Of a stretch of DNA of 64,000 nt, positions 1-64,000 are shown one piece after another. The first letter of the stretch is position 1, and each line of letters starts with the position of its first letter. The notes under the pieces were generated by a model. It made no database searches. It was not told where the DNA came from and saw only the letters and a program-made list of their open reading frames with translations. Source of the DNA: an uncultured virus (IMG/VR IMGVR_UViG_3300020044_008989) (lineage: Duplodnaviria; Heunggongvirae; Uroviricota; Caudoviricetes); the IMG/VR virus record IMGVR_UViG_3300020044_008989, positions 84,421 to 148,420 of that record, one strand, 5' to 3'. The translations under genes and the position numbers were made by a program.

Positions 1-267
1 ACCCATAACAGAGTTTTCGATTTTGTTGCCAGTGTCGCGCCATATAGTACTATTGTCGGCACGATTTATGGACACGTCATTCGCCTAGAGGAAAGAGTCG
101 GCGGACACCTAGGGAAAACCCTTAACGTCCATCCTGGGAAAGATTCATTTCAAAACTGTATGCTTGATTGCAGGGCAATCGCTACGGATTACGGGCGGAA
201 ATTCTCTATTGAATCAGGCGGGAAGGCTATATTTTCCGTTGAAACGGTGGAAATTAAAAAGAAATAA
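1..267 (+). CDS. 5'-truncated early protein, paralog of 5660..5890
   Basis: Frame 1 open to TAA 265-267; translates ...YGHVIRLEERVGGHLGKTLNVHPGKDSFQNCMLDCRAIATDYGRKF..., closely matching 5660..5890. Confidence 0.85.
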   Translation, partial: THNRVFDFVASVAPYSTIVGTIYGHVIRLEERVGGHLGKTLNVHPGKDSFQNCMLDCRAIATDYGRKFSIESGGKAIFSVETVEIKKK

Positions 268-304
268 TTGTTGCGCCGCTTCTTAACTCGCTATATACTA
301 AAGT

Positions 305-550
305 ATGATTAACACAGAAGATGCCACCGCAATTAAAACCGCGCTCTCCCATCTTATCGCCTTAAAAGATGCTCCTGAAAATGGGGAATACTTAAATGGC
401 GCGATTAGCCTAGCAGAAAGCTTTCACGCTATGCTCTCTAACCGTGGAGACTCAAAAGCTTATGAGTCTGCATACAATACTATAAAAAGCATGGGCAGAA
501 ACATGAAAAGTCTGAAAATAGACCGCGAAAATAATTCCAAAAATCATTAA
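305..550 (+). CDS. Hypothetical early protein (leaderless)
   Basis: ORF with own promoter TTGCGC-17-TATACT-5-ATG. Confidence 0.85.
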   Translation: MINTEDATAIKTALSHLIALKDAPENGEYLNGAISLAESFHAMLSNRGDSKAYESAYNTIKSMGRNMKSLKIDRENNSKNH

Positions 551-590
551 TTAATTCTTGACGCGCTCTTATAACCCGCTATATTAAACC

Positions 591-1229
591 ATGAAGAAAA
601 ACCCATCCCCTAAACTCGGCCTCCGCATCTCAAGTGAAACGTCAAACGGTTACAAGCATCTGTCTTTTCAGCTTTTGAAGCGCAAAGAGTATAGCGAGAC
701 TGACATGGAAGAAATGTTCGTTATTCGCTTTCAAAGCGATAGCGAGAATAAAGGATGGTACGCTATGCGGACTACCGTAGAAACGTCTGGAAACGCCGTT
801 AATCACCTCTCTGAAGCTCTGAAGCTCATTAAAAAGCTCACGCCAGAAAATACGTACGACGAAACGCCAGACACGATTCTGGCGAAATGCGCTGAGTTGA
901 AAATTGCACGGGTTGAATATGATTCGCGCTTGTCTCAATTCATTACAGAAAAGGACTGCCCTGATGTGTCTTTGACTAGGTGGATGGATGGGTACTTGCA
1001 TTACAATCGTAGTTATGGATGTAGCGTTGCTACCCTTGCCCGTGATGAAATTGATGCGCGAAATAAAATCGCTAAGGAGTTTGCCGAGAATGTTGCCCAA
1101 GGATATTCCCTAGAGACTTTCGAGAAATGGATCGCGGCAGGGAAACCCGTAGAAGAAAACCGTGGTTCAATTTATGATGCTGCTCGTTTCGCTCCGATTG
1201 AATCAGTGATGGAGCCGCTAAATAAATGA
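591..1229 (+). CDS. Hypothetical early protein (212 aa, leaderless)
   Basis: ORF with TTGACG-16-TATATT-5-ATG. Confidence 0.9.
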   Translation: MKKNPSPKLGLRISSETSNGYKHLSFQLLKRKEYSETDMEEMFVIRFQSDSENKGWYAMRTTVETSGNAVNHLSEALKLIKKLTPENTYDETPDTILAKCAELKIARVEYDSRLSQFITEKDCPDVSLTRWMDGYLHYNRSYGCSVATLARDEIDARNKIAKEFAENVAQGYSLETFEKWIAAGKPVEENRGSIYDAARFAPIESVMEPLNK

Positions 1230-1271
1230 AAATAATTGTTGCGCCCCTTTGTTTCTGGCTTATAGTCTCTC

Positions 1272-1643
1272 ATGCAACTAAAGAATCAAACGACAAGGGG
1301 CGCAAAGATGCTTGAAATGAACGGCGATACTTACGCCCTTCGCAAGAATGTGATGGATGTGATCTATCGGGCAAAGAAACTTGTTGACATTCCTCGCATC
1401 GAAGTGCGGATTGTCGAAACCCGTCCCTGCAATATGGGATACGCCTACTTAGGGAAAAACATTATCCACATAGGCGCAAAGTATGCCAGCAATCAGGGAA
1501 GTATGCTGGATTCCCTAGTCCTGCATGAAATTGTCCATGCCGTGAAATCGGCAAAGCATGATGAGAGTTGCCCACTGATGGGGACTTCCTATAAGGAATT
1601 TTCTGATGCGATTGTTTGGGACGCATTCAAGAAATATTTCTGA
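1272..1643 (+). CDS. Putative zinc metallopeptidase (HExxH)
   Basis: LVLHEIVHAV motif followed by H..SCPLM (metzincin-like); promoter TTGCGC-16-TATAGT-5-ATG. Confidence 0.7.
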   Translation: MQLKNQTTRGAKMLEMNGDTYALRKNVMDVIYRAKKLVDIPRIEVRIVETRPCNMGYAYLGKNIIHIGAKYASNQGSMLDSLVLHEIVHAVKSAKHDESCPLMGTSYKEFSDAIVWDAFKKYF

Positions 1644-1684
1644 TTAATTACTTGCGCGGCAATTAATTTGTGTTATAGTGATTT

Positions 1685-1999
1685 ATGAACAAACAAGACG
1701 CTCTCAACAAGTGGCAAAAAGCTGTCAAACTTCGCTTCCATGATTCGCTCGAAAAATGGAAAAACGCCTTTCCGACAACTGAAAGTTTCGCGCAGTTTTA
1801 CGAGGATACAAAAAACCTTTCTTGGCCTGAAAACTATGGGCAGTCTCCTATGGATGACGCTTTTGACATTGCTTATTATCTTAGGAATGGAATCTCAGAA
1901 ACGTCTAAGAAATTTTACGCCGAAAACTTAGATTCTTTCTGGATCAAACAGAAAGGCGAAAAAATGGATTACTACGGTATAAAGTGGAGAATAATTTAA
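1685..1999 (+). CDS. Hypothetical early protein
   Basis: TTGCGC-16-TATAGT-5-ATG. Confidence 0.85.
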   Translation: MNKQDALNKWQKAVKLRFHDSLEKWKNAFPTTESFAQFYEDTKNLSWPENYGQSPMDDAFDIAYYLRNGISETSKKFYAENLDSFWIKQKGEKMDYYGIKWRII

Positions 2000-2052
2000 A
2001 TTAATTTGATTCGCCGCTTGACTTGTCTCTTAATCTTTGGTATCGTAACAGT

Positions 2053-2250
2053 ATGAAAGAATCCTTCTCAACAATCAATGATTGGAACTCATTTTATGAT
2101 CGTCTCGCCCTTATGGGAAGTGCGGCAACAAATTGGAAAGTTGAGCTTGACAAAAGTTCTCGCTTGACAACCAAAAAGTTCCTTTATATAATAGCAAACG
2201 GTGAAAGCTGGAAGTTTGACCGAAAAAACAAATCCTTTTCTAGTAATTAA
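2053..2250 (+). CDS. Hypothetical early protein (start revised to ATG 2053)
   Basis: TTGACT(2018)-17-TATCGT-6-ATG. Confidence 0.8.
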   Translation: MKESFSTINDWNSFYDRLALMGSAATNWKVELDKSSRLTTKKFLYIIANGESWKFDRKNKSFSSN

Positions 2251-2296
2251 TTTAAATTATTACTTGCGCCGTCTCTGAAATCTGATATATTGAAAC

Positions 2297-2545
2297 ATGA
2301 AAGCAATCGCCCCCAGATCGTATGACTTTTTATTTTCCATTGAAACTGATTGCGATGGATGGTATGGGGAAATCTGCCGAAATAATCCAGTTGATTCTGA
2401 TTGTTTTAGCGAGCTAGCAGAAATGAAAGGCTATCCTAGGAACAACGAGTGGAAACCTCTTGACATGAAAACTTTCTGGTTGTTTTGGGATGGCAAAATA
2501 ACGCCAACGCACGAAAGAATTAAAAACAAATACTTGCGGCGCTAA
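2297..2545 (+). CDS. Hypothetical early protein
   Basis: TTGCGC-16-TATATT-5-ATG. Confidence 0.8.
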   Translation: MKAIAPRSYDFLFSIETDCDGWYGEICRNNPVDSDCFSELAEMKGYPRNNEWKPLDMKTFWLFWDGKITPTHERIKNKYLRR

Positions 2546-2647
2546 TGAATGGTAATTCAGGAATAGAAAAGCTTTCGCCGCTCTTTCTGTAATTAAATAA
2601 TCACATTCATCCTTGACAAGTTGACAGAAAACCATTAGATTAATCCC

Positions 2648-2788
2648 ATGAACAAACAAGATTACGCTGATAAATGGTCATCGAATGAGTGGCAAAAACT
2701 TTGCAAGAGTGACGATTTCGTGTCAGCATTTTGGTGGAATGATTTTGAACATGCGGATAAAATTGCCAACGAACTTTTGAGGATGTAA
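2648..2788 (+). CDS. Small early protein, 46 aa (not in ORF track)
   Basis: TTGACA(2613)-17-TAGATT-6-ATG; MNKQDYADKWSSNEWQKL... Confidence 0.75.
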   Translation: MNKQDYADKWSSNEWQKLCKSDDFVSAFWWNDFEHADKIANELLRM

Positions 2789-3128
2789 TACCTTGACGAT
2801 CAACGCATTAGAGCGGCAGCTGATGGGCGTTGTTTTTGTCTTTTTCTGCAAATAAGCAGGGAGAGATATAGGAATAGACTATAGGAGTAATAGAGAGAAT
2901 AAACAAAGCAAACTTGCCTAGTCGATTCACTTACGCCTAAACGTTATAACATCCTTGTCTTTTATCTCTGATTAATAATCACTTGCAAAATGCAACTAAC
3001 TTTTTTAATCGCGCCTAAGAATGTTAGTCCAGCCTAAGTTTGTGCGAAAAACAATCAAACAAATCTTGACGGCTCGAAATAACCTGATATAGTATCAATC
3101 ACAAACCGTTAATAACCAACAAACTACA

Positions 3129-3296
3129 ATGATTACCCTCGAAGCAATGCACCACGGCAAAAAAGTCGATTCCATGTCCTTTACCGAAAGAAGCTCGAAA
3201 GAGGGGCGTGATTTAACTGGTAAAGAAATGACCGAATGGAAAGAAAAAATCAAAAACCAGTTTGACAATGTGGAGTTTGACCTATACTTTGACTAA
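3129..3296 (+). CDS. Small early protein, 55 aa (not in ORF track)
   Basis: Promoter TTGACG(3066)-16-TATAGT, then A/C-rich SD-less leader; MITLEAMHHGKKVDS... Confidence 0.7.
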   Translation: MITLEAMHHGKKVDSMSFTERSSKEGRDLTGKEMTEWKEKIKNQFDNVEFDLYFD

Positions 3297-3443
3297 TCAC
3301 AAAAGTATCACGTTCCACAAAAAAGTGTTATTTTTACTAGGGTTTTATAAAGGTTTTTAGGCATTTTCCCGTGGAACAAATGTTATTGTGATAAATAAGC
3401 AAGTTTTAGTTGACGGCGTGAAATAATCTGATATATTCCCTAT

Positions 3444-3644
3444 ATGAAAATAATCATGACAGTCCACCACGGCGAAACAAATCACGAAATTGTTCGCGGC
3501 GAAACTTTTGAAGAATGCCTCTCGTATCTTTCTCACACTAATCTCTATAAAGGATACGGCCCCTCCCTAGAAGCAATGAAAGAATTAAAGGAGCATAAAC
3601 AATTTTCCTACGGATGGGCGGACTATTCCATCATTGAAGAATAA
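3444..3644 (+). CDS. Hypothetical early protein
   Basis: TTGACG-16-TATATT-6-ATG. Confidence 0.8.
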   Translation: MKIIMTVHHGETNHEIVRGETFEECLSYLSHTNLYKGYGPSLEAMKELKEHKQFSYGWADYSIIEE

Positions 3645-3691
3645 TTTCAGAAAATACTTGCGCCGCTCAAATAATTAGCTTATATTCTCCC

Positions 3692-3886
3692 ATGAACGCA
3701 CAAGCTCACCTCTCTAATCTTGAAACTCAGCTAAATTTTATCCTTGAACATATCAGGGATTCAAAATGCCCTTTTTCGGGAAATTTTGTAGAACGCCGCG
3801 AAGAAATTGAAAAACACGCACGCGCCGCGAAAAAATCGTTTGACTGGTTAGACAATTGTGCCGTCATAAAAGATGCGCAAAATTAA
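3692..3886 (+). CDS. Hypothetical early protein
   Basis: TTGCGC-17-TATATT-5-ATG. Confidence 0.8.
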   Translation: MNAQAHLSNLETQLNFILEHIRDSKCPFSGNFVERREEIEKHARAAKKSFDWLDNCAVIKDAQN

Positions 3887-3929
3887 AAAACAACTTGCGC
3901 CCCACAAAATAACCTGCTATATTAAAAAC

Positions 3930-4202
3930 ATGAACAAAGAACCATCCTCCCCTAAGTCCATGACCTGCAAAATTTGGTCCTGCGACAATACCAAAGCTAA
4001 GAAAAACAACTGGCATTTCGCGCCGAAAAAACTGCGCGGGCAAGTGTCGGAAATCGCCCCTAAGATCAAATCCCTAGGCGTGGGAAGTAAGACCTATAAG
4101 CTCGGTCCTTACGAGGGAAGTCTGGAAGAACTTAAGGAATTCGCCCGTATGAAGGGCATGTCTTCCCTAAGTCTCGGATGCGTAAAGATTAAGGTGGCAT
4201 AG
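3930..4202 (+). CDS. Basic hypothetical early protein (start revised to 3930)
   Basis: TTGCGC(3895)-17-TATATT-6-ATG. Confidence 0.8.
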   Translation: MNKEPSSPKSMTCKIWSCDNTKAKKNNWHFAPKKLRGQVSEIAPKIKSLGVGSKTYKLGPYEGSLEELKEFARMKGMSSLSLGCVKIKVA

Positions 4203-4220
4203 GAAAAACCCCTAAGAGAG

Positions 4221-4279
4221 CACCTAGGTTAGCAACCTAGGTGTTCTTTGCACTCCGCAAACTTTTAAACGAGGGGTCC
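4221..4279 (-). ncRNA. Candidate small RNA, GGAC family copy A
   Basis: Reverse promoter TTGCGT(4313)-16-TATAGT; transcript GGACCCCUCGUUUAAAAG... ends in hairpin CACCTAGGTT/AACCTAGGTG (4221-4243). Confidence 0.55.
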
Positions 4280-4393
4280 ATGTACACTATAGAGATAAAA
4301 TCACTGAACGCAAGTAAAAAATAAAAATAAATTCGCGGCGAGAAAAGAGTAATTATTGCTTGATTAGTGTCTGGGCTCTGGTATATTAAACCT

Positions 4394-4573
4394 ATGAATC
4401 CCCCATCACATCCCGTCTCTGATTTGATCATCAAAATTTTGAGCACCAATAACGGCTATTTGTTCGCGCCCTCAGAAAAAGAAATTGACATCGCCAAATC
4501 CCACCCGACAGTGTTTCTTCACGTTTACAACCAGAATCAGGAATTTTTCCCGCATAAAATTTCTCTAAAATAA
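4394..4573 (+). CDS. Hypothetical early protein (start revised to 4394)
   Basis: TTGATT-16-TATATT-6-ATG. Confidence 0.75.
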   Translation: MNPPSHPVSDLIIKILSTNNGYLFAPSEKEIDIAKSHPTVFLHVYNQNQEFFPHKISLK

Positions 4574-4609
4574 ACTTGCGCGGCAAATAAATCTGTGGTA
4601 TAGTATCTT

Positions 4610-4819
4610 ATGAAACAACTAATCGCCCTCGCTAACGACAACCTTGTAATGGAACCCTTGGATGCACTCGCTACAGCTTGCGCCATCCTAGGCGGGAACA
4701 TTGAAGCTCCTAGTATTTATCAGGATGACAGCGATGAACTCTATAGGGAAGTCTCCTATGATGGTAAGAAATTTCCCGTGTCCTATAGCGGCGAGCAGTG
4801 GGAAAGCGGCTGGATTTAA
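4610..4819 (+). CDS. Acidic hypothetical early protein
   Basis: TTGCGC-17-TATAGT-5-ATG. Confidence 0.8.
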   Translation: MKQLIALANDNLVMEPLDALATACAILGGNIEAPSIYQDDSDELYREVSYDGKKFPVSYSGEQWESGWI

Positions 4820-4864
4820 AATAAAACCACTTGACAGCGCGGAAGTCCCGCGCTATATTGTCCC

Positions 4865-4996
4865 AGCGAACAACTTCAGCTAGGGCGGCAAAAAAGGCCC
4901 GCGAATACCCTAGGTAGAATTTGCAGACGCTTAATTTTAAGGGATGGCAACTTGACGTTTAGACTAGTACGTGTTCCCTTAGACTTATCTGTCTAG
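4865..4996 (+). ncRNA. Candidate structured ncRNA behind a consensus promoter
   Basis: TTGACA(4831)-17-TATATT with no ATG at the start site; stems CTAGGG/CCCTAG, AAGGGA/TCCCTT, TAGAC/GTCTA. Confidence 0.5.
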
Positions 4997-5013
4997 GACT
5001 CTCGCCCCTCAGT
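4974..5013 (-). ncRNA. Candidate small RNA, family II copy 1
   Basis: Reverse promoter TTGCGC(5047)-16-TATCTT; sequence homologous to 9090-9131. Confidence 0.45.
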
Positions 5014-5128
5014 ACATACAAGATAGAGAGAAAATGAGGCCGCGCAACTATTAATTGATATTATTTTTACGCGGCGAAAAAAAGAGATTGGCCGTTGACA
5101 GAGAGATTATTCTGTGATATTGTAAACC

Positions 5129-5362
5129 ATGAAACGCTACACACACAAAGCACTCGAATCAGACGTTGAAGCTCTTAACGCTAAGCTGGCGGAGAAAGGC
5201 CATTCTATGCGCTTCATGGTGGGCGCTCGTTATGGGTACTCGGCTATTGACCTCGCTACGGTTGAACAATTGGCGCGGCATTGCTGCCAGCGTAATCTTG
5301 ACAGCGGTACGCCTCGTGAATGTCTCGCCGCTTGCCATTCTTACATGGCCAATAATTTGTGA
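5129..5362 (+). CDS. Hypothetical early protein
   Basis: TTGACA-17-TATTGT-5-ATG. Confidence 0.8.
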   Translation: MKRYTHKALESDVEALNAKLAEKGHSMRFMVGARYGYSAIDLATVEQLARHCCQRNLDSGTPRECLAACHSYMANNL

Positions 5363-5403
5363 AAACAGCTTGCGCATCTCTTAACCCTCGCCTATATTAT
5401 TCC

Positions 5404-5562
5404 ATGCTTACAAGAAAAACATTCATCGCCGTCGCCGCCACCGTTTTAGCCATCGCCGATAAAAACGAGCGCGAAAAACAGGCAAATTTCCAAGCTCAAA
5501 TTTTCGCCGCCAGCAATCCCCGATTTGACAAGGCTCGTTTCCTTTCCGCTTGTGGACTCTAA
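5404..5562 (+). CDS. Small phage early protein (start revised to 5404)
   Basis: TTGCGC-17-TATATT-5-ATG; C-terminal NPRFDxxRFxxACG motif that I recall from uncharacterised phage early proteins. Confidence 0.85.
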   Translation: MLTRKTFIAVAATVLAIADKNEREKQANFQAQIFAASNPRFDKARFLSACGL

Positions 5563-5659
5563 GAAAAACCCATGATTATTCTACTGATTATAATCGGCGC
5601 TCTCGTTTTAAAGTGAAGAAAAAACTTGCGGGCGAAAATATTCTGTGATATAATAAGCC

Positions 5660-5890
5660 ATGACACAAATCGCTTACAATCAAGTCACCGACTTTCTTCA
5701 ATCTCTGCGAGAAAATAGCTCAGTTTGCATTGAAAAATACGGTTACGTCATTCGCCTAGAAGAGCGGCTCGACGGAGGCTCTCACCTAGGGAAAACTATT
5801 AACGTACATCTTGGCAATGATTCGTTGAACAATTGTCTTTTGGATTGCGAGGCTATCGCGAAAGATAGTGGAAGAAAATTGACAAAATAA
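5660..5890 (+). CDS. Hypothetical early protein, paralog of 1..267
   Basis: TTGCGG-17-TATAAT-5-ATG; internal homology. Confidence 0.85.
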   Translation: MTQIAYNQVTDFLQSLRENSSVCIEKYGYVIRLEERLDGGSHLGKTINVHLGNDSLNNCLLDCEAIAKDSGRKLTK

Positions 5891-5925
5891 CTTGCGGCCC
5901 ATTAATTTCTCTGCTACATTCTCCC

Positions 5926-6114
5926 ATGACAACTCAAAAACAAATCCGAGATTCTTTCTGGGAAATCAATGAACAATGGGCCGACGCCAGACGTTCGCGT
6001 AAAACCCATAATGACTACAATTCAACAATCCGATGCGCGTTTGTCGATTATGTGGATTCCCTAGCCAAAAGCGGGAAAATCTCTGAAAAGCTTGCAGATA
6101 GAGTGACGCTTTAA
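5926..6114 (+). CDS. Small early protein
   Basis: TTGCGG-17-TACATT-5-ATG; its transcript would continue into the tRNAs. Confidence 0.85.
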   Translation: MTTQKQIRDSFWEINEQWADARRSRKTHNDYNSTIRCAFVDYVDSLAKSGKISEKLADRVTL

Positions 6115-6122
6115 TAACTTTC

Positions 6123-6204
6123 CCTAGTATGGCGTAATTGGTAGCCGCCACCCGCTTAAGACGGGTGATCGAAAGGTGTCTCGGTTCGAGTCCGAGTACT
6201 AGGA
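6123..6204 (+). tRNA. tRNA-Leu (anticodon UAA)
   Basis: Acceptor CCTAGTA/TACTAGG, anticodon arm ACCCG-CTTAAGA-CGGGT, long variable arm, T arm CTCGG-TTCGAGT-CCGAG, discriminator A, no encoded CCA. Confidence 0.92.
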
Positions 6205-6215
6205 CTTTCCCTTAT

Positions 6216-6292
6216 GTTCCTGTAGCTCAATTGTATAGAGCGCCGTCCTTCTAAGACGGGGGTTATAGGTTAGAATCCTATCAGGAACGCCA
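6216..6292 (+). tRNA. tRNA-Arg (anticodon UCU)
   Basis: Acceptor GTTCCTG/CAGGAAC, anticodon arm CCGTC-CTTCTAA-GACGG, T arm ATAGG-TTAGAAT-CCTAT, 3' GCCA. Confidence 0.92.
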
Positions 6293-6348
6293 GTTTAAAA
6301 ACTGAAAAAATCAGTTGCGCCCCATAATTTTCTGGTTTATTGTTCCCC

Positions 6349-6594
6349 ATGAAAATTCCCCACTACGACAAGCGAGACGGCCAAAAAGATTCGGCCCTTG
6401 GATTTAAAACGATTCGTGAAATCATGGGCTTGCCATGGAATCGCGGCCTTTCGCGCTGCATTGAAGGATGTTCGCTGGATCACAAAAAAGAACTCTCCCG
6501 CCTAAAAAGAGAAGCAAAAAAGAACGGCGAAACAATTCTCGCAACTATTTTTCACAACTACGCGGCGGAAATTTTGGTGGAAAATACAAATTGA
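6349..6594 (+). CDS. Hypothetical early protein (start 6349)
   Basis: TTGCGC-17-TATTGT-5-ATG. Confidence 0.8.
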   Translation: MKIPHYDKRDGQKDSALGFKTIREIMGLPWNRGLSRCIEGCSLDHKKELSRLKREAKKNGETILATIFHNYAAEILVENTN

Positions 6595-6631
6595 TACTTG
6601 CGTGGCGAAAAATAATCCGCTATATTGTTAC

Positions 6632-6817
6632 ATGAAAAAACAATACGGGACATTTACAAAAGAGGCCGATGGGCGCTTGTCTGGTCATGTCATTATTATT
6701 AATTCAGTGAGGAAAGATGGAAAGTACGCAGTAACGCACGCTTTCGCTACTAGCGGGAAAAGAATCAACAAAGTGTACACAAAAGAGCAACTAGAGGAAC
6801 AAATCAGCAAAATCTAG
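6632..6817 (+). CDS. Hypothetical early protein (start 6632)
   Basis: TTGCGT-17-TATATT-5-ATG. Confidence 0.8.
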   Translation: MKKQYGTFTKEADGRLSGHVIIINSVRKDGKYAVTHAFATSGKRINKVYTKEQLEEQISKI

Positions 6818-6851
6818 TTGCGCGCCCTTCTAATCTCTGCTATATTTTCCC

Positions 6852-7007
6852 ATGCAAACAACTCCCCTCTTCAAAGTCGTTAAAGTCATGCGAGTCTCAG
6901 GCCGCCGTCAAATCTTAGAGAAAAATCTCACTGAGTCGGAAGCCCAAAGGTGCGTGGGGAGATTCCCTAATTCGTCGCGGTCAATGGTCGTGTATTTCCG
7001 ACAGTAA
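6852..7007 (+). CDS. Small early protein, 51 aa (not in ORF track)
   Basis: TTGCGC-17-TATATT-5-ATG; MQTTPLFKVVKVMRVSGRRQILEKNLTESEAQR... Confidence 0.8.
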   Translation: MQTTPLFKVVKVMRVSGRRQILEKNLTESEAQRCVGRFPNSSRSMVVYFRQ

Positions 7008-7022
7008 TACCTAGTCCAACCA

Positions 7023-7089
7023 CCTAGTCAGAGCCTAAGAACTTTGACTAGGAAATTTTGCGCCCGAATATTTTTTAAACGAAGGGTCC
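7023..7089 (-). ncRNA. Candidate small RNA, GGAC family copy B
   Basis: Reverse promoter TTGATT(7123)-17-TATGTT; GGACCCUUCGUUUAAAAAAU...; hairpin CCTAGTCA/TGACTAGG. Confidence 0.55.
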
Positions 7090-7202
7090 ATGCTAACATA
7101 TCACAGAATAATTCCAGAATCAAGAAAAAAGAAAATTAATTTTTCGGTGCGAAAAATAGATTCGCCGCTTGACAGTCTAAACTTTATCTTGTATATTCTC
7201 CC

Positions 7203-7436
7203 ATGAACATTCCAGAAACGTTTGCTAACAAAGGATGTATTTTAAATCCAGAAAACATTGCATCATGGGTTAAAGAGGAAATTGACGCTTTCGGCATTAA
7301 AAAAGCAAAACAAATTTTCTCTGAAAGGGCTGACAGGGTTAAAGCCTTGATTCCTGATTGGGTTAAATACGTTTCGGCTAGTTTTGAGCCTTTCTATTGG
7401 CAAGCTGAAAAAATGTGGAGAGACGCAGCAAAATAA
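7203..7436 (+). CDS. Hypothetical early protein
   Basis: TTGACA-17-TATATT-5-ATG. Confidence 0.8.
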   Translation: MNIPETFANKGCILNPENIASWVKEEIDAFGIKKAKQIFSERADRVKALIPDWVKYVSASFEPFYWQAEKMWRDAAK

Positions 7437-7472
7437 TTTGCATTCATTTAATCCCTCGCCTATAGTACCAGC

Positions 7473-7682
7473 ATGAACAAAATCATCACCTCTTATTTTC
7501 GCCCGAATAATCTTGTTGCTACTGAAATTGAAAATATTTCTCCGCGTGTTTTTGCTCTTATGAAAAACATTTCAGAAAATTTCTATGATTTTAATAACGG
7601 CGAAAGGCGGAGATTCGAACATCGTGACCTAGGCACTAAGGAAAATATGGAAAAATTGTTTTCTGACCTAGAAGCGGCCTAA
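7473..7682 (+). CDS. Hypothetical early protein
   Basis: TTGCAT-17-TATAGT-6-ATG. Confidence 0.8.
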   Translation: MNKIITSYFRPNNLVATEIENISPRVFALMKNISENFYDFNNGERRRFEHRDLGTKENMEKLFSDLEAA

Positions 7683-7876
7683 ATAACTTTCTTATGAGTG
7701 ACTTCGACAAATATATGATTTCCCTAGGTTATCGCCTACATGAAAATGGGCAAACTTGGATTTCATGGTAAACTTTCTTAAACACCAAATACTATAGCGT
7801 CCTAAGAACCAATGGCGCGTGAATAGGTTATTCTCCTAGGGTCAAAAGCTCTAGGGGATTTTTGCTCGCCGCAGGG

Positions 7877-7926
7877 CATCCCTACGGGATAATCTTAGGG
7901 GTGTTTCTTAACACAATGAAGCGTCC
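7877..7926 (-). ncRNA. Candidate small RNA, GGAC family copy D (diverged)
   Basis: Reverse promoter TTGACA(7960)-16-TATATT; GGACGCUUCAUUGUGUUAAG...; hairpin 7877-7903. Confidence 0.5.
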
Positions 7927-8038
7927 ATGTACAATATACAGAATAATTTGCCGCTGTCAAATTAAAAACAAAAAAATATTTCGGAGCAAAAAACCAACAA
8001 TTAACTTGTTTATATTCTGGGATATGGTAGATTGATTC

Positions 8039-8293
8039 ATGCAAACAAAACAAATCTTCCCGTGGAATGTCAAAATCGGTGACGTACTTGTGATGGGCGG
8101 GCCTTATGGCGGCGAGTCAAATTCTGAGATTATTGCGATCCAGAAAGGGCGCGCTCATTTTTTCCGCGCCACTAAATGGACGTTTTTTGTAAAGGAGCCG
8201 CTTTACATGACCAAGCAATTTTCCTACTATGGCAAATTCATGGCGCAAGGTTTACAGCATGAAGCTGAAAAAGTTAAAATTTTGAAGAAATAA
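8039..8293 (+). CDS. Hypothetical early protein
   Basis: TTGTTT-16-TAGATT-5-ATG. Confidence 0.8.
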   Translation: MQTKQIFPWNVKIGDVLVMGGPYGGESNSEIIAIQKGRAHFFRATKWTFFVKEPLYMTKQFSYYGKFMAQGLQHEAEKVKILKK

Positions 8294-8328
8294 TTTGCGC
8301 GCCCCTCTTTTCTCGCCATATTAACAAT

Positions 8329-8571
8329 ATGAATCACGACACACTCTGGCAAGCCATGAATCAAGTGGAGAAAGAACTCTCAGAATCCCGCGCCATCCCT
8401 GCGGAAGATTGGGCTGAGAAATTCTCCTACGGGGGAATTCCCTACGGCACTAGGAAAGAGGCGCATTTCCCCCTGCTCTCCTACAAGGGCAAGCCTACGA
8501 AAAAATACGGGCACGTCGTAATCGAAAGGCTTGATCGTGGCACCTATGAGGTGGTGGTGTATTGCCTGTAG
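8329..8571 (+). CDS. Hypothetical early protein
   Basis: TTGCGC-16-CATATT-6-ATG. Confidence 0.8.
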   Translation: MNHDTLWQAMNQVEKELSESRAIPAEDWAEKFSYGGIPYGTRKEAHFPLLSYKGKPTKKYGHVVIERLDRGTYEVVVYCL

Positions 8572-8583
8572 TAGTAAGATTAA

Positions 8584-8641
8584 TCCCTAGGGTAGTGCCT
8601 AGGGAATTTTTTCACGCAAAAAGCTTTTAAACTTGGGGTCC
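8584..8641 (-). ncRNA. Candidate small RNA, GGAC family copy C
   Basis: Reverse promoter TTGCGC(8675)-16-TATATT; GGACCCCAAGUUUAAAAGC...; hairpin TCCCTAGG/CCTAGGGA. Confidence 0.55.
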
Positions 8642-8755
8642 ATGTACAATATACTGACAAAACATTCGGGCGCAAGTATTAATTTCATATAATTTCCAGA
8701 ATTAAACTTTGTAGAATAAGCTTGATTAATGTTTAGACCCTGATACTGTACCAGC

Positions 8756-8968
8756 ATGAACGAAATCATTGCAGACACACCCGACAAAATCGCCTTTTTC
8801 AAGCTCTGCTCCCTGCGTGGGGCGCTCCGATTGGAAGCGGCAGGAATGAAATCACGCGGGAAATCCGCCACTAGCATAGCCAAATCCCTAGGCTACAAAG
8901 GAAAAACCGCTGCTGATTTGTATTATGCTGTCAACGCCAAAATCCGAGAGCTTAACCCTATCGACTAA
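8756..8968 (+). CDS. Small basic early protein
   Basis: TTGATT-16-TACTGT-6-ATG. Confidence 0.85.
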   Translation: MNEIIADTPDKIAFFKLCSLRGALRLEAAGMKSRGKSATSIAKSLGYKGKTAADLYYAVNAKIRELNPID

Positions 8969-8975
8969 TCCATCG

Positions 8976-9010
8976 CCCTAGTGGGGAAAGTCTCCTCACT
9001 AGGGAATTTT
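8976..9010 (+). terminator. Intrinsic terminator-like hairpin
   Basis: CCCTAGTG-...-CACTAGGG followed by AATTTT. Confidence 0.6.
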
Positions 9011-9059
9011 CGGGCGATATTTTTGTTGACTTATTCTCTAGGACGTGGTAACTTGTTAT

Positions 9060-9115
9060 GGTCCCCAAGTCTAAAAACCATAAAAGTCCAGATTCCCTTA
9101 GAATTCTCGGTCTGG
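9060..9115 (+). ncRNA. Candidate small RNA, GG(A/U)C family copy E
   Basis: TTGACT(9026)-17-TAACTT; GGUCCCCAAGUCUAAAAACC resembles copy C; stem CCAGA/TCTGG. Confidence 0.5.
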
Positions 9116-9131
9116 CGTCTCGTGCTTCCGT
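9088..9131 (-). ncRNA. Candidate small RNA, family II copy 2
   Basis: Reverse promoter TTGACT(9165)-16-TATGTT; homologous to 4974-5013; convergent with copy E. Confidence 0.45.
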
Positions 9132-9253
9132 GCATATAACATAGAGAGGGCTGAACAATAGTCAAACTATTTCTATTATTAATTTTGAGAAAAAACTTTT
9201 GGCGCGGCAATAAATAATTGTTGATTATAGGGGCGCATGGGTTAGAGTGATAC

Positions 9254-9466
9254 ATGAAAGAAAAATTCACTTTTGAAGTCACGGACACGTTCGGCGGTGA
9301 TGCGAACTACCGCTGGGTACGCAGGCATGAGATTGAAGCTAAATCCCTGCATGGCGCGCTTTGCATTCTTTCGCGCATCGAAGGGCTGAATTTTCGCTCC
9401 GTTGGGTGTGATCGCTATGATGCGCGGGGCGCTTGCATTTGCGCTTTCTTGATAGAGGAATATTAA
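9254..9466 (+). CDS. Small phage early protein (TDTFGGxANY motif)
   Basis: TTGATT-16-TAGAGT-5-ATG. Confidence 0.85.
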   Translation: MKEKFTFEVTDTFGGDANYRWVRRHEIEAKSLHGALCILSRIEGLNFRSVGCDRYDARGACICAFLIEEY

Positions 9467-9508
9467 AATAAAACTTGCGTGCCAATAAATTCTCTGGTAT
9501 AGTCTCCT

Positions 9509-9865
9509 ATGAACAAAATCACCCTCGCCTATCTCGTTTGCGCTCTTTGGTCATCCACACAAGATGATGGTTCGCCTTTCGATGATGATTATGGAGTTGA
9601 CGATTTTCACCCTGATTCTGTAGAAAAAGCAGCGGGCGAAATAAGTGATTTTCTTAGTCTGTTGGAGGCCGAAAATATCCTATGGGAGGAAGAAATGTCT
9701 GAGGAAAGTTTCGGTCATGATTTTTGGCTTACTAGGAATCGTCATGGCGCGGGATTCTGGGACAGAGGCTTGGGAGACCTAGGGAAAAAGCTTACCGATT
9801 GGGCACACTCCTATGGTTCGTCGGATGTTTACTTAGGCGATGATGGGAAAGTGCATTTGTCCTAG
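9509..9865 (+). CDS. Acidic phage early protein (GHDFWLTRNxHGAGFWD motif)
   Basis: TTGCGT-17-TATAGT-5-ATG; motif recalled from uncharacterised phage early proteins. Confidence 0.88.
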   Translation: MNKITLAYLVCALWSSTQDDGSPFDDDYGVDDFHPDSVEKAAGEISDFLSLLEAENILWEEEMSEESFGHDFWLTRNRHGAGFWDRGLGDLGKKLTDWAHSYGSSDVYLGDDGKVHLS

Positions 9866-9929
9866 CGGAAAGTAAATAATTGCAATTAAAAGTTGCGCGC
9901 CAGTTTTCTCTGTGCTATCTTGTCAGGCC

Positions 9930-10175
9930 ATGAACGAAAAAATCTTTTCCATCCTCTCCAATATGTTTCCAGGTTTGCCAGTCGAAAAAGCAATCGGAGA
10001 AAATGCCAAGCAAGTACGTTTTCTTACTGATACGCATGAATGCAGCATTACCGTTTTCGAGCCTAGGAATAATACTGAAGACAAAGACTTAGCCACTCAG
10101 AAGAATTATTCTAGGAATGATAATGATATTGTCTGGCTTGGCAACGTAAGATTTTCCGCCACCAATCGCATTTAA
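9930..10175 (+). CDS. Hypothetical early protein (start 9930)
   Basis: TTGCGC-17-TATCTT-8-ATG. Confidence 0.75.
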   Translation: MNEKIFSILSNMFPGLPVEKAIGENAKQVRFLTDTHECSITVFEPRNNTEDKDLATQKNYSRNDNDIVWLGNVRFSATNRI

Positions 10176-10192
10176 CCCGTCAAATACCCTAT

Positions 10193-10459
10193 ATGAAATC
10201 CCTATCCCTCCGCTATCGTGTTTTCTCTGTCTCCTACGTCCCCGCGACAAATACTCGCCCATGTAGGGTAAAAATTAAAGACTGCCGCCGAAATGTCTCT
10301 AGGATTATCAACTATGGCGCAAATAATAATCCAGGGGAGGATTTGGAAATAACAGCGCGCAAATACTTGCTTTCCCTAGGCATCGAGTGTCAGGCGCTAG
10401 GGATGTGTGAGAGGGATTTTTTCCTGCTGTCTGAGGATTTCATGACCCCCCTCTCCTAA
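10193..10459 (+). CDS. Phage early protein (YxxxTNTRxxRVK motif)
   Basis: ORF co-oriented downstream of 9930. Confidence 0.8.
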   Translation: MKSLSLRYRVFSVSYVPATNTRPCRVKIKDCRRNVSRIINYGANNNPGEDLEITARKYLLSLGIECQALGMCERDFFLLSEDFMTPLS

Positions 10460-10590
10460 CGAGTGACTAGGTGGCTCCCCTATAGAGGTTCTTAGGGGCG
10501 GGCTCTCGTTTGTGAGAATAATTATTTTTTATTCTTCGCCAAAAGATGTTTTTTCGTTTGAAGGGTGAAAATTTATCTGGTATATTGAGA

Positions 10591-10762
10591 GCGGAAAGAG
10601 ACGCGAGCGGGATAACAAGTACCCGCAAGATCGGCAAGCCTCTTGTCCCTGCCCACATATGGCCTTGATCTCGCGTAGCGAGTTAGCCAGACCGCTAGCA
10701 AGATCACGCCTTTTTAAAGGCGTTGCAATCCGCGCCCATCACTAACGAGGGGCGCGGATAAA
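10591..10762 (+). ncRNA. Structured 5' leader/ncRNA of the last early operon
   Basis: TTGAAG-17-TATATT promoter, ~190 nt before next ATG; stems ACGCGAG/CTCGCGT, GCGGG/CCCGC, ACGCCTT/AAGGCGT, ATCCGCGCCC/GGGCGCGGAT. Confidence 0.6.
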
Positions 10763-10780
10763 CAACGTAATTTTAAGATC

Positions 10781-10987
10781 ATGACAAAAAAAGAAATCAG
10801 ACAAACGGTTCAAGATGAGATTGCACTCGAAAAAGCTGAATTCCAAGCAGCACGCGCAGAGTTCTATCATGAGTTTTCCATGCATGGCGGGGATGGACCT
10901 TGGAACAACTATGGCGAAGATGAACCGCAAGAAAAGTACGTCCCCCGTCCCGCAGTTTACGCCAGCCCATCAAATTCGCCCTTTTAG
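10781..10987 (+). CDS. Hypothetical protein
   Basis: First ORF after structured leader. Confidence 0.7.
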   Translation: MTKKEIRQTVQDEIALEKAEFQAARAEFYHEFSMHGGDGPWNNYGEDEPQEKYVPRPAVYASPSNSPF

Positions 10988-11066
10988 CTTTCCCGCCCTG
11001 CCTAGCGCTTCATGCGTTAGGCAGTGGGGAGCGCTAATGCTCCATTAACAACTAAAAACAAAAGAC

Positions 11067-11426
11067 ATGAACCTAACCCAATCCGATAAGCTAGCCATCC
11101 AAACAATCCTTTCCGCAGGCCATGAGGAAAGCGCGGAATCGTTCGAGCCGCTCGAAAGCAGCCCGCGTTTCGATTATTCTGCTATTCGTGATCGAATAAA
11201 CGGTTACGCGCCCCCTGCCCCCCGTAACTATGCGCCAGCATACGAAGCGGAAGAATCCCCAGACATTGGAGAGGATGAAGGGGATGAAGAGCTTGAAAGC
11301 CTCCTGCGCTCCTTTGCTCGCGACAAGCAAGGGCGCGAAGTCTCGCCCGATTTCCTCCCTTCCATGCGTAACCGTGGCGCTATTCGTGCCGAGCTTTCCA
11401 GCATGGGTGTGTCGTGGGGCGAGTAA
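11067..11426 (+). CDS. Acidic low-complexity hypothetical protein
   Basis: ORF with A-rich SD-less 5' region. Confidence 0.75.
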   Translation: MNLTQSDKLAIQTILSAGHEESAESFEPLESSPRFDYSAIRDRINGYAPPAPRNYAPAYEAEESPDIGEDEGDEELESLLRSFARDKQGREVSPDFLPSMRNRGAIRAELSSMGVSWGE

Positions 11427-11484
11427 GTATTCCACCTATGATCACACTACTCTTTATCCTTATTATCTTAGGGGCCATTATCCT

Positions 11485-11586
11485 ATGATTAACGAGTTCC
11501 TTTCTATCCTCTCTAATGCCTCCCCCTATGAGTTAACCCTCATAGGGGGGGCAGTCCTTTCCCTAGTTACCCTCCAGTTCACCTAG
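11485..11586 (+). CDS. Small putative membrane peptide
   Basis: MINEFLSILSNASPYELTLIGGAVLSLVTLQFT; hydrophobic. Confidence 0.5.
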   Translation: MINEFLSILSNASPYELTLIGGAVLSLVTLQFT

Positions 11587-11587
11587 T

Positions 11588-11761
11588 ATGCCATCAATCT
11601 TTTCCCTACTGCATAGGGATTCATGGGGTTTCCGCCTATGCGATACCGTAGGCGAGGCCCATTACCTCCTGAGTCGAATGACTAGGGAGGGCTGGTCAGA
11701 GGATAGGTACTCTGACTACTATACGCACGAAAGACACGAGTGGTTGCGCGCTCGCATCTAA
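11588..11761 (+). CDS. Small hypothetical protein (57 aa)
   Basis: ATG 1 nt after previous stop. Confidence 0.5.
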   Translation: MPSIFSLLHRDSWGFRLCDTVGEAHYLLSRMTREGWSEDRYSDYYTHERHEWLRARI

Positions 11762-11826
11762 GGACCATCACATGCCCGCTAGGCGATTCCCCTAGCCTAG
11801 CGGGTCAACGTTAGGGGATTTTACCT

Positions 11827-11940
11827 ATGGAATACCTACTCGCCTCACTGATCGCTTCCCTACTTCATGAGGGCGCGCCCTTGCCAGTGGCTACGGCCAC
11901 CGCTTATTACGAGCTAGGGTTTGACATGGCGATTGCCTAG
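11827..11940 (+). CDS. Small hydrophobic protein (37 aa)
   Basis: MEYLLASLIASLLHEGAPL... Confidence 0.45.
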   Translation: MEYLLASLIASLLHEGAPLPVATATAYYELGFDMAIA

Positions 11941-12048
11941 TCACTGCCTCGCCTATGGGGCGCGCATCGCCTCTGATGCGCGCCCTCCCTTCCATCGTTT
12001 GCCTAGTGCCTCACCTGCATGAAGTAGGGGCGGCACTATCACCAGACT

Positions 12049-12264
12049 ATGAAACCATCTTGTCCCTACGGGACGTACCAACGTGCCATTAGTGGCCTTC
12101 ACTTAAGCCAGATCACCCCGCGCTTACTAGTTAGGCGTATTCACGCTAGGCTAAACGGCCCTGCGCGCAAGCTTCACAAGTTCAGGGAAGCGAGGCATTC
12201 CCTTATCAGGGGGGCATTCGAACACCTAGAGGAGGACAAGCAAACGTTTAGGATGTGCTCCTAA
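12049..12264 (+). CDS. Basic hypothetical protein
   Basis: ORF track; co-oriented. Confidence 0.65.
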   Translation: MKPSCPYGTYQRAISGLHLSQITPRLLVRRIHARLNGPARKLHKFREARHSLIRGAFEHLEEDKQTFRMCS

Positions 12265-12282
12265 CCCATCATCATATTACCT

Positions 12283-12453
12283 ATGAACGACCTATACCAA
12301 GACGACTTCGCTTCTAGTGATCTCCCCTCATGCTGGTACGATTACTACCTAGACATGAGGACTAAGCAGTACTGTACCCACTCAGAGGCTTACCTAGCCA
12401 CTAAGCAGGAGATGGAGTACGCCCACTTGCTTAGCTCTATGGGCATCCCCTAG
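12283..12453 (+). CDS. Small hypothetical protein (56 aa)
   Basis: MNDLYQDDFASSDLPSCWYDYY...; last + strand gene of the early block. Confidence 0.55.
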   Translation: MNDLYQDDFASSDLPSCWYDYYLDMRTKQYCTHSEAYLATKQEMEYAHLLSSMGIP

Positions 12454-12775
12454 GGGATGCGACCCCTCTATAGGATAGATACCTATCAGGGGATTAGGGC
12501 TGGACTAGGTAGGATGACTAAGAGGGTGGCCATTTCCTTAAAAGATTGACCTAGGTAAAACGCCTATGGCGGCGGGGGGTAGTCTTTATACTTCTCCCGA
12601 ATTATTTTCGTAGAATGGCTGTGTCGATCTTTATGTTGCCCTACAGTCTATCTACTCTCTTATACCCCCCCCCCAATAACAAAAACAATTAGAAAAGTCT
12701 GAAATAAAAACCACAAGCGTTTCTAAAAAAATACGCGGCGGTTATTTTCCAGGATGACTTTCTCAAATCTGAGAA

Positions 12776-13232
12776 TTACAAATCCACAACTCTGCCCAAC
12801 GGCCCAAAACATTCATGGAATCCTTCCTTATTAACTCCCCAATAAACAACACAACAAGCCATCGGCGCTCCTTTCGGGTCTTCCTTTCCGTCAATCCAGA
12901 ATTTGAGCCGCGAATCTTTTAAGAAACAAATGGCGGCGGCAGTTTCCCATATCTTGTAAAAGTGTCTGGTGTTCGTGGCTACGGGGATTAACAGTAAAAT
13001 TTCGTTATTGCGGCGCGAAAAAGTTTCGACGGCTTTGTTCACCCAATTAAGGAGAGAAGTCCTGTCTTCTGGGTTTCTACCATAGGGCGGATTACAAAAG
13101 ATTTTCCCAAACCAGTCTTAAGTTAATCCATGAGGAGGGCCAAAAGAAACATGTGCCCCAACCATCGAATGTCCATTAGAACAAGGGTCTAAATCAATAC
13201 GCCCAAACAATTTATTTGCGGCGGCAATAATT
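12776..13232 (-). pseudogene. Phage N6-adenine DNA methyltransferase (Dam-like), interrupted
   Basis: Reads IDLDPCS...GLT*DWFGKIFCNPPYGR...LLIPVATNT..; in-frame TAA at 13120-13118; no ATG or N-terminal WxTP motif. Confidence 0.8.
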
Positions 13233-13685
13233 TTAAAACTCAAACCTCTTATATTCCCCAGTTAAAACCCAGTGCTCCATATCAAAGCACGCAACACGAT
13301 TATTATATCTTTGGTAAAAACCCTTATTAACGTTGTCGCCAATCCAAACCGCAAGCGGGCGAAGTTGCCCTTCGTCATTTAGCGCCGCCTCTAACAATTT
13401 AGACGCAACGCCCTTCCTTCTTTCTTGTGGATCGACAAAAATTCCGAAATCTGCATAAACATCATATCTATAGAGCAAATCTTGAACCATGGCCCACCCC
13501 AAAATTTTTCCGCCGCTCTGCTCTATATATATATCACAAAGAAAATCATTCTTCTTGTATTTATTTGCCGCAAGCCAACAAACCTCAAGATACATTGCCA
13601 AGTAGCCACGGGTTGGTTCGTGGCATAATTTTTTAAGGCGCGAAAAAGTTTTGCGGTCCAGGTTGTAAATTGATACTTTTTTCAT
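13233..13685 (-). CDS. GNAT family acetyltransferase
   Basis: IFVDPQERRKGVASKLL (motif A) and NKGFYQR. Confidence 0.85.
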   Translation of the reverse strand: MKKVSIYNLDRKTFSRLKKLCHEPTRGYLAMYLEVCWLAANKYKKNDFLCDIYIEQSGGKILGWAMVQDLLYRYDVYADFGIFVDPQERRKGVASKLLEAALNDEGQLRPLAVWIGDNVNKGFYQRYNNRVACFDMEHWVLTGEYKRFEF

Positions 13686-13696
13686 AATCGTTCAAC

Positions 13697-13921
13697 CTAC
13701 AAAATAATTGTTTGCGCCGCGAGTTTTTGTTTTAGTTCTTGTATTTCTTTTTCCATCTTCCACATATCGCAATACGAAGCGTGCCCATGAGGAATTTCGC
13801 CGCCGTACAATTTACATTCGCCCGTTAAATCGGCTAACCAACTGCCGTCTTGTTTAAAAATAGCCTTCATGAAAGAAAGCCGTTCTTTAAGGTTATCTTT
13901 GATTGGTGGTTGTTTGGTCAT
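13697..13921 (-). CDS. Hypothetical protein
   Basis: Likely start ATG 13921 in - strand operon. Confidence 0.65.
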   Translation of the reverse strand: MTKQPPIKDNLKERLSFMKAIFKQDGSWLADLTGECKLYGGEIPHGHASYCDMWKMEKEIQELKQKLAAQTIIL

Positions 13922-14099
13922 GTTTTTTCTTTTGGCGGGCGATATATTTGTCGTTTGGATAATAAAACGTGCAACCACATTGTCCAGCGTTTTTATGGGA
14001 CGAATCGTGGCACCATCCCGCATTTTGATAGTGGTCCTTGGGATAATGGCCGCAATTACATTTTACGCGGGCAAATTTTTTATTGGCGGCGAATTTCAT
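13893..14099 (-). CDS. Small Cys/His-rich (Zn-binding) protein
   Basis: CxCGH...H...C...H...CxC pattern; ATGA overlap with upstream gene. Confidence 0.7.
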   Translation of the reverse strand: MKFAANKKFARVKCNCGHYPKDHYQNAGWCHDSSHKNAGQCGCTFYYPNDKYIARQKKKHDQTTTNQR

Positions 14100-14251
14100 T
14101 TTTCCTCACAAGAGATTACATATTCAGGCCACTCGTCCAATTCAAACGAGTCTAGAATCTTGCCGTTTCGTTGTCTCGCGTCTTCCTCAGACGCGGCTTC
14201 AATTTCATATAGGGCGATTGAGCTTCTTTTTTCTTTTACGATGTAGATCAT
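14096..14251 (-). CDS. Small hypothetical protein (51 aa, not in ORF track)
   Basis: MIYIVKEKRSSIALYEIEAASEEDAR...; IEAxSEEDA motif common in small phage proteins. Confidence 0.7.
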   Translation of the reverse strand: MIYIVKEKRSSIALYEIEAASEEDARQRNGKILDSFELDEWPEYVISCEEK

Positions 14252-14253
14252 AA

Positions 14254-14460
14254 TTATTCTTCGGGGTTAAAGTCTTTCCAGCCAGTGCCGTCATCTATTT
14301 GAAACTCCACAGAAAGTTCTTCTTCGCCGCCTCCGCCGCCATAAAGAAATTCCCCTGTTTCATCTGAGACAAAAAGATAATGGCTTTTAATGTCATCCAT
14401 TAGATCGTTCTCGTGATGAGTATATTCCCTAATTACTGTGTAGATTTCTCGAATTTTCAT
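14254..14460 (-). CDS. Acidic hypothetical protein
   Basis: Start ATG 14460 abutting upstream stop. Confidence 0.7.
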   Translation of the reverse strand: MKIREIYTVIREYTHHENDLMDDIKSHYLFVSDETGEFLYGGGGGEEELSVEFQIDDGTGWKDFNPEE

Positions 14461-14461
14461 T

Positions 14462-14959
14462 TTAGGCTTTTGGGAAAAATGTTCGCCCGTCTCTTTGCCA
14501 CAAGATGTTTGCCTGATAAAGCTCTGGGGAGTTTTCTCCATGTCTTTCTGCTATTTCCTTGAACCAGCCAAGCATATAGTCAAACTTCTTGATCTTCAAC
14601 TTAACCCTACCCGCATCGTCAGTTTTAATCAACCCTTCTTTATCGCGCACAACAACTAATCTGTAGAGTTCCCTGTCCAACAGCGCCTCCCGTTGAAGTT
14701 CATTCATAGCGTTAAACGCATCGCGGTCAATAACAATCTCAGCATCAAGCGCCCCTTTTACGCGGCTTCTTAAATTGGAGATTTTAATGTTGGCGGCAGA
14801 AGGGTAGCCGTTTGTTTTGACGGGAAATCCGCCCTTGTCGTCAAAGGCGAAGATTGTGTCAACGGTAGCGTCTGCTTCTACAAGTTCGGGGTGATTGGCG
14901 GTGATTAGTTTCGTGATTGTTTCGGAGATTGATGATGGGGTGATGTCGAATGAGGGCAT
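14462..14959 (-). CDS. Phage metallopeptidase-like protein, degenerate zinc site
   Basis: DAEIVID...L...QREALLDRELYRL...D..GR.KL; family normally ALLDHELxH. Confidence 0.7.
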   Translation of the reverse strand: MPSFDITPSSISETITKLITANHPELVEADATVDTIFAFDDKGGFPVKTNGYPSAANIKISNLRSRVKGALDAEIVIDRDAFNAMNELQREALLDRELYRLVVVRDKEGLIKTDDAGRVKLKIKKFDYMLGWFKEIAERHGENSPELYQANILWQRDGRTFFPKA

Positions 14960-15002
14960 GGTGTATTTGGGGGTTTGGGGATTAACTTGCGAGTTTAGTT
15001 TG

Positions 15003-15209
15003 TTAAGAGTTAACTGGAGAAAGTTTTGCGCCCCAATTGAAATCGTCATAAAATTTATTTGTCACTGGAACTACTGACATATCTACTCCCATTTGAGATA
15101 AAAAATATCCAGCCAAAAACGGCCCAATCTCTGGGGTGAGTCCGTTAAATTCGTATTGTTCTGCGTGCGCTACCGAATATGCGTTAATAGCGAAGTCTAG
15201 TGTTGTCAT
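15003..15209 (-). CDS. Hypothetical protein
   Basis: ORF track. Confidence 0.65.
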   Translation of the reverse strand: MTTLDFAINAYSVAHAEQYEFNGLTPEIGPFLAGYFLSQMGVDMSVVPVTNKFYDDFNWGAKLSPVNS

Positions 15210-15258
15210 GTATTTATATGTTGCTGTTTAGTGGGTTATTTATCAAAGGTTGTTCGGA

Positions 15259-15702
15259 TTAATGGGTGTAAGCTCCCGACACCCCTTGTTCATTAAAAAC
15301 TATTACCATTGCTCCGTTAACCTCGTATGGTAGGGTTGTCAAGTTTTTGCACATGAATTTTTTGTCTTTGTATGGGTCGTAAGTTATTTTAGCGGGGAGG
15401 CCGCGTTTATCTGCCGCCGTTGTTCCCATCCCTCCTCTTGGGGAGACAATACCAACGATGTAGGCGTGGACGTTTTTGCGTTTATCTTTCAAAACTTTTT
15501 CGCGGCCAGAATTTCTTACCACACACTCGCAATCGTGAAGCATAATCTGGTTCGTATAACCCACGACCAATCCGCCTTGGCCGATTGAGTATTTTTTGTC
15601 TTTGCCGCCATGTAGGTTTCTGTAAACTTTTACTGGCTTGTCGAGATTTATTTCGCGGCCAAGGCGGGGGATGAAGTTATTGTCGAGTCCTATGTTTGTC
15701 AT
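15259..15702 (-). CDS. Phage protein (VYRNLH...KRKNVHAY motifs)
   Basis: Motifs recalled from a widespread uncharacterised phage family. Confidence 0.8.
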   Translation of the reverse strand: MTNIGLDNNFIPRLGREINLDKPVKVYRNLHGGKDKKYSIGQGGLVVGYTNQIMLHDCECVVRNSGREKVLKDKRKNVHAYIVGIVSPRGGMGTTAADKRGLPAKITYDPYKDKKFMCKNLTTLPYEVNGAMVIVFNEQGVSGAYTH

Positions 15703-15929
15703 TTATTAAATTCTTCAATGTTCAAAAGCAAGAATGCTTGTTTACAGCACTTCTCCGTGATTCCTAGTTTGGAAAAGAAAGTGGCCAAATGCATTTCCCC
15801 TCCAGAAATTCCAACGCATCCATCATACCAGCCGCCGATTTTTAGCCAGTTGGCGGATTTGACGTAGGTGATGTCGATGCCAGAACGGTCTGCGTCCTCT
15901 GGTAGGTAGAGTGTTTTGGGTTTTGCCAT
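15699..15929 (-). CDS. Hypothetical protein
   Basis: ORF track, coupled overlap. Confidence 0.7.
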   Translation of the reverse strand: MAKPKTLYLPEDADRSGIDITYVKSANWLKIGGWYDGCVGISGGEMHLATFFSKLGITEKCCKQAFLLLNIEEFNK

Positions 15930-15945
15930 GAGTTAGTTTATCTCT

Positions 15946-16722
15946 TTAATGAAGATTGTCAAGGTGTTTCCAGCTTTGTCTTAATTTTATTTTACAGGCC
16001 GTTGATTTTGTTATCCCATATTTTTGCGAAATCTCCCTTAGAGATAGTTTTGAGTTTATTATTTCGATAACTTGGTTGCTTGTTAATTTTGCCGTAAAAT
16101 TTTTCTCGCCACATAAAATAGTCCCATGCTTAAATTTATCTAATTCATTTGATATATGGGTGTCCCATCTTAAATTATTCAGGTTATTATTTAAAGAATT
16201 ACCATCGTTGTGACACGCTTCCATGCCATCTGGACATTGACCCAGATATGCCAATAAAACCAATCTATGCACATAAAATCTCTTTGGGCCATTTTTATTT
16301 CTTAACTTAACTATTTGCCTATTATCAGCAACACAAGTTGGAAGTCTTTTCCACTTTTCTCTGAGATAGCTCTTTTTTAAAGAAAAAACATCTCCCCTTG
16401 TTGAAACAAAGTACCCTCTGTACTCTGGAACATTTTCAATGAAATCCTCATCGTAAACGAGCCATTTTAGATTATTTATTTTATAATTTCTATTATCACC
16501 ATCAATAAATTCTATGCCATAGCAGTTTTTCGGTTTAAGCGAAAATGCAAGTAGGAAAACCTCCGCCAATTCAAATATAATTGATTTTGATACCCTTAAA
16601 CATTCTAAGCCATCGGCCCTAATATAAGAAAACGGTCTTTCTTTTGTTGTGGTTGAAATGATATTACCCATATCACTTACCATGAATTTACCGACATTAC
16701 TTTTGATCCAATTTTCGCTCAT
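15946..16722 (-). CDS. HNH homing endonuclease with NUMOD4-like domain
   Basis: YFVSTRGDVFS; VHRLVLLAY...EACHNDGNSLNNNLNNLRW; degenerate second HNH N-terminally; C-terminal HTH. Confidence 0.9.
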   Translation of the reverse strand: MSENWIKSNVGKFMVSDMGNIISTTTKERPFSYIRADGLECLRVSKSIIFELAEVFLLAFSLKPKNCYGIEFIDGDNRNYKINNLKWLVYDEDFIENVPEYRGYFVSTRGDVFSLKKSYLREKWKRLPTCVADNRQIVKLRNKNGPKRFYVHRLVLLAYLGQCPDGMEACHNDGNSLNNNLNNLRWDTHISNELDKFKHGTILCGEKNFTAKLTSNQVIEIINSKLSLREISQKYGITKSTACKIKLRQSWKHLDNLH

Positions 16723-17216
16723 TTTTTTAAAACTAATTCAATAAATTCCTCTGAGAAATATACATTACTCGGGATTTCTGGCTGATTATAGCAGGACCAC
16801 ATCTCAAATAGAGAATATCCATTTAGATTGCGTTCAATACCTTGTGCCACAAAGAATTTTAAATGTGGGCGACTTTTTGCGAAACTGTAGAATGCTTGGA
16901 TTGAATCCTTTATTGTTTCTAGGGGAATCGAACGTTTAGCGCCCGCCCGCGTGACCGTGGGAATAGCGTAGGATTTTCCTTCTGTTCCAACTTGAGGGCC
17001 AACAGATGCGCCTTTGACGTTCCATTTACCTTTCCAGCCGTTAGGTTTTTTATCATACTCGTATTTGCGCCAAACATTTCCGAACTCACCAAAAGAGGCG
17101 TATCCAGCGCTACCAGCGCCATGAAACCCATTTTCGCTATTCGATCCAAATACGAACACCTCATCTTCTGCTAGGGTAAGTTTGGGGGATTTGTATGTTT
17201 TAATACTTTGGCTCAT
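16719..17216 (-). CDS. Macrodomain-like phage protein
   Basis: VFVFGSN...HGAGSA...GKSYAIPT signature. Confidence 0.75.
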   Translation of the reverse strand: MSQSIKTYKSPKLTLAEDEVFVFGSNSENGFHGAGSAGYASFGEFGNVWRKYEYDKKPNGWKGKWNVKGASVGPQVGTEGKSYAIPTVTRAGAKRSIPLETIKDSIQAFYSFAKSRPHLKFFVAQGIERNLNGYSLFEMWSCYNQPEIPSNVYFSEEFIELVLKK

Positions 17217-17445
17217 TCAGTTTTAGAAGTTCGGCGGCGATTCTTTTTCTTTCGTCATATGCCCCACATTTTCGCTCATATTCACCATAATCTTGTAAGG
17301 CGACCCACCAAGCCTTTTTCCAATCGTCTAGCGATACTGTATCAGCGCCAGACCAATTACAGACCGCTCCTGCGTCTGCACCGATTTGGTCAATTAATTG
17401 AGCGTAGATTTCTTTTACTTCTAGTTCAGTGTATGTTTTAGTCAT
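17200..17445 (-). CDS. Hypothetical protein
   Basis: Starts ATGACTAAAAC. Confidence 0.7.
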   Translation of the reverse strand: MTKTYTELEVKEIYAQLIDQIGADAGAVCNWSGADTVSLDDWKKAWWVALQDYGEYERKCGAYDERKRIAAELLKLNEPKY

Positions 17446-17591
17446 TTTTTAATCGCCGCGTTTAAAATTTTCTCGAATCTTTTTACTTCTTTAAGATACT
17501 TTTCTTCGGTCCATTCTTCGTTAAAAACCTTGATTGAGGCATTAACAGCAATGTTCCAGAGTTTTTGGGACAGCGTTGGGGTTTTAGTCAT
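17442..17591 (-). CDS. Small hypothetical protein (49 aa, not in ORF track)
   Basis: MTKTPTLSQKLWNIAVNASIKVF...; ATGA overlap. Confidence 0.7.
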   Translation of the reverse strand: MTKTPTLSQKLWNIAVNASIKVFNEEWTEEKYLKEVKRFEKILNAAIKK

Positions 17592-17769
17592 TCGCTAACT
17601 CCTTCATTCGGGGTAAAATTTTGTTCAACTCTTCTCCCAAGAAGGTTCGACAACAACTAATCTTGACGGGCGAAAATTCCCGACCGCTGTTGCTTTCCTC
17701 TTTCGTGTCCATGATTTCAAAGAATCGTTTGGTGAGGAGTTTTAGTTCATAGTTATGGGTTTTAGTCAT
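17584..17769 (-). CDS. Hypothetical protein
   Basis: Start ATG 17769 (ATGACTAAAAC). Confidence 0.7.
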   Translation of the reverse strand: MTKTHNYELKLLTKRFFEIMDTKEESNSGREFSPVKISCCRTFLGEELNKILPRMKELAND

Positions 17770-17773
17770 AAGA

Positions 17774-17944
17774 TTAACAAATAAAAACCCTCCAAAATGG
17801 ACCACTATTATTTCTTGAAATATCGAACATCATCACTTCGGAAGCTAACTCATGTCTGCCGCTTTCGTTATAGCATTCAACTAGAACATCGCCTACCTGT
17901 TCTTGTTTTTCTTGGAGTTTGGTTATTAGTTCTGAGATTTTCAT
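17774..17944 (-). CDS. Small hypothetical protein (56 aa, not in ORF track)
   Basis: MKISELITKLQEKQEQVGDVLV..., a common small phage protein N-terminus. Confidence 0.7.
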   Translation of the reverse strand: MKISELITKLQEKQEQVGDVLVECYNESGRHELASEVMMFDISRNNSGPFWRVFIC

Positions 17945-18109
17945 GTTAGTCTTTCCATCCTATTTCTGTTAAGCCCCATTCGATCATTGATAGGGCCACT
18001 TTTTTATTCTTAGTTTGAGAACGTTCGCAGCCGACAATAACTTGCAAGGATGTGGTATTTGGGGAAATTTGGTATGTTGTCGATCATCGTGTAAATCAAG
18101 TTACGGTAC

Positions 18110-19003
18110 ATGGCTCAAACTTCTTTCATTTCATACAAGGATTCCCCGCTTTTTGTCTCTCCCAATGACGGAGCGCCAGAAACGGGCCTATCTCTGAGTC
18201 ATTTAATTGCGGCAAGTTCTTGTGATTTGACATTTGACGCTTCTTTAGACCCTGCTAAGTATATTGGGAAGTCGGCAATCTCTGATGATTTTCATGTTAA
18301 TGCAGCGAAGGCTACTAAGTTGGCGTTTTCGTATATTCCCCTTGTGGGCGGAGTAAAGAGCGGGATTTCCGCCGCGTCAACAGGTATTTTCAATCTTACG
18401 GGCGATTCTTCTTGCTCTATTAGATTGGGCAACTTTCTTTTTCAACAGTGTTACTTGGATTCTCTGACCATTAGCATTAATCCAAACCAACCAATCAGAG
18501 CCAATGCAAACTTCTCGTGCTACAATGAAAGCGGTGTTGAAGGTTTATCTTATTCTGGGCTTGGCGGCAGCTTTGGTTTTACTACTGATACATCTAGTGG
18601 CACGGCTTTTTCCGCTCTCCATGCTTTGGCCTCCTCTGTGAGCGGGCAGTCAGTTTCTTTGCCAGAGAGTAAGACGGAGATTTCTATTCAGACGACATGT
18701 TCGAGAACTCCTGTTTATGAAGTGGGGTCAACCTACCCAAGAACTGTTCTGCTGAATAGCGTAACGAGACAAACTTCGGTGAATGGAGAAAATGTGGGCG
18801 AAGTTATTTCGTATTCGGGGGGCAGCGCCGTTTTGAATTTAAAGTTGGCCGAGTTTGGTAAATTGATGGACCCGACATTTAATGCGGCGGTTGATTATCG
18901 TCTTCAAATGTCAATTACTGGCAGAGTAACGTCCCAGAATTTATCGGCACAAGTGGGTAGGACGGTTGATTCGGTAGTGCAAATTTCAGAAAACATCTTT
19001 TAG
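18110..19003 (+). CDS. Virion structural protein, tail-tube-like paralog
   Basis: Beta-rich; SRTPVYEVGSTYP resembles SRSPIQQIGSRFP of 37008..38162; GTGTAA promoter. Confidence 0.6.
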   Translation: MAQTSFISYKDSPLFVSPNDGAPETGLSLSHLIAASSCDLTFDASLDPAKYIGKSAISDDFHVNAAKATKLAFSYIPLVGGVKSGISAASTGIFNLTGDSSCSIRLGNFLFQQCYLDSLTISINPNQPIRANANFSCYNESGVEGLSYSGLGGSFGFTTDTSSGTAFSALHALASSVSGQSVSLPESKTEISIQTTCSRTPVYEVGSTYPRTVLLNSVTRQTSVNGENVGEVISYSGGSAVLNLKLAEFGKLMDPTFNAAVDYRLQMSITGRVTSQNLSAQVGRTVDSVVQISENIF

Positions 19004-19028
19004 ATTTTCAGGTTATTATATAACACAC

Positions 19029-19784
19029 ATGGCTAAATCCCCTCCGTCCAAAAAGAAGGCTGCTGATAAATCCCCCAAGGTATTTCAACGAGATAAAATC
19101 TCCTACGACCTACATATCAGGGAACGAGACGATTTAACAAGCAAACAAGTTGATATTCTAAAAGCCGCTCTCGATAAGGATACAAGGGCCGTTGCTGTGG
19201 ACGGTTTATTTGGAAGCGGTAAGACTTATATCGCGGTTCTTGCTGCTCTTAAACTTCTTCAACAAAAGAAAGTCGATCAAATCATTTATGTCCGCAACCC
19301 AATCGAAAGCACCAAGAGTGGTAAGGTGGGGTTTTTAAAGGGAGAACTTTCTGAGAAACTCGCGCCATATACTTGTATTGTTTACGACAAATTGGAAGAA
19401 CTTCTTCCTCCGTCAGAAATCGAATTACTGAAAGAAGAAAACAGAGTGGATTCAACAAGCGTCGGGTTTGTTCAAGGCAAAAATTGGGCGTGCAAAGCCG
19501 TTATCGTAGATGAAAGTAGCAACCTCGCGTGGGAGGACTGTATTATGCTGCTTACGCGATGCGGTGAATTCACGAGAATCTTCTTCGTTGGCGACTCGGT
19601 AAATCAAAATTACTTAGCCAAAGATCAGTCTGGCTTCCGCAAAATGTTCGATAAGTTCAATGATCAAGAGTCTCGCGATAACGGGTTCCACTGTTTCGAA
19701 CTAAAGGAAGCGGCGGATATTGTTCGAAGTGGATTTGTTAGATTTGTGCTTGAAAAACTGGAGATTATTAAGAAACCTCTATAA
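19029..19784 (+). CDS. phoH: PhoH family ATPase
   Basis: GLFGSGKT Walker A, VGFLKG..EKLAPY, VIVDES, LLTRCGE, FVGD..Q, DIVRSGFV. Confidence 0.95.
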   Translation: MAKSPPSKKKAADKSPKVFQRDKISYDLHIRERDDLTSKQVDILKAALDKDTRAVAVDGLFGSGKTYIAVLAALKLLQQKKVDQIIYVRNPIESTKSGKVGFLKGELSEKLAPYTCIVYDKLEELLPPSEIELLKEENRVDSTSVGFVQGKNWACKAVIVDESSNLAWEDCIMLLTRCGEFTRIFFVGDSVNQNYLAKDQSGFRKMFDKFNDQESRDNGFHCFELKEAADIVRSGFVRFVLEKLEIIKKPL

Positions 19785-19845
19785 TTTCTTAGGAATTTTC
19801 CCTAATTAGTTACTTTTCACCACTCTCTGGTTGTAACATAAGAAT

Positions 19846-20514
19846 ATGGATCAACAGGTTGTGGCGGAATATTTTTTTCAGATACTCTCTGGAGCGGGGA
19901 CGGTATTTCTTTTGCTTTTTAAATATCGAGAGACGATAGACTTTGCTTTTAGGGTGGCGAAACTTTTATGGAAGCCGTTTCATTGGATGGCGATGTTGAT
20001 TAAGATGCCCTTTCGTTTAAACGAAGAAGCTATTGCGGCTAGGCATAGAATGGACCAAGTAGAGAAAACCTTGAACGAGTTAAGCAAGTTCGTTAAGAAA
20101 GAATTAACTTATAACGGCGGCTCTTCCACTCTTGACGCTATTCGCAGAATAGAAAATAGAATAATTGAACAAGAATATGCGCAAAATACTTTACTCTTAG
20201 ATTCTGAAAGTGGATTTTTTAGAAGCGATTTGTCGGGGCGAAATAAATGGGTCAATAGAACCTTCGCTCGCTATTTGGGTTGCGGGACAAGTGAGATTCT
20301 TGGATTTGGTTGGAAGCGTTTTATCAAAACAGAAGAATTGCGCCGCTATAATGATGTTTGGCAGAATGCATTCAAGGACGGCTGTGAGTTCGAAGATGTG
20401 ATCGAATTTACTGATGTAAATCATCATGCTGTAAGATTAAAGGTTTCGGCTTGTCCCATTATTGACGACAAGGGGCAAATTCTCTCTTATGTTGGGACGG
20501 TGGTGGCTCTGTAG
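19846..20514 (+). CDS. Membrane protein with C-terminal PAS domain (holin-like N-terminus)
   Basis: N-terminal hydrophobic helix, coiled coil, NGGSSxxDAIxRIE motif, then D..GR..WVNR..LG....ILG.GW..FI...PI.D..G.I..YVG PAS pattern. Confidence 0.75.
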   Translation: MDQQVVAEYFFQILSGAGTVFLLLFKYRETIDFAFRVAKLLWKPFHWMAMLIKMPFRLNEEAIAARHRMDQVEKTLNELSKFVKKELTYNGGSSTLDAIRRIENRIIEQEYAQNTLLLDSESGFFRSDLSGRNKWVNRTFARYLGCGTSEILGFGWKRFIKTEELRRYNDVWQNAFKDGCEFEDVIEFTDVNHHAVRLKVSACPIIDDKGQILSYVGTVVAL

Positions 20515-20598
20515 GTGTAAAGCGCGGCAAAGATTCGCTTATTTTATAGAAAAGGTAGAAAGTCTTTGGCTTTTCGTGTAATATGATGTAGAAGAACG

Positions 20599-20802
20599 AT
20601 GAAACTTTCAGAATACGCTAAAAAACAAGGATGTACAAAACGGACTGCGTGGGCGCATTTCAAGAAAGGCTTGATCGAAGGAGCTTATCAGACGCCGAGT
20701 GGAAGGATAGTGGTCCCCGATTCGCCCGAAGTTAAGAATAAAAACGCCGTCGTCATACTTTTTTCTGGTAATATTGACGAACTGATCGCAAAATTACAAT
20801 GA
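20599..20802 (+). CDS. tnpA: IS607 TnpA N-terminal HTH; serine recombinase domain absent
   Basis: MKLSEYAKKQG...TAW.HFKKG.I..AYQTPSGRIVV; only 67 aa. Confidence 0.85.
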   Translation: MKLSEYAKKQGCTKRTAWAHFKKGLIEGAYQTPSGRIVVPDSPEVKNKNAVVILFSGNIDELIAKLQ

Positions 20803-21968
20803 TTCGCTCTGCGCCAACGTCTCTTAAATTTGCGAATACTGGCAAACGCCAGCAGGTCGCGAAGTTTTTGATTGAATATCGGCGTGTGCTAAAATTTTTC
20901 GTTGGCAAATTTTGGAACGAGGAAAAATTGCAAAAATTTGGAGACTCAAAATGCGAAAGCTGGCTTTCTGCTCGCGCCAAACAATGTGCGGCAAAACAAG
21001 CAGTTGGAATCGTTCGCTCTGTTAAGAAAAAGCATTCGTCTCGCGCTTTTGTGATCAAGCGAATGAGGGGCGAAGGCGACCATCTTAATGCGGATCGGTT
21101 GCAGGCGATTCAAGATGCTAGCGTTTTAACAATGCCAGAAATTACTAATGCCAATGCTGAACTTGACTCTCGCTTTTGTAAAATTAACGTAGAAACATCT
21201 GGGCATTTTGATATTTGGCTAAACCTTTCGTCTCTTGGTGAAAAGGCCAAAATTAACCTTCCTCTTCGTAAGACAAAGACGTTCAACAAGTGGTCTAGCA
21301 CTGGCGAAATTCGCTCAAGCATTCGCCTAAACGAAGGAGAAGTGACGTTTTTCTTTGAATATGAGACAGAAAAACGCTCTGGTTCAACGCTTGGCGTTGA
21401 CATCGGCCTTAAGAAAACGTTTTCAACATCATCTGGTGCTCAAACTCAAATTGATGCCCATGGGCATTCTTTGCAAACAATTTGCGAGAAGTTGACGCGC
21501 AAAAAGAAAGGTTCGAAAGCTTTTCGACGGGCACAGGAGCATCGTAAAAATTATATTCGCTGGTCCGTGAACCAGTTAAACCTCTCTGGTGTGAGCGAAG
21601 TTCGCCTAGAGGATATTAAAAATTTACGCAAGGGTAAGGCGACCTCCGCTTTACTTTCGCGTTGGAACTACGCAGACATCTTTGGGGCGCTATCCCTGAA
21701 ATGCGAGGAGCTTGGCGTCCAAGTAACTCGTGTTCAGAACGCCTATACAAGCCGAAGATGCAATGCGTGCGGTTGGACAGAGAAACGCAATAGAAAAGGC
21801 GAAACGTTTAAATGTCGAGAATGCGGGCATTCCGCAAACGCAGACATAAACGCCGCTAAGAACATTGCGCTAAACCTTTCTATTGAAAGGTGTCCAAACC
21901 TTGATCAGTTTTACTGGTCAAAACAGGAGTTTATAGTCCCTGTCGCAAGAAAAGCTGACGTAGAATAA
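20799..21968 (+). CDS. tnpB: TnpB / Cas12f-like RNA-guided endonuclease
   Basis: RuvC GVDIG (D), VRLEDI (E), NADINAAKNI (D); zinc finger CxxC...CxxC. Confidence 0.93.
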   Translation: MIRSAPTSLKFANTGKRQQVAKFLIEYRRVLKFFVGKFWNEEKLQKFGDSKCESWLSARAKQCAAKQAVGIVRSVKKKHSSRAFVIKRMRGEGDHLNADRLQAIQDASVLTMPEITNANAELDSRFCKINVETSGHFDIWLNLSSLGEKAKINLPLRKTKTFNKWSSTGEIRSSIRLNEGEVTFFFEYETEKRSGSTLGVDIGLKKTFSTSSGAQTQIDAHGHSLQTICEKLTRKKKGSKAFRRAQEHRKNYIRWSVNQLNLSGVSEVRLEDIKNLRKGKATSALLSRWNYADIFGALSLKCEELGVQVTRVQNAYTSRRCNACGWTEKRNRKGETFKCRECGHSANADINAAKNIALNLSIERCPNLDQFYWSKQEFIVPVARKADVE

Positions 21969-22028
21969 ATCTCTACACTTCTAGCAACTGTAATTAGGCG
22001 TTTTACAATTAATGCCTATTATATTTAT

Positions 22029-22325
22029 ATGACACAAAAATTTTGTTTCGAGTGCGGCGTAAAAGCCCCGTCTATTGCCGCTAAGTTTTGCACCTCCTGT
22101 GGTACATCGTTAGATGTTTTGGGCGCTAAAAAATCTTCGCCCGCAAAGAAAATTGTTGCCCGAGACATTGATGATGACGACGAAGATGGGTCAGATACTT
22201 TCGAGATTCCCAGCTTATCAGCCTTGAAGGTAAAAATTGAAGGCGATGATGAGGTTGGATTTAACTCCTTTACTTTTGGGGCAGATGGTTTTCAGCCAGC
22301 AAAGTTCACTTCTACTCGCCGATAA
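22029..22325 (+). CDS. Zinc-ribbon protein with acidic tail
   Basis: FCFECG...KFCTSCG. Confidence 0.8.
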   Translation: MTQKFCFECGVKAPSIAAKFCTSCGTSLDVLGAKKSSPAKKIVARDIDDDDEDGSDTFEIPSLSALKVKIEGDDEVGFNSFTFGADGFQPAKFTSTRR

Positions 22326-23005
22326 TGCCTTCCACCTTCGAAGAAAATTACCAAGAAATTCTGGATGTGGTGAAAAAATACCACACAAAATGGCGACTAG
22401 ATATTCTCCATTGGATGGATTACGACGATGTTTCTTCTGAAGTGATAGCTCATATCTGGAAAAAGTGGCATCTCTACGATCAGTCTCGCCCTCTAGGCGG
22501 ATGGGTTGCCCAGGTTTGCCACAACCAAATCAGAAACAAACTCCGCAACCATTATACTAATTATGCTCGCCCGTGCATTAAGTGTCCCAGTAATTTAGAG
22601 GGCAACCACTGCGCCATTACCAGTAACCACGAACAATGTTCTGAGTGTCCATTATACGCACGCTGGATGGAGAGTAAGAAAAATGGCTACGACATTAAAA
22701 TGCCCCTAGAGTTGGAAAACCATGTGGCCGAAGTAAATAACATGCCCTCAGACGAGGTAGATTATGACTTCGCTATTGAGAAGTTGACCGTTGAGCTAAA
22801 CAAATACTTAGACGCTAAAACTTTGCGCGCATATTTTATGCTTAATTTCGAGCATAAGGACGAAAAAGAAGTGGCCGCTTACCTCGGTTTTAAACCGCGC
22901 CTACAAAACAGTGTGGCAAAACAAATGTTAGAGTTCAAAAATAATTTATTGATTAAAGTCAGAACCGTGATTCGCGAGTCTGATATTCCTGAGATGTGGA
23001 GATAA
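22325..23005 (+). CDS. Phage RNA polymerase sigma factor (sigma70/ECF-like) with Cys-rich insertion
   Basis: DDVSSEV..HIWKKW..YD..RPL.GW....NQIRN.LR (region 2); C-terminal HTH EKEVAAYLG; CxxC...C...CxxC insert. Confidence 0.75.
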   Translation: MPSTFEENYQEILDVVKKYHTKWRLDILHWMDYDDVSSEVIAHIWKKWHLYDQSRPLGGWVAQVCHNQIRNKLRNHYTNYARPCIKCPSNLEGNHCAITSNHEQCSECPLYARWMESKKNGYDIKMPLELENHVAEVNNMPSDEVDYDFAIEKLTVELNKYLDAKTLRAYFMLNFEHKDEKEVAAYLGFKPRLQNSVAKQMLEFKNNLLIKVRTVIRESDIPEMWR

Positions 23006-23006
23006 C

Positions 23007-24062
23007 ATGAAACAACTTTCTACCGCTCAAAAAACCCTGATCCTCTCTTTGTTCAAGGATCACCCGAACATTGAGTATTTAACGCAGACTGTTTTCGAAG
23101 ACAAAAAATTAGATGGCCGCTCATGGCAAGGAAAATTAGTTGCCGCGTTCCTCGTTGAACAAAAATTAAATTATAAAACCACAAAGTTCCAAAAACGAGA
23201 ACCAGTGCGCGAATTAACCGATGACGACAAGCAGTATATTATTTCTGCAATTCAGAACGGCGAAACAATTGTTAATGTGGCGCGGATTATTTTCAAAGAT
23301 GACTCCGTTAAGCGTTTGTCGGCGGAATGGCGGCGCGTTCAGACTTATTGCGAGGTTGCTGGGTTAAGTTCGTTAAATGATGAGGACGAGGTTGCATTAG
23401 GCGTCTATCAAGCTCCCAGAGACTTAATCAAGCTAGTCAACGTTGTTAACGGCGCACTTGGAACAAAAATTGAGGCTGAAAAAGTTTCTGGAAAGTATAA
23501 GGCGTATTTCGACAAGCTAAAAATCAACCTCGACAACTCCAAACTCAAGCGCATCCTCAATGCTTACGAGAGTAAGAAAGACAGGGAGTTGTTTGTAGAT
23601 GAGTTCGTTCGTCTTACGTTTGAAAAACCCGACTTGACGCCAGACGAGTTGAACCTTTACATGCAGATTGTGCGCGACGGGATTTCACTGGAGGTCTTGG
23701 AGAGCAAAATCAATAAAATGAACCAAATGTTCATGGACATTGAAGAAGCGAGCGAATTAAATCAGAGGTTTTCTGAGAACTTAAAAGCTTGTGTTGATGA
23801 GAAGAATCAGGTGACTAAACGCATCGCCGATACCACGAAGAAGTTACAGGGTGATCGTGGGGAGAGGTTGAAGAATCAAGGTAGGGATGAGGTTTCATTC
23901 TTAAATATCGTTCAACTCGCGCAAGAAGAACTTGAGAGAAAGAACATGCTTAGACTTGCAGAACTCCAGAGAGCGGCGATTTCCGAAGAAGCTGATAGGT
24001 TAGAGAATCTTGATGATTTTGTTTGTAGAATTATGGGCGTGTCAAAAGAGGAGGTAATTTAA
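23007..24062 (+). CDS. Coiled-coil phage protein upstream of TerL (possible small terminase)
   Basis: Position; HTH-like N-terminus; helical C-terminus. Confidence 0.45.
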   Translation: MKQLSTAQKTLILSLFKDHPNIEYLTQTVFEDKKLDGRSWQGKLVAAFLVEQKLNYKTTKFQKREPVRELTDDDKQYIISAIQNGETIVNVARIIFKDDSVKRLSAEWRRVQTYCEVAGLSSLNDEDEVALGVYQAPRDLIKLVNVVNGALGTKIEAEKVSGKYKAYFDKLKINLDNSKLKRILNAYESKKDRELFVDEFVRLTFEKPDLTPDELNLYMQIVRDGISLEVLESKINKMNQMFMDIEEASELNQRFSENLKACVDEKNQVTKRIADTTKKLQGDRGERLKNQGRDEVSFLNIVQLAQEELERKNMLRLAELQRAAISEEADRLENLDDFVCRIMGVSKEEVI

Positions 24063-24985
24063 TGCTTGTTTGTAAAGAATGCGGAGAAAGTTTCTCTTCC
24101 GAACGAAGTTTGCACGCTCATTTCAAAGCCCATAAGTTAAGTGTTCCAGAGTATTACTGCAAATACTTTCCAAGAAAGGATTTGCTCACTGGTGCTCCGT
24201 TAGAGTTTAAGCAGAAGGATGAATATTTTTCAACTTATTTTTCGGCGCGGGAAAATTTAATTAAGTGGTTGGACAAAACACCTGTAGAGAAGAAAGCCTC
24301 TGTCATTCTTGATATGCTGGAAAAGAGAGTTAAAACAAAATCACTCTCTTTGGCCCCAAATGAGGTAGAATTGTATTTTGCGGGGTTGCCGCCTATTTCT
24401 GAGTATAAAAAATGTTTTGGCTCTTACTCTTCTGCTGCTAAATCTTGTGGAGTAGAGCCGATGTTTACGGGTAAGCTTCCTGACGAATGGAGCAATGATT
24501 TTTCGCGCAAAAAGATATATTGGGATTCTAGAGAGCAAAACCCACTGCGATTCGCGAATAGCGAATGTTTAAAACTTGACACGGGAGATTATTCCGTTGG
24601 CGGCGAAGATTTCTGCAATACTTTTGTTGATAGGAAATCCTTGGATGATTGGGCGGCGACCTTGGTTGGCGATAACTTCGAAAGATTTCGCCGAGAGATT
24701 GAGAGATGTAAGAAACAGGAGTGCTTCTTATGGGTGGTCATAGAGGCTCCCCTGGATGGGATAGAAAACGCCGCTGGACGCTCTTATCACAAGCATAATC
24801 TTTCCTATGTTTCTCATCAAATGAGAATTTTACAACACTCTTGTCCTACGAATCTACAATTTGTCTTCTCGGGTGGGCGCGAACAGAGTCAATTGATTAT
24901 CCCCAAACTACTATGCTTGGGCAAGCAATGCTGGAATGTCGATATAAATTTCTGGCTCAAACAACAAACCAACACAAATTTTTAA
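24062..24985 (+). CDS. C2H2 zinc finger + ERCC4/XPF-family nuclease
   Basis: CKECGESF...LHAHFKAH; DSREQ.P, LDTGDYS, VDRKS..D, LWVVIE. Confidence 0.85.
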   Translation: MLVCKECGESFSSERSLHAHFKAHKLSVPEYYCKYFPRKDLLTGAPLEFKQKDEYFSTYFSARENLIKWLDKTPVEKKASVILDMLEKRVKTKSLSLAPNEVELYFAGLPPISEYKKCFGSYSSAAKSCGVEPMFTGKLPDEWSNDFSRKKIYWDSREQNPLRFANSECLKLDTGDYSVGGEDFCNTFVDRKSLDDWAATLVGDNFERFRREIERCKKQECFLWVVIEAPLDGIENAAGRSYHKHNLSYVSHQMRILQHSCPTNLQFVFSGGREQSQLIIPKLLCLGKQCWNVDINFWLKQQTNTNF

Positions 24986-24986
24986 A

Positions 24987-27900
24987 ATGGGATGGGCACA
25001 AGGCTTGCAGCCAGAGAAGCGCAGCGGACACGTTAATAAAGAACTTGCCGAAGTAAAGGGCTTTCTTGAGGAGAAGGACGCCAAACTTTGGTTGGAAAAA
25101 TTCTTTAGAGAAAACCTTGGACTGCTCTCCAAAATTCTTACGGGCGTGGAATTGTTAGAGTTCCAAAGCATGATGATCAAGGCGATGTTCAATGTTGACT
25201 ATTTCCTTGCTATATGTAGTCGTGGCAGCGGAAAGAGCTTTATTTGTGCCATCTTTCTTATCTTGTACGCATCTTTAAATCAGGGAATTAAGATTGGGAT
25301 CATCGCAAATTCATTTCGCCAAGCTCGGCTCTTAATGCAAAAGATCATTGACTTAAGGCAAGACCCAAAGGCCAAATTCTTAGCTCAAATGATTACAGAC
25401 AAGGATATTTCCTTGAAGAACGATGAGTGGGTGATTCGGATTGGCCGTAGTCAATTAATATGTTTACCCACAGGAGATGGCTGCCTAACTCTTTCATCCA
25501 GAACGACTTACGGCGATTCTGGCATAACTAGATTTGCCGACGTTTTCCCGAAAGATATTGATTTGATTGTTGACCATCAAGAATTTTCTTCCGATAAGAA
25601 GATTTGGTCAAATGGCAAATTCCGCACCAGCGATCAGCAGTTTTACAACGGAATTAGAGACACTAAAAGACTAACCACTAAAAGAGGTTTTCAAATCGAA
25701 TCCACGCTAAATCACAAATTTAAGTGTGTCGAGAATGGTAATATTGCTTGGAAAGAAGCGCAGAATTATGTTATTGGTGACAATATTATGATTGATAAAA
25801 GTGTTCGCTGGCATAGTTCCGACACAGAGTTGACCGAGAATGAGTGTTATGCGTTCGGGGCTTTAATTGGAGATGGGTGTTTTGGTAAGGCGAGTGCCGT
25901 TGGTTTTGCGACCCATGATGAAGGAATTATGGACAGGGTGAAATTGGGCACTCCGTTTAAATGGACTCAATGCTCCGACAAAGTTCATTGGCATGGTGGA
26001 GGTGGAGATGAATTGAAATTTAAATACTTAGAAAAATTTAATTTCAAGGATGAGTCTTCATGGAAAACCAAAGACAAACATATTCCCATCCCAGTTCTTC
26101 GCTCTTCCAAAAGTAAAATGTCCGCTTTTATTCGCGGGCTTATGGACACAGATGGCAGCGTCCAGACGCGATCTGACAATGGCAAGGGTTCTCACACACA
26201 GGTATCGTTCTTTAACACATCAGAGCGTCTAATCGACGATCTTCAATACGTTTTACTTCATTATGGAATTGTGTCGAATAAAATATCTCGCCAACGCACT
26301 CATGATAAAAGAGTTGGAGATGTGAATTGGAGTAAATCTTATGAGCTTTATATTAGCGGAGAAAACGTCCTAACGTATGCTAATGAGATTGGTTTTGGAC
26401 TTAAAAGAAAACAAGATACCCTAAATCGTGGTATAGCCAATAAAACTCGATGGATGTCTATTTCTTATGATTCTGTTCCAGTAAACATTAATCTTTTGGA
26501 GGACATTGCTGAAAAATCTGCCCTCCCAAACAAGAGGATGGCTTTCGCTGGCATGGCGAATTTAAGAAGGAAAAAGATTATTACAAAATCTCAACTTAGA
26601 CTCTTTATTGAGAAGTATGAGTTATCTGGAGACGTTAGGATTGAAGGATTGAAACAGCTTGTTTCTGATGGCGTATTTTTTGACTCAATTTCCAGCATCG
26701 AAGATTCCAAAGCCCCAACTGCTGATCTTCACGTCCCAGATGGACACGAATACTGCGCCAATGGATTTTTCTCTCACAACTCCAAGCTTCGCGGTTATCG
26801 CTTTAAGGTAATGGTTATTGATGAGCTTCTTCTTCTTAGTTCTAAACTCATTAATGAAGTTATTCGCCCGTTCCTATCCACCAACACCGATGTCACGGAG
26901 AGAAAAAAGGTGCGCGAGGCCGAAGATATTCTTGTGTCCCAAGGTAAACTGGAAGATAAAGACAGAATCCAATGGGGCAATAATAAATTAATTGGGTTAT
27001 CTTCGGCGTCCTATTCTTTTGAATATCTCAAGACGATGTATGACGAATACGAGAAGGCAATTTTTGAGAAGAGAGCGGATAATGCAAAATATAGCATCTT
27101 CCACATATCCTACGATTGTTTGCCAGCGGAACTTTATGACCAAGCTCTTATTGCGAGCGCCAAAGCTCAAATGAGTGAAGCTCAATTTGGGAGGGAGTTC
27201 ATGAGTCAATTTACAGATGATAGTTCTGGTTATTTTAAAATGTCCAAGATGATTGCCTGTACATATTCGGACGGAGAAGGACAGCCTGTGGAAGCCATGG
27301 GAGAAAAGGGCGCTACTTATATTATTTCTGGAGATATTAGTTGGTCGGAGTCAGACGGTTCGGATGATTTTGTTTTTCATGTAATCAAATATTTCAGAGA
27401 AACGGATATTGGCGTGGTAGTTCATTCTTATGCGCTCCCAGGAACCGCCATGAAAGAGCATATCAAGTATTTCCACTTTCTCTATAAAGCGTTCAGTCCA
27501 GAGTTGATTATTTTCGACTTTATGGGCGGCGTTCAGTTTTTATCGGCGGCAAATGAAAGTGAATTATTTAAGACTGATGGAATCGAAATTAAAACTATTG
27601 ACGTTGAAGTAGAAGACCCCACTAAATATCAAGAGGACTTAAAATCTATTCGCAATATCCATAATCTATCTGATAATAGAATTTGCATACAAAGAAAACC
27701 ATCTGGTAACTTTATTCGTCAGGCGAATGAAATTCTTCAGGCAGCGTTTGATCATAAAAGGCTGATGTTTGCCTCTATGGCGATAGATGATGATTTCGTA
27801 AAACAAACGTCTATGCCCGTGCCAGTGAATGATTTAAAGTTCTTGCGGGAAACTATGACTATTAAACAGAATTCCGTAGATTTTGTGGAAAACCTCAAAG

Positions 27901-28136
27901 ACAACATTAATATGATAAGAACTCAATGCGCTCTTATCGAGGTTGCCAGCACCCCACAAGGGAATCAAACATTTGATTTGCCGCTCAATTTAAAAAGACA
28001 GAGAGGTTCTGGGAAAGCGAGAAAGGATAGTTACTCGGCATTAGTCTTAGGAAACTGGGGCTTACAAATCTATCGGGATATGATGGCAACCCCTAAAGAA
28101 GACGACTACGGAACATTTGAGCCATTTATTTGTTAA
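24987..28136 (+). CDS. terL: Terminase large subunit containing an intein
   Basis: SRGSGKS Walker A, LRGYR..MVIDE Walker B, LSSA, C-terminal RNase H-like nuclease (KDSYSAL); upstream of portal. Confidence 0.93.
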   Translation: MGWAQGLQPEKRSGHVNKELAEVKGFLEEKDAKLWLEKFFRENLGLLSKILTGVELLEFQSMMIKAMFNVDYFLAICSRGSGKSFICAIFLILYASLNQGIKIGIIANSFRQARLLMQKIIDLRQDPKAKFLAQMITDKDISLKNDEWVIRIGRSQLICLPTGDGCLTLSSRTTYGDSGITRFADVFPKDIDLIVDHQEFSSDKKIWSNGKFRTSDQQFYNGIRDTKRLTTKRGFQIESTLNHKFKCVENGNIAWKEAQNYVIGDNIMIDKSVRWHSSDTELTENECYAFGALIGDGCFGKASAVGFATHDEGIMDRVKLGTPFKWTQCSDKVHWHGGGGDELKFKYLEKFNFKDESSWKTKDKHIPIPVLRSSKSKMSAFIRGLMDTDGSVQTRSDNGKGSHTQVSFFNTSERLIDDLQYVLLHYGIVSNKISRQRTHDKRVGDVNWSKSYELYISGENVLTYANEIGFGLKRKQDTLNRGIANKTRWMSISYDSVPVNINLLEDIAEKSALPNKRMAFAGMANLRRKKIITKSQLRLFIEKYELSGDVRIEGLKQLVSDGVFFDSISSIEDSKAPTADLHVPDGHEYCANGFFSHNSKLRGYRFKVMVIDELLLLSSKLINEVIRPFLSTNTDVTERKKVREAEDILVSQGKLEDKDRIQWGNNKLIGLSSASYSFEYLKTMYDEYEKAIFEKRADNAKYSIFHISYDCLPAELYDQALIASAKAQMSEAQFGREFMSQFTDDSSGYFKMSKMIACTYSDGEGQPVEAMGEKGATYIISGDISWSESDGSDDFVFHVIKYFRETDIGVVVHSYALPGTAMKEHIKYFHFLYKAFSPELIIFDFMGGVQFLSAANESELFKTDGIEIKTIDVEVEDPTKYQEDLKSIRNIHNLSDNRICIQRKPSGNFIRQANEILQAAFDHKRLMFASMAIDDDFVKQTSMPVPVNDLKFLRETMTIKQNSVDFVENLKDNINMIRTQCALIEVASTPQGNQTFDLPLNLKRQRGSGKARKDSYSALVLGNWGLQIYRDMMATPKEDDYGTFEPFIC
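25482..26780 (+). mobile_element. Intein with LAGLIDADG homing endonuclease (433 aa)
   Basis: Starts CLTL after GDG, ends FSHN followed by Ser; TLNHKF block B; GALIGDG and FIRGLMDTDG motifs. Confidence 0.95.
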
Positions 28137-28302
28137 TATGAGCGACGAATCGTACTTGGGCCACTTAAAAGAAGAATAGGATTATCTCAAAGAAGTCCTG
28201 TGTCGTTGCTTCTTTGGGCGATTATTATTGGCGGGGCAATATATTGTTGGTTTGAAAGTTGACAATAAGTTACTTTTTGTTGACTTTGTGTAATATGTTT
28301 AT

Positions 28303-30279
28303 ATGTCAAAAAGAAGTTATACGAAGAAAAGCGACTACTGGGAAACAAGATTTTCTTCGAAGCCAGAAACCCAAGAAATTTCTACGGCGGCAACTTTTGA
28401 GCCCGAATCTTTCGGTGATCCATTTGTAGCTTTCGGGTCTGAAATGGCTCGCGCATCGACAAGATCAACGTCGGAAACTTCTGGTGGGCGAATTAATCGC
28501 TCTACAATTACCCCCACGATAGACAAATTCTCTCAGATTCGGCAAATGACTATGCCGTATTCTTACGCTAATGGTTGCGTCAATATGAGAGATGCGGTGG
28601 AACTTACTCAGAAGGCGTATGCTAACGTAGCCACCTACAAGAACGCTGTGGATTTGATGAGCGAGTTCTCGAACACAGAAGTCTATTTAAAATACGGCAG
28701 CAAGGCTTCTAGGGACTTTTTCGCCCGCTGGTTCCGCAAAATTAACCTTTGGAACCTCAAGAAGAATTACTTTCTAGAGTATTTTCGCTCTAGTAATATC
28801 TTTTTGTATCGCGTGGATGGTAAATTCTCCGTCGAAGACTTTCTTAAGCTATCCACGGTTTACGCGGCAGAAGACGGCCTTTCCAATGACGAGATTCCAT
28901 TAAAGTATATCTTGCTTAACCCTTATGACATGGTGGCGAACAACACTGCCGCCTTTACGGGGGAATGTTACGAAAAAGTACTTTCAAAGTCAGAATTGAA
29001 GCGCCTCAAGAACCCTATCACGGACGACGACAAGGAATTACTAAATGGTTTGCCTCAAGACGCCAAGGATTTAATTAAAAAGGGCGCATATTTTTCTGAC
29101 GGCATTCGAATCAAGTTGGACCCCCAGAAGATTCACATGTCCTTTGCCAAGAAGCAGGACTACGAGCCTTTCGCTATTCCTTTCGGGTGGCCAGTGTTGG
29201 AAGACATTAACGCCAAGCTGGAAATGAAACGCGCCGACCAAGCAATTATGCGGACGGTGGAAAACGTCATTCTCTTGATTAAAACAGGGGAAAAGAAAGA
29301 CCAATACGGCGGCGGCATCAATCAAAATAACATTGAAGCCCTAAGAAAGTTGTTCATGAACGGCACTACGGGTCGAACTCTTGTTGCCGATTATACTACG
29401 AGTGCGGATTTCGTTTTGCCCGACCTAAAAAAAGTTCTCGGCCCCGAAAAATATACGATTCTTAATCAAGACATTCGGGAAGGCTTGCAAAATATCATTG
29501 TGGGCGAAGAAAAATACGGAAACACCCAAGCTAAGATTAATGTTTTCCTAGATAAGTTGCGCGAGGCGCGAAATTCTTTCTTGGAGTTTTTGCAGTCTGA
29601 AATTAAGCGCGTGTCTAAGATTATGGGTTTCAGACAGACTCCCGTTGCCACATTTACGGACATTTCCTTACAGGATAACACGGAGCTTATGCGGGTGGCT
29701 AACAGATTGGCCGAGTTGGGCATTCTGACGCCCCAAGAACTCATGCGCGTATTTAAACGTGGCGAGTTCCCAGACGACGATGAAATTGGGTTGGAGCAGG
29801 AGCAGTATATTAAGGATCGTAAGGACAATAAATGGATGCCCCTTTCTCCAGTTCCAATCACGCAGGCACCTCCGCCCGCTCTTGATCCCAACAAAGCTCT
29901 TGCGGGACCGTCTTCTACGAAAAAAACCAAGACGATGACCCCCGCTGGAAGGCCAAGTGGTTCCAAAGCGTCAGTTTCTCTTGAAGCAATTAAAGAAATT
30001 ACCTTGGCCGCGAATAATTTAGAATCTTCTATTTTGGATATGGTGAAAGCCAAGACTGGGACCGAATTAACCGCCGAACAAAAGACTCTCGCCCGCGAAC
30101 TAACTGAGAAGGTCGTGGCGTCGTCAGAACCTTCCTCGTGGAACAGTCGGGCGCTAGAATGTGTTGAAACGCCATCTAAGATTATTGATTTGGTTCCGTC
30201 TGAGGAAATTCAGATTCTTGCGGCGGAGTCTGGGTTGGACGATTATGCGGCGGCTCTGTATGTTTGGGCGGCGCAATAA
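28303..30279 (+). CDS. Portal protein
   Basis: Position between TerL and protease; 658 aa; helical; late promoter. Confidence 0.85.
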   Translation: MSKRSYTKKSDYWETRFSSKPETQEISTAATFEPESFGDPFVAFGSEMARASTRSTSETSGGRINRSTITPTIDKFSQIRQMTMPYSYANGCVNMRDAVELTQKAYANVATYKNAVDLMSEFSNTEVYLKYGSKASRDFFARWFRKINLWNLKKNYFLEYFRSSNIFLYRVDGKFSVEDFLKLSTVYAAEDGLSNDEIPLKYILLNPYDMVANNTAAFTGECYEKVLSKSELKRLKNPITDDDKELLNGLPQDAKDLIKKGAYFSDGIRIKLDPQKIHMSFAKKQDYEPFAIPFGWPVLEDINAKLEMKRADQAIMRTVENVILLIKTGEKKDQYGGGINQNNIEALRKLFMNGTTGRTLVADYTTSADFVLPDLKKVLGPEKYTILNQDIREGLQNIIVGEEKYGNTQAKINVFLDKLREARNSFLEFLQSEIKRVSKIMGFRQTPVATFTDISLQDNTELMRVANRLAELGILTPQELMRVFKRGEFPDDDEIGLEQEQYIKDRKDNKWMPLSPVPITQAPPPALDPNKALAGPSSTKKTKTMTPAGRPSGSKASVSLEAIKEITLAANNLESSILDMVKAKTGTELTAEQKTLARELTEKVVASSEPSSWNSRALECVETPSKIIDLVPSEEIQILAAESGLDDYAAALYVWAAQ

Positions 30280-30318
30280 TTATTTCTCCCAAGGGTTGAG
30301 TTGCCTTTTAAGCTCATG

Positions 30319-30558
30319 CTACTTCCATTCTTCGTTGTTAAAATAACTCGCGCCCAAAGTTTTTAATTCTTGAAGGCGGCTAATAAAATCATCTAGGTCA
30401 CAAATATGAATGCAATCATCGTCGCCATCAAAGATTCTGGTTAAATCTACGCATCCATCCCAAGAGACTTTTGCTTCATACGCCCCTTCGTAATCAAGGC
30501 TTTCTGCCTGAAAAGAGTGTTTAAAGTTGTCGGGGATTATTTTCCAGTGTTTGTTCAT
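30319..30558 (-). CDS. Small hypothetical protein inserted antisense in head module
   Basis: WDGC...HICDLDDFISRL; start 30558 or 30579. Confidence 0.7.
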   Translation of the reverse strand: MNKHWKIIPDNFKHSFQAESLDYEGAYEAKVSWDGCVDLTRIFDGDDDCIHICDLDDFISRLQELKTLGASYFNNEEWK

Positions 30559-30611
30559 TGCCGAGTAAACGTAATCCAAGGGCCAAATCTTTCAATGGTG
30601 TAAATTATTGG

Positions 30612-32147
30612 ATGGTCCCCCTCTTTCGGACAACTTTTGAGTCAGAAATTATTTCCGCGTCTTCATGGAAAGATTCTGAAATTTCTCGTGCTTCCCTTGA
30701 GGGGTTGCGCGGTTTAATCCCCGCAGAGGTAGATTTACAGAAGAACCCCGACCTTATTAGTATCGCCTTTAATGGGTCAGTCGCAAATCTTTGCAACAAG
30801 AATGATGATTGCGTTGGAACGGCGGAATCAATTATCCTCGCAAATACAGCTTTCCACAAGAGCCTCAACCTCGAACACAAGAGCGAAAAGATTGTCGGGC
30901 ACTTGATTACTGCTGGATATTCTTCTTTTGGCGACAATAAAATTCTCACAGAAGATGAGGTTCGCGAAATGGTTGAGCCGTTCAACGTGTCTTTTGGGGC
31001 AGTAGTTTATCGTAAGATTTATCCCGAACTTGGGAATTTGATCATGTCTTCCACTGATCCCAAGAATAAATTCTACAAGAAAATCTCGTCTAGTTTTGAA
31101 GTGGCGTTTAGTGATTATCACTTAGCCGTTGGCAGTAAGAATTTAAAAGAGGCCGAAATAATTTCCGATCCCAAAAAGATCGCCGAACTCCGAAAATACC
31201 TAAAGAAATACGGTGGAAGCGGCGAAACTCCTCAAGGAGAAAAGATATACAGAAAAATAATCGGCGCGAATATTTTAACAGTTGGACATGGCCTAGTCGC
31301 CCGACCCGCTGGGGAAGTATGTGGGCTAATCGCAGACGACGGCAAAAAACAAAAATCTACCGCCACAATCTCCCTCTTTGCGCCCAAGGAAAAAAAATGT
31401 GTAATAATTGACAAGACCCCGAATCATAACATGGACATCGAAGAAACTATCCAAGAAATGGCGGCGAGCGTTAAACAGCTTGTGGCCGAAAATAAAAGCG
31501 AGGAAGCCGTTGCTTCCGTCCGCAAAACCATCGAATCCGCTATCAAGGAGGCAAACAAGGAGTTTATCACCGAGCGCGATAAAGCTCGCACTGATCGCGA
31601 AGCTTCCGAGGCTAAGCTTACTGAACTCTACGCTCAAGTCGAAAAGATGAGCGACAAGATGATGAAGGCTGAACGCAAAATGTACGAAATGGAGGAACAG
31701 AGTCGCGCCGCCAAAACTATGATTCGCTATAATGAGCGCATGGCCGCTATGCAGGACGAATACGAAATGGATGAAGAAGATTGTGCTGTCGTCGCTTCCA
31801 AACTCAAGACTCTTGAAGTCAAGGACGAAGATGAAGCCGACGAAGTGTTCGCCGCTTTCAAGGGTGAAATGAGCAAGTTGTGGAAACACAAAAACAAAAC
31901 CGCCAAAGCTGCCTACCAAAAAGAACTGGACGAAAAAATCCAATCCGAAGTTACCAAGAAACTCGCCGAACTCTCCACCGCTTCAACAGTGAAGGCTGGC
32001 GAAGAAGGTAAGGCTGTTGATGATGCTCTTGATAAGGCCAAAGCATCTGAAGAAAAAAGTGTAAGCAATAATAACGAAAACACTGGTGCCGAAAAAACCC
32101 TCGCAGAACGTTTCGGCTCCGCACTCAAAGTCAACATCTCCCAGTAA
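30612..32147 (+). CDS. Prohead protease / scaffold fusion
   Basis: NxNxD, LNLEH...IVGH, SSSFE protease-like motifs; C-terminal coiled coil; ATG 30612 follows GTGTAA. Confidence 0.8.
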   Translation: MVPLFRTTFESEIISASSWKDSEISRASLEGLRGLIPAEVDLQKNPDLISIAFNGSVANLCNKNDDCVGTAESIILANTAFHKSLNLEHKSEKIVGHLITAGYSSFGDNKILTEDEVREMVEPFNVSFGAVVYRKIYPELGNLIMSSTDPKNKFYKKISSSFEVAFSDYHLAVGSKNLKEAEIISDPKKIAELRKYLKKYGGSGETPQGEKIYRKIIGANILTVGHGLVARPAGEVCGLIADDGKKQKSTATISLFAPKEKKCVIIDKTPNHNMDIEETIQEMAASVKQLVAENKSEEAVASVRKTIESAIKEANKEFITERDKARTDREASEAKLTELYAQVEKMSDKMMKAERKMYEMEEQSRAAKTMIRYNERMAAMQDEYEMDEEDCAVVASKLKTLEVKDEDEADEVFAAFKGEMSKLWKHKNKTAKAAYQKELDEKIQSEVTKKLAELSTASTVKAGEEGKAVDDALDKAKASEEKSVSNNNENTGAEKTLAERFGSALKVNISQ

Positions 32148-32170
32148 CCCACTCTCACTAAAAAACACAT

Positions 32171-32788
32171 ATGGCACGCCGTATCCTACCCTACAACATC
32201 ACGAATCCTTGGGACGTACTTAATCACTACGCTCTTGACGATTTGTACATTAATAACTCGTCCACTGGAACAGGTTTCGGCGATGCTGGCGTCTTTGTGA
32301 CTGTCGGCTCTGGCAACCTTGACTTGGATGCTATCACCTATACCGCTGATACTTTCCTTGGTAAAAAGGATTATCCGTTCATGGGTTATAACAACTACCC
32401 GAAAGTCAGCCTTAAGGTTCGTCCTGCTGCTTCTGGCGATATTCCTCTTGGCATCACTCTCCGTCAGACCGCTGACTACGATGAAAATGGCCAGAAGTTC
32501 ATTTATAACAAACAGGACAAGGCTGAAACCATGCAAATCACAATGCGTGGCGATGCGGTTCCTGTTGCGACAAAGGGCGTTTTCACCTTCTTCCAGACTG
32601 CAATCGACGGTACTCTTACTCTTGGCGCTGGCGTGAAACTCTCTACCACGAGCGGTAAGCTCACTGGTTGTACGGCAACTGATGCTGCTCGCTGCGGTCA
32701 GGTTCTCGGTTCTGGTTCCCGTGGCTCCAATGGCGCTACTAGCCCCGACCTCTATAGTGGTAGCTTCTACCAGATCAAGATCGGCTAA
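32171..32788 (+). CDS. Capsid decoration/cement protein
   Basis: Between scaffold and MCP; Gly/Thr-rich; biased codon usage. Confidence 0.65.
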   Translation: MARRILPYNITNPWDVLNHYALDDLYINNSSTGTGFGDAGVFVTVGSGNLDLDAITYTADTFLGKKDYPFMGYNNYPKVSLKVRPAASGDIPLGITLRQTADYDENGQKFIYNKQDKAETMQITMRGDAVPVATKGVFTFFQTAIDGTLTLGAGVKLSTTSGKLTGCTATDAARCGQVLGSGSRGSNGATSPDLYSGSFYQIKIG

Positions 32789-32825
32789 TTTCATAAGCTC
32801 AACAAATACTACCTCTACTCACTAA

Positions 32826-33974
32826 ATGAAAATTACCTTCGAAAAAAACAACGAGCAGATTGAGCTTCTGAAAGCTATGGCAAGCCGTGACAAAACGGTT
32901 GCTGCCGAAGCCCAGCAAATCTTCGCCGCTTACATGGGTCCAGTCCTTTCGGCTGCTGCTGAACAGGCTCCTATCCTTGGCAACCTTTATACGTCTGTCT
33001 CTTATGACAGCAATGAAGCTCCAAGTCTTCGCACTGATTTGTTCTACGACATTAGCGATGAAAATTTCATAAACGTCTTCAGCTCTACTGCCGCTGGTGG
33101 TCTTGGAACTAATGAAGTCGTGCCAGTCGTTTCTGAAATGTTCGTTCGCACTTACGAACTTAATACCGCGCTCTCCTTTGACCGTCGTATGCTCGCAAAA
33201 TCGCCTAACCTCGATATTGTTGGCCGCACGATGAGCAAGGCTCTCCAGTCCATCCTGTTCCAGATTGAGAACAAATCGGTTGGGCCGCTTATGTCCGCCC
33301 TTGCTAGCGCCTCCACCAACAGTAAGAACCATGTGTTCCGTGCTGCTGTCGCTGGTCGTCTCCTTCCTGATGACTTTAACGCTCTGATCACTCTCAGCAA
33401 GCGCATCTATACTTCCTACATGGGCGGCACTCCTGTTGGTGCTCGTGGTCGCACTACCGACCTCTTCCTCTCCCCCGAGAAGATGGCTCTCCTGCGCGAA
33501 ATGGCCTATCAGCCAATCAACACCAAGACGGCTCCACAGGGTTCCGCCGTCAAAGATGGCCTTGCTGCTCCCGATAAGGTACGCGAGGCTCTCTGGGGCG
33601 CTGCTGACGTGACGACCTTCTATGGTCAGGCGATTCATGAGTTTAACGAATTCGGTATCGGCCAACGTTTCAACACCGTCTTCGATGTTGCCGCTGGTTC
33701 CACCAACTATTCGCAGGCTGACGGCTCCACTGGTTCCGCCGCTTTCGATGGTGCCGCTACTGAGCTTATCCTTGGTATCGACCGCTCCCGCGCTTCCAAC
33801 TCCCTTATCCGCCTTGCGGAAGTGGACGCTGAAGTTGGTTCGGAATTCGTCTTTGAAGTGGACAATCAGTTCGAAACCGCTTCTAGTCGCACCAAAAAGA
33901 TCGGCTACTTTGGAGGTCTTTCTGAAGGGCGCGTGATTTTGGATCGGCGCGTTTTGACAGGTCTTATCGTGTAA
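32826..33974 (+). CDS. Major capsid protein
   Basis: Synteny, 382 aa, strongly biased codon usage, followed by strong terminator. Confidence 0.85.
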   Translation: MKITFEKNNEQIELLKAMASRDKTVAAEAQQIFAAYMGPVLSAAAEQAPILGNLYTSVSYDSNEAPSLRTDLFYDISDENFINVFSSTAAGGLGTNEVVPVVSEMFVRTYELNTALSFDRRMLAKSPNLDIVGRTMSKALQSILFQIENKSVGPLMSALASASTNSKNHVFRAAVAGRLLPDDFNALITLSKRIYTSYMGGTPVGARGRTTDLFLSPEKMALLREMAYQPINTKTAPQGSAVKDGLAAPDKVREALWGAADVTTFYGQAIHEFNEFGIGQRFNTVFDVAAGSTNYSQADGSTGSAAFDGAATELILGIDRSRASNSLIRLAEVDAEVGSEFVFEVDNQFETASSRTKKIGYFGGLSEGRVILDRRVLTGLIV

Positions 33975-33989
33975 TTTCTCTCAACGAGA

Positions 33990-34021
33990 AAGTCCGAGGC
34001 TTAATCGCCTCGGACTTTTTT
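33990..34021 (+). terminator. Intrinsic terminator after MCP
   Basis: AGTCCGAGGC-TTAATC-GCCTCGGACT-TTTTT. Confidence 0.92.
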
Positions 34022-34057
34022 GTGTCTATTTATCGCGATTTGTCTATTATTAATTGT

Positions 34058-34432
34058 ATGAACACTGATCCCCTTGATAATATGGAATCCGCCAACGGCA
34101 AACTTGAAGATTTAAACGACCTTCGTTCTCTGGAGGCTATTTTCGCCACAAAAAGCACGAATATTTACGGCACTACCGATATTCGCATCTTCAAAGAAAA
34201 TATTGAGGGAATGGGAATTGTCGATCTACAGAGTATGGCAGAAAAAATTGGCGTAAACAAGTATCTTTCTGTACCAGAGATTAAAGCGGCGCTCATTCGC
34301 TCCTTTGAGCGTAACGCAGGAACTCACCAACATTCGCTAAATATCCCTAAACGCATTCCGACCCCACAATTTGATAAGAATAATCCAGAGCATCTCTCCC
34401 TAATGAAGTCTCTTGGTATGAAAACTTACTGA
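34058..34432 (+). CDS. Hypothetical protein
   Basis: ATG 34058 after TATTAT motif. Confidence 0.75.
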   Translation: MNTDPLDNMESANGKLEDLNDLRSLEAIFATKSTNIYGTTDIRIFKENIEGMGIVDLQSMAEKIGVNKYLSVPEIKAALIRSFERNAGTHQHSLNIPKRIPTPQFDKNNPEHLSLMKSLGMKTY

Positions 34433-34466
34433 TAGATCATGGGTGGGACTTGCGTTTACTTGATTG

Positions 34467-35483
34467 ATGCCAGCATTATCAATCAGTCAAGACCAGATAT
34501 TAAAAATTAAATCCTTGGGTGAAAAGGGGTTAAGGATTATTGATATTTCTAAGGAAATGGGGCTAAGTCACAGCCTTACAAGCGCGCATTTTCATAAGTT
34601 TTTTCCCAGCAAAAAGAAAAATCCAGACTGGAGTGAGGAAGAAATTGAGCATTTGGAGTCTCTCCTTAAAGAGGGACTTTCTCATTCGGCGATACAAAAG
34701 ATAATAGGAAGAACTCCTTCTGCTATTAGAATTAAGGCCCATCAAATGGGTTTCAAAAGTCAACTTGACCGCGCCATTTATTCTTACGATAAAGACTTCT
34801 GGAACGAACCGAATCCAATTAATTGCGCGCTTGCTGGATTTGTTGCAGCAGATGGTTGTATATCCGTAACTAGCTCTTCTAAGATATTTTTAATTAATTT
34901 GGCAGAAATTGATGCTGGGTATTTGAAAATGTTCGCCCATTTTGTCGGTTCTGACGCCCCATTAAGATACTACGTTGCGCCACATGGCGGCAGAATGGTG
35001 TCTATGCGTTTTACTGCCAACGCTTGGGTTGAACCTCTTGCTGATATTTACAACATCATTCCCGCAAAGACACACAAATTGAAGTTGCCAAACATCCCCT
35101 CTCATTTGATGGATCATTACTTCAAGGGTTTTACTGACGGCGATGGATATTGGGGAGTAGGTAGCAAAGAAAGGTATCTGAATTACTCTGTTGTTGGGGC
35201 TGTCCCAGACGTTATTGAGGCGATTTGCGCTAGGCTCAACGATTTCCCTCAAACGCACGGACCAGTTAAAGTTGGCCGTGATCAAACTGGGTTATATAGA
35301 GTAACAAAAGGCGGACTCGGCGCTGTTGAATTTGCAAAAACACTATACAGTCTCCCATCTCCCTCTCTGTGGCGCAAGCATAAATTAGTTTACGATTTTA
35401 TCGAAAAGAATCCGCGTTACGGCCCGAATATTTTATCGCCGCAAGATCATTACGCATCTCTAGGTTACGAATATGAGCCATAA
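34467..35483 (+). CDS. LAGLIDADG homing endonuclease with N-terminal HTH domains
   Basis: LAGFVAADGCI and YFKGFTDGDG motifs. Confidence 0.88.
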   Translation: MPALSISQDQILKIKSLGEKGLRIIDISKEMGLSHSLTSAHFHKFFPSKKKNPDWSEEEIEHLESLLKEGLSHSAIQKIIGRTPSAIRIKAHQMGFKSQLDRAIYSYDKDFWNEPNPINCALAGFVAADGCISVTSSSKIFLINLAEIDAGYLKMFAHFVGSDAPLRYYVAPHGGRMVSMRFTANAWVEPLADIYNIIPAKTHKLKLPNIPSHLMDHYFKGFTDGDGYWGVGSKERYLNYSVVGAVPDVIEAICARLNDFPQTHGPVKVGRDQTGLYRVTKGGLGAVEFAKTLYSLPSPSLWRKHKLVYDFIEKNPRYGPNILSPQDHYASLGYEYEP

Positions 35484-35498
35484 CGTGTAAATCTTTAC

Positions 35499-35984
35499 AT
35501 GCCCTATAACACTTTCTCAGGACTCGCCAGAGATACCTTCGCTAATGAGTTTGAATCCAACACAGGGATTACAACGTTCTCTCAAATTAGTGGTTGGTAC
35601 GCGGCCAATGTGGGTAGTTTAAATAATCTGCTCCACACAAGCTTCTCTGGAGTTGACCCAGAAATTGACGTAGAAGCGGGCGCGATTTTCGGCATGATGT
35701 ATCTCAGTTCTTACTACGATAGGCAAGCTAGGAACGCTGCACGCGGGGTTATTTCCAGCGCTAATGGAGAGAATATCCTGTCTGTATCAGACGGCGATAA
35801 CAAAATTCAATTCTCCAACAGAAATGAAATCGCCAAAACATTTAGGGGTTTGTCGGCGGACACTACAGCGGCGATTGAAAAGGCGGCGGACAAATATTGT
35901 CTATTTTTGAGTGCTCCAAAGAGTATTAATGGGCTGGACATGGAAATCACGGGTTATGCGTTGGGAAGTTATTATTCGTTGTGA
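35499..35984 (+). CDS. Putative head-tail adaptor
   Basis: Late promoter; position; size. Confidence 0.55.
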   Translation: MPYNTFSGLARDTFANEFESNTGITTFSQISGWYAANVGSLNNLLHTSFSGVDPEIDVEAGAIFGMMYLSSYYDRQARNAARGVISSANGENILSVSDGDNKIQFSNRNEIAKTFRGLSADTTAAIEKAADKYCLFLSAPKSINGLDMEITGYALGSYYSL

Positions 35985-36000
35985 TACCCGACAACTAGCG

Positions 36001-36035
36001 GCCCGCCTCAGTTAAGAGGCGGGCCTATTTTTTTC
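36001..36035 (+). terminator. Intrinsic terminator
   Basis: GGCCCGCCTC-AGTTAA-GAGGCGGGCC-TATTTTTTT. Confidence 0.9.
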
Positions 36036-36127
36036 TTTTATGGCGCGACAGTTCAAAGAAAGTCATGCACCCTTGTAATGGTATTTACACTTGAGGGTCG
36101 AAAGATTTTGGCTGATTTGAGCGTAAG

Positions 36128-36979
36128 ATGGTGTATATGGCCTTAACAAAACCACCTCAAACAAAAGTCGGGCGCAAGTTTGGAATGCTCTCCCCGCACA
36201 CGGGATTCCACGCGAAAAATAGTCGCGGCAAAACAAAATTGTACTACAAATGTGACTGCGATTGCGGAGCGAAGGATCATGTAGTTTTATCTAGTAATCT
36301 AAGAAGCTCTTCTGGCAGTAATTCTTGTGGATGTAATCAACATACTGGAAACAGGGCTCAAGACCTCACTGGTCAAAAATTCGGAATGTTAACAGCTTTA
36401 AAACCGACCAATAAAAGATACAGGAAAAGCATAGTCTGGTTATTCAAATGTGACTGTGGAACGGAAAAAGAAATGTCTGCTGGAGAGGTTGTCAACTTTA
36501 AAACGGCGTCTTGTGGTTGTAAGAGAAAATACCTAAATCGTGAAGAGGCTGTTTGGGTAAGGACGAAGGCAACTGCGTTGCGTCACTCAGAAGAGTATGG
36601 CAATGTTTCTGATTTAACCTTAGATGAATACGTTGAGGAAACCACTAAAGACTGCTTTTATTGCGGGGCAAAACCAAAAATTCCAGTAATAGACAGAGCC
36701 TCCGATCTTAGATTAGTTAGAAACACGTTGGACAGAATCAATCCACAACTTGGGTATTTAAAAACTAACGTAGTGCCATGTTGCACTAGATGTAATCAGG
36801 CTAAATCTGATATGAGCTATATGCAATGGGTTAATTTTCTCATTGAAGTCCACAAACATTTTATTGAAAGCCAAAAATACCTTCAATTTGCCTTTGGAGA
36901 AAGGGTCGCCGCTAATTCTGAGAAGTTCTTTTTATTTAAAGATTCTCTAGTCCTCAAAACAAAGAAACCCGCCAAGTAG
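36128..36979 (+). CDS. HNH endonuclease with two N-terminal CxCxCG/SCGC repeats
   Basis: GxKFGML...KCDCG...SCGC x2; CFYCG...LDRINP..GY...NVVPCC..CN..K. Confidence 0.88.
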   Translation: MVYMALTKPPQTKVGRKFGMLSPHTGFHAKNSRGKTKLYYKCDCDCGAKDHVVLSSNLRSSSGSNSCGCNQHTGNRAQDLTGQKFGMLTALKPTNKRYRKSIVWLFKCDCGTEKEMSAGEVVNFKTASCGCKRKYLNREEAVWVRTKATALRHSEEYGNVSDLTLDEYVEETTKDCFYCGAKPKIPVIDRASDLRLVRNTLDRINPQLGYLKTNVVPCCTRCNQAKSDMSYMQWVNFLIEVHKHFIESQKYLQFAFGERVAANSEKFFLFKDSLVLKTKKPAK

Positions 36980-36988
36980 GCGGGTTTC
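36964..36988. terminator. Bidirectional terminator hairpin
   Basis: GAAACCCGCC-AAGTA-GGCGGGTTTC between convergent genes. Confidence 0.85.
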
Positions 36989-37007
36989 GGTAGTTATTTT
37001 TTATCTA

Positions 37008-38162
37008 TTACGCGAACACAGCACTGACGTTTGAGCCCGAAACGAAGACCCCCCGCGTAAGATCATTTGTGCCGCCGATTTCAGCTTCAAAAGTCAAATC
37101 AATTGACTGATTATCTCCCACCCCAAGACTAGACTGCTCACTTACAAACTGAGCGCCTTTAAGGGTGTAGCTCATATTGGCAGAACCATTTGGTTTGTTA
37201 ATGGTGAGAGTAATGTCGTGAACGCTTTCATCATCAAGCATCGAAGCAAGAGAGCGTGTAACAGCTTCATTCGCAAGGGCATTAACGGTGAGAGTCGATG
37301 TGATTGGGAAATCTACGGCACGGGCAAATGGGAAACGAGAACCAATCTGCTGAATTGGGGAGCGCGAAAGCGGGATCGAAAGAGAGGCACTTTGGACGCG
37401 AATACCATTTCCACCAGCAACGTCAAGACTCGCGAATGCCGAAGCAACGGTTGAGCCAAGGCCAGTCAGGGAACCGAACGATAACGAAATATCGGCGGGT
37501 CTGCAAGCCGTTACAATCGAAGCTCCAGTGCCAGGAAGAGGCGCTGGAAGATTGACGCCAGTGGTAGCACTGATTGCGACACCATTTGCTGGGTTAACTG
37601 CTGGATTAATAGTTCCAGTGGTAGCTCCATTTACGGTGTATGTGTTTGAGGTAGTATTCGCAGCTTCAAGAGAAATCGAAACCGTAGGAATATCGCCAAC
37701 AGCAACGCTTAATTCATAATTGGTGATAAAGCAATTTCCAAACGCTCTAATTGGAAGACCCGAAAGGGCCGCATTTGCGCCACCAATAGAGTTAAGGTCC
37801 GTGCCTTCTGCGCAAGTAGGAATATAGAGATTAACACCGCTTGCCGAACTGATGGCACCAGAAACAAAGTTGGCTTGACCCGTTAATGTGGATGCGTCTT
37901 GGCAATAAAGACCTAAAAGACGTTCATTGTAGCCATCCGAAAGGTAGTAGGAAAAATCAGCGGAAACAGTAGGTGGTTCGGTTACGATTTTTTGAATCGC
38001 GGCCTGAGTGCCAAATTGCGTAATTGGCGTACGAGCAATTTCGAAACTAGAATTGAAAGACTGAACGCGGCGAAGTTGGGCGTGGGAGCCCGTGCCTGTT
38101 GCGGAGAGGGAGTTGGAGGCAAAGACTCCGAGAGAGGGGTACGTTACGCGGTTACGGGCCAT
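37008..38162 (-). CDS. Major tail (tube) protein
   Basis: Beta-rich, two tube-like repeats, biased codons, GTGTAA promoter, terminator. Confidence 0.75.
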   Translation of the reverse strand: MARNRVTYPSLGVFASNSLSATGTGSHAQLRRVQSFNSSFEIARTPITQFGTQAAIQKIVTEPPTVSADFSYYLSDGYNERLLGLYCQDASTLTGQANFVSGAISSASGVNLYIPTCAEGTDLNSIGGANAALSGLPIRAFGNCFITNYELSVAVGDIPTVSISLEAANTTSNTYTVNGATTGTINPAVNPANGVAISATTGVNLPAPLPGTGASIVTACRPADISLSFGSLTGLGSTVASAFASLDVAGGNGIRVQSASLSIPLSRSPIQQIGSRFPFARAVDFPITSTLTVNALANEAVTRSLASMLDDESVHDITLTINKPNGSANMSYTLKGAQFVSEQSSLGVGDNQSIDLTFEAEIGGTNDLTRGVFVSGSNVSAVFA

Positions 38163-38237
38163 GGTGTATTAAGAGGGGTTTCTCTTCTTTACACTTTTCT
38201 CTTCTCAGACGCCGAAGGGCTTCTGAGAAAAGGGCAA

Positions 38238-38594
38238 TCAACCCACCAACTCTGAATCCTCAAAAATATTCCCAATTACCTTTAACGAAGGCTTGTGCCA
38301 ATTAGTTGACGAGATATTAAATGCTCCATTATTGAATGCTACTGCCGCATTTAAAGTTTTTGCGTGACGATACTCTTCATCGTAGAATGAACCAGAGATA
38401 ATGTCTCCCTCATAAATTTCCCGCCCATTCTTATCAAGTAAACCAGTGAATTGTTGGACGAAGTAACCCTCATCTTCAAAGTCCAATCCATCAGTCAAAT
38501 CCACCTCTGGGATAAATGAGCGGCAGAATCTTTTTTCGTTTACATTCCAAACGCGGAATTTAATTTGGCGGCTCATATTATTTTTCAACGACAA
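38238..38594 (-). CDS. YopX family protein
   Basis: IKFRVW...QQFTGLLDKNGREIYEGDI...VIGNIFE. Confidence 0.92.
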   Translation of the reverse strand: MSLKNNMSRQIKFRVWNVNEKRFCRSFIPEVDLTDGLDFEDEGYFVQQFTGLLDKNGREIYEGDIISGSFYDEEYRHAKTLNAAVAFNNGAFNISSTNWHKPSLKVIGNIFEDSELVG

Positions 38595-38772
38595 GTTTGA
38601 AGACTACTTTATTTTTGGCCGCGTCTAAAAACCATTCAAAATCAATGAATTTAGTGTTATAATCCTTGACAAAATAGCTCATTACGAGGTCAAGGTCTTC
38701 TTCTTGGTAGATTATTTGCGGGTCTTTCATATTGCTTGCGGCCAATAAACTATCTCCACTCTTCCTTGTCAA
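38578..38772 (-). CDS. Hypothetical protein
   Basis: ORF track; true start likely MKDPQ. Confidence 0.6.
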   Translation of the reverse strand: MTRKSGDSLLAASNMKDPQIIYQEEDLDLVMSYFVKDYNTKFIDFEWFLDAAKNKVVFKLVVEK

Positions 38773-39031
38773 GTTTTTCTTTTACGCTGTCTGCGATAAA
38801 TTTTCGTCCGACCCCAAATAGGAAATATCGTTCGGTTTCAAGTTTGAGAGCTTCTTGGGTGTATTTGTTTGCGGCCTCAGTTAAAATGGCCTGAACTTTT
38901 TCTGGTTGGCAGGCATCATCAAGCGCCGCTTTAAAAAGTTCGTCCAGATTAAGCATTTGTTGGCTGAAGGCGTGGACCATGGATTGTTTCATGGTTTCTA
39001 CTTCGATTTTAATTAGGGGCATTTCGTTCAT
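38750..39031 (-). CDS. Hypothetical protein
   Basis: Upstream TTGACA-containing promoter-like sequence (39069). Confidence 0.7.
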   Translation of the reverse strand: MNEMPLIKIEVETMKQSMVHAFSQQMLNLDELFKAALDDACQPEKVQAILTEAANKYTQEALKLETERYFLFGVGRKFIADSVKEKLDKEEWR

Positions 39032-39088
39032 ACTCCTATATTACTACCACAAAAGCTCAAACCTGTCAACTATTATTTGCGGCCAAAA

Positions 39089-39493
39089 TTATTCTGGGAT
39101 TCCAAGGCTAGCGTTTCTTGCTTCGCAAATTTGTGAAAATAAATCTGCCACAATATCTGGCATCATTTTCCTTTTCAGGGTTTCTAGCTCTTCGCCATCC
39201 AGAGATACAAAACTCTCCTCGTTAAGTGACAGCCATTGAAAATAATGATGCGAAAAGCACACGCATTGATGAACAACTGAGTGATTATTCTTATTGAGCA
39301 TATAGAAATCCCCTCTATATGGACTATTCCTATCTATATTAAAAGAGAAGAAAGCGTCTCCATGCGCATTATTTTCTCCTATTAATTTAATAGCGGCAGC
39401 AAAATCTTCTTTTGTTGAAAAGAATTTAACTTCTGCGTAATGGGGAAAGAATTTTGGGGCTGGATAAACTTGATGAGTCATGACAGTAACCAT
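39089..39493 (-). CDS. Hypothetical protein
   Basis: ORF track. Confidence 0.65.
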   Translation of the reverse strand: MVTVMTHQVYPAPKFFPHYAEVKFFSTKEDFAAAIKLIGENNAHGDAFFSFNIDRNSPYRGDFYMLNKNNHSVVHQCVCFSHHYFQWLSLNEESFVSLDGEELETLKRKMMPDIVADLFSQICEARNASLGIPE

Positions 39494-39524
39494 ACTCGAT
39501 CACCCGTTCTTGTCTATCAAAAAA

Positions 39525-40376
39525 TTAAGCCCGTGGATACCTTTGTTGACTCACCTTAAAATCAATGAGGCCAATAAACATTTCATTCTGCACGGATTTT
39601 CGCAGTTGGTCAGTTATTTTGGCCGTCTTAACGCTTTCGATATACAGGGGCAAGCCGCTCGCCAACCACTGATTAGAGAGGCTATTGTAATTATAATACC
39701 CCGTCTTCAAGTCTCCAAACTCTGTAAACGGCACTTCCTCGAAAGGAATGTGGGCGATGGTTTTATTTTTTGTATCCGCAAACAATCCAAAGATGCCATC
39801 AATTTGATAAGAATTTTCGCAAAAGACTGTGGCTGTCAGTTTTACCTCTGTTGTGTCCATGCCACCAAAAGCAAAGGGCGAATTCTCCACATTTGCCGCC
39901 GAAATAAAAATCGCGGGCACAACTGGTTGATACGGAGGAATCCCAGATAAAGGAATGTTCGTTCCTACTTTGGGCGATGGCAGGTATTTTTTTTCAATAA
40001 TTAAATCCTCTACTGAGTCGCTGGTAGAGTAAACGTTGAATTCTTTGTGTGAAAAAGAGCCTGTTGGTTGAGCGGATGTTGATAAGCCGCTAGCGAGAAC
40101 TCGTCCGTTATCATAATCAAGAAAAAGATTATTTGCGCGGCCAGAAAAATTTGCCCCCACCCACACGCCCGAAGGAACAATGGCTCCCGACACAGAAGAA
40201 TCGGCCACCCACTGTTTATAGGGCGAAGAAAAACTCCTATATGTTGGAATGGAAGAATCGGCGGCGTAAAATAGTTTCCCTGTTTTGTTTGTGTAGGCTT
40301 TACCCTTGTCAAGAAGGTGGTGGTCAAACCAGAGGATGAATGACGTTTGAACTTCGTGGGAAAACTGGGGGACCAT
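39525..40376 (-). CDS. Putative neck/tail-completion protein
   Basis: Late promoter; synteny with tail tube. Confidence 0.55.
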   Translation of the reverse strand: MVPQFSHEVQTSFILWFDHHLLDKGKAYTNKTGKLFYAADSSIPTYRSFSSPYKQWVADSSVSGAIVPSGVWVGANFSGRANNLFLDYDNGRVLASGLSTSAQPTGSFSHKEFNVYSTSDSVEDLIIEKKYLPSPKVGTNIPLSGIPPYQPVVPAIFISAANVENSPFAFGGMDTTEVKLTATVFCENSYQIDGIFGLFADTKNKTIAHIPFEEVPFTEFGDLKTGYYNYNSLSNQWLASGLPLYIESVKTAKITDQLRKSVQNEMFIGLIDFKVSQQRYPRA

Positions 40377-40385
40377 ATCAGTGTT

Positions 40386-40844
40386 TTACACCCCACGCTC
40401 TCTGTTGGCTTCGTTACCAAACCCCGCCAAAAAACACATGCTCAGCGTAAACATGATCGCTTGACCAAGGCCGCGTTCCTCACAAGGTTCTACTAAAAAA
40501 CATAGTAATATAAAAATTAAACAGGATATTAAAATACCTATAAATAGCCAATGTTTTGTCGTCGCAAGAGCAAAAAAAGTTTTGACCATACTTCTTGATT
40601 TTAGAAAATTTTGAGCCGCCCTAAATCCTGCTTCGTCAACTATGTTATTTTTAATTTCTTCAATTTTTTGAATTTCTTTTTCCTTGAGGATTTTTTTCTG
40701 ATTAATTTCTTCAAGAGCCGCGTTTTCCCTGTTGAAAGAATCGTCAATGGCAACAATTGCTTCAATAATTGGAGCGTCAAGTTTATCCTCTTGAAGTTTT
40801 GCTGCTTTTTGTTTCGCTCTCTGGATTTGGATTTCTGTGATCAT
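40386..40844 (-). CDS. Membrane protein (coiled coil + 2 TM)
   Basis: Hydrophobic C-terminal helices; own TTGACA-16-TATAAT promoter. Confidence 0.75.
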   Translation of the reverse strand: MITEIQIQRAKQKAAKLQEDKLDAPIIEAIVAIDDSFNRENAALEEINQKKILKEKEIQKIEEIKNNIVDEAGFRAAQNFLKSRSMVKTFFALATTKHWLFIGILISCLIFILLCFLVEPCEERGLGQAIMFTLSMCFLAGFGNEANRERGV

Positions 40845-40891
40845 AAGTGTTTAATTATACCTTAATGAAACGCTCTGTCAATAGAAATCTA

Positions 40892-41530
40892 TCAAACGTT
40901 CTTCACAACCGCAAACCCCATCTCCTCGAATCTTTTATGCCAGTCATTAATAAATGGTGTGATCCATTTTACGGGTTTGGTATTTAGTCTGGGGCCGCTT
41001 TCTTTTTGCAAACCAAAGTGCGACAATGATTGCGTGACGCCCATAGCGGCGAAAGGGGCATTGATATATTGACCCAACCCTGGGATTCCATCCTCCAACC
41101 CAGTGACCCAAGAATATCCATTCGCCCAAGGAAGTTGATCCTTCGTTGCCTCTTCAATCTTCTCCACAAAAGGAAAGTTGTCAACTTGCCACGTTAAAAA
41201 AACAGTTCGCCGCAAAGTCATTTTTCGCAGAACGGCAATTATGGCGTTTATGGGTTTTTGCCGTCTCTTAAAACCAAGGAAGGAGAATAAATCGCCCTTC
41301 CCGCCTCTTCCCAGCAAATCCGCGAAGTCATTGTCCCCAAACCCTGGCCCATATTCAATAGCCTCCACAACCTTTAATTGCCGAAACTCGCTAATCATTT
41401 CTGCTTTTAGCCTCGCGAACTCTTTTTTAGTGGGCGGATTTAAATAATTAACGAGGGTTTGGACAACTTTATTGTTTTTAAGTTGCTTTTTTAGTTGATC
41501 CCTTATGTTCCCGAGAGAGAATTTAGCCAT
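40892..41530 (-). CDS. Putative neck/virion morphogenesis protein
   Basis: Coupled to 41530..42000. Confidence 0.5.
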   Translation of the reverse strand: MAKFSLGNIRDQLKKQLKNNKVVQTLVNYLNPPTKKEFARLKAEMISEFRQLKVVEAIEYGPGFGDNDFADLLGRGGKGDLFSFLGFKRRQKPINAIIAVLRKMTLRRTVFLTWQVDNFPFVEKIEEATKDQLPWANGYSWVTGLEDGIPGLGQYINAPFAAMGVTQSLSHFGLQKESGPRLNTKPVKWITPFINDWHKRFEEMGFAVVKNV

Positions 41531-42000
41531 TATTGCTCGTCTGTTGGGGTCAAGAGATACTCATAATAGGGAGAATAGTCTGGACCAAACATAGCGATTT
41601 GTCGGGCATTTGAGACTACAGAGTAACGGTTCCCGTCAAGTTCTAATCTCTGCGCATCCTTGATAAATTCATATGCGGCTCTATCCACTTTAATCTTTAC
41701 CGAACCAGCGGGCAAAACAATTTTATTCTGGACCCCGCCAGCCGTTCCATCGCTAAATTTAAAAACCTCTTCGTCGGCTTTGACATATTTAATTCGCGCC
41801 GTTGTTTCTAAAGATACTTCTGTAAATTCCGTGTTTGAGCTTTGGGTTTTATAGAAAGCGTTATACTGACTATTTGAAGATAAAGACACTCGTTCTCCTG
41901 CTTTCCAGATCGTGATTGGACGCTGAAACGTTTCGTGGATTGAATCAAAAACGTTTGCGATGTTCCTTTTCTGCGTTGCGCTAAGATAACTGGTTGCCAT
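41530..42000 (-). CDS. Putative head-closure (stopper) protein
   Basis: GTGTAA promoter; beta-rich; ...LELDGNRYSV. Confidence 0.55.
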   Translation of the reverse strand: MATSYLSATQKRNIANVFDSIHETFQRPITIWKAGERVSLSSNSQYNAFYKTQSSNTEFTEVSLETTARIKYVKADEEVFKFSDGTAGGVQNKIVLPAGSVKIKVDRAAYEFIKDAQRLELDGNRYSVVSNARQIAMFGPDYSPYYEYLLTPTDEQ

Positions 42001-42003
42001 AAA

Positions 42004-42408
42004 TTAATTTACACCCCTAGCTTTTCTTGCGGCCTCATCTGCTTTTGAATTATTTTGGCGCGGCACCCATTTAAAAACAACTTGGTTGTGATTATTTTTC
42101 GCGGCCAATAAATTTTCCCAAAGGTCTTTATTCTTCACTGGCTGGTTTTTATAGTTCTTCCAGCCATTCTTTAGCCACCCTTTAATATGATGATTTATCC
42201 CTTGAACGACGTATTGAGAGTCAGAAAGAATAACTATATCTTGCGGTTCTCCAAAATGCTTTAAAGCTTTAATCGCCGCCATAAGTTCCATACGGTTGCT
42301 CGTAGTGTCCCATTCCCTACCAGAGTAAGATTTTCCTTCTGTTATGTAAGACCACCCACCCTCCTTTGAAGAGCAATCACACGATCCGTCTGTATTAATA
42401 TAAACCAT
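42004..42408 (-). CDS. rnhA: Ribonuclease HI
   Basis: TDGSC, TSNRMELMAAI.AL, SDSQYV, KNKDLW, FKWV, N..ADEAA. Confidence 0.95.
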   Translation of the reverse strand: MVYINTDGSCDCSSKEGGWSYITEGKSYSGREWDTTSNRMELMAAIKALKHFGEPQDIVILSDSQYVVQGINHHIKGWLKNGWKNYKNQPVKNKDLWENLLAAKNNHNQVVFKWVPRQNNSKADEAARKARGVN

Positions 42409-42424
42409 CCTCTATAATAACTTA

Positions 42425-42878
42425 AAATCAGACTACTAATCTTATTCTCTCTCTTAACCTCTTACCTTTCGGGTAGTCGGGCAGTTTTTTGTCTGCTCTT
42501 AAGAGAAGATACTATTTCAGCCATTGAAGGTTTGGAACGCTTTGTCGGTATAGTTTGGCTTTCGCCAATTTGTATCCTTCGCCTTAATTCTATGCTAGGT
42601 TAACTCATAGAACACTTGGACGCTATTGAAACCGCTGGGTAAGCTGACGAATCGAATAGTCATTGCGCCTCAAGTTGGTTTCTCGCCCCTCGGATTTCTC
42701 CTCCATGCGATACATTGGAATCTTAACTGGGTTCTCCCCACGGCAAACACTTAATTCTGACTAGCCCATCATATTAAATGTCGGCAACTACTGAAACTGC
42801 CCTAAAACAGCGTTGCGGTTGCGTTCGTCCTTTTCAACTGGTCGTAAAAAAGCCTACGACTGGCCTTTGGATATGTCA
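42425..42878 (-). ncRNA. Candidate large structured ncRNA under a late promoter
   Basis: No ORF in the track across ~500 nt; GTGTAA at 42891-42886; multiple hairpins including a GAAA tetraloop. Confidence 0.55.
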
Positions 42879-42935
42879 TAGTATATTACACATGGATCAT
42901 CCTTTTGTGTAAAGAAAATTAAGGAACAAGGAAAA

Positions 42936-43226
42936 ATGAACGCCAAGGAAGAGCTATTGGAACGCCAAAGGTTGCACATTCGCAGTCTTTTTAAAACGCT
43001 GCTCTCAGAAATTGAGGATATTAAGGAGGATTTTGATGAGCGATATAGACTCTTACAGGATCAACTTTCGCCCGAACATTTGCCCATGCTTTACGCCGCA
43101 AACCCTCTCACGAATGACCGTTTCATGAGAATCCGCAAAAGAATCTTGGATGTGGGAAATGATGTTTCGCGGGCGATGGATTCAGAAACAGAGAGGTATG
43201 ATGTGACGTTCGTATTCAAACAATGA
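42936..43226 (+). CDS. Hypothetical late protein
   Basis: GTGTAA at 42907. Confidence 0.75.
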   Translation: MNAKEELLERQRLHIRSLFKTLLSEIEDIKEDFDERYRLLQDQLSPEHLPMLYAANPLTNDRFMRIRKRILDVGNDVSRAMDSETERYDVTFVFKQ

Positions 43227-43247
43227 TTTTTTGCTATTATAAACACT

Positions 43248-43994
43248 ATGCCCGACGACAAAACCCTCTACTCCTTCACAGTCACCCACAAGATTGAAAA
43301 ATCTGAAAAAGAAACCTCCACCGATGACTCTGGGGCCGAAATCACTAAGACAGTAAAAAAGACTGTTGACGAGCCAATCACCGTCACAATCAAACGCCCA
43401 ACTCGCCGCCAAGAAGATGAAGCGGAGGAAGAATACGCGGTTCAGTTTTCTAAGTTCATTAAGAAAGGTCTTATGACGAAAGCTATGCTTGCAAACAAGT
43501 ATAGTGACAACGGCGGATTAATGAGTGACGCCGACACAAAAGAGTATGGCAAACTTCTTAAGGAACTCTCTGACGCCAAAGACGAATACACGAAACTTAG
43601 TGCCTTCGCTGATAGCGGCAAAAAGAAAACGAAAAAGTTGGACGAACTCTCGGCCCGAGTTATCGAGTTGACTCAGACTATTCTCAGAATTGAGAATCGC
43701 TACCAGAATCTTTTTGAATTGACCGCCGAAACAAAGGCTGATTCCCAGCGGTTGCTCTGGTACGCCCTTAACCTATCCTATATTCAGGACGGCGACAAAA
43801 CAGTTCCTCTTTATGAGGGTAGCGACCTAGAGGAGAAGCGCGAAAGTTACTACAAAAAAGAAGAAAACCCCGACGAGGTTTACTCTCAAGTGCGGCAAAA
43901 ACTTTGGTTGATCTATGCTGTGTGGCAGTATAATCGCAGCGCCACTCCAGAAGAATTGGCGGACATGATTAAGTCCATCGAAGGGGATGCATGA
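43248..43994 (+). CDS. Putative tail assembly chaperone
   Basis: Helical, upstream of tape measure. Confidence 0.55.
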   Translation: MPDDKTLYSFTVTHKIEKSEKETSTDDSGAEITKTVKKTVDEPITVTIKRPTRRQEDEAEEEYAVQFSKFIKKGLMTKAMLANKYSDNGGLMSDADTKEYGKLLKELSDAKDEYTKLSAFADSGKKKTKKLDELSARVIELTQTILRIENRYQNLFELTAETKADSQRLLWYALNLSYIQDGDKTVPLYEGSDLEEKRESYYKKEENPDEVYSQVRQKLWLIYAVWQYNRSATPEELADMIKSIEGDA

Positions 43995-44976
43995 TAACGA
44001 CTACATCTCCTTAATCTCGGAGATTTTTCAAGGATATACCGAGTTGTCTTACAAGGGCGACTCGGTTTTTCTTCGCCATATCAACATCCACGATCAAAAC
44101 AGGCTGTCGAAACTTGTTGAGAAAATTACTGCCGAAAAAATCGCACGCGGCATTCCTTCCGAAAAGGACCGTCTTGACCAACTAAAACAGGATAAAGAAT
44201 GGACTAGCGACGACGAACTAAAGATTAGCGAAATTGAAAACTACGTCAAAAACCTACTCCAGAGCAAGAAAAAGTACGCTCTACCGTCCCAACAAAAAGA
44301 AGCACAGAAACTAATTGACGAAGAAGCGGCCAAACTAAATGATTTGCGGCAAAAAAAACGCTCACTAATCGGCCCAACCGCCGAAGATTTCGCCGCCCGA
44401 AAAGCTAATGAGGAATTTTTGCGCCACTTAATTTATTCTGATGAGAATTGTTCTCGCTTACATTTTTCAGATGAAGAATTTGGCGAAATTGAACCCTCTA
44501 ATCTTAATGGTATCTATGATGGTTATCAGAGGATGATGACGCGGTTTTCGGATGAAAACGTTCAAAAGGCCGTGCTCTGTGACTTTTTTAATATGTATTT
44601 GCCGTTTTGTGAGAAGCCGTGGGATTTTTATGGCGTGCCGCTAATTAAGTCTAGTGTTTTTCAGCAAAAGGTTCTCGTGTATGGGCGAATGTTCCTCAAT
44701 ATTTTTCAGAATGTAGAGAAAATCCCCGACCACATTAGGCAAGATCCGAAAGCGTTACTTGATTTTGCCGACTCTTCTAGAAACAAGGATAAAGCTCAAT
44801 CCAAGAATTCCGCCAAGGAAGGTTCTACATCTTTCGTTATGGGGACTCGGGAAGACGCTGAATACATGGCTGGCGATGGAGTCGAAGTGGGGGATTTGGC
44901 GGAAGAATTGAAAGCCAACAATGGATTTATGGATCAGGAAACTCTACTAAAGCGCCTTGGAGTTCTGACTCATTAA
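43987..44976 (+). CDS. Putative second tail assembly chaperone
   Basis: Helical, upstream of tape measure. Confidence 0.5.
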   Translation: MHDNDYISLISEIFQGYTELSYKGDSVFLRHINIHDQNRLSKLVEKITAEKIARGIPSEKDRLDQLKQDKEWTSDDELKISEIENYVKNLLQSKKKYALPSQQKEAQKLIDEEAAKLNDLRQKKRSLIGPTAEDFAARKANEEFLRHLIYSDENCSRLHFSDEEFGEIEPSNLNGIYDGYQRMMTRFSDENVQKAVLCDFFNMYLPFCEKPWDFYGVPLIKSSVFQQKVLVYGRMFLNIFQNVEKIPDHIRQDPKALLDFADSSRNKDKAQSKNSAKEGSTSFVMGTREDAEYMAGDGVEVGDLAEELKANNGFMDQETLLKRLGVLTH

Positions 44977-45973
44977 CTCTTTTCCATTTCTTGTAAAAGT
45001 CTTTTTTTCCTGTCATTAATGCTTTTATACTATCTCTGCGAACGCCTATGAACCTAGAAAAATGCATTCCAGATTCAAAAAAATAAATTTTCCCGTCTGG
45101 AGACTTTAAATAAATGGATTTTTTTGTCTTATTGCTGATTTTGGCATCGGGAATTTTCCACCCGTTACATGTTCCACCTCGTTTCTTCAAAATAAATAGG
45201 GACGATGGGGCTCTATTTAAAAAGAGACACGCAAGACCATGAGATTCAAAAGTTTTTATTTCTCCAGTTTTTACGTTCTCAAGTTCTATGGGCTTTAGAT
45301 AAAATTTTCTTTTTTTATTTAAACCACTTATCGTCCATCCTTTTGTTTGAGTCATCTTTCCCTTTTTGATTTTAACAATGGCGCTAATATCTGAATTTAT
45401 ATACTCGGCAGCTCTAGTAATATTTTCAAAAACAATCGTTTCTCCAGATATTATATTTGTCATTGAAATTGGATTTCCTCGTCCCGCTTTCTTTTGAATT
45501 TTGAAATTTGAACACTTGCAACTCCATCCCTTGTAAGAGAATTTTTTTCGACCAGTTACTTTGTACAGATAACCTTTATCCAGTTTATCTTCCGAATATC
45601 TCTCTACAAGTTCTGGTATGCTGCAATTAATTTCAATCCCGCGTGACAAATTCAAAAAATCAAATTTTTTCGGTTCCACGATACTCAATCGACCACCAAG
45701 CGTAGAATTAAATCCGTCATGAAAAGAGTTATAATGTTCAATCCAAAAGATTTCTTGTTTATTTAAATGACTCTTTTCACAGAGTTCGATTATTTCAAAT
45801 AAAATCGACTCTTTGCCGTATTTATTATATGAATGTTGCAGGAACTTACTAAAGTGTTTGTTAAGCTTTAAATCGCTAAAGTGCCTCTTTTTTCTACAAA
45901 TCAAGTCAGAAGATTGACCAATGTAACATTTATTATTCCCCGTGCAAGTAATTTTATATATCCCAATATTCAT
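44927..45973 (-). CDS. GIY-YIG homing endonuclease with NUMOD1-like repeats
   Basis: GIYKI...CYIGQS...R...H; repeated F.S...A....GW domains. Confidence 0.93.
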   Translation of the reverse strand: MNIGIYKITCTGNNKCYIGQSSDLICRKKRHFSDLKLNKHFSKFLQHSYNKYGKESILFEIIELCEKSHLNKQEIFWIEHYNSFHDGFNSTLGGRLSIVEPKKFDFLNLSRGIEINCSIPELVERYSEDKLDKGYLYKVTGRKKFSYKGWSCKCSNFKIQKKAGRGNPISMTNIISGETIVFENITRAAEYINSDISAIVKIKKGKMTQTKGWTISGLNKKRKFYLKPIELENVKTGEIKTFESHGLACLFLNRAPSSLFILKKRGGTCNGWKIPDAKISNKTKKSIYLKSPDGKIYFFESGMHFSRFIGVRRDSIKALMTGKKDFYKKWKRVNESELQGALVEFPDP

Positions 45974-46091
45974 TTGTACCCATTTACACTAAACGGTCTT
46001 CCATGATTAAGTATCATTGCGTTAAAAAACCAAAATATCTAAACTTAGATAATTAACTTCCGATGTGTAAATCCTGTAACAGGACTAAGGA

Positions 46092-49000
46092 ATGGCGAAC
46101 AATCCAAAATTTTCAGTTGAACCAGAAATCGTCGGCATACAAGAGGCTATGCGGCGAATGCAGGCTGCTGTTTCTCGCAAGCCGATTAATGTCCCTCTTG
46201 CTACCGACACAAAAAGTTTAAAAGATTTAAACAATGGCCTTGGCAAGCTTTCTGGTAGCGCCGATGAATTTACAAAAAGTTTAGAAGCGGCGAATGCTCG
46301 TGTTTTGGCTTTCGGAGCTTCGGTGGCTGTTATTTCCGCAATCCAGCGGGGCTTTGTTAATCTTGTCAAATCTACTATTGAAGTTGAGGCGGCGTTTAAG
46401 AAAATTTCTGTTGTTGGCGATCAGTTTGCCTCCACAGCGGGACAGTTAGAAAAATTTGGGCGCGGCATTTTCGATGTTGCTCGTCAAACTGGTCAATCTT
46501 TTGATGAAACTTCTAAAGCGGCGCTTGAATTTGCCCGTCAAGGTTTGGGTGCTGCTGAAACTCTTACGCGAGTAAAAGACGCGCTTACTCTTACTCGTCT
46601 TTCTGGTTTAGACGCCACATCCTCAGTTGAAGGCTTAACTGCCGCCGTCAACTCATTCAAGAGAGAAGGTCTTTCCACAACGGATGTTCTCAATAAGTTA
46701 ATCGCCGTCGATAATAAATACGCTGTTTCTAGTGGCGACCTTATCGAAGCTATTAAACGATCTGGTTCCTTCGCGCAAGAAGCGGGCGTATCTTTTGATG
46801 AACTGGCGGCGACAGTTACGGTTCTCCAAGAAGCGACGGCTCGTGGTGGTTCGGTTATTGGTAACTCGTTAAAGACAATCTTTGAGCGAGTTGGTCGTCC
46901 AGAAAGCCTAACTCAGCTTCGCAATCTTAAAGTTGAGGTTGAAGATGCCAGCGGAAAGATTTTGCCCGCAATTAAAATTGTTGACAACTTCTCCAATAAG
47001 CTAGGAACAATGAGCGAAACCGCCAAACGTGCGGCGCTCAGTCAATTAGCTGGCACATTGCAGATTAACCAGTTGTCCGCCCTCACGAACGCCCTGAAAG
47101 AGGCGGAAGGAGCATCCAGACGCTATGATGAAGTTTTATCCACGTCTGCTAACGCTTCTATTGAAGCCTCTACGGCGAACAATAAATTAAACGAGTCTCT
47201 TGACGCTCAAATCAAAGGTTTGCTGGCTACGGGCACTCAATTAGGGTCTTTATTTGGAAATATCGCTGTCGCCCCCGCTCTAAAAGGAGTTGTTGATTCT
47301 CTGGGTAGTTTCGGGACAACCATTATTAATGGATTAAGCTCTGATGGTCCATCCATCACCAAGGCTTTTGCCAGCGTTATCGGTGACGCTATTTTGGCCG
47401 CTGGTGTCGCTGGGACTCTTTCTATTGGGTTGATCTTAAAGAAATTTGCCCTGTTTGCAAAAGACAGCTTCTCAAACATTCTCGGAATTAATTCGGCGGC
47501 GAAAAATCAAGAGTCGATTCAATTAACGATTCTTAACACACTTCGTAGTAGAAGCGACATTGAGGCGGCAATTCTTAGCGCTGGAAGTAGTCAAGTTGCT
47601 CAAGCCACTGTCTTAGCGAAGCTTTATGAAGACATGGCTAATGACAGCGCCCGTCAATTAGCAACGTCTAAAGCCATTTCTCAAGTAATGGCCCCTAATT
47701 TTGTTATGGGTGGCGGCGGATTCCCAGTTAGGAAGGGGAAGACTGGAATTGGCGCGGCCAAAGGTTACGTTCCCGACTTAATCCAAGCAGAATACGCTGA
47801 CATTAAAAAAGGCACGGGCGGCGCAAAGAAGAATTCTGGCGTTGTTTTAATTAACGATTTTCCATTTGGCGGCGGTAAAAAGGGTCCAATGGTGGCGAAT
47901 ACCTCCGAAGGTATTTTGCCCATGGGAAATAGCGCGGCAGTTCTTAATAAGGACATGCTTGACAGAATGGGGTATGGAAAGAGGGCGGCAGAAGGAAATG
48001 TTCCGTCGCTGTCTCTTGCCAATTCAACTGTCGCTGGAAAATCTGGTAAATTCCTCTCTGTTAATAAATTAGAAAAAGTAGTTGAAGAAACCTCTAGAAC
48101 CTTAAGCCAACAGAATGTAGCTGGGATTAAATTCACTAACGCCATAAACAAAGCGATCAAGGATGCTGGCTTTGATTTAACTGGTAAGTCTCTAAGAGAA
48201 ATTGGAACAACTGCACTTAAATTCTCCAAGGATTTGAAGGCATATGATGTTGCCATTAAAGAAGCTTACGATTTGGCTATCAAGGAAAACGCTCAAAGGC
48301 AAAAACTACAAGCCGCTGAGTCCGCTAGAATAAGCGCAATCAAAACAAATGCCGCTAATTTAAATGACCCCCTTTCAAGGGCGGCTGAATTGAATAAAAT
48401 AGGTTATAGCAATATTAACTTTTCGAAGTCAACTACGAGCGTTGGAGGCGGTAATCCGCTGGCTTTATCTAGAAGCGTAACTCGGCTGGGAGGTTCTGGG
48501 GGGATGATTGGTGGCAAGTTAGTGGAACCATTTATTCGCACAGATAAAGGATTAGAGGAAAATCCAGAGTATAAGAAAGCTTTTGGCTCATTAAATCCTC
48601 TTGGCTCTTATCAGCCAATTAGAGGCCAATCTCAATCTAGCGATCCGTTAACAAGGGCTTCTCAAATTGGCCTAGAGAGACGGCTTTCCGCTATTGAAAA
48701 TCGTCCCCGTGGTTTATCGGGTGTTGTTGGGGATTTTGCCGTCAGAAACAGGACTTCTGGCGGGTCAAATGCTTCTTTTGGTGTCGCTCAACGATTAGCT
48801 ACAGAACAAGCTCAGGCGGCAAAAATAGCAAAAGGCGGCGAATACGAAATCCGCAATCGCCTTGAAAAACTAAGGATAGAAGACCTTAAAAAAGAAATCA
48901 GGGAAAGACTTGCTAGCGGCGCTGGTCCTGGGGATAAATTAAAGTTAACAGATAGATTTGGCGAAAAAAACAGCCGCCAAACAGTTGACGATGTTTCGCG

Positions 49001-52000
49001 TAGTCTCGCTGACTTAACTCCAGAAATTGACCGCGCCAAAAAAACATTTTCTGAGGTTGCTATTGACTTTGGAACTCAGGCTGGGACTATTTTTCTTGGA
49101 GCTTCTTTTGTTAAAAATGGACTTGAATCACTCGGCGTTCAGGCTGGTAAACTTACAGATACAGTAAGAGACGCTGTTATTGGTTTTATCGCTTTTAAAA
49201 AGATAAATGAGCTTGGCGGCAAAAAGGGCGGCGCTGGAAGTTTATTAGACGCTATTCTTGGTCCTGATTTTAAAAAGGGTCGTAAACTTGGCAGTCGTTC
49301 TGGTCCTTTGTCTGGTCCAGAAATGGATTTCCTTGGGCAAAGCAGGGGTGCTTCTAGAGGGTTCAGAGCACAAGGATTAATTCAAGGCATTACTGCTTTT
49401 GGAAGTAGGTTGCTCGGGGTTGTTCCTGTATTGGGTCAACTTGCGGCTGGATTATTTGTTGCGAACTCTGTTCTTAGTTATTTTGGGGTTGACGCTTGGG
49501 CTTCAATCAAGCAGTTTGTCACTGGTTTGTCGGCGGAAGGCGAAAAGGCTAAAGAGTCCCTTAAAACTTTTAGCGAGTCTCTATTTGATAATGGCAATTT
49601 CGTTGGAAAATCACGCGAAGACGTTTCGCGTGGTCTCCAGACAAGAATTCAAGAACAGAGAGAGCTTGTTCGGGCGAAAAACTTTAATATAGAAACAAAG
49701 GGCAAAAGCGCAGATCAAATTGCGGGCGAGAATTTTATCAAAGACCTAGAGAAGTCTCTTTCGTCTATCGTTGTCGGCAAAAAAGAAGTTACTCGCGATC
49801 AATTTATCAGCGCTGGTGTCGGTGGCGTTTCAAAGGTCAGCGTTGGGACTGGGAAATTTTCCGATAAATTATTCTCTGATTTAAACCAGTCAACTCAACA
49901 AGTTGTTCTTGATACGGTTGCCGAGATTTTCGCCCTTAATATTGACGAATTAAAGTCCATCGCCAAACAGAAGGGTATTAAAACATCTGGCAAGGAAAGT
50001 CGCGGAGAACTAGCTTCCACGGTTTCCCGAGCGGCAGTTGAGGCGGCTAAAAATGCAGGAACTCTTGATTTAATTGGCAAGGATGTATTTGGAACAAGCG
50101 GAACAGCGACGTACCAAAGACAAATTGCTGGGTTCGTAAGCCCTCAAAAAGCCGCTAGGCAAGAAAGTCAAGCTCGCAACCCCGAGTTATTTACTGATGT
50201 TAATACTGTCAGGGCTCAAGTTTCCGCCGCTCTTGAACTTAAGAAGCTTCAACTTGACTTTTCTACCGAATCAGAAAGAATTCTTGAGACAAAGATCAAG
50301 ACGGCCCAAATTTCTGACATTGAACGGACCAATCTTCAGACTATTCTTGATGGGTTGAAACTGGAGAGAGCTTTGCGCGGTGATATTTTTGATATTGCTT
50401 CAAAGGGTATCGACAAACTTACAAGCGCCGAAGGTTTTAGTGATCTTGAGAAGACTAACTTAAAGGCTAGCATTGAAGGAATCACTCGCTTGGGTCTTGG
50501 CGTCAAAAAAACCAAGGAAGAAGTTGTTAAAATTCTCGACGTTCTTGGCGGCGATGTTGTTACTGAAAATATTAAAAAGGAAATCCTTGGACAATTAGAC
50601 GGATTAAAAGACTCCAACGAGGAACGCCGCAAGCAATTAAGAATTCAAGGCGATCAACTCAAGAACGAGACGCAAATCACCGATCAGATCAGAAAACAGC
50701 AATCGCTAATCGAGTTGGCTTTTTCTTCGCGGCTGTCATCTCTTGATACTTCAAAGTCTGGTATTGAAGGCCGCATTAACGTATTAGGCGCGCAAGGAAG
50801 CAATCCAAACCTTACAACCCGCCAACAAGAATCGTCAAGACGGGCAGAAATCGCCCTTCAAGTCAAGTCTTTAGCCATTGAAAAAGAACGCGCCGCTGTC
50901 TCTAAAAACCAGAGAGAGATAGAACTTCTCAAAGAATTAAATGTTGACGAGTCTGTTCGCGCCGAACGCCTACGTTTAGTTTCCGAAGAATATGACAGAA
51001 CAACACAGTCAATCAACGACCAAATTGAGGTTTTAAGAATCCAAGAAGGCCAAGTTGGTTCGTCTGCGTCGGCCATGACCCTTTTGGCAAACGCTGCTTA
51101 TCAATTTAGACAAAATCTCGGCGAGATTGAATCGTCTAACGTGCTCTCAACTTTAAGGGCGACTGATTTCTCTTCGTTATCTTCCTCTCTTGTTTCTCAG
51201 CAAGCATTCAGTGATCTTGGTTCCTCTGGTAAGACTGGTTTAGGCGCGGAACAATTCCTCGCTGAAAGAACGGCCCTTCGCCAAAAGGAATTTGAAATCG
51301 CTTCCGCTACTTCCAAGGTTCAAAAACTCCAATTAACACAAGAAAAACAATTACTTGAGGATATTTTCGCGGCCAAAAAATCTGGTTTAGCTCCAGACGA
51401 GGCGATTGCTCGTTTGATTGAGTTGCAAAATAAGAGACTGAAAGAGCAGCGCTCGTTACGCTCTGGCGTCAACAGCGCCACGGCTGAAATTAAGGACGAG
51501 ATTGATCAATTCGGCTCTGAATTTGGAAGAACGGCGACTTTCGGATTTAGAGATTCGTTGTCAGAAGCTCTTAAAGCTGCCGCCAATGGAACTGGCGATT
51601 TGAAGAATGCTCTTCTCGATGTGGCCCTTAGTTTTGCTAACAAACTCCGTGATGCGGCCCTTGATAATCTTGCCAACATCGCGACTAATGCCTTGTTTGG
51701 AAGCGGTGGTGGTTCTGGTGGCGGTGGGAACATTGTTTCTAGTCTTGTTAGTGGTTTGTTTGGCGGGGCACAAAAAAGAGCCGCTGGCGGGCCAATCTCT
51801 GGCGGCTCTGGCAATAAAGATGACGTTCCTATTCTCGGCATGGGCGGGGAATACATGATTAATAAACAGAGCGTCAAGAAATATGGCCCTCAGTTGTTTG
51901 AAGCTTTGAATCAGGGTCGTCTTCAGAAAATGGCGAGAGGTGGACTTGTTGATCCTAGCATTTCTGGTAAGGCAATCGTTGGAGCAGCTAATCTCAAGAA

Positions 52001-52958
52001 ATTTGCGGGCCAAAGTTTCACTTCTGGAGCAACAGATAAAATCCTGAATCTTGGTGGCGGCGCGGCTTCTGTTGAACTTGAACCAGAAAGTCTCCGCTTA
52101 ACTAATTTCGCCCGTCAAAGTGGTAATCCTCTCCAGTCGGCAACCAAGGAAGCAAAAGATCAGGCTCTATCACTTGTTTTCCAGGATCAAGAATTACGCA
52201 AGCAATACAAAGACCAAATCGACGCCCTTAAAAAGGCCGAAAAGGAAAAACAGAAACAATTACTTGTGTCTCTGGCTGTTGCTGCCATTGGGGCAGGCGT
52301 AGGTGGAGCATTTGGAGGTTCTGGAACGGGCGGAACTGGCTCGCTTTACGGGCAAAAGAATTTACCAACGTATGATGCAAGCAATTCATATGTCGGAATG
52401 ACTTCGGCGTTGTCCAATAGAAGCATCGTCAGTTCTACATCCTCCGCTTCAAATGTTAGTGCTGGTGTGACTCGCGCATTGTCGAGCAGTGGTGCCGTTG
52501 GACTAAGTGAACTTTATCGCCCGAATCAGGTTGGCACCTACAATGGCACCATTCCTTCCCTTCGCGCCTCTGGCGGTCCTGTTGGTGGCAGCGGTTATGG
52601 AGATAACGTTCCAGCGATGCTGTCTGGTGGTGAGTTTGTGATGAACCGCAAAGCCGCAAAGAATCTCGGTCTAGCTAATCTTAGCGCCGCCAACTCTGGA
52701 CAATCCATGGGCTTGTCGGAAGAAAAATCCGAGGAACTTAACGAAAAACTCATCGCCAAACTTGACGAATTAGTTGAAAAAATGTCAGGCGGCAACAACG
52801 TCACTGTCAACGTCTCCATGGACAAAGAGGGGAAAACCTCTACTTCCGAAACGGGTCAACAAAATGAAGACCAGAAAAACATGAACCGCCGAATCAAAGA
52901 CGCTGTAGTTCAGATTCTTCAAGAGGAAAAACGCTTAGGCGGCGTTCTTAGAAAATGA
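46092..52958 (+). CDS. Tail tape measure protein (2288 aa)
   Basis: TP901-like N-terminal core, Ala/Gly-rich helices, repeated AxGG...GD.VP.ML..GE.V.N motifs. Confidence 0.93.
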   Translation: MANNPKFSVEPEIVGIQEAMRRMQAAVSRKPINVPLATDTKSLKDLNNGLGKLSGSADEFTKSLEAANARVLAFGASVAVISAIQRGFVNLVKSTIEVEAAFKKISVVGDQFASTAGQLEKFGRGIFDVARQTGQSFDETSKAALEFARQGLGAAETLTRVKDALTLTRLSGLDATSSVEGLTAAVNSFKREGLSTTDVLNKLIAVDNKYAVSSGDLIEAIKRSGSFAQEAGVSFDELAATVTVLQEATARGGSVIGNSLKTIFERVGRPESLTQLRNLKVEVEDASGKILPAIKIVDNFSNKLGTMSETAKRAALSQLAGTLQINQLSALTNALKEAEGASRRYDEVLSTSANASIEASTANNKLNESLDAQIKGLLATGTQLGSLFGNIAVAPALKGVVDSLGSFGTTIINGLSSDGPSITKAFASVIGDAILAAGVAGTLSIGLILKKFALFAKDSFSNILGINSAAKNQESIQLTILNTLRSRSDIEAAILSAGSSQVAQATVLAKLYEDMANDSARQLATSKAISQVMAPNFVMGGGGFPVRKGKTGIGAAKGYVPDLIQAEYADIKKGTGGAKKNSGVVLINDFPFGGGKKGPMVANTSEGILPMGNSAAVLNKDMLDRMGYGKRAAEGNVPSLSLANSTVAGKSGKFLSVNKLEKVVEETSRTLSQQNVAGIKFTNAINKAIKDAGFDLTGKSLREIGTTALKFSKDLKAYDVAIKEAYDLAIKENAQRQKLQAAESARISAIKTNAANLNDPLSRAAELNKIGYSNINFSKSTTSVGGGNPLALSRSVTRLGGSGGMIGGKLVEPFIRTDKGLEENPEYKKAFGSLNPLGSYQPIRGQSQSSDPLTRASQIGLERRLSAIENRPRGLSGVVGDFAVRNRTSGGSNASFGVAQRLATEQAQAAKIAKGGEYEIRNRLEKLRIEDLKKEIRERLASGAGPGDKLKLTDRFGEKNSRQTVDDVSRSLADLTPEIDRAKKTFSEVAIDFGTQAGTIFLGASFVKNGLESLGVQAGKLTDTVRDAVIGFIAFKKINELGGKKGGAGSLLDAILGPDFKKGRKLGSRSGPLSGPEMDFLGQSRGASRGFRAQGLIQGITAFGSRLLGVVPVLGQLAAGLFVANSVLSYFGVDAWASIKQFVTGLSAEGEKAKESLKTFSESLFDNGNFVGKSREDVSRGLQTRIQEQRELVRAKNFNIETKGKSADQIAGENFIKDLEKSLSSIVVGKKEVTRDQFISAGVGGVSKVSVGTGKFSDKLFSDLNQSTQQVVLDTVAEIFALNIDELKSIAKQKGIKTSGKESRGELASTVSRAAVEAAKNAGTLDLIGKDVFGTSGTATYQRQIAGFVSPQKAARQESQARNPELFTDVNTVRAQVSAALELKKLQLDFSTESERILETKIKTAQISDIERTNLQTILDGLKLERALRGDIFDIASKGIDKLTSAEGFSDLEKTNLKASIEGITRLGLGVKKTKEEVVKILDVLGGDVVTENIKKEILGQLDGLKDSNEERRKQLRIQGDQLKNETQITDQIRKQQSLIELAFSSRLSSLDTSKSGIEGRINVLGAQGSNPNLTTRQQESSRRAEIALQVKSLAIEKERAAVSKNQREIELLKELNVDESVRAERLRLVSEEYDRTTQSINDQIEVLRIQEGQVGSSASAMTLLANAAYQFRQNLGEIESSNVLSTLRATDFSSLSSSLVSQQAFSDLGSSGKTGLGAEQFLAERTALRQKEFEIASATSKVQKLQLTQEKQLLEDIFAAKKSGLAPDEAIARLIELQNKRLKEQRSLRSGVNSATAEIKDEIDQFGSEFGRTATFGFRDSLSEALKAAANGTGDLKNALLDVALSFANKLRDAALDNLANIATNALFGSGGGSGGGGNIVSSLVSGLFGGAQKRAAGGPISGGSGNKDDVPILGMGGEYMINKQSVKKYGPQLFEALNQGRLQKMARGGLVDPSISGKAIVGAANLKKFAGQSFTSGATDKILNLGGGAASVELEPESLRLTNFARQSGNPLQSATKEAKDQALSLVFQDQELRKQYKDQIDALKKAEKEKQKQLLVSLAVAAIGAGVGGAFGGSGTGGTGSLYGQKNLPTYDASNSYVGMTSALSNRSIVSSTSSASNVSAGVTRALSSSGAVGLSELYRPNQVGTYNGTIPSLRASGGPVGGSGYGDNVPAMLSGGEFVMNRKAAKNLGLANLSAANSGQSMGLSEEKSEELNEKLIAKLDELVEKMSGGNNVTVNVSMDKEGKTSTSETGQQNEDQKNMNRRIKDAVVQILQEEKRLGGVLRK

Positions 52959-53755
52959 GTGTGGCCAATCAAATCTTAAATGCCGACCAACTTTTCTTCA
53001 TTAATGGGCAAAAGTTATCGGGAGTTTCTAATGTATCTCTTGGATACACTAATCCCTTAGAGAGTTCTCCTGTTTTGGGCGATCCATCCTTTGGTTTTGT
53101 GATGAACGGACCTATTGAGGGTGTCGTAGAATTTTCGCGGGCGCTGATTTATAATGATCCTATCCTAAACTTCACAGGAGATTCGGCGTTTTCTGGCAAT
53201 TTCTCCTATGGTGGACGGACTTACTCTTTTGAGTCGGGTTATCTTACAAACTATTCTGTGTCTTGTGGGGTTGGCGATGTTCCTCAAGTAAATGCGAGAG
53301 TCTCTGTTTGGTGCGGATTAGTTAGTGGGGCGTCTGTTCCAAGTTCTCAAGTTGATGATGGGTTGTTTATTCCTAGTCCCAAAAGTATATCTGTGTCTGG
53401 TATGGATTTCGCCAGCAATAGAGTTAGGTCGTTTAATTATGCCTTGGACATTTCTCGCCAACCAATTTACTCCTTAGAGGGAGGAAGAAGTGCAGCGGCA
53501 ATTAATTTTATTTCGCCCATTAATGTTTCGGCCTCAGTCGAAATGGAGATTGGTGCGTCTGATATGCGTAATTCCTATGCCTATACGCAGAACTTTTCAT
53601 CTGATATTGTTAGTATTAGTATCAAAGATCGTTCCTTAGAAAACGTCGTAGCTAGTTTTTCGGTCCCCAATACTCAATTGCTTGGGGAAACCATTCAAAC
53701 ATCCGCTGATGGCCAACCAGTAAAAAATCTTACTTTTGGAGGATTTCTTGCGTGA
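52955..53755 (+). CDS. Tail-tube-like / distal tail protein
   Basis: Follows tape measure; YLTNYSVSCGVGDVP matches FITNYELSVAVGDIP of the major tail protein. Confidence 0.65.
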   Translation: MSVANQILNADQLFFINGQKLSGVSNVSLGYTNPLESSPVLGDPSFGFVMNGPIEGVVEFSRALIYNDPILNFTGDSAFSGNFSYGGRTYSFESGYLTNYSVSCGVGDVPQVNARVSVWCGLVSGASVPSSQVDDGLFIPSPKSISVSGMDFASNRVRSFNYALDISRQPIYSLEGGRSAAAINFISPINVSASVEMEIGASDMRNSYAYTQNFSSDIVSISIKDRSLENVVASFSVPNTQLLGETIQTSADGQPVKNLTFGGFLA

Positions 53756-56034
53756 GCGATTATTTTTACAATAGAGATAGGAACATTACTGGTGTTGCCG
53801 ACTTAACGGGACTGACTATTGCCCCATCTTATGGGTCTTCTGTATCTTTCGCAACAAGAACTTCTGAGATTAAGTATCCAAACAGAGTTTTGCGGCGCAT
53901 GGGACAGTCGTTGAACTCAGTAATTGCTGATTATAATTTAACATTTCGAGTAAGGGACGAAGAAGCGGCGCAAGTTCTTAACTATCTTGAGTCAAGAAGT
54001 GGAACCTTGCCTGTCGTTATGAACGACGCTTCTAGTATTTATAAAACAATTAGTGGTTTTGCGGACGACTTCTCTTGGGCGGCACGATCAAATTCTGAGA
54101 ATGAAATTTCGGCGCGAATTGTTATTGATAATCGTTCGCCGCAGTTAAACTGGAGCGGATTAGCTTTTGTCAACCATAATCTGCAACAATGGTCGAATGG
54201 AGAAAGCGTTCCAAAGTATTCTATTCGATATTTTGAGGCAGACAACCAGAATAAGTTTAACAACTTCTTCTACTGTACTGGCGCGCACGTTTCAAGCGTT
54301 TCTAACGCCCCTTTCTCTTCTGGGAGTATGTGGACACAGGATTTGTTTTTAGATCAGTCTTTTGAGTATTCTGTTGCTACTAAACCAGACGTGTCGCGAA
54401 TTGAGTTCGCCAATTCATTCTACCAAAGAGTTTACGACAAGAAGAACATTCATTCCATTGAGAATCTCACGATTAAATTCAATGGCCTGACAGACGCTCA
54501 AACAAAAGCGATCCTTCATTTCGCAGAAAGTAAGTTTGGCGAACTGAAATTTTCTTATCGCCCGCCAAAAATTTACAACCGCGACAAGGTTTTCTTTTGC
54601 CCGTCTTGGCGTCATACATGGGTTTATCAGAACAGCAATTCTGTGGAGCTTGACCTCATAGAAGACACTCTTGGGATTTTGCCGAAAAATAATTCGCCCG
54701 CCATTATTATTAACCAAAGAAACGGCCAATCGTATATTGATTTGTCGGTGGATTCTGTTAATGATTTTTCTTTAGTTAGTTATGGCGGCGGAGAAAAACA
54801 AGTTGTTGCCGATGGGACGATTTCCAAATCTTGGGACAATGGCCCTCAAAGCGTCAGTCTTTTTGGCGCTATCACGGGCGTTTCGGCGCAAAATCAGCGA
54901 ATTGAGTCGTTCTCGTTGAGTGATAGGGCGTCTATTGCAAGTTTGTCTTTAACAAGTAACACAATATCTCAAGCGTTGTTAAATGAATCGAGAAGATTGC
55001 AACATCTTGACCTCACAAGCAATTCTTTAACAGAGTTGGATACTCGAAACACTACTGGATTGAAGTCCTTGAAAATTGCCAACAATCGCGTCTCCTCTCT
55101 GGATATTACGACCAATACCGCTTTGACTGGTTTATATTTGAGCGGCAATCAATTATCTTCGGCGGAAATTAATAGCTGCCTTGATGCGTTGGTTAATTTC
55201 GGTAATTATTCTGGCGTTTTTGATGTCGCTGATGGAGAATATCCTGATTTTATTAACAATTCCCCTATTAGCGGGGGTGGGTTCGCAAACATAAATACCC
55301 TTGGATGGCGCAGGTGGTCAGTGAATGCCGATAACGCTAAGATACCACTAGACGTTTCTGGATATGGTTATCCCATTTGTCACTTCCAGCAAGAGTCCAT
55401 CACTGGATATTCCAATGGCCAATCTATTTTTGCATGGAAAGATTCTATCGCTGGGAGAGACGTTTCTAGGTCTGTTGTCACAGATTCTCTACGCCCAAGG
55501 CTGGACGAACTTCAATCTAATGCGCGTCCTGCTTTGTATTTCAACGGAGAATCTTATTTGACACAGACAGGTTCTCTCACCACCCCTTATCAATATGGCA
55601 TTTTCGCCGTAGTTAAGCCCGAGTCTTCTGGATACATGAGCGTATTCTCCGATTATTGGAATCGCGGCATGACCATTTCTGGCAATCGTTTATATAGTAA
55701 GACAAATCTTGGCAATACTTTTTTCGCAGAATTATCTGGCGGCGCATATAATGTCGTTGGAATTTATGGCGGAGCTAGCGGAATTATCACTGGAGCCGTT
55801 AATACGCAAACGCCATCTACTGGTTTAAAGTACGATTCGTCTAATTTGGACCTTCCTGGGTCCATCGGAAGAAATCGTTATGGAGGCATCGGAATCTTAA
55901 CGACTGGACATAACTCTCAAGTCCCAGCCCCGTTTGTCGGACATATTTCGGAGGTGGTTGTAACTACTGGAGAAGTGAATTTCCAAAAAATGATGCGTGA
56001 TCTTGGGGCGAAACATGGACTTGAAATTTTATGA
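53752..56034 (+). CDS. Minor tail protein with leucine-rich repeats and C-terminal lectin-like domain
   Basis: N-terminal minor-tail-like repeats; LxxLxLxxNxL repeats; ALYFNG...FVGHISEVVV. Confidence 0.75.
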   Translation: MSDYFYNRDRNITGVADLTGLTIAPSYGSSVSFATRTSEIKYPNRVLRRMGQSLNSVIADYNLTFRVRDEEAAQVLNYLESRSGTLPVVMNDASSIYKTISGFADDFSWAARSNSENEISARIVIDNRSPQLNWSGLAFVNHNLQQWSNGESVPKYSIRYFEADNQNKFNNFFYCTGAHVSSVSNAPFSSGSMWTQDLFLDQSFEYSVATKPDVSRIEFANSFYQRVYDKKNIHSIENLTIKFNGLTDAQTKAILHFAESKFGELKFSYRPPKIYNRDKVFFCPSWRHTWVYQNSNSVELDLIEDTLGILPKNNSPAIIINQRNGQSYIDLSVDSVNDFSLVSYGGGEKQVVADGTISKSWDNGPQSVSLFGAITGVSAQNQRIESFSLSDRASIASLSLTSNTISQALLNESRRLQHLDLTSNSLTELDTRNTTGLKSLKIANNRVSSLDITTNTALTGLYLSGNQLSSAEINSCLDALVNFGNYSGVFDVADGEYPDFINNSPISGGGFANINTLGWRRWSVNADNAKIPLDVSGYGYPICHFQQESITGYSNGQSIFAWKDSIAGRDVSRSVVTDSLRPRLDELQSNARPALYFNGESYLTQTGSLTTPYQYGIFAVVKPESSGYMSVFSDYWNRGMTISGNRLYSKTNLGNTFFAELSGGAYNVVGIYGGASGIITGAVNTQTPSTGLKYDSSNLDLPGSIGRNRYGGIGILTTGHNSQVPAPFVGHISEVVVTTGEVNFQKMMRDLGAKHGLEIL

Positions 56035-57686
56035 GCCGCCATTACATTAAAAGTAACTCAGTATTAGTCGCCGTTGACCTAGCTGGTTATACGGAGAGTG
56101 ATCGTAGGGGTTTGGCATTTATTGGTTTAAACGATTCGTTCGGATTTTCTGTTGATGTGGCGAGAAATTCGGTAGGACAAGTTGGTTCTCAAAAGTTAGC
56201 CGTTGATGATCCATCTTTGGCCCCCGATATTTCTTTTGATTTATCCTTTATTCCAACAAGGAAATTCGACAACGAGAATGTTTTGGGGTTGAATTTTGGT
56301 TTTAACAATGAATTTACCTCAGTATTAAATGACAAAAGCGACTCCTCTTTTAACGTTTATTTGTTCACCTCTGATAAGCAATCGTATGATTTTATCAAAC
56401 AACTCCGCGACCAACAATCTCTTAATGGAGTAGAATGTTTGGCGATAGGAAATTGCTATATAACACAGTATGGTTTTTCCATCAAAACGAGCAATTTGGC
56501 CCGAGCTTCGGCGTCTTTTGTGGGGTCGAACATCGAAGCAAGCGTCATTTCTAGTAATAAAGTCAAGGTTCCAGCAGTAAATTTAGAGAGCGGCGCACAA
56601 AATACTTACTATTTGTCCCTCGATTGGGCTCAACTTTCGGCGGCATTAGATGAAATTACTATTGCGCAGATGCCTATTTTGCCCACTACGGAGGTGAAAT
56701 TTACAGCTATTTTGGACAATTTAGAGGTTCCTTCGGCGGTTTTAACGCCATTATCTGACGCAAAAATTCAATCGTTGGACTTCGGCATTTCAATTCCTAG
56801 AGAAACAAGCTATGGATTTGGCAGTAATTTTCCACGCGGGCGCAAGATTAAGTATCCAGTTCAAGGGCAGTTGAATGTTTCAACCATTGTTTCTAACTTT
56901 TCGTCTGGCTCGTTTACTGGAATTATGGGCGGCGAACAAAAATATAACGCCCAACTAAATTTTCTTGACCCGCAAGATGTGTTTTTATCAGGTAAAAGTT
57001 TCGCCGCGCTGTCTGGCTTTCTTTCCTCGGGAGTTTCTGGAACTACTGGATTCTTTACCGAAAGCCGCTCTCTCAAAATTGAGAATGCCAAGTTAAACTC
57101 CTACTCTCAATCGACGCCGATTAATGATTTTGTTTCGGCCACTATGTCTTTTGGTTTCCAGTGTTATGAAAGCGGCGGACTAATGCAGAAATTTGGCGTT
57201 TTATCTGACGGGGCGCAACCTTATTATTTGTATTCTTCTGACGCCAGAAAATTAATCGACGCCTCTGGAGATGTTTTGACGATTGATCCTTATTTGTATA
57301 TCTACGGAGAAGACTGTTCGGCGAACTATTTGTTGGATGGCGATGGGCATTTGATGTTAGCCGATAATTGGACTGACGACGCTCAATTTTGTCCTTATGT
57401 AATTGTGCCGCCCTCCCCAGCGCCAAACATTAATTCCATCGCGGATAATACTACCTCGGTAGATATGGATTGGACAGCTTCGGCGTTTGCCACTGGCTAC
57501 CAAGTCCAACTATCAGAAGATGGCGGGGTTATGTATTCTGATATTGTGGGTGCGGTAACAGATGTTCCAAATTATGCTGATACCAGCGTCTCTCGTGGAA
57601 ACGAATCAAATTACTACTACAGAATTATCGCTAGGAACCACATAGGCTCAACCACTGGTGCTGGGTCAATCATCTACATACCATGA
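56031..57686 (+). CDS. Tail-tube-like protein with C-terminal FN3 domain
   Basis: GNCYITQY and GSNFP..R....P shared with tail tube; WT....ATGYQVQ...YYYRIIA.N..G. Confidence 0.7.
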   Translation: MSRHYIKSNSVLVAVDLAGYTESDRRGLAFIGLNDSFGFSVDVARNSVGQVGSQKLAVDDPSLAPDISFDLSFIPTRKFDNENVLGLNFGFNNEFTSVLNDKSDSSFNVYLFTSDKQSYDFIKQLRDQQSLNGVECLAIGNCYITQYGFSIKTSNLARASASFVGSNIEASVISSNKVKVPAVNLESGAQNTYYLSLDWAQLSAALDEITIAQMPILPTTEVKFTAILDNLEVPSAVLTPLSDAKIQSLDFGISIPRETSYGFGSNFPRGRKIKYPVQGQLNVSTIVSNFSSGSFTGIMGGEQKYNAQLNFLDPQDVFLSGKSFAALSGFLSSGVSGTTGFFTESRSLKIENAKLNSYSQSTPINDFVSATMSFGFQCYESGGLMQKFGVLSDGAQPYYLYSSDARKLIDASGDVLTIDPYLYIYGEDCSANYLLDGDGHLMLADNWTDDAQFCPYVIVPPSPAPNINSIADNTTSVDMDWTASAFATGYQVQLSEDGGVMYSDIVGAVTDVPNYADTSVSRGNESNYYYRIIARNHIGSTTGAGSIIYIP

Positions 57687-57892
57687 CCGCCATATTCACT
57701 AACAGTACCGTCTCAATTACTTCCAACGGCCCCGTTTATAAATCGGAAGACGGGGAAACTTATTCGTTTTTATTTGAAGGCGGCGAATATATTGATCGGG
57801 CACTTTGCATTCCCTCTCAAGATGAGTCGGCTAATTATTACTTTTATTCTGGAGATTGGTCAATTATTCCTGTCGCGTGTAAAACAGTCTAA
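57683..57892 (+). CDS. Small hypothetical protein
   Basis: Coupled overlap. Confidence 0.6.
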   Translation: MTAIFTNSTVSITSNGPVYKSEDGETYSFLFEGGEYIDRALCIPSQDESANYYFYSGDWSIIPVACKTV

Positions 57893-57897
57893 GGAAT

Positions 57898-59307
57898 ATG
57901 GGTGTCTTTTCATTAACTAATACAGCTACAAGGGTTGACCAAGCGGTTAGCGCAGTTCATTCTGGTCTGTTTCCAAACGGCACTGGAATTGTTTACTCGG
58001 CGGGCGCTCAAACCATTTCTGGGACCAAAACATTTAGTGGAGGCTTAATCTCTCGCGCTGGTTTCGACGCTTCTGGAAATGTGTCTGGCAGATTTTCGCC
58101 TCATAATGATGGGTTGGTGGATTTGGGAGCAACGAGCAATCGTTTTGGGACTCTGTATGCTACTGGAATTACTGGAACAAATGCTGTTTTTGGCGGGAAT
58201 GTAACGGTTGTCGGAACGCTTAATGCAAACCTCAATATCGGAGCTACTGGGTTAGCGTCCATTACTGTTACTGGGACTGGGTTCTTCCAGAATGCGAGAG
58301 TTACTGGAGCGACAATTTTAGGCGGCGCGACAACTATTTCTGGGAATATCGGCTCATCTGGGAATAATACCTTCGCTGGGACCAACACGTTTCAGAATAC
58401 GGGGACGTTCCAAAATTCTGTGTTTTTTGAAAGCGCGGTTACAACAAGCGGCGCTTCCACGGTTAGAGGAGCAACGACTTTCCATTCCAGCGTATCTATC
58501 ACTGGTGGCACTTTTACTCATAGCGGATTAGCGAGTCTGACGGGAACCTTTACTCATACTGGCAACTTCTTCCAGGGTGGGCCGACTTCTTTGACGGGCG
58601 ATCTTTCTGTTAATGGCAACTCTACGTTTACTGGTAATGTAACAGTGGCGAATGGAACGACTATTATTCGCTCTGCCACGACGCTAACTACTGGAGCGAG
58701 TCCAAGTGACAGATTGACGATTAACCAAAACGTTGATCACACTGGCGTTTATAATTTGACGGGAACCCTGAATGTATCCGCTAATGTTTTCATTACTGGA
58801 AATGAAACGGTTGGTGGAGTCTTGACGGTTGATAATACTGGTTATTTTAAAGGCGTTAGAGTTACTGGGACGACTAATTTTAGCGGCACGAATACTCTGA
58901 CTGGGAACAATGCCTTGCTTGGGAATACGTTTATTACTGGCAATGAAACACATTCTGGGAATGTTACGTTTAACAATAATACGGGGCAGTTGGTGCAGTT
59001 TAATGGTTATGTTCGGCCAAGAATCGTCGCACAAGGAATTGGGACAATGAACGTTTCAAATTTGACAGTAGCAAATTTCTGGACTGGGACCAATCCGAAT
59101 GCTTTTCCCACTGCCCTTGGTGTAGCGGCAACGGTGACAGCTTATACTGGAATGCTTGGAGAGATGGGTTTATTGCTCACTGGAGCATCCGCTTCAAAAG
59201 ACAATAACAATGACCTTCCTCTTGGGACTTATGGCAGAGTTTTCCAACTTGTAAACATTGGAGTATTTAACGGCTCTGGTATTTGGTATCCTCTTGGAAT
59301 AAATTAA
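57898..59307 (+). CDS. Tail fibre/spike (beta-helix, Gly/Thr/Asn-rich)
   Basis: Six-residue periodic xxxGxx repeats; GTGTAA promoter. Confidence 0.8.
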   Translation: MGVFSLTNTATRVDQAVSAVHSGLFPNGTGIVYSAGAQTISGTKTFSGGLISRAGFDASGNVSGRFSPHNDGLVDLGATSNRFGTLYATGITGTNAVFGGNVTVVGTLNANLNIGATGLASITVTGTGFFQNARVTGATILGGATTISGNIGSSGNNTFAGTNTFQNTGTFQNSVFFESAVTTSGASTVRGATTFHSSVSITGGTFTHSGLASLTGTFTHTGNFFQGGPTSLTGDLSVNGNSTFTGNVTVANGTTIIRSATTLTTGASPSDRLTINQNVDHTGVYNLTGTLNVSANVFITGNETVGGVLTVDNTGYFKGVRVTGTTNFSGTNTLTGNNALLGNTFITGNETHSGNVTFNNNTGQLVQFNGYVRPRIVAQGIGTMNVSNLTVANFWTGTNPNAFPTALGVAATVTAYTGMLGEMGLLLTGASASKDNNNDLPLGTYGRVFQLVNIGVFNGSGIWYPLGIN

Positions 59308-59711
59308 GAATCTAATCCGTCCCAAAGACCCTTAAAGTAAAACCCATAGGCCACCATCGCTTGCCTAAATCGAAGGGTAGTGAGTTGGTGTTTTTGGCCG
59401 CTTTTATCTGAGATTGTTTGGATTGTATCGTTCGTAGTAAAACCAAGATCAAGAGCCTCTTTTACTAAAGCCAACATCTGAGAGAATAGAGCGCGGTCAT
59501 TTTCATCAAGGCCGATGACAAAGTTTTCGGGCTCAACTAAAAATCCTTCAGCCACTTTCTCCCCAAAGGTTCTCCATTTTGCATCTTGTTCGCTAATTGG
59601 AGGAATTTCTTTCGGCGCTTCAATTAATTCCGTCCAACCTTTTCTTATGAGATGAAAGATTTCGTCTTGATTGCTTGTGAGTTTAGTTGCCCCGTTAAAA
59701 ATTAATTTCAT
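59304..59711 (-). CDS. Putative tail fibre assembly protein
   Basis: Downstream of fibre genes; size and helical C-terminus. Confidence 0.5.
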   Translation of the reverse strand: MKLIFNGATKLTSNQDEIFHLIRKGWTELIEAPKEIPPISEQDAKWRTFGEKVAEGFLVEPENFVIGLDENDRALFSQMLALVKEALDLGFTTNDTIQTISDKSGQKHQLTTLRFRQAMVAYGFYFKGLWDGLDS

Positions 59712-60418
59712 AAATTAGCGTATCTAAGGTTAATTCCTCCGTTATAAAACTCGGCTACTTCGGCGTTTGAGAGAGCCTTGGTCCAAAGGGCGATCGACGT
59801 GTATTTGTTGTCAGGCGCTCCCGTCTGTGAGCGCATGTTGCCAGACGAGACCGTTGCTGGCGTGCCAGAGGCTGTGGTCGATTGCGCAACGCCGTCAATC
59901 CACAGAGTCGCCACTGACGACCCTGAATTATAAACCAGTGTAAAGCAGTGCCATGCCAAGGTCGTCAGCGTCGTCGAATGGGTGACTGTAGTTAATGTGT
60001 TGTTGATATAAATACGTGATGACGATACCCCACGGTTTATAAAACCGAGGTTGTAGAAATTCGCGGTGCCATTGTCGAAGTGAACATTAAGCGAGGTGCC
60101 TGGGGCTGACGCGAGGTAGAACCAGCCAGCGATGGTAATGTTGGAACTGTTAGTTGCGTTCTCGTGAGCGCGACTCATGGAAACACCGTTGCTGGTAGCG
60201 ACTCGGCAAGCACCACCATCAGGTGCGCCAGTAGCGTCTGGAGTCATATTGATTAACCTCGTCCATGTCCTACCGTTGGGTGAGGCGTCAACCGCATTGT
60301 CTGTGTTGGTAGTCTCGGCCATCTCATACCATGCCCAAAGGCCAGTTAGAAGGGTTGAGCCAGACCCTCCGCCAGAAGCGGCAAATCTAAAAGATTTTCG
60401 TCTATGTGGAATTACCAT
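59708..60418 (-). CDS. Concanavalin A-like / LamG domain protein
   Basis: TIAGWFY...WHCFTLVY...LWIDG...ALSNAEVAEFYN. Confidence 0.88.
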   Translation of the reverse strand: MVIPHRRKSFRFAASGGGSGSTLLTGLWAWYEMAETTNTDNAVDASPNGRTWTRLINMTPDATGAPDGGACRVATSNGVSMSRAHENATNSSNITIAGWFYLASAPGTSLNVHFDNGTANFYNLGFINRGVSSSRIYINNTLTTVTHSTTLTTLAWHCFTLVYNSGSSVATLWIDGVAQSTTASGTPATVSSGNMRSQTGAPDNKYTSIALWTKALSNAEVAEFYNGGINLRYANL

Positions 60419-63400
60419 GTGGAGATGTTTGTTCCAGTGTATTGAAGCGACACACCAAGGAGATTAGCATTAACGGCAAGAGTATCGTTGGCGTCAGAAA
60501 CATTACGGTAAACTCTGAAATACAGCATGTCTCCAGACAATGGAGTTGGCGATGGAGTGAATGATGGACTTCCAGAAGTAAGGTGAAAACCCGTGCCAGT
60601 GATAAAGGTATCTGTAACTTCCGCCGCTGTTCCCCATCCGACGTTCAGAGAGTCGCCATCGCTGGCAGATATTGCCTGAATGCCCCAAACAACGCCTCCA
60701 GAAGCGCCGCTTGTAGTCCAATCAAATTTGGCGCGAATACCATCAAGATTATAGTCGGCCAATTTAAATTTGAATTGCGCAAATCCGCTTGTGGCTGGAT
60801 CAAAAGAATAAACATCATGGGCGACTCCACCGTTGGAAACTGAGAGGGTCAATGGCGTAGCTCCAGAAACAGCGCCAGTAAGCATAGCCCCAGCGTCAAT
60901 ATAAACACCTCTAATTCCTGTATTCAAAGAGTAGCGGTTATCGGCGGCTCCAGTTGTTAAAAATGCTCCTGTATTAGAGGATAAGGCAAACGACCCAGTA
61001 ACGTTTGTTATAGCTGAAAATTGACCTTGAATTGGGGCCGTAACCCCAGTCAAGCTATTAACTTCGCCAGTAGTTACGCTTGAAGCTATTAGGTTTTTAT
61101 TGGCATCAATAATAGGGACTTTATTTGTCGTTGCGTAATCAAGTTTTAAAGCTCCGTACGCTGTGACATTCGCGCTCCCGCCAGCGCCGACAACAATCCC
61201 CGTTGAACCGTTATTACTGAGAATTTGAAGGCCATCGGAAGAATCCGCTTTTACTGCGTGAGAGATTAATGTTTGCGCTCCAATATCAACTTGTCCAGTG
61301 GCTCCATTATACGGAACATAATTGCCTATAATTTGGTAGCCCGTAAGGAATCCAGTGTTTCCAGATACAGTAATTGTAGAACCAGCAACAGAAACACTGT
61401 TATTTCCCGCGCCCGCAATAGTCAATGAACCAGATAGTCCGTTGAGAGTTCCTACTCCAGCGCTACTAGCGGAGATTAATGAAGCAAGGTATCCACTTAC
61501 TCCAGTCACATAACCAGTTGTTGCGTAACTGGAAAGATCAACGCCCGTGATGTAATTTGCGGGATTGGACGCTGCGTAAAATTGTCCTGTCTGAGACGTA
61601 GTGACAAAATTGCCAGTTTCGGATGGGCGAACAACGGAACCAGTAACATATGAGCCTGTTTGGTTGTTTAAGGTGGTGATTTGACCTTGTAAATGTCCGC
61701 TAACACCCGTAACGTAACCAGTTGATGCGAGACTGGTTATGTCGGAGGCAACAAGATAATTGCTTGGATTAGACGAGCGAGGATAGAATGCCCCAGTATA
61801 AGCTCCAGTAGCGTTTTGAAGTGCGTAGCGAGAATCGGCAGCACCAGTTGTTAAAAATGCGCCCGTTTGATTGTTGTTAGTTATCTGAATTTGGAGATAA
61901 CCACTTGTGCCAGTCAAGGTCGCTTGAAGAGCATAAGGGGAAAGAGCGGATGACGTAACGTATCCAGACGGATTGCTTGTTGGATAGAAAATGCCAGTCT
62001 GAGAGGATGTGATAAAGCCGCCAGTTTGGCCGCTTGTAATGAATGAACCAGTTTCCGATTGGCGAACAACCATTCCTGTAACGTATCTTCCGTCAAAAGG
62101 AATGACAACCGTTCCGTTGTCGCCCGTGCGGTTAAGCGTAAGATTCCCATTTCCCGTATTAAAAGACCCAGAATAAATATAATAATCACTACCAGCGCCG
62201 CCAGTTCCTTGCAAGTCAATAAATGAGGCGGATAAAGTTGAGCCGTCTTGCTGGTAAAGAGTAATTGTTTTTGTGGAGGAACCGTCAACAGAGATGCCAG
62301 TAATGGAATCTGCGATTGGAGCGTAACCAGTAAAATGACCAGTGTTACTCCCTTGTCTCGACACCATCAATACATTATTTCCAACCGATCTAACCTCTAT
62401 AATTGAGCCGCTGCCACTAAACCCACTACCATGTGGCGTTATTAGTGTCGTGTTGATGCCCGTAAATGTAACAACATTCGAACCCGTAATAACGAAATCA
62501 AAAAGGGTCGTGACTGGGAATGTCCCGCTAAGCGTGATTAAAGAATTGTCTCTCGGCTGAAAACTTAGGTTTCTAGAACCAGAAGAAACTGTTCTATCTC
62601 CATTAAACGCCAAAGAATTGTAGCCTAAATACAGTTTACTTGTAGCTCCAACAAATGTATTTGCCGTGACAGTTGTTCCGCTTATTGTCTGGGCGTAAAC
62701 CTCTGCCCAAGGATTTGTTTGCGTTCCTAGTTTTGAGATTTGTCCATATACAGGGAAAACGCCAGTTATTTGAGGAGATGGACTCCACTGACTCGTAGGA
62801 TAACCAGTTGCGGCGATATTTATACTTCTTCTTATAGAAGGGTCTCCCACAAATGCTGAAACCCCAACCGAACCAGCTGCCCCAATTAAAACTAATCTTC
62901 CATCTTCAAGGGGTAAAAATGTAGGATGATTAGAATCTCCAGCTTCATGCTCTCCAGTTAGTCGGCCTTGTGGTTCTGGGAAATGAGATATTACTAATGA
63001 ACCAGATTGAAAGCTTGTTCCAGAAGAAATGAATCCAAGAGATTCAAACAATACCGTTGAATTTTTTACCTTTAATGCTCTTGAGTAGTAGAGGGACCGA
63101 TCTTCCCAAGAAGTTGTTGGAGCGTCTCCAATTAATGTTGCTGGTGAAATTTGGCTTGGAGCGTCTTCGTTTAGCGTTGAAATTGCAAAATCTCCGCTAA
63201 GAGGAGTAACTAAGGTAACAGTTGGCGTCCAAACAAATCCCGTTTCCGTGTTTGAAATAAAACCGTATTGCGTTCCAGAAACAGGGTTGGCGTGTTTTGT
63301 GGTCAAAACGTGCCTTGGAGATACGAGAGTCGCAACTGGCGATGCGGATAAAGTATTTTCAAAAGCAACGCAGGAAAAATCATATTGTCTAGCCCAAAAT

Positions 63401-64000
63401 CCAGTATTGTAAAACAAGGATATATCTATTCCTGATGGAACTGAACCAGTCCATGTTGGAAAGTTTAACCAGATTGTTTCGCCGCTTGTTCCAGCGGCAT
63501 TTTCCAATCTTTTGAGGGTATTCCATGAACGGTTTAAATCATTTTTTGGATATGGATAAAGCGCGCCGCTAAATTCGTCCCAAAGATTGAACTCGGCATA
63601 TTCGCCAGTTGTTTGAAGGCCAACACCAGAAACTTGAGGGCGCGAATTAAAAGACGTTCTTCCGTTTAAGTAAATCCCAGAATCAAAATTAACAACAAGT
63701 GTATTATCTCCAGATGACGCTTGAGGTGTAGCCAAGGAAATAACGGCAGCATTATTATGTAATATTTGATTATTGGAGCCAAAAATCAAACCATGATCTC
63801 CAGATGCTAAGTTATTATTGCCAAAAATATATGATTCTGAGTGGAAACCAGTATTTGTCGATCCAAGGATGTAAATTCCAATTCCAGTCGCAAAATTATC
63901 TTCGCCGCCGATAACTACAGAATTTCTTTGTGCTAAATTTCGTCTTCCGCCGATAATGGTTGCGAAATTAGATACTCCAGAATTATATTCCCCGTTAATT
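60412..64000 (-). CDS. Long tail fibre protein with trypsin-like domain (5' end outside window)
   Basis: Frame stays open to window end (IGG..N.A repeats); ATLVSPRHVLTTKH, DFAI, AGDS; repeated TGxFY..SNP units. Confidence 0.85.
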   Translation of the reverse strand, partial: INGEYNSGVSNFATIIGGRRNLAQRNSVVIGGEDNFATGIGIYILGSTNTGFHSESYIFGNNNLASGDHGLIFGSNNQILHNNAAVISLATPQASSGDNTLVVNFDSGIYLNGRTSFNSRPQVSGVGLQTTGEYAEFNLWDEFSGALYPYPKNDLNRSWNTLKRLENAAGTSGETIWLNFPTWTGSVPSGIDISLFYNTGFWARQYDFSCVAFENTLSASPVATLVSPRHVLTTKHANPVSGTQYGFISNTETGFVWTPTVTLVTPLSGDFAISTLNEDAPSQISPATLIGDAPTTSWEDRSLYYSRALKVKNSTVLFESLGFISSGTSFQSGSLVISHFPEPQGRLTGEHEAGDSNHPTFLPLEDGRLVLIGAAGSVGVSAFVGDPSIRRSINIAATGYPTSQWSPSPQITGVFPVYGQISKLGTQTNPWAEVYAQTISGTTVTANTFVGATSKLYLGYNSLAFNGDRTVSSGSRNLSFQPRDNSLITLSGTFPVTTLFDFVITGSNVVTFTGINTTLITPHGSGFSGSGSIIEVRSVGNNVLMVSRQGSNTGHFTGYAPIADSITGISVDGSSTKTITLYQQDGSTLSASFIDLQGTGGAGSDYYIYSGSFNTGNGNLTLNRTGDNGTVVIPFDGRYVTGMVVRQSETGSFITSGQTGGFITSSQTGIFYPTSNPSGYVTSSALSPYALQATLTGTSGYLQIQITNNNQTGAFLTTGAADSRYALQNATGAYTGAFYPRSSNPSNYLVASDITSLASTGYVTGVSGHLQGQITTLNNQTGSYVTGSVVRPSETGNFVTTSQTGQFYAASNPANYITGVDLSSYATTGYVTGVSGYLASLISASSAGVGTLNGLSGSLTIAGAGNNSVSVAGSTITVSGNTGFLTGYQIIGNYVPYNGATGQVDIGAQTLISHAVKADSSDGLQILSNNGSTGIVVGAGGSANVTAYGALKLDYATTNKVPIIDANKNLIASSVTTGEVNSLTGVTAPIQGQFSAITNVTGSFALSSNTGAFLTTGAADNRYSLNTGIRGVYIDAGAMLTGAVSGATPLTLSVSNGGVAHDVYSFDPATSGFAQFKFKLADYNLDGIRAKFDWTTSGASGGVVWGIQAISASDGDSLNVGWGTAAEVTDTFITGTGFHLTSGSPSFTPSPTPLSGDMLYFRVYRNVSDANDTLAVNANLLGVSLQYTGTNISTW

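Follow-up and report, generated by a model that had tools for sequence, protein, structure and literature searches.

Five short non-coding promoter units lie within 5 kb at the downstream end of an array of leaderless early genes in an uncultured virus. The window, i.e. the whole stretch of DNA analysed, spans 64,000 nucleotides of a 148-kb genome (IMG/VR IMGVR_UViG_3300020044_008989). Each unit has a terminator beside it, with the next sense promoter coming after, and the units are conserved in related contigs, where the distant relative L091 also carries them mainly at the downstream end of the array. We tentatively propose, at somewhat less than an even chance, that they are dedicated collision-partner promoters which would reinforce termination at the distal end of the heavily transcribed early array.

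Anatomy of the units and start-site geometry

The five units of the original prediction, each with a sigma70-type promoter, were all found at their coordinates (Table 1). Units A to D are encoded on the - strand, and unit E is the sense-oriented member, located 3' of a sense terminator at 8976-9004. The 148-kb genome contains TNNNCATGGACSCY at four places only, all of them - strand sites in a 4.4-kb stretch; searching it with the reversed pattern as a control gave 0 matches.

Table 1. Units, adjoining terminators and neighbouring promoters (window positions)
Feature	Coordinates	Strand	Details
Unit A promoter	4286-4313	-	-35 TTGCGT 4313-4308, spacer 16, -10 TATAGT 4291-4286, gap GTAC
Unit A ATGGAC	A of ATG 4281, first G 4279	-	
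Unit A predicted transcript	4203-4279	-	GGACCCC first; crosses complement of sense terminator; predicted 3' end at second small hairpin and U-run near 4203-4211
Sense terminator of gene 3930-4202	4221-4251	+	stem 4221-4243, tail TTCTTT; stem end 36 nt from unit A start
Next sense (leaderless) promoter after unit A	4360-4387	+	-35 46 bp from unit A -35
Unit B promoter	7095-7123	-	-35 TTGATT 7123-7118, spacer 17, -10 TATGTT 7100-7095, gap AGC
Unit B ATGGAC	A of ATG 7091, first G 7089	-	
Unit B predicted transcript	7015-7089	-	5' end GGACCCT
Sense terminator of gene 6852-7007	7023-7060	+	stem 7023-7052, tail AAATTTT; stem end 37 nt from unit B start
Unit C promoter	7933-7960	-	-35 TTGACA 7960-7955, spacer 16, -10 TATATT 7938-7933, gap GTAC
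Unit C ATGGAC	A of ATG 7928, first G 7926	-	
Unit C predicted transcript	7830-7926	-	5' end GGACGCT; traverses hairpin 7869-7887 and sense terminator 7832-7858
Sense terminator upstream of unit C	7832-7866	+	11-bp stem, tail TTTTTG
Unit D promoter	8648-8675	-	-35 TTGCGC 8675-8670, spacer 16, -10 TATATT 8653-8648, gap GTAC
Unit D ATGGAC	A of ATG 8643, first G 8641	-	
Unit D predicted transcript	8572-8641	-	5' end GGACCCC
Sense terminator of gene 8329-8571	8584-8613	+	stem 8584-8605, tail ATTTTTT; stem end 36 nt from unit D start
Unit E promoter	9026-9054	+	-35 TTGACT 9026-9031, spacer 17, -10 TAACTT 9049-9054, gap GTT
Unit E ATGGTC	A of ATG 9058, first G 9060	+	
Unit E predicted transcript	9060-9133	+	5' end GGTCCCC; enters opposing promoter
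Promoter facing unit E	9138-9165	-	TTGACT-16-TATGTT; predicted start 9131-9133

The short gap between -10 box and ATG that had been claimed for the units (3-4 nt, versus 5-6 nt in genes) was confirmed. Spacer and gap added up to 20 for 5/5 units and for none (0/26) of the leaderless genes in the window (Fisher p = 5.9e-6), where the total was 21-23 (25 in one case). The -35-to-ATG distance of the units is thus exactly 2 nt below that of these 26 nearby genes, so that initiation would be expected on GG. Counted from the -10 box, the first G of GGAC comes 5-6 nt later, and across the whole genome the A of the ATG is found 5-6 nt past the -10 box in 64/66 leaderless promoters. As originally suggested, the unit transcripts most likely start at GG and exclude the AUG, judging from this predicted start position. 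Membership of the units in the array's leaderless protein-coding genes was rejected on the placement of the ATG (gap 3-4, sum 20).

A non-coding family with a constant 5' end

The would-be peptides of units A, B, C, D and E have 14, 18, 6, 14 and 28 aa, respectively, in agreement with the unequal lengths (6-28 aa) noted before. About 50 further distinct units were found in related metagenome contigs. The reading frame has at most five codons in 25/50 distinct units and stops at codon 4 in 16/50; in orthologues of B, C and D the frame consists of MDP or MDA and a stop at codon 4, and some copies carry ACG or CT instead of ATG, with GGAC still at position 6-7. Because of the early stops, the 3-aa orthologues and the ATG-less copies that keep GGAC, the units are not peptide genes but non-coding elements, and a leaderless protein-coding gene was also rejected on frame conservation in the relatives. 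For these reasons it is very improbable that the units are leaderless micro-ORFs, transcribed from the A of the ATG and encoding peptides that begin with MD(P/A). ATGGAC is conserved very well, the leaderless mode is that of the array's true genes, and the 14-aa ORFs of A, D and some relatives are loosely similar (MDxxFKxxxxxKxP), but ORF lengths spread from 3 to 31, the A is 2 nt nearer to the -10 box than in 64/66 real leaderless starts, and the substitutions between unit E and its orthologue (manual reading) show no third-codon-position bias.

The relatives bear out the claim of a conserved multi-copy family. Unbiased promoter scans of two of them found CATGGA(C/G) after 16/19 antisense consensus promoters in L097 and CATGGAC after 12/15 in L098. 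No unit matched Rfam, which returned only two tRNAs (whole window at the gathering threshold; 3900-9400 at E<=1). The constant part of the units is GGAC(S)C(Y) only, extended in many copies to ..GTTTAAAAA, and the remainder consists of an A/U-rich linker and the sense gene's own terminator. The description of the units as a constant 5' end with a free variable body, in the manner of a guide RNA, is therefore not supported. The fixed distances of the units from the terminator and the next sense promoter likewise speak against it. The copy at 7928 (GGACGCT), which had been regarded as diverged, shows no decay, GGACGCY being the second main head variant among the relatives. CRISPR-repeat-like solitary units or an RNA anti-CRISPR were rejected: a shared repeat-length hairpin is lacking, the constant part is limited to the first 4-7 nt, and the hairpins, which are parts of the sense terminators, vary from unit to unit (CCTAGG-type or GC-rich types).

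Across 40 representatives, there is hardly any variation in the first 4-7 bases of the transcript, and the promoter spacers are randomised, which argues for selection on the transcribed sequence. This pattern and the many copies of the family would suit sibling trans-acting small RNAs, in which the invariant, unpaired 5' end would be a handle or seed, recognised by a protein of the host or the phage, or pairing with a host RNA; we regard this reading as rather unlikely. The head is predicted to be unpaired in 4/5 window units, and the A/U-rich linker and shared terminator hairpin would fill out a classical sRNA body. Hfq-type sRNAs with 5' seeds have a similar layout of 5' constant part, A/U-rich stretch and hairpin. 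Against this reading, the antisense U-tail is poor (2.4/9), which makes discrete 3' ends questionable, universal conservation covers only about 7 nt (with C or G at position 5), and L091 retains only GGA(C). The phage genome shows no enrichment of the complementary motif, Rfam gave no match, and the fixed distances to the terminator and next promoter are not predicted by trans action. It is unlikely, to a slightly greater degree, that the pppGGAC transcripts constitute a new class of phage small RNAs acting in trans via the invariant 5' end. They could act as decoys of a host factor, or of a defence sensing RNA 5' ends, or as handles for a phage early protein, and their terminator-linked placement would then be merely an economical way of ending them. 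The decoy, sponge and anti-defence roles suggested originally may apply.

Terminators, opposing promoters and a proposed polymerase collision

The closing hairpins attributed to the units are present, but their orientation is that of sense (+) gene terminators, and their antisense T-run is weak: on average, T occupies 4.8/9 nt on the sense-tail side versus 2.4/9 on the antisense side, and only the hairpin of unit D and the second hairpin of unit A were flagged as - strand terminators. All five sense terminators within the last 6 kb of the array bear a unit. In a terminator scan, the predicted antisense start was located 34-38 nt past the sense stem end at 12 terminators (one of them in L091) with unrelated stem sequences, and at 68-71 nt at three more. 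At unit C the canonical sense terminator is 68 nt off, versus 36. A per-unit scan placed the start of the hairpin at +35 to +40 in 25/33 terminator-type units. On the other side, the -35 of the unit and that of the next sense promoter are 35-36 or 45-46 bp apart, the latter spacing being found at A and also at B (7169), C (8006) and D (8722). These fixed distances indicate a cis-acting DNA or transcription architecture.

In units A to D, the stem-loop is flanked by a sense gene on one side and a convergent antisense consensus promoter on the other. Unit E and its opposing promoter are face-to-face and about 72 bp apart. Relatives carry face-to-face pairs of GGAC promoters 57-60 bp apart, and L097 has six to seven such pairs between successive early genes. 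A conserved palindrome between the paired promoters of the relatives could be a putative regulator-binding site.

We suggest that the sense terminator, the GG-start promoter, an AT-rich spacer of fixed length and the next leaderless sense promoter form a composite cassette. Host sigma70 RNA polymerase, either bound to the antisense promoter or in the act of escaping from it, would meet sense polymerases head-on as these reach the U-tract of the terminator, and the collision would stall them and prevent read-through. Where the early array, into which dozens of unterminated promoters feed, reaches its distal end, the outcome would be a stop zone with several layers. The guard promoter would yield only a short pppGGAC... 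RNA, some 60-80 nt long and complementary to the region of the terminator. Unit E and the face-to-face GGAC pairs of the relatives may apply the same principle with two opposed promoters.

If release is assumed to occur 7-9 nt past the stem, the active sites of the two polymerases would be 25-31 bp apart. In a cryo-EM preprint, E. coli polymerases that had collided head-on had 26, 29 and 31 bp between theirs (PMC13082048); the predicted range matches these distances by analogy, the structures being those of E. coli polymerase, which may not be the host's. In bidirectional terminators, head-on collision is needed against read-through, trailing polymerases increase termination efficiency, and the nascent stem-loop positions the collision (bioRxiv 10.1101/2022.10.23.513370). 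Many trailing sense polymerases are expected here, because most upstream cassettes of the array are without a terminator. The units are not obligatory, since a strong sense terminator at genome 70,226-70,251 abuts the next promoter without any unit; the terminators that adjoin units are not visibly weaker than this one. Any promoter would suffice as a collision partner, and the collision model thus gives no reason for GGAC(S)C to be invariant; the same holds for the 35-36 / 45-46 bp phasing relative to the following sense promoter.

The constant terminator spacing could derive partly from common descent of the cassettes. The gene order around the units differs among the window, L097 and L098 (window segments 9253-9466 and 9509-9864 are in reversed order in L097), the cassette ends are homologous, and non-orthologous units have tracts of 50-70 nt in common, with ~80-87% identity. 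These data would fit mobile regulatory cassettes, in which terminator/promoter blocks provide homology for the shuffling of one-gene cassettes and the antisense promoter has no function of its own, as in PeSLs (promoter-early stem-loops), composite promoter/terminator motifs that mediate cassette exchanges (PMC4122927). We consider this improbable: long tracts should then stay similar, but the promoter spacers are randomised, what is fixed is 7-10 nt around the start and the spacings, and PeSLs have no antisense promoter.

Barely more probable, and still doubtful, is that the units are cis-antisense regulators, whose short RNA would pair with the sense transcript, either at its 3' end or in its read-through part, and tune early mRNA stability or read-through by double-strand-specific cleavage or antitermination. 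The transcripts would match the terminator region, and any RNA reading through it, with perfect complementarity, the face-to-face pairs of the relatives would yield fully complementary RNAs of ~57-60 nt, and phage precedents exist in lambda oop and P22 sar. However, the RNAs predicted for B and D end before they reach the upstream coding sequence, and the end of A's only touches the stop codon, so an oop/sar-type cis-antisense sRNA was rejected for want of target overlap. Given normal sense termination, the overlap comprises the hairpin and tract only, and the invariant head and the spacing are left unaccounted for.

If the collision model is true, the virus installs gene-less 'guard' promoters and lets polymerase collisions perform termination, which would represent a compact, portable terminator-booster and extend programmed collisions beyond the convergent genes of E. 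coli. In a phage with ~70 early mRNAs begun at AUG, what would tell non-coding promoters from coding ones is a start that is displaced by 2 nt and falls on G. Together, the face-to-face pairs, the divergent promoters in helical phase and the unvarying GGAC start make up a regulatory grammar that is not known from any cultured phage.

Comparison with known systems

Lambda oop and P22 sar are RNAs of ~70-80 nt, transcribed from a constitutive sigma70 promoter against the flow of the early operon. Both are single-copy and overlap the coding or ribosome-binding sequence of one specific target; in contrast, the units are multi-copy, have a constant 5' end and barely reach the upstream reading frames.

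The bidirectional terminators of E. coli (Wang, Watters, Ju, Liu; bioRxiv 10.1101/2022.10.23.513370) likewise involve convergent transcription meeting at a stem-loop, with heavy trailing traffic on one side. There, the opposing partner is a gene, whereas here the partner is a dedicated promoter with only a short non-coding RNA. Terminators of this kind would have an A-tract upstream and a U-tract downstream of the stem in both directions; in the units, the T-run is good on the sense side (4.8/9) and weak on the antisense side (2.4/9). The units also occur five times in 5 kb with an invariant start sequence and keep a set distance from the sense promoter that follows, and their collisions are predicted ones.

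The PeSLs of T4-like phages (PMC2839356, PMC4122927) are also small terminator/promoter cassettes between ORFan early genes in a plastic region, and their order likewise varies between close relatives. A PeSL consists of one stem-loop and one sense early promoter, to which the units add an antisense or face-to-face GG-start promoter; the mRNAs here are leaderless, and the lineage is an unrelated, siphovirus-like one. Finally, P2/186-like phages have lytic and lysogenic promoters that face each other, 40-60 bp apart (PMC7498355), distances comparable to those of the unit E pair (~72 bp) and the GGAC pairs of the relatives (57-60 bp). Rather than a single developmental switch, six to seven pairs are found in L097, and here both promoters of a pair would yield non-coding RNA.

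The early array and its five promoter units

The window is the final 64 kb of a 148-kb IMG/VR virus record. Among the genes of the record are an intein-containing large terminase, a portal gene, tail genes and one for a tape measure protein of 2,288 aa. No related cultured phage was found: phage isolates lacked a relative of the portal and their DNA similarity was limited to tRNAs, and the portal query against a protein atlas returned viral clusters only. About 70 small + strand genes at genome positions 55-94.5 kb form the early array, and none of the 30 early proteins tested had a Pfam match. In a promoter scan, 66 array genes had an ATG at most 10 nt from the -10; in 64 of these, TTGNNN and TAnnnT are separated by 16-17 nt and the ATG lies 5-6 nt beyond, so the mRNAs of the array should be leaderless.

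Five short sigma70-type promoter units had been proposed within the last 6 kb of this array: units A-D on the antisense (-) strand (first G at 4279, 7089, 7926 and 8641) and unit E on the sense (+) strand (first G at 9060). Their positions and geometry were borne out on re-inspection. Spacer and gap add up to 20 in every unit, against sums of 21-23 (25 in one case) for the window's 26 leaderless genes (Fisher p = 5.9e-6), so that the first G of GGAC occupies the position, 5-6 nt after the -10, where coding promoters have the A of ATG. With GGAC placed as the coding-promoter ATG, the predicted start of transcription on the GG is well supported. The genome has four copies of the 14-mer TNNNCATGGACSCY, all of them on the - strand in a stretch of 4.4 kb, and no copy of its reversed control.

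Several other features of the genome were recorded. An intein carrying a LAGLIDADG endonuclease domain splits the large terminase (window 24987-28136); a TnpB-like gene with a Cas12f1-like TNB domain lies at 20799-21968, and a search of prokaryote genomes gave no close relative of it; and tRNA-Leu(TAA) and tRNA-Arg(TCT) lie inside the leaderless early array (6123-6292). Restriction-site avoidance is extreme across the whole genome: CCGG (0 observed, ~284 expected), RGATCY (1 observed, 138 expected), CCWGG (37 observed, 170 expected) and GTAC (112 observed, 551 expected), with counts of 0 or at most 1-2 each for GGATCC, CTGCAG, GAGCTC, GTCGAC, GGCGCC, CCTNAGG, CGATCG, GCATGC, TACGTA, ACGCGT and GATATC. 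Such avoidance suggests that the host has many restriction systems.

Related contigs and the conserved head

Contigs of related phages were obtained by a metagenome scan with an 80-aa neighbour protein, one protein search and three exact look-ups. Neighbour proteins are 73-94% identical in L087-L090 and L097-L110, and 48% identical in the more distant contig L091. About 50 distinct units of this kind are present in the related contigs (40 once near-duplicates are removed). When the antisense strand was scanned for a consensus promoter alone, with no head motif demanded, 16 of 19 hits in L097 were followed by (GT)NCATGGA(C/G) and 12 of 15 in L098 by (GT)NCATGGAC; sense promoters in the same scan were followed by ATGAAN at a gap of 5-6. 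Together, these scans and the ~50 units show a real and conserved family, of which the window's five copies are a small part, in agreement with the original prediction of a multi-copy family with a conserved head.

Beyond these contigs, exact IMG/VR scans for the head with two patterns gave no additional carrier; one match in a 73-kb contig was probably due to chance, being a single copy in that genome. The motif is absent from the long contigs of two distant portal relatives (G002, G003), and the early region of a third (G001) probably lies outside its coverage. A viral-contig scan with a 70-aa neighbour protein gave no match. The family had not been recognised at first sight, and the units had no match in Rfam.

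The would-be peptides of units A-E have 14, 18, 6, 14 and 28 aa. Across 50 distinct units, the stop falls at codon 4 in 16 and within five codons in 25 (lengths 3 to 31), and in the syntenic orthologues of B, C and D the would-be peptide is MDP* or MDA*, the remaining sequence being still alignable. Several members without an ATG retain GGAC at position 6-7 past the -10 (GTCAC-GGAC, GTATCT-GGAC, ATCTT-GGAC), and the distant L091 has ATCTT-GGAC and ATTCCT-GGAC. A micro-peptide reading was set aside on these grounds; the ATG-less members and the early stops point to the transcribed GGAC, not a start codon, as the conserved element. In the close clade, GGAC is followed by (C/G)C(C/T).

Five further ideas were discarded on inspection: a T7/SP6-like + strand promoter (resemblance in unit A only), a + strand Shine-Dalgarno plus ATG (missing from GGACGC units), a terminal stem with GGAC/GUCC pairing (no covariation), a CATG methylation switch (GGAC is retained in copies without CATG) and a cyanobacterial LexA box.

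Terminators and promoter spacing

Of 33 terminator-type units, 25 have their hairpin start at +35 to +40. An A-run, read as T on the sense strand (mean 4.8 of 9), lies ahead of the hairpin, and few T come after it (2.4 of 9). This polarity marks the hairpin as an intrinsic terminator that belongs to the sense gene upstream; of the constant 5' end and variable body with closing hairpin first described, the constant head stands and the hairpin is reassigned to the sense gene. In a separate terminator scan, 12 terminators whose stems are unrelated (among them the CCTAGG type and several GC-rich ones; one lies in L091) had the antisense start 34-38 nt past the stem end, and three more had it at 68-71 nt. 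RNAalifold gave no consensus structure for 23 terminator-type units, the hairpins being too different to align, and single-sequence folds revealed no structure besides the terminator hairpins (z from -3.1 for unit A to +0.1 for unit E). A cis-antisense action on early-mRNA 3' ends is possible but improbable, because the predicted RNAs stop short of coding sequence, save for the end of unit A, which touches the stop codon.

Sense terminator stems and a convergent promoter pair in the window
Feature	Positions	Strand	Basis or context
Sense terminator stem	4221-4243	+	just past stop codon, then a unit
Sense terminator stem	7023-7052	+	just past stop codon, then a unit
Sense terminator stem	7832-7858	+	just past stop codon, then a unit
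Sense terminator stem	8584-8605	+	just past stop codon, then a unit
Sense terminator stem	8976-9004	+	just past stop codon, then a unit
Convergent-pair promoter TTGACA-17-TATATT	4831-4859	+	promoter scan
Opposing promoter TTGCGC-16-TATCTT	5047-5020	-	promoter scan

The antisense -35 lies 35-36 or 45-46 bp from the next sense -35 (56 bp in one case, by eye), classes that differ by about one helical turn; units A-D all have 45-46 bp. Relatives also have a face-to-face form, in which a sense terminator is followed by a sense GGAC promoter opposing an antisense GGAC promoter. Their starts are separated by 57-60 bp, and the palindrome TCTCA...TGAGA between them is invariant. Six to seven such pairs lie between successive genes in L097. 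Unit E is the window's counterpart of the face-to-face form: a sense promoter past a terminator, with a - strand promoter opposing it ~72 bp off.

Because terminators are missing from most cassettes further upstream in the array, the first terminator with a unit would receive transcription from many promoters. The units are concentrated towards the array's distal end, both here and in L091. The main exception to the terminator-unit pairing is at genome 70,226-70,290, 14.2 kb before the window, where a strong sense terminator abuts the next leaderless promoter without an antisense unit.

The invariant head is best accounted for if the units are trans-acting sibling sRNAs, which we consider rather unlikely: such a role predicts neither the spacings nor the weakness of the antisense tails, and the phage genome shows no enrichment of sequence complementary to the head. 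A part in cassette shuffling like that of PeSLs, the promoter-early stem-loop cassettes of T4-like phages (PMC4122927), would be consistent with the rearranged gene order, but recombination homology would not fix 7-10 nt and the spacings while promoter spacers drift; we regard it as very improbable, slightly more so than the cis-antisense action.

Other promoter arrangements were observed nearby. Face-to-face GGAC pairs recur between successive early genes (L097 9600-12500; also L098, L090 and L101), and several genes downstream of such pairs are not leaderless but carry a conserved leader, GGGCAGTCGAAA.... The convergent pair of the table is the second in the window that is ORF-free, with starts ~150 nt apart; it is kept in L097, L098 and L109, its - start in relatives is AATGGACTGAGGG, and its folds are unremarkable. 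At 10558-10780, a promoter-like TTGAAG-17-TATATT precedes a ~190-nt leader of the gene at 10781; at -70.7 kcal/mol (z = -5.3), the predicted fold of this leader is much more stable than those of shuffled sequences, and Rfam has no match to it.

Proposed collision role and known systems

The units may be dedicated collision partners for sense polymerases, a tentative reading to which we give slightly less than an even chance, based on the spacing and on published E. coli data. Were sense polymerases to release 7-9 nt beyond the stem, 25-31 bp would lie between their active site and the antisense +1; by cryo-EM, the active sites of E. coli polymerases in head-on collision are 26, 29 and 31 bp apart (PMC13082048). 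A polymerase at or leaving the guard promoter would meet the sense polymerase while the latter is on the U-tract, and dense sense traffic would provide trailing polymerases. In single-molecule work, bidirectional terminators need head-on collision against read-through, the collision is positioned by the nascent stem-loop and trailing polymerases strongly increase release (bioRxiv 10.1101/2022.10.23.513370). The collision reading leaves the GGAC(S)C invariance and the divergent-promoter phasing unaccounted for, and its sigma70 rules and distances are taken from E. coli.

All conclusions on the units come from sequence and comparison. Precedents exist for short antisense phage RNAs, for face-to-face promoters, for terminators of the collision type and for promoter/terminator cassettes. 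New here are a multi-copy putative guard promoter that has no gene and a GG start and is tied in position to both the terminators and the promoter that follows, and its placement within an early array, leaderless throughout, from an uncultured phage lineage.

Follow-up and report, generated by a model that had tools for sequence, protein, structure and literature searches.

The window, by which we mean the whole 64-kb stretch of DNA that was analysed, makes up the final 64 kb of an IMG/VR virus record of 148 kb with 91% completeness. At positions 42409-42935 it has an intergenic gap of 527 nt, which separates an RNase HI gene on the minus strand (42004-42408, 134 aa) from a gene of 96 aa on the plus strand (42936-43226) that flanks the gap on the opposite side. 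The first-pass annotation, made from the letters of this DNA, had singled out the gap as the largest ORF-free one of the late region, and the gap does prove to be the largest stretch without an ORF of at least 70 aa beyond approximately 13 kb of the window. The RNase HI gene is well supported by Pfam (RNase_H, 1e-32) and by similarity to the Escherichia coli enzyme (6e-26). Its D-E-D-D active site is intact and the basic protrusion is kept, and the flexible His loop (the region of E. coli G123-H127) is deleted.

The locus sits inside the tail module, with minor tail proteins and several homing-endonuclease genes close by. Next along is a gene of 2288 aa whose homologue has a PhageMin_Tail domain and which probably encodes the tape measure protein. 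Three endonuclease genes were seen within the tail module, at 34464-35483, 36128-36979 and 44927-45973, of the types phrog_4645, HNH and GIY-YIG with NUMOD domains; one of the related loci analysed below (L003) also has a GIY-YIG homologue. We also observed a second variable slot, between genes of 283 aa and 212 aa (window 40386-40844; L002:2084-2882; L035:4534-5583). It is occupied in the window by a 152-aa gene with a perfect TTGACA/TATAAT promoter, in L035 by YopX-domain genes, and in L002 by different content. The only tRNAs that ARAGORN predicted in the window are at 6123-6292, 36 kb from the gap.

We compared 11 homologous copies of the gap in total. On the minus strand they share a conserved core of ~415 nt (42464-42878), distinguished by its sequence identity, by a consensus fold that exceeds a shuffled null, and by the lack of any match in Rfam. 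The size of ~460 nt given at first was therefore too large: the final 55 nt before the RNase HI start are a fast-evolving, purine-rich spacer (42409-42463, minus strand), only 56-64% identical between copies. Compared with L030, whose proteins are 56-75% identical to those of the window, the core (42471-42880) has 87.4% nucleotide identity, versus 59-71% for the flanking genes and 56% for the spacer. Compared with the close relative L002, the same values are 99.0% for the core, 85-90% for the flanking genes (with one at 71%) and 64% for the spacer. The core is the best-conserved DNA of the neighbourhood at both levels of divergence, and this ranking, the same at both, argues for selection rather than recent transfer. 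The five full-length copies collected first fall into groups whose cores are 95-99% identical inside and ~87% across groups.

This conservation is not that of a protein gene. All six frames are closed in the gap, with stop-free runs of 30-60 codons. A 25-codon ORF had been described as the only one on the minus strand; we found there also a 30-codon ORF (42623-42715) and a 20-codon ORF starting with ATG, none of them conserved, and the last is frameshifted in L035, a copy of 96% identity. Copies of the RNA differ by 1-nt indels located in loops, and no reading frame is common to them. Searches of the stop-free stretches of the gap against Pfam and PHROG gave no family match (best E-value 0.017). 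In L057 the gene caller of the source had set a 69-aa ORF within the RNA region (L057:993-1202, minus strand), which the other copies do not have and which is likely a false call. We also considered a decayed protein gene, or a gene written in another genetic code, given that one plus-strand frame is broken by TAA only, seven times. However, both TAA and TGA serve as stops in the neighbouring genes and the indels between copies break the frame, and on these two grounds the recoding reading was dismissed. No stop-free stretch matches any family, and decay would not leave a region better conserved than its intact neighbours. We rejected this explanation, which we find barely credible.

Consensus structures were predicted with RNAalifold from 3, 7 and 11 copies. 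The same core fold was obtained from the 7- and 11-copy runs, and from most of the 3-copy run, with the fold of the 3' third not the same between runs. This core fold comprises a 5' hairpin, a long-range helix closing a multi-helix domain, three long arms, an inner long-range helix, two GNRA hairpins and a set of 3' hairpins. The 11-copy consensus has ~91 pairs, in which 881 of 886 cells are canonical (99.4%), and 8 pairs show double compensatory changes. These counts are to be read with an effective sample of ~5-6 lineages, with many changes inherited from common ancestors, and with a structure taken from this very alignment. None of 500 partner shuffles matched the observed score, and slid registers gave 0 compensatory pairs. 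Column-shuffled alignments refolded with the same program had an energy of -77.7±5.7 versus -94.6 observed (z -2.96) and 1.34±1.12 compensatory pairs versus 7 observed; out of 100 such alignments, none reached either the observed energy or 7 compensatory pairs. Independent pair changes were seen in the 5' hairpin (in L039 and L058 alone), in the hairpin 42613-06/42594-87 (in L057 alone), in one pair of a 13-bp arm (in L037 alone) and in one inner-arm pair (in the window and L002, with L056).

The same alignment also indicates the strand. Read as minus-strand RNA, 99.4% of the cells are canonical, compared with 90.4% when read as plus-strand RNA, where 9.6% become A-C mismatches. We assigned the RNA to the minus strand because the G-U pairs are canonical only in that reading. 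Single-sequence folding gave a z-score of -1.72 on the minus strand and -0.49 on the plus strand, weak evidence alone, and for this reason the case rests on the comparison between copies. Projecting substitutions onto single-sequence MFE folds was uninformative: the minus strand had 8 pairs kept and 12 broken, with similar figures for the plus strand, and the strands are indistinguishable by this count, which speaks neither way. The strand specificity also bears on whether the region could act as DNA, as a replication origin, a packaging site or a protein-binding array. Its location in a divergent promoter region and its conservation at the nucleotide level would fit such an element, but the compensatory changes, the strand-specific G-U pairs (99.4% versus 90.4%) and the variation within GNRA loops are signatures of RNA. 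Moreover, the core has no repeats or iterons and is missing from most relatives, and we regard a DNA-level element as very improbable. The early proposal of a large structured non-coding RNA on the minus strand is thus borne out by conservation, compensatory pairs, strand-specific G-U pairs and the lack of a conserved ORF.

Going from 5' to 3' along the minus strand, the first conserved element is the 5' hairpin GTCGTA/TACGAC (42841-42860), already pointed out in the single sequence. One of its C-G pairs is replaced by U-A in L039 and L058, a compensatory change accompanied by a different loop sequence. A terminator-like AAAGGCC..GGCTTTTTT was also considered at this hairpin and rejected, as L039 replaces the U-run yet keeps GTYGTA/TACRAC. 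The central domain (42535-42826) is closed by the long-range helix 42826-42821/42540-42535, with a change from C-G to U-A in three copies. A 13-bp hairpin arm (42747-42781) has five variable pairs, all of them kept (A-U/G-C, U-A/C-G and three wobble switches). The helix UCGC/GCGA (42683-42710) encloses an optional GGA-GNRA-UCC hairpin whose loop is GAAA or GCAA and whose stem is one pair longer in L037; in L056 the optional hairpin is cleanly deleted and the enclosing helix is retained. Two stacked helices come next (42614-42675; 42675-65/42623-14 and 42658-47/42635-24), again with the variable pairs kept: G-C/A-U in 5 of 10 copies, an adjoining pair that is G-U, G-C or A-U, and an A-U/G-C exchange in the inner helix. 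A perfect 16-nt complement to the RNA around 42620-42640 was noticed outside the window, on the plus strand of the same genome (G000:C1:36151-36166; ~0.03 expected by chance). The matching RNA segment varies and forms helices, so a role of this match as a target is doubtful.

Further towards the 3' end, an 8-bp hairpin (42587-42613) presents an invariant loop with UUAA and CUAG. Its helix TTCTATG/CATAGAA (42588-42612), correctly recognized in the first-pass annotation, has a G-C to A-U change in L057, and a 1-nt indel is restricted to the loop. The element TTGGC-GAAA-GCCAA (42555-42568) is a GNRA tetraloop hairpin: all 11 copies have an unchanged GGC/GCC stem, and the loops are GAAA, GCAA or GUAA, with G and A fixed and only N and R varying. 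The last conserved hairpin, RCCC-loop-GGGU (42464-42474), keeps its stem with a variable loop (CGAA, UAAA, UGAA or AAAA), has no U-run after it and marks the 3' limit of conservation.

Two other pairings suggested from the single sequence fared less well. GGCA/TGCC (42783-42801) is present in the sequence but outside the consensus fold, where 42816-08/42793-84 take its place; neither segment varies, and the alignment therefore does not discriminate between the pairings. The crossing pairings 42431-36/42473-78 and 42450-57/42499-506 are present in the window, mostly in the variable spacer, and absent in L026, L035 and L039; judged by these copies, the pseudoknot proposed from them is not conserved. 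Separately, two invariant segments were seen to be complementary: GGGCAGUU (42802-42795), which lies in a hairpin loop, and AACUGCCC (42486-42479), which forms the 3' side of a local hairpin. They might make a pseudoknot or pair in an alternative way, with one 8-bp match expected by chance.

Scanning Rfam with cmscan gave no match in the RNA region, either with the whole window at the gathering score or with 42300-43000 and four homologous loci at E<=10, which agrees with the idea of a new class. In particular, the covariance models of ROOL, GOLLD, OLE, raiA and HEARO did not match the region, and for tmRNA, RNase P RNA and phi29 pRNA there was neither a model match nor a tRNA-like end. ARAGORN predicted no tRNA or tmRNA in it. 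Short resemblances to CR-I and CR-V of RNase P were noted by eye and rejected, being in the wrong order and inside local hairpins. Group I and group II introns were rejected as well: there is no Rfam match, and insert-less relatives have two intact divergent genes, with no exon interrupted. A blastn search of the gap against 50,697 phage records returned chance matches only. Exact scans of IMG/VR with four conserved motifs retrieved only the clade described below, the other matches being chance ones of 18-22 nt, and one of these motifs, scanned also in JGI metagenomes and in 185,579 prokaryote genomes, was again found in the clade only. No second copy of the RNA was detected in its own 148-kb genome or in any collected locus. 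The comparison between copies thus argues strongly for a real structured RNA of a new family, which we consider highly probable.

The conservation of the RNA begins directly after a promoter-type motif, GTGTAATAT (42883-42891, minus strand), which is invariant in the 8 of 8 copies that are complete at the 5' end, with variable adjacent bases. Back-to-back GTGTAA motifs had been reported here, at 42891-42886 on the minus strand and at 42907-42912 on the plus strand; we confirmed the two of them, neither of which varies among the copies with a complete 5' end. The opposing motif belongs to the 96-aa gene, is invariant in the homologous loci, and the same back-to-back pair is found in insert-less relatives. 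A second minus-strand GTGTAA (42009-42014) serves as promoter motif for the 156-aa gene that comes next, and its TAA is the stop codon of RNase HI. The raw count of GTGTAA in the window is at chance level (21 versus 21.1 expected). Across the genome (G000), 20 of 39 GTGTAA sites have the ATG of an ORF of at least 60 aa within 40 nt, compared with 7-11% of random positions, and the motif is found before gene starts at 5-7 times the frequency of random positions. The genes that it serves are structural genes and their neighbours. Many starts of structural genes have GTGTAA 8-30 nt upstream (for example, window 42014, 40391, 38194, 45989, 46065 and 57877). Early genes carry TTGCGC or TTGACA, 17 nt, and TATAnT, and have leaderless starts; with GTGTAA at structural genes and sigma-70-like boxes at early genes, the two promoter classes are clearly separate.

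The first-pass annotation had placed the RNA under a phage late promoter, and both the invariance of GTGTAATAT and the genome-wide placement of GTGTAA agree that the RNA starts at a motif of the structural-gene class. From these patterns we infer that GTGTAATAT works as the promoter of the RNA; the promoter class alone would suggest late expression, and the RNA would extend from 42878 to 42464. No intrinsic terminator was found 3' of it. The spacer that follows is 54-59 nt long, with a purine fraction of 0.56-0.73, the exception in length being L002, which has a tandem GGGTAAGAG expansion. There (L002:4397-4480, corresponding to window 42440-42470), the repeat is ~24 nt longer than in the window. 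The spacer ends with a conserved TATTATA box (42413-42419), 5-7 nt before the RNase HI ATG. We also considered a sigma-70-type promoter for RNase HI: the TATTATA box resembles the -10 boxes of early leaderless genes, with no -35 box at the right spacing.

To see how the RNA is distributed, we gathered 23 related viral loci using the neighbouring 329-aa gene as query. In ~20 of them, the 156-aa gene on the minus strand and the 96-aa gene on the plus strand are just 50-60 bp apart, with no RNA and no RNase HI. In the closer insert-less relatives L003, L022 and L024, this short gap consists of back-to-back TTACAC..GTGTAA. RNase HI with the long gap was found, among the 23, in L002 only. In five cassette-less relatives, no RNase_H domain was detected anywhere in their (incomplete) contigs. 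At the exact site of the RNA and RNase HI, L004 has a 182-aa ORF with an HNH-type Cys/His motif (L004:4353-4901, minus strand); with this ORF at the same site, the divergent promoter gap would be a hotspot for varied cargo. A search with the RNase HI protein identified a small clade with 66-94% amino acid identity, after which identity drops to 45-50%. Every member of this clade with retrievable DNA has the same order: the 96-aa gene, ~530 nt, RNase HI and the 156-aa gene. The RNA and RNase HI are together, in the same orientation and with near-constant spacing, in 11 of 11 loci. This comparison shows the RNA and RNase HI to be one accessory cassette that is co-inherited, and the RNase H link suspected from the single sequence holds in the form of strict co-occurrence within that cassette. 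The suggested part in morphogenesis or packaging gained no support.

Direct GTGTAA repeats on the minus strand (42886-91 and 42009-14) delimit the cassette. T4-type phages have promoter-flanked gene cassettes known as PeSL modules, and the cassette described here is similar in being an accessory unit that has a short promoter motif of the phage repeated at its two ends, with precise presence or absence. It differs in the motif and in the cargo, here an RNA gene plus RNase HI. By analogy we infer a PeSL-like recombination mechanism, in which the cassette, placed between two divergent GTGTAA promoters of tail-module genes, would be gained or lost as a unit. The co-occurrence of the RNA and RNase HI may be mere physical linkage in the cassette.

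The main rival explanation of the RNA is that it is an autonomous ornate RNA like ROOL and GOLLD, with a function unrelated to RNase HI, which merely co-resides in the mobile cassette. Such an RNA would be stable and made late, possibly self-assembling or sequestering a host factor. ROOL and GOLLD usually lie beside phage tRNA islands, unlike the RNA described here, whose nearest tRNA genes are 36 kb off. ROOL (RF03087) and GOLLD (RF01998) are large ornate RNAs of phages and prophages, and the level of GOLLD rises late in infection (PMC12286853, PMC5737381). The RNase HI-linked RNA resembles them in being carried by phages, in its length of several hundred nucleotides, in an intricate fold with numerous tetraloops and conserved unpaired stretches, and in having no assigned function; next to the late rise of GOLLD can be set its structural-gene promoter type. 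It has no sequence or structure match to either, is smaller (~415 nt), is tied to RNase HI and has so far been found in one narrow phage clade only. The main text of a survey of 224 motifs names no RNase H-associated motif (PMC5737381). The size, the GNRA loops, the long invariant single-stranded stretches and the high conservation do recall large phage RNAs (PMC12286853), and the palindromes UUAA and CUAG in the invariant loop (42594-42605) could make kissing contacts. The spacer to RNase HI is also without sequence constraint, and such an RNA is missing from most phage RNase HI genes. Against an autonomous RNA are the 11 of 11 loci in which RNase HI accompanies it in the same orientation at near-constant spacing, the lack of a terminator or separate 3' end signal, the distance from tRNA genes, and an independent analogue upstream of RNase HI in other elements. 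We hold this explanation to be a sizeable possibility, short of an even chance.

The analogue was found in SSU5-type phage-plasmids, where an ORF-free block of 564 nt immediately precedes RNase HI and is co-oriented with it (L046:814-1377, L047:814-1377). The core of this block (~330 nt) has ~97% identity when a Klebsiella element is compared with one from E. coli, versus ~80% for the RNase HI gene. On visual inspection, the changes in the first helix of the block seem compensatory. Our literature search found no published description of the block. Like the marine phage RNA, it is a conserved non-coding stretch of 400-560 nt, co-oriented with and directly upstream of RNase HI. The two systems differ in hosts (Enterobacteria for the SSU5-type elements) and genome context, and their RNase HI proteins are ~38-40% identical; nhmmer with a 7-sequence core profile found nothing in L046 and L047 at E<=100. 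On these sequence comparisons, the SSU5-type block is an analogue of the marine phage RNA and not a relative. The presence of a second, unrelated putative RNA at this position in phage-plasmids of enterobacteria speaks against an accidental pairing. Upstream of eight other phage RNase HI genes, the gap is just 10-320 nt, and the pairing with an RNA is therefore not general.

We favour a functional coupling between the RNA and RNase HI, a proposal that we regard as evenly balanced. It is supported by their shared strand, by the lack of a terminator between them, by a spacer whose length of 54-59 nt is kept despite sequence turnover, by the complete D-E-D-D site of the enzyme and by the matching layout in SSU5-type phage-plasmids. 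Transcription of the minus strand would start a few bases past the invariant GTGTAATAT and, without a terminator, the transcript would continue via the 55-nt spacer into the RNase HI gene. The RNA would thus be co-transcribed with RNase HI and would act together with it from the same transcript, presupposing a biochemical link to the enzyme. In the version of the coupling that we prefer, which we put forward only tentatively, the folded transcript would form an RNA:DNA hybrid (R-loop) that is cut by RNase HI, as for the RNA II primer of ColE1.

The RNA II pre-primer of ColE1/pMB1 is a promoter-driven folded transcript whose biology involves RNase H. The RNA described here would likewise be a promoter-driven folded transcript, both being in the range of 400-550 nt, in this case with the RNase HI gene physically attached. 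It has no sequence similarity to RNA II, and it lies in a tail-gene module, has a promoter motif of the structural-gene type and is dispensable in relatives, which together fit a replication origin poorly. We found no promoter-like site and no GTGTAA on the plus strand inside the core that would make an antisense unit of the RNA I type.

Alternatively, the transcript could be a cis-acting leader that sets RNase HI output. As a version of the coupling, we judge this to be rather unlikely, and as a separate explanation, in which the RNA is purely a 5' leader (a riboswitch, a thermosensor or a stability element) controlling RNase HI expression, to be similarly unlikely. The RNA does share the strand of RNase HI and immediately precedes it, without a terminator in between and at a constant distance from the ATG, and it was never found apart from the RNase HI gene. 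However, 415 nt far exceeds known leaders, and the RNA is much better conserved than the gene that it would control. The 54-59 nt before the ORF, where the expression platform would be expected, are the least conserved part and tolerate a tandem-repeat expansion of 24 nt. We found no conserved expression platform by the RNase HI ORF, neither a terminator nor a start-masking helix, and the pairings there are not conserved.

New large structured RNAs are rare and, to our knowledge, each one so far (ribozymes, riboswitches, the ROOL and GOLLD cages) has revealed new biochemistry. The RNA described here is tractable, being compact, extremely well conserved and physically tied to RNase HI. RNA:DNA hybrids are, as far as we know, the only known substrate of RNase H, and the physical tie therefore provides a concrete and testable hypothesis of function, which is still missing for ROOL and GOLLD. 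The locus also illustrates how short phage promoter motifs bound exchangeable cassettes. Considering the marine clade and the SSU5-type phage-plasmids together, phage RNase HI might have acquired large structured RNAs as partners on at least two independent occasions, in the form of a portable R-loop module, a speculation that we rate as distinctly improbable. If true, there would be a portable RNA-plus-RNase-H module in phages, with an R-loop processed by RNase HI that could, for example, prime DNA synthesis or trigger recombination, a mechanism that we know so far only from ColE1-type plasmids and mitochondria.
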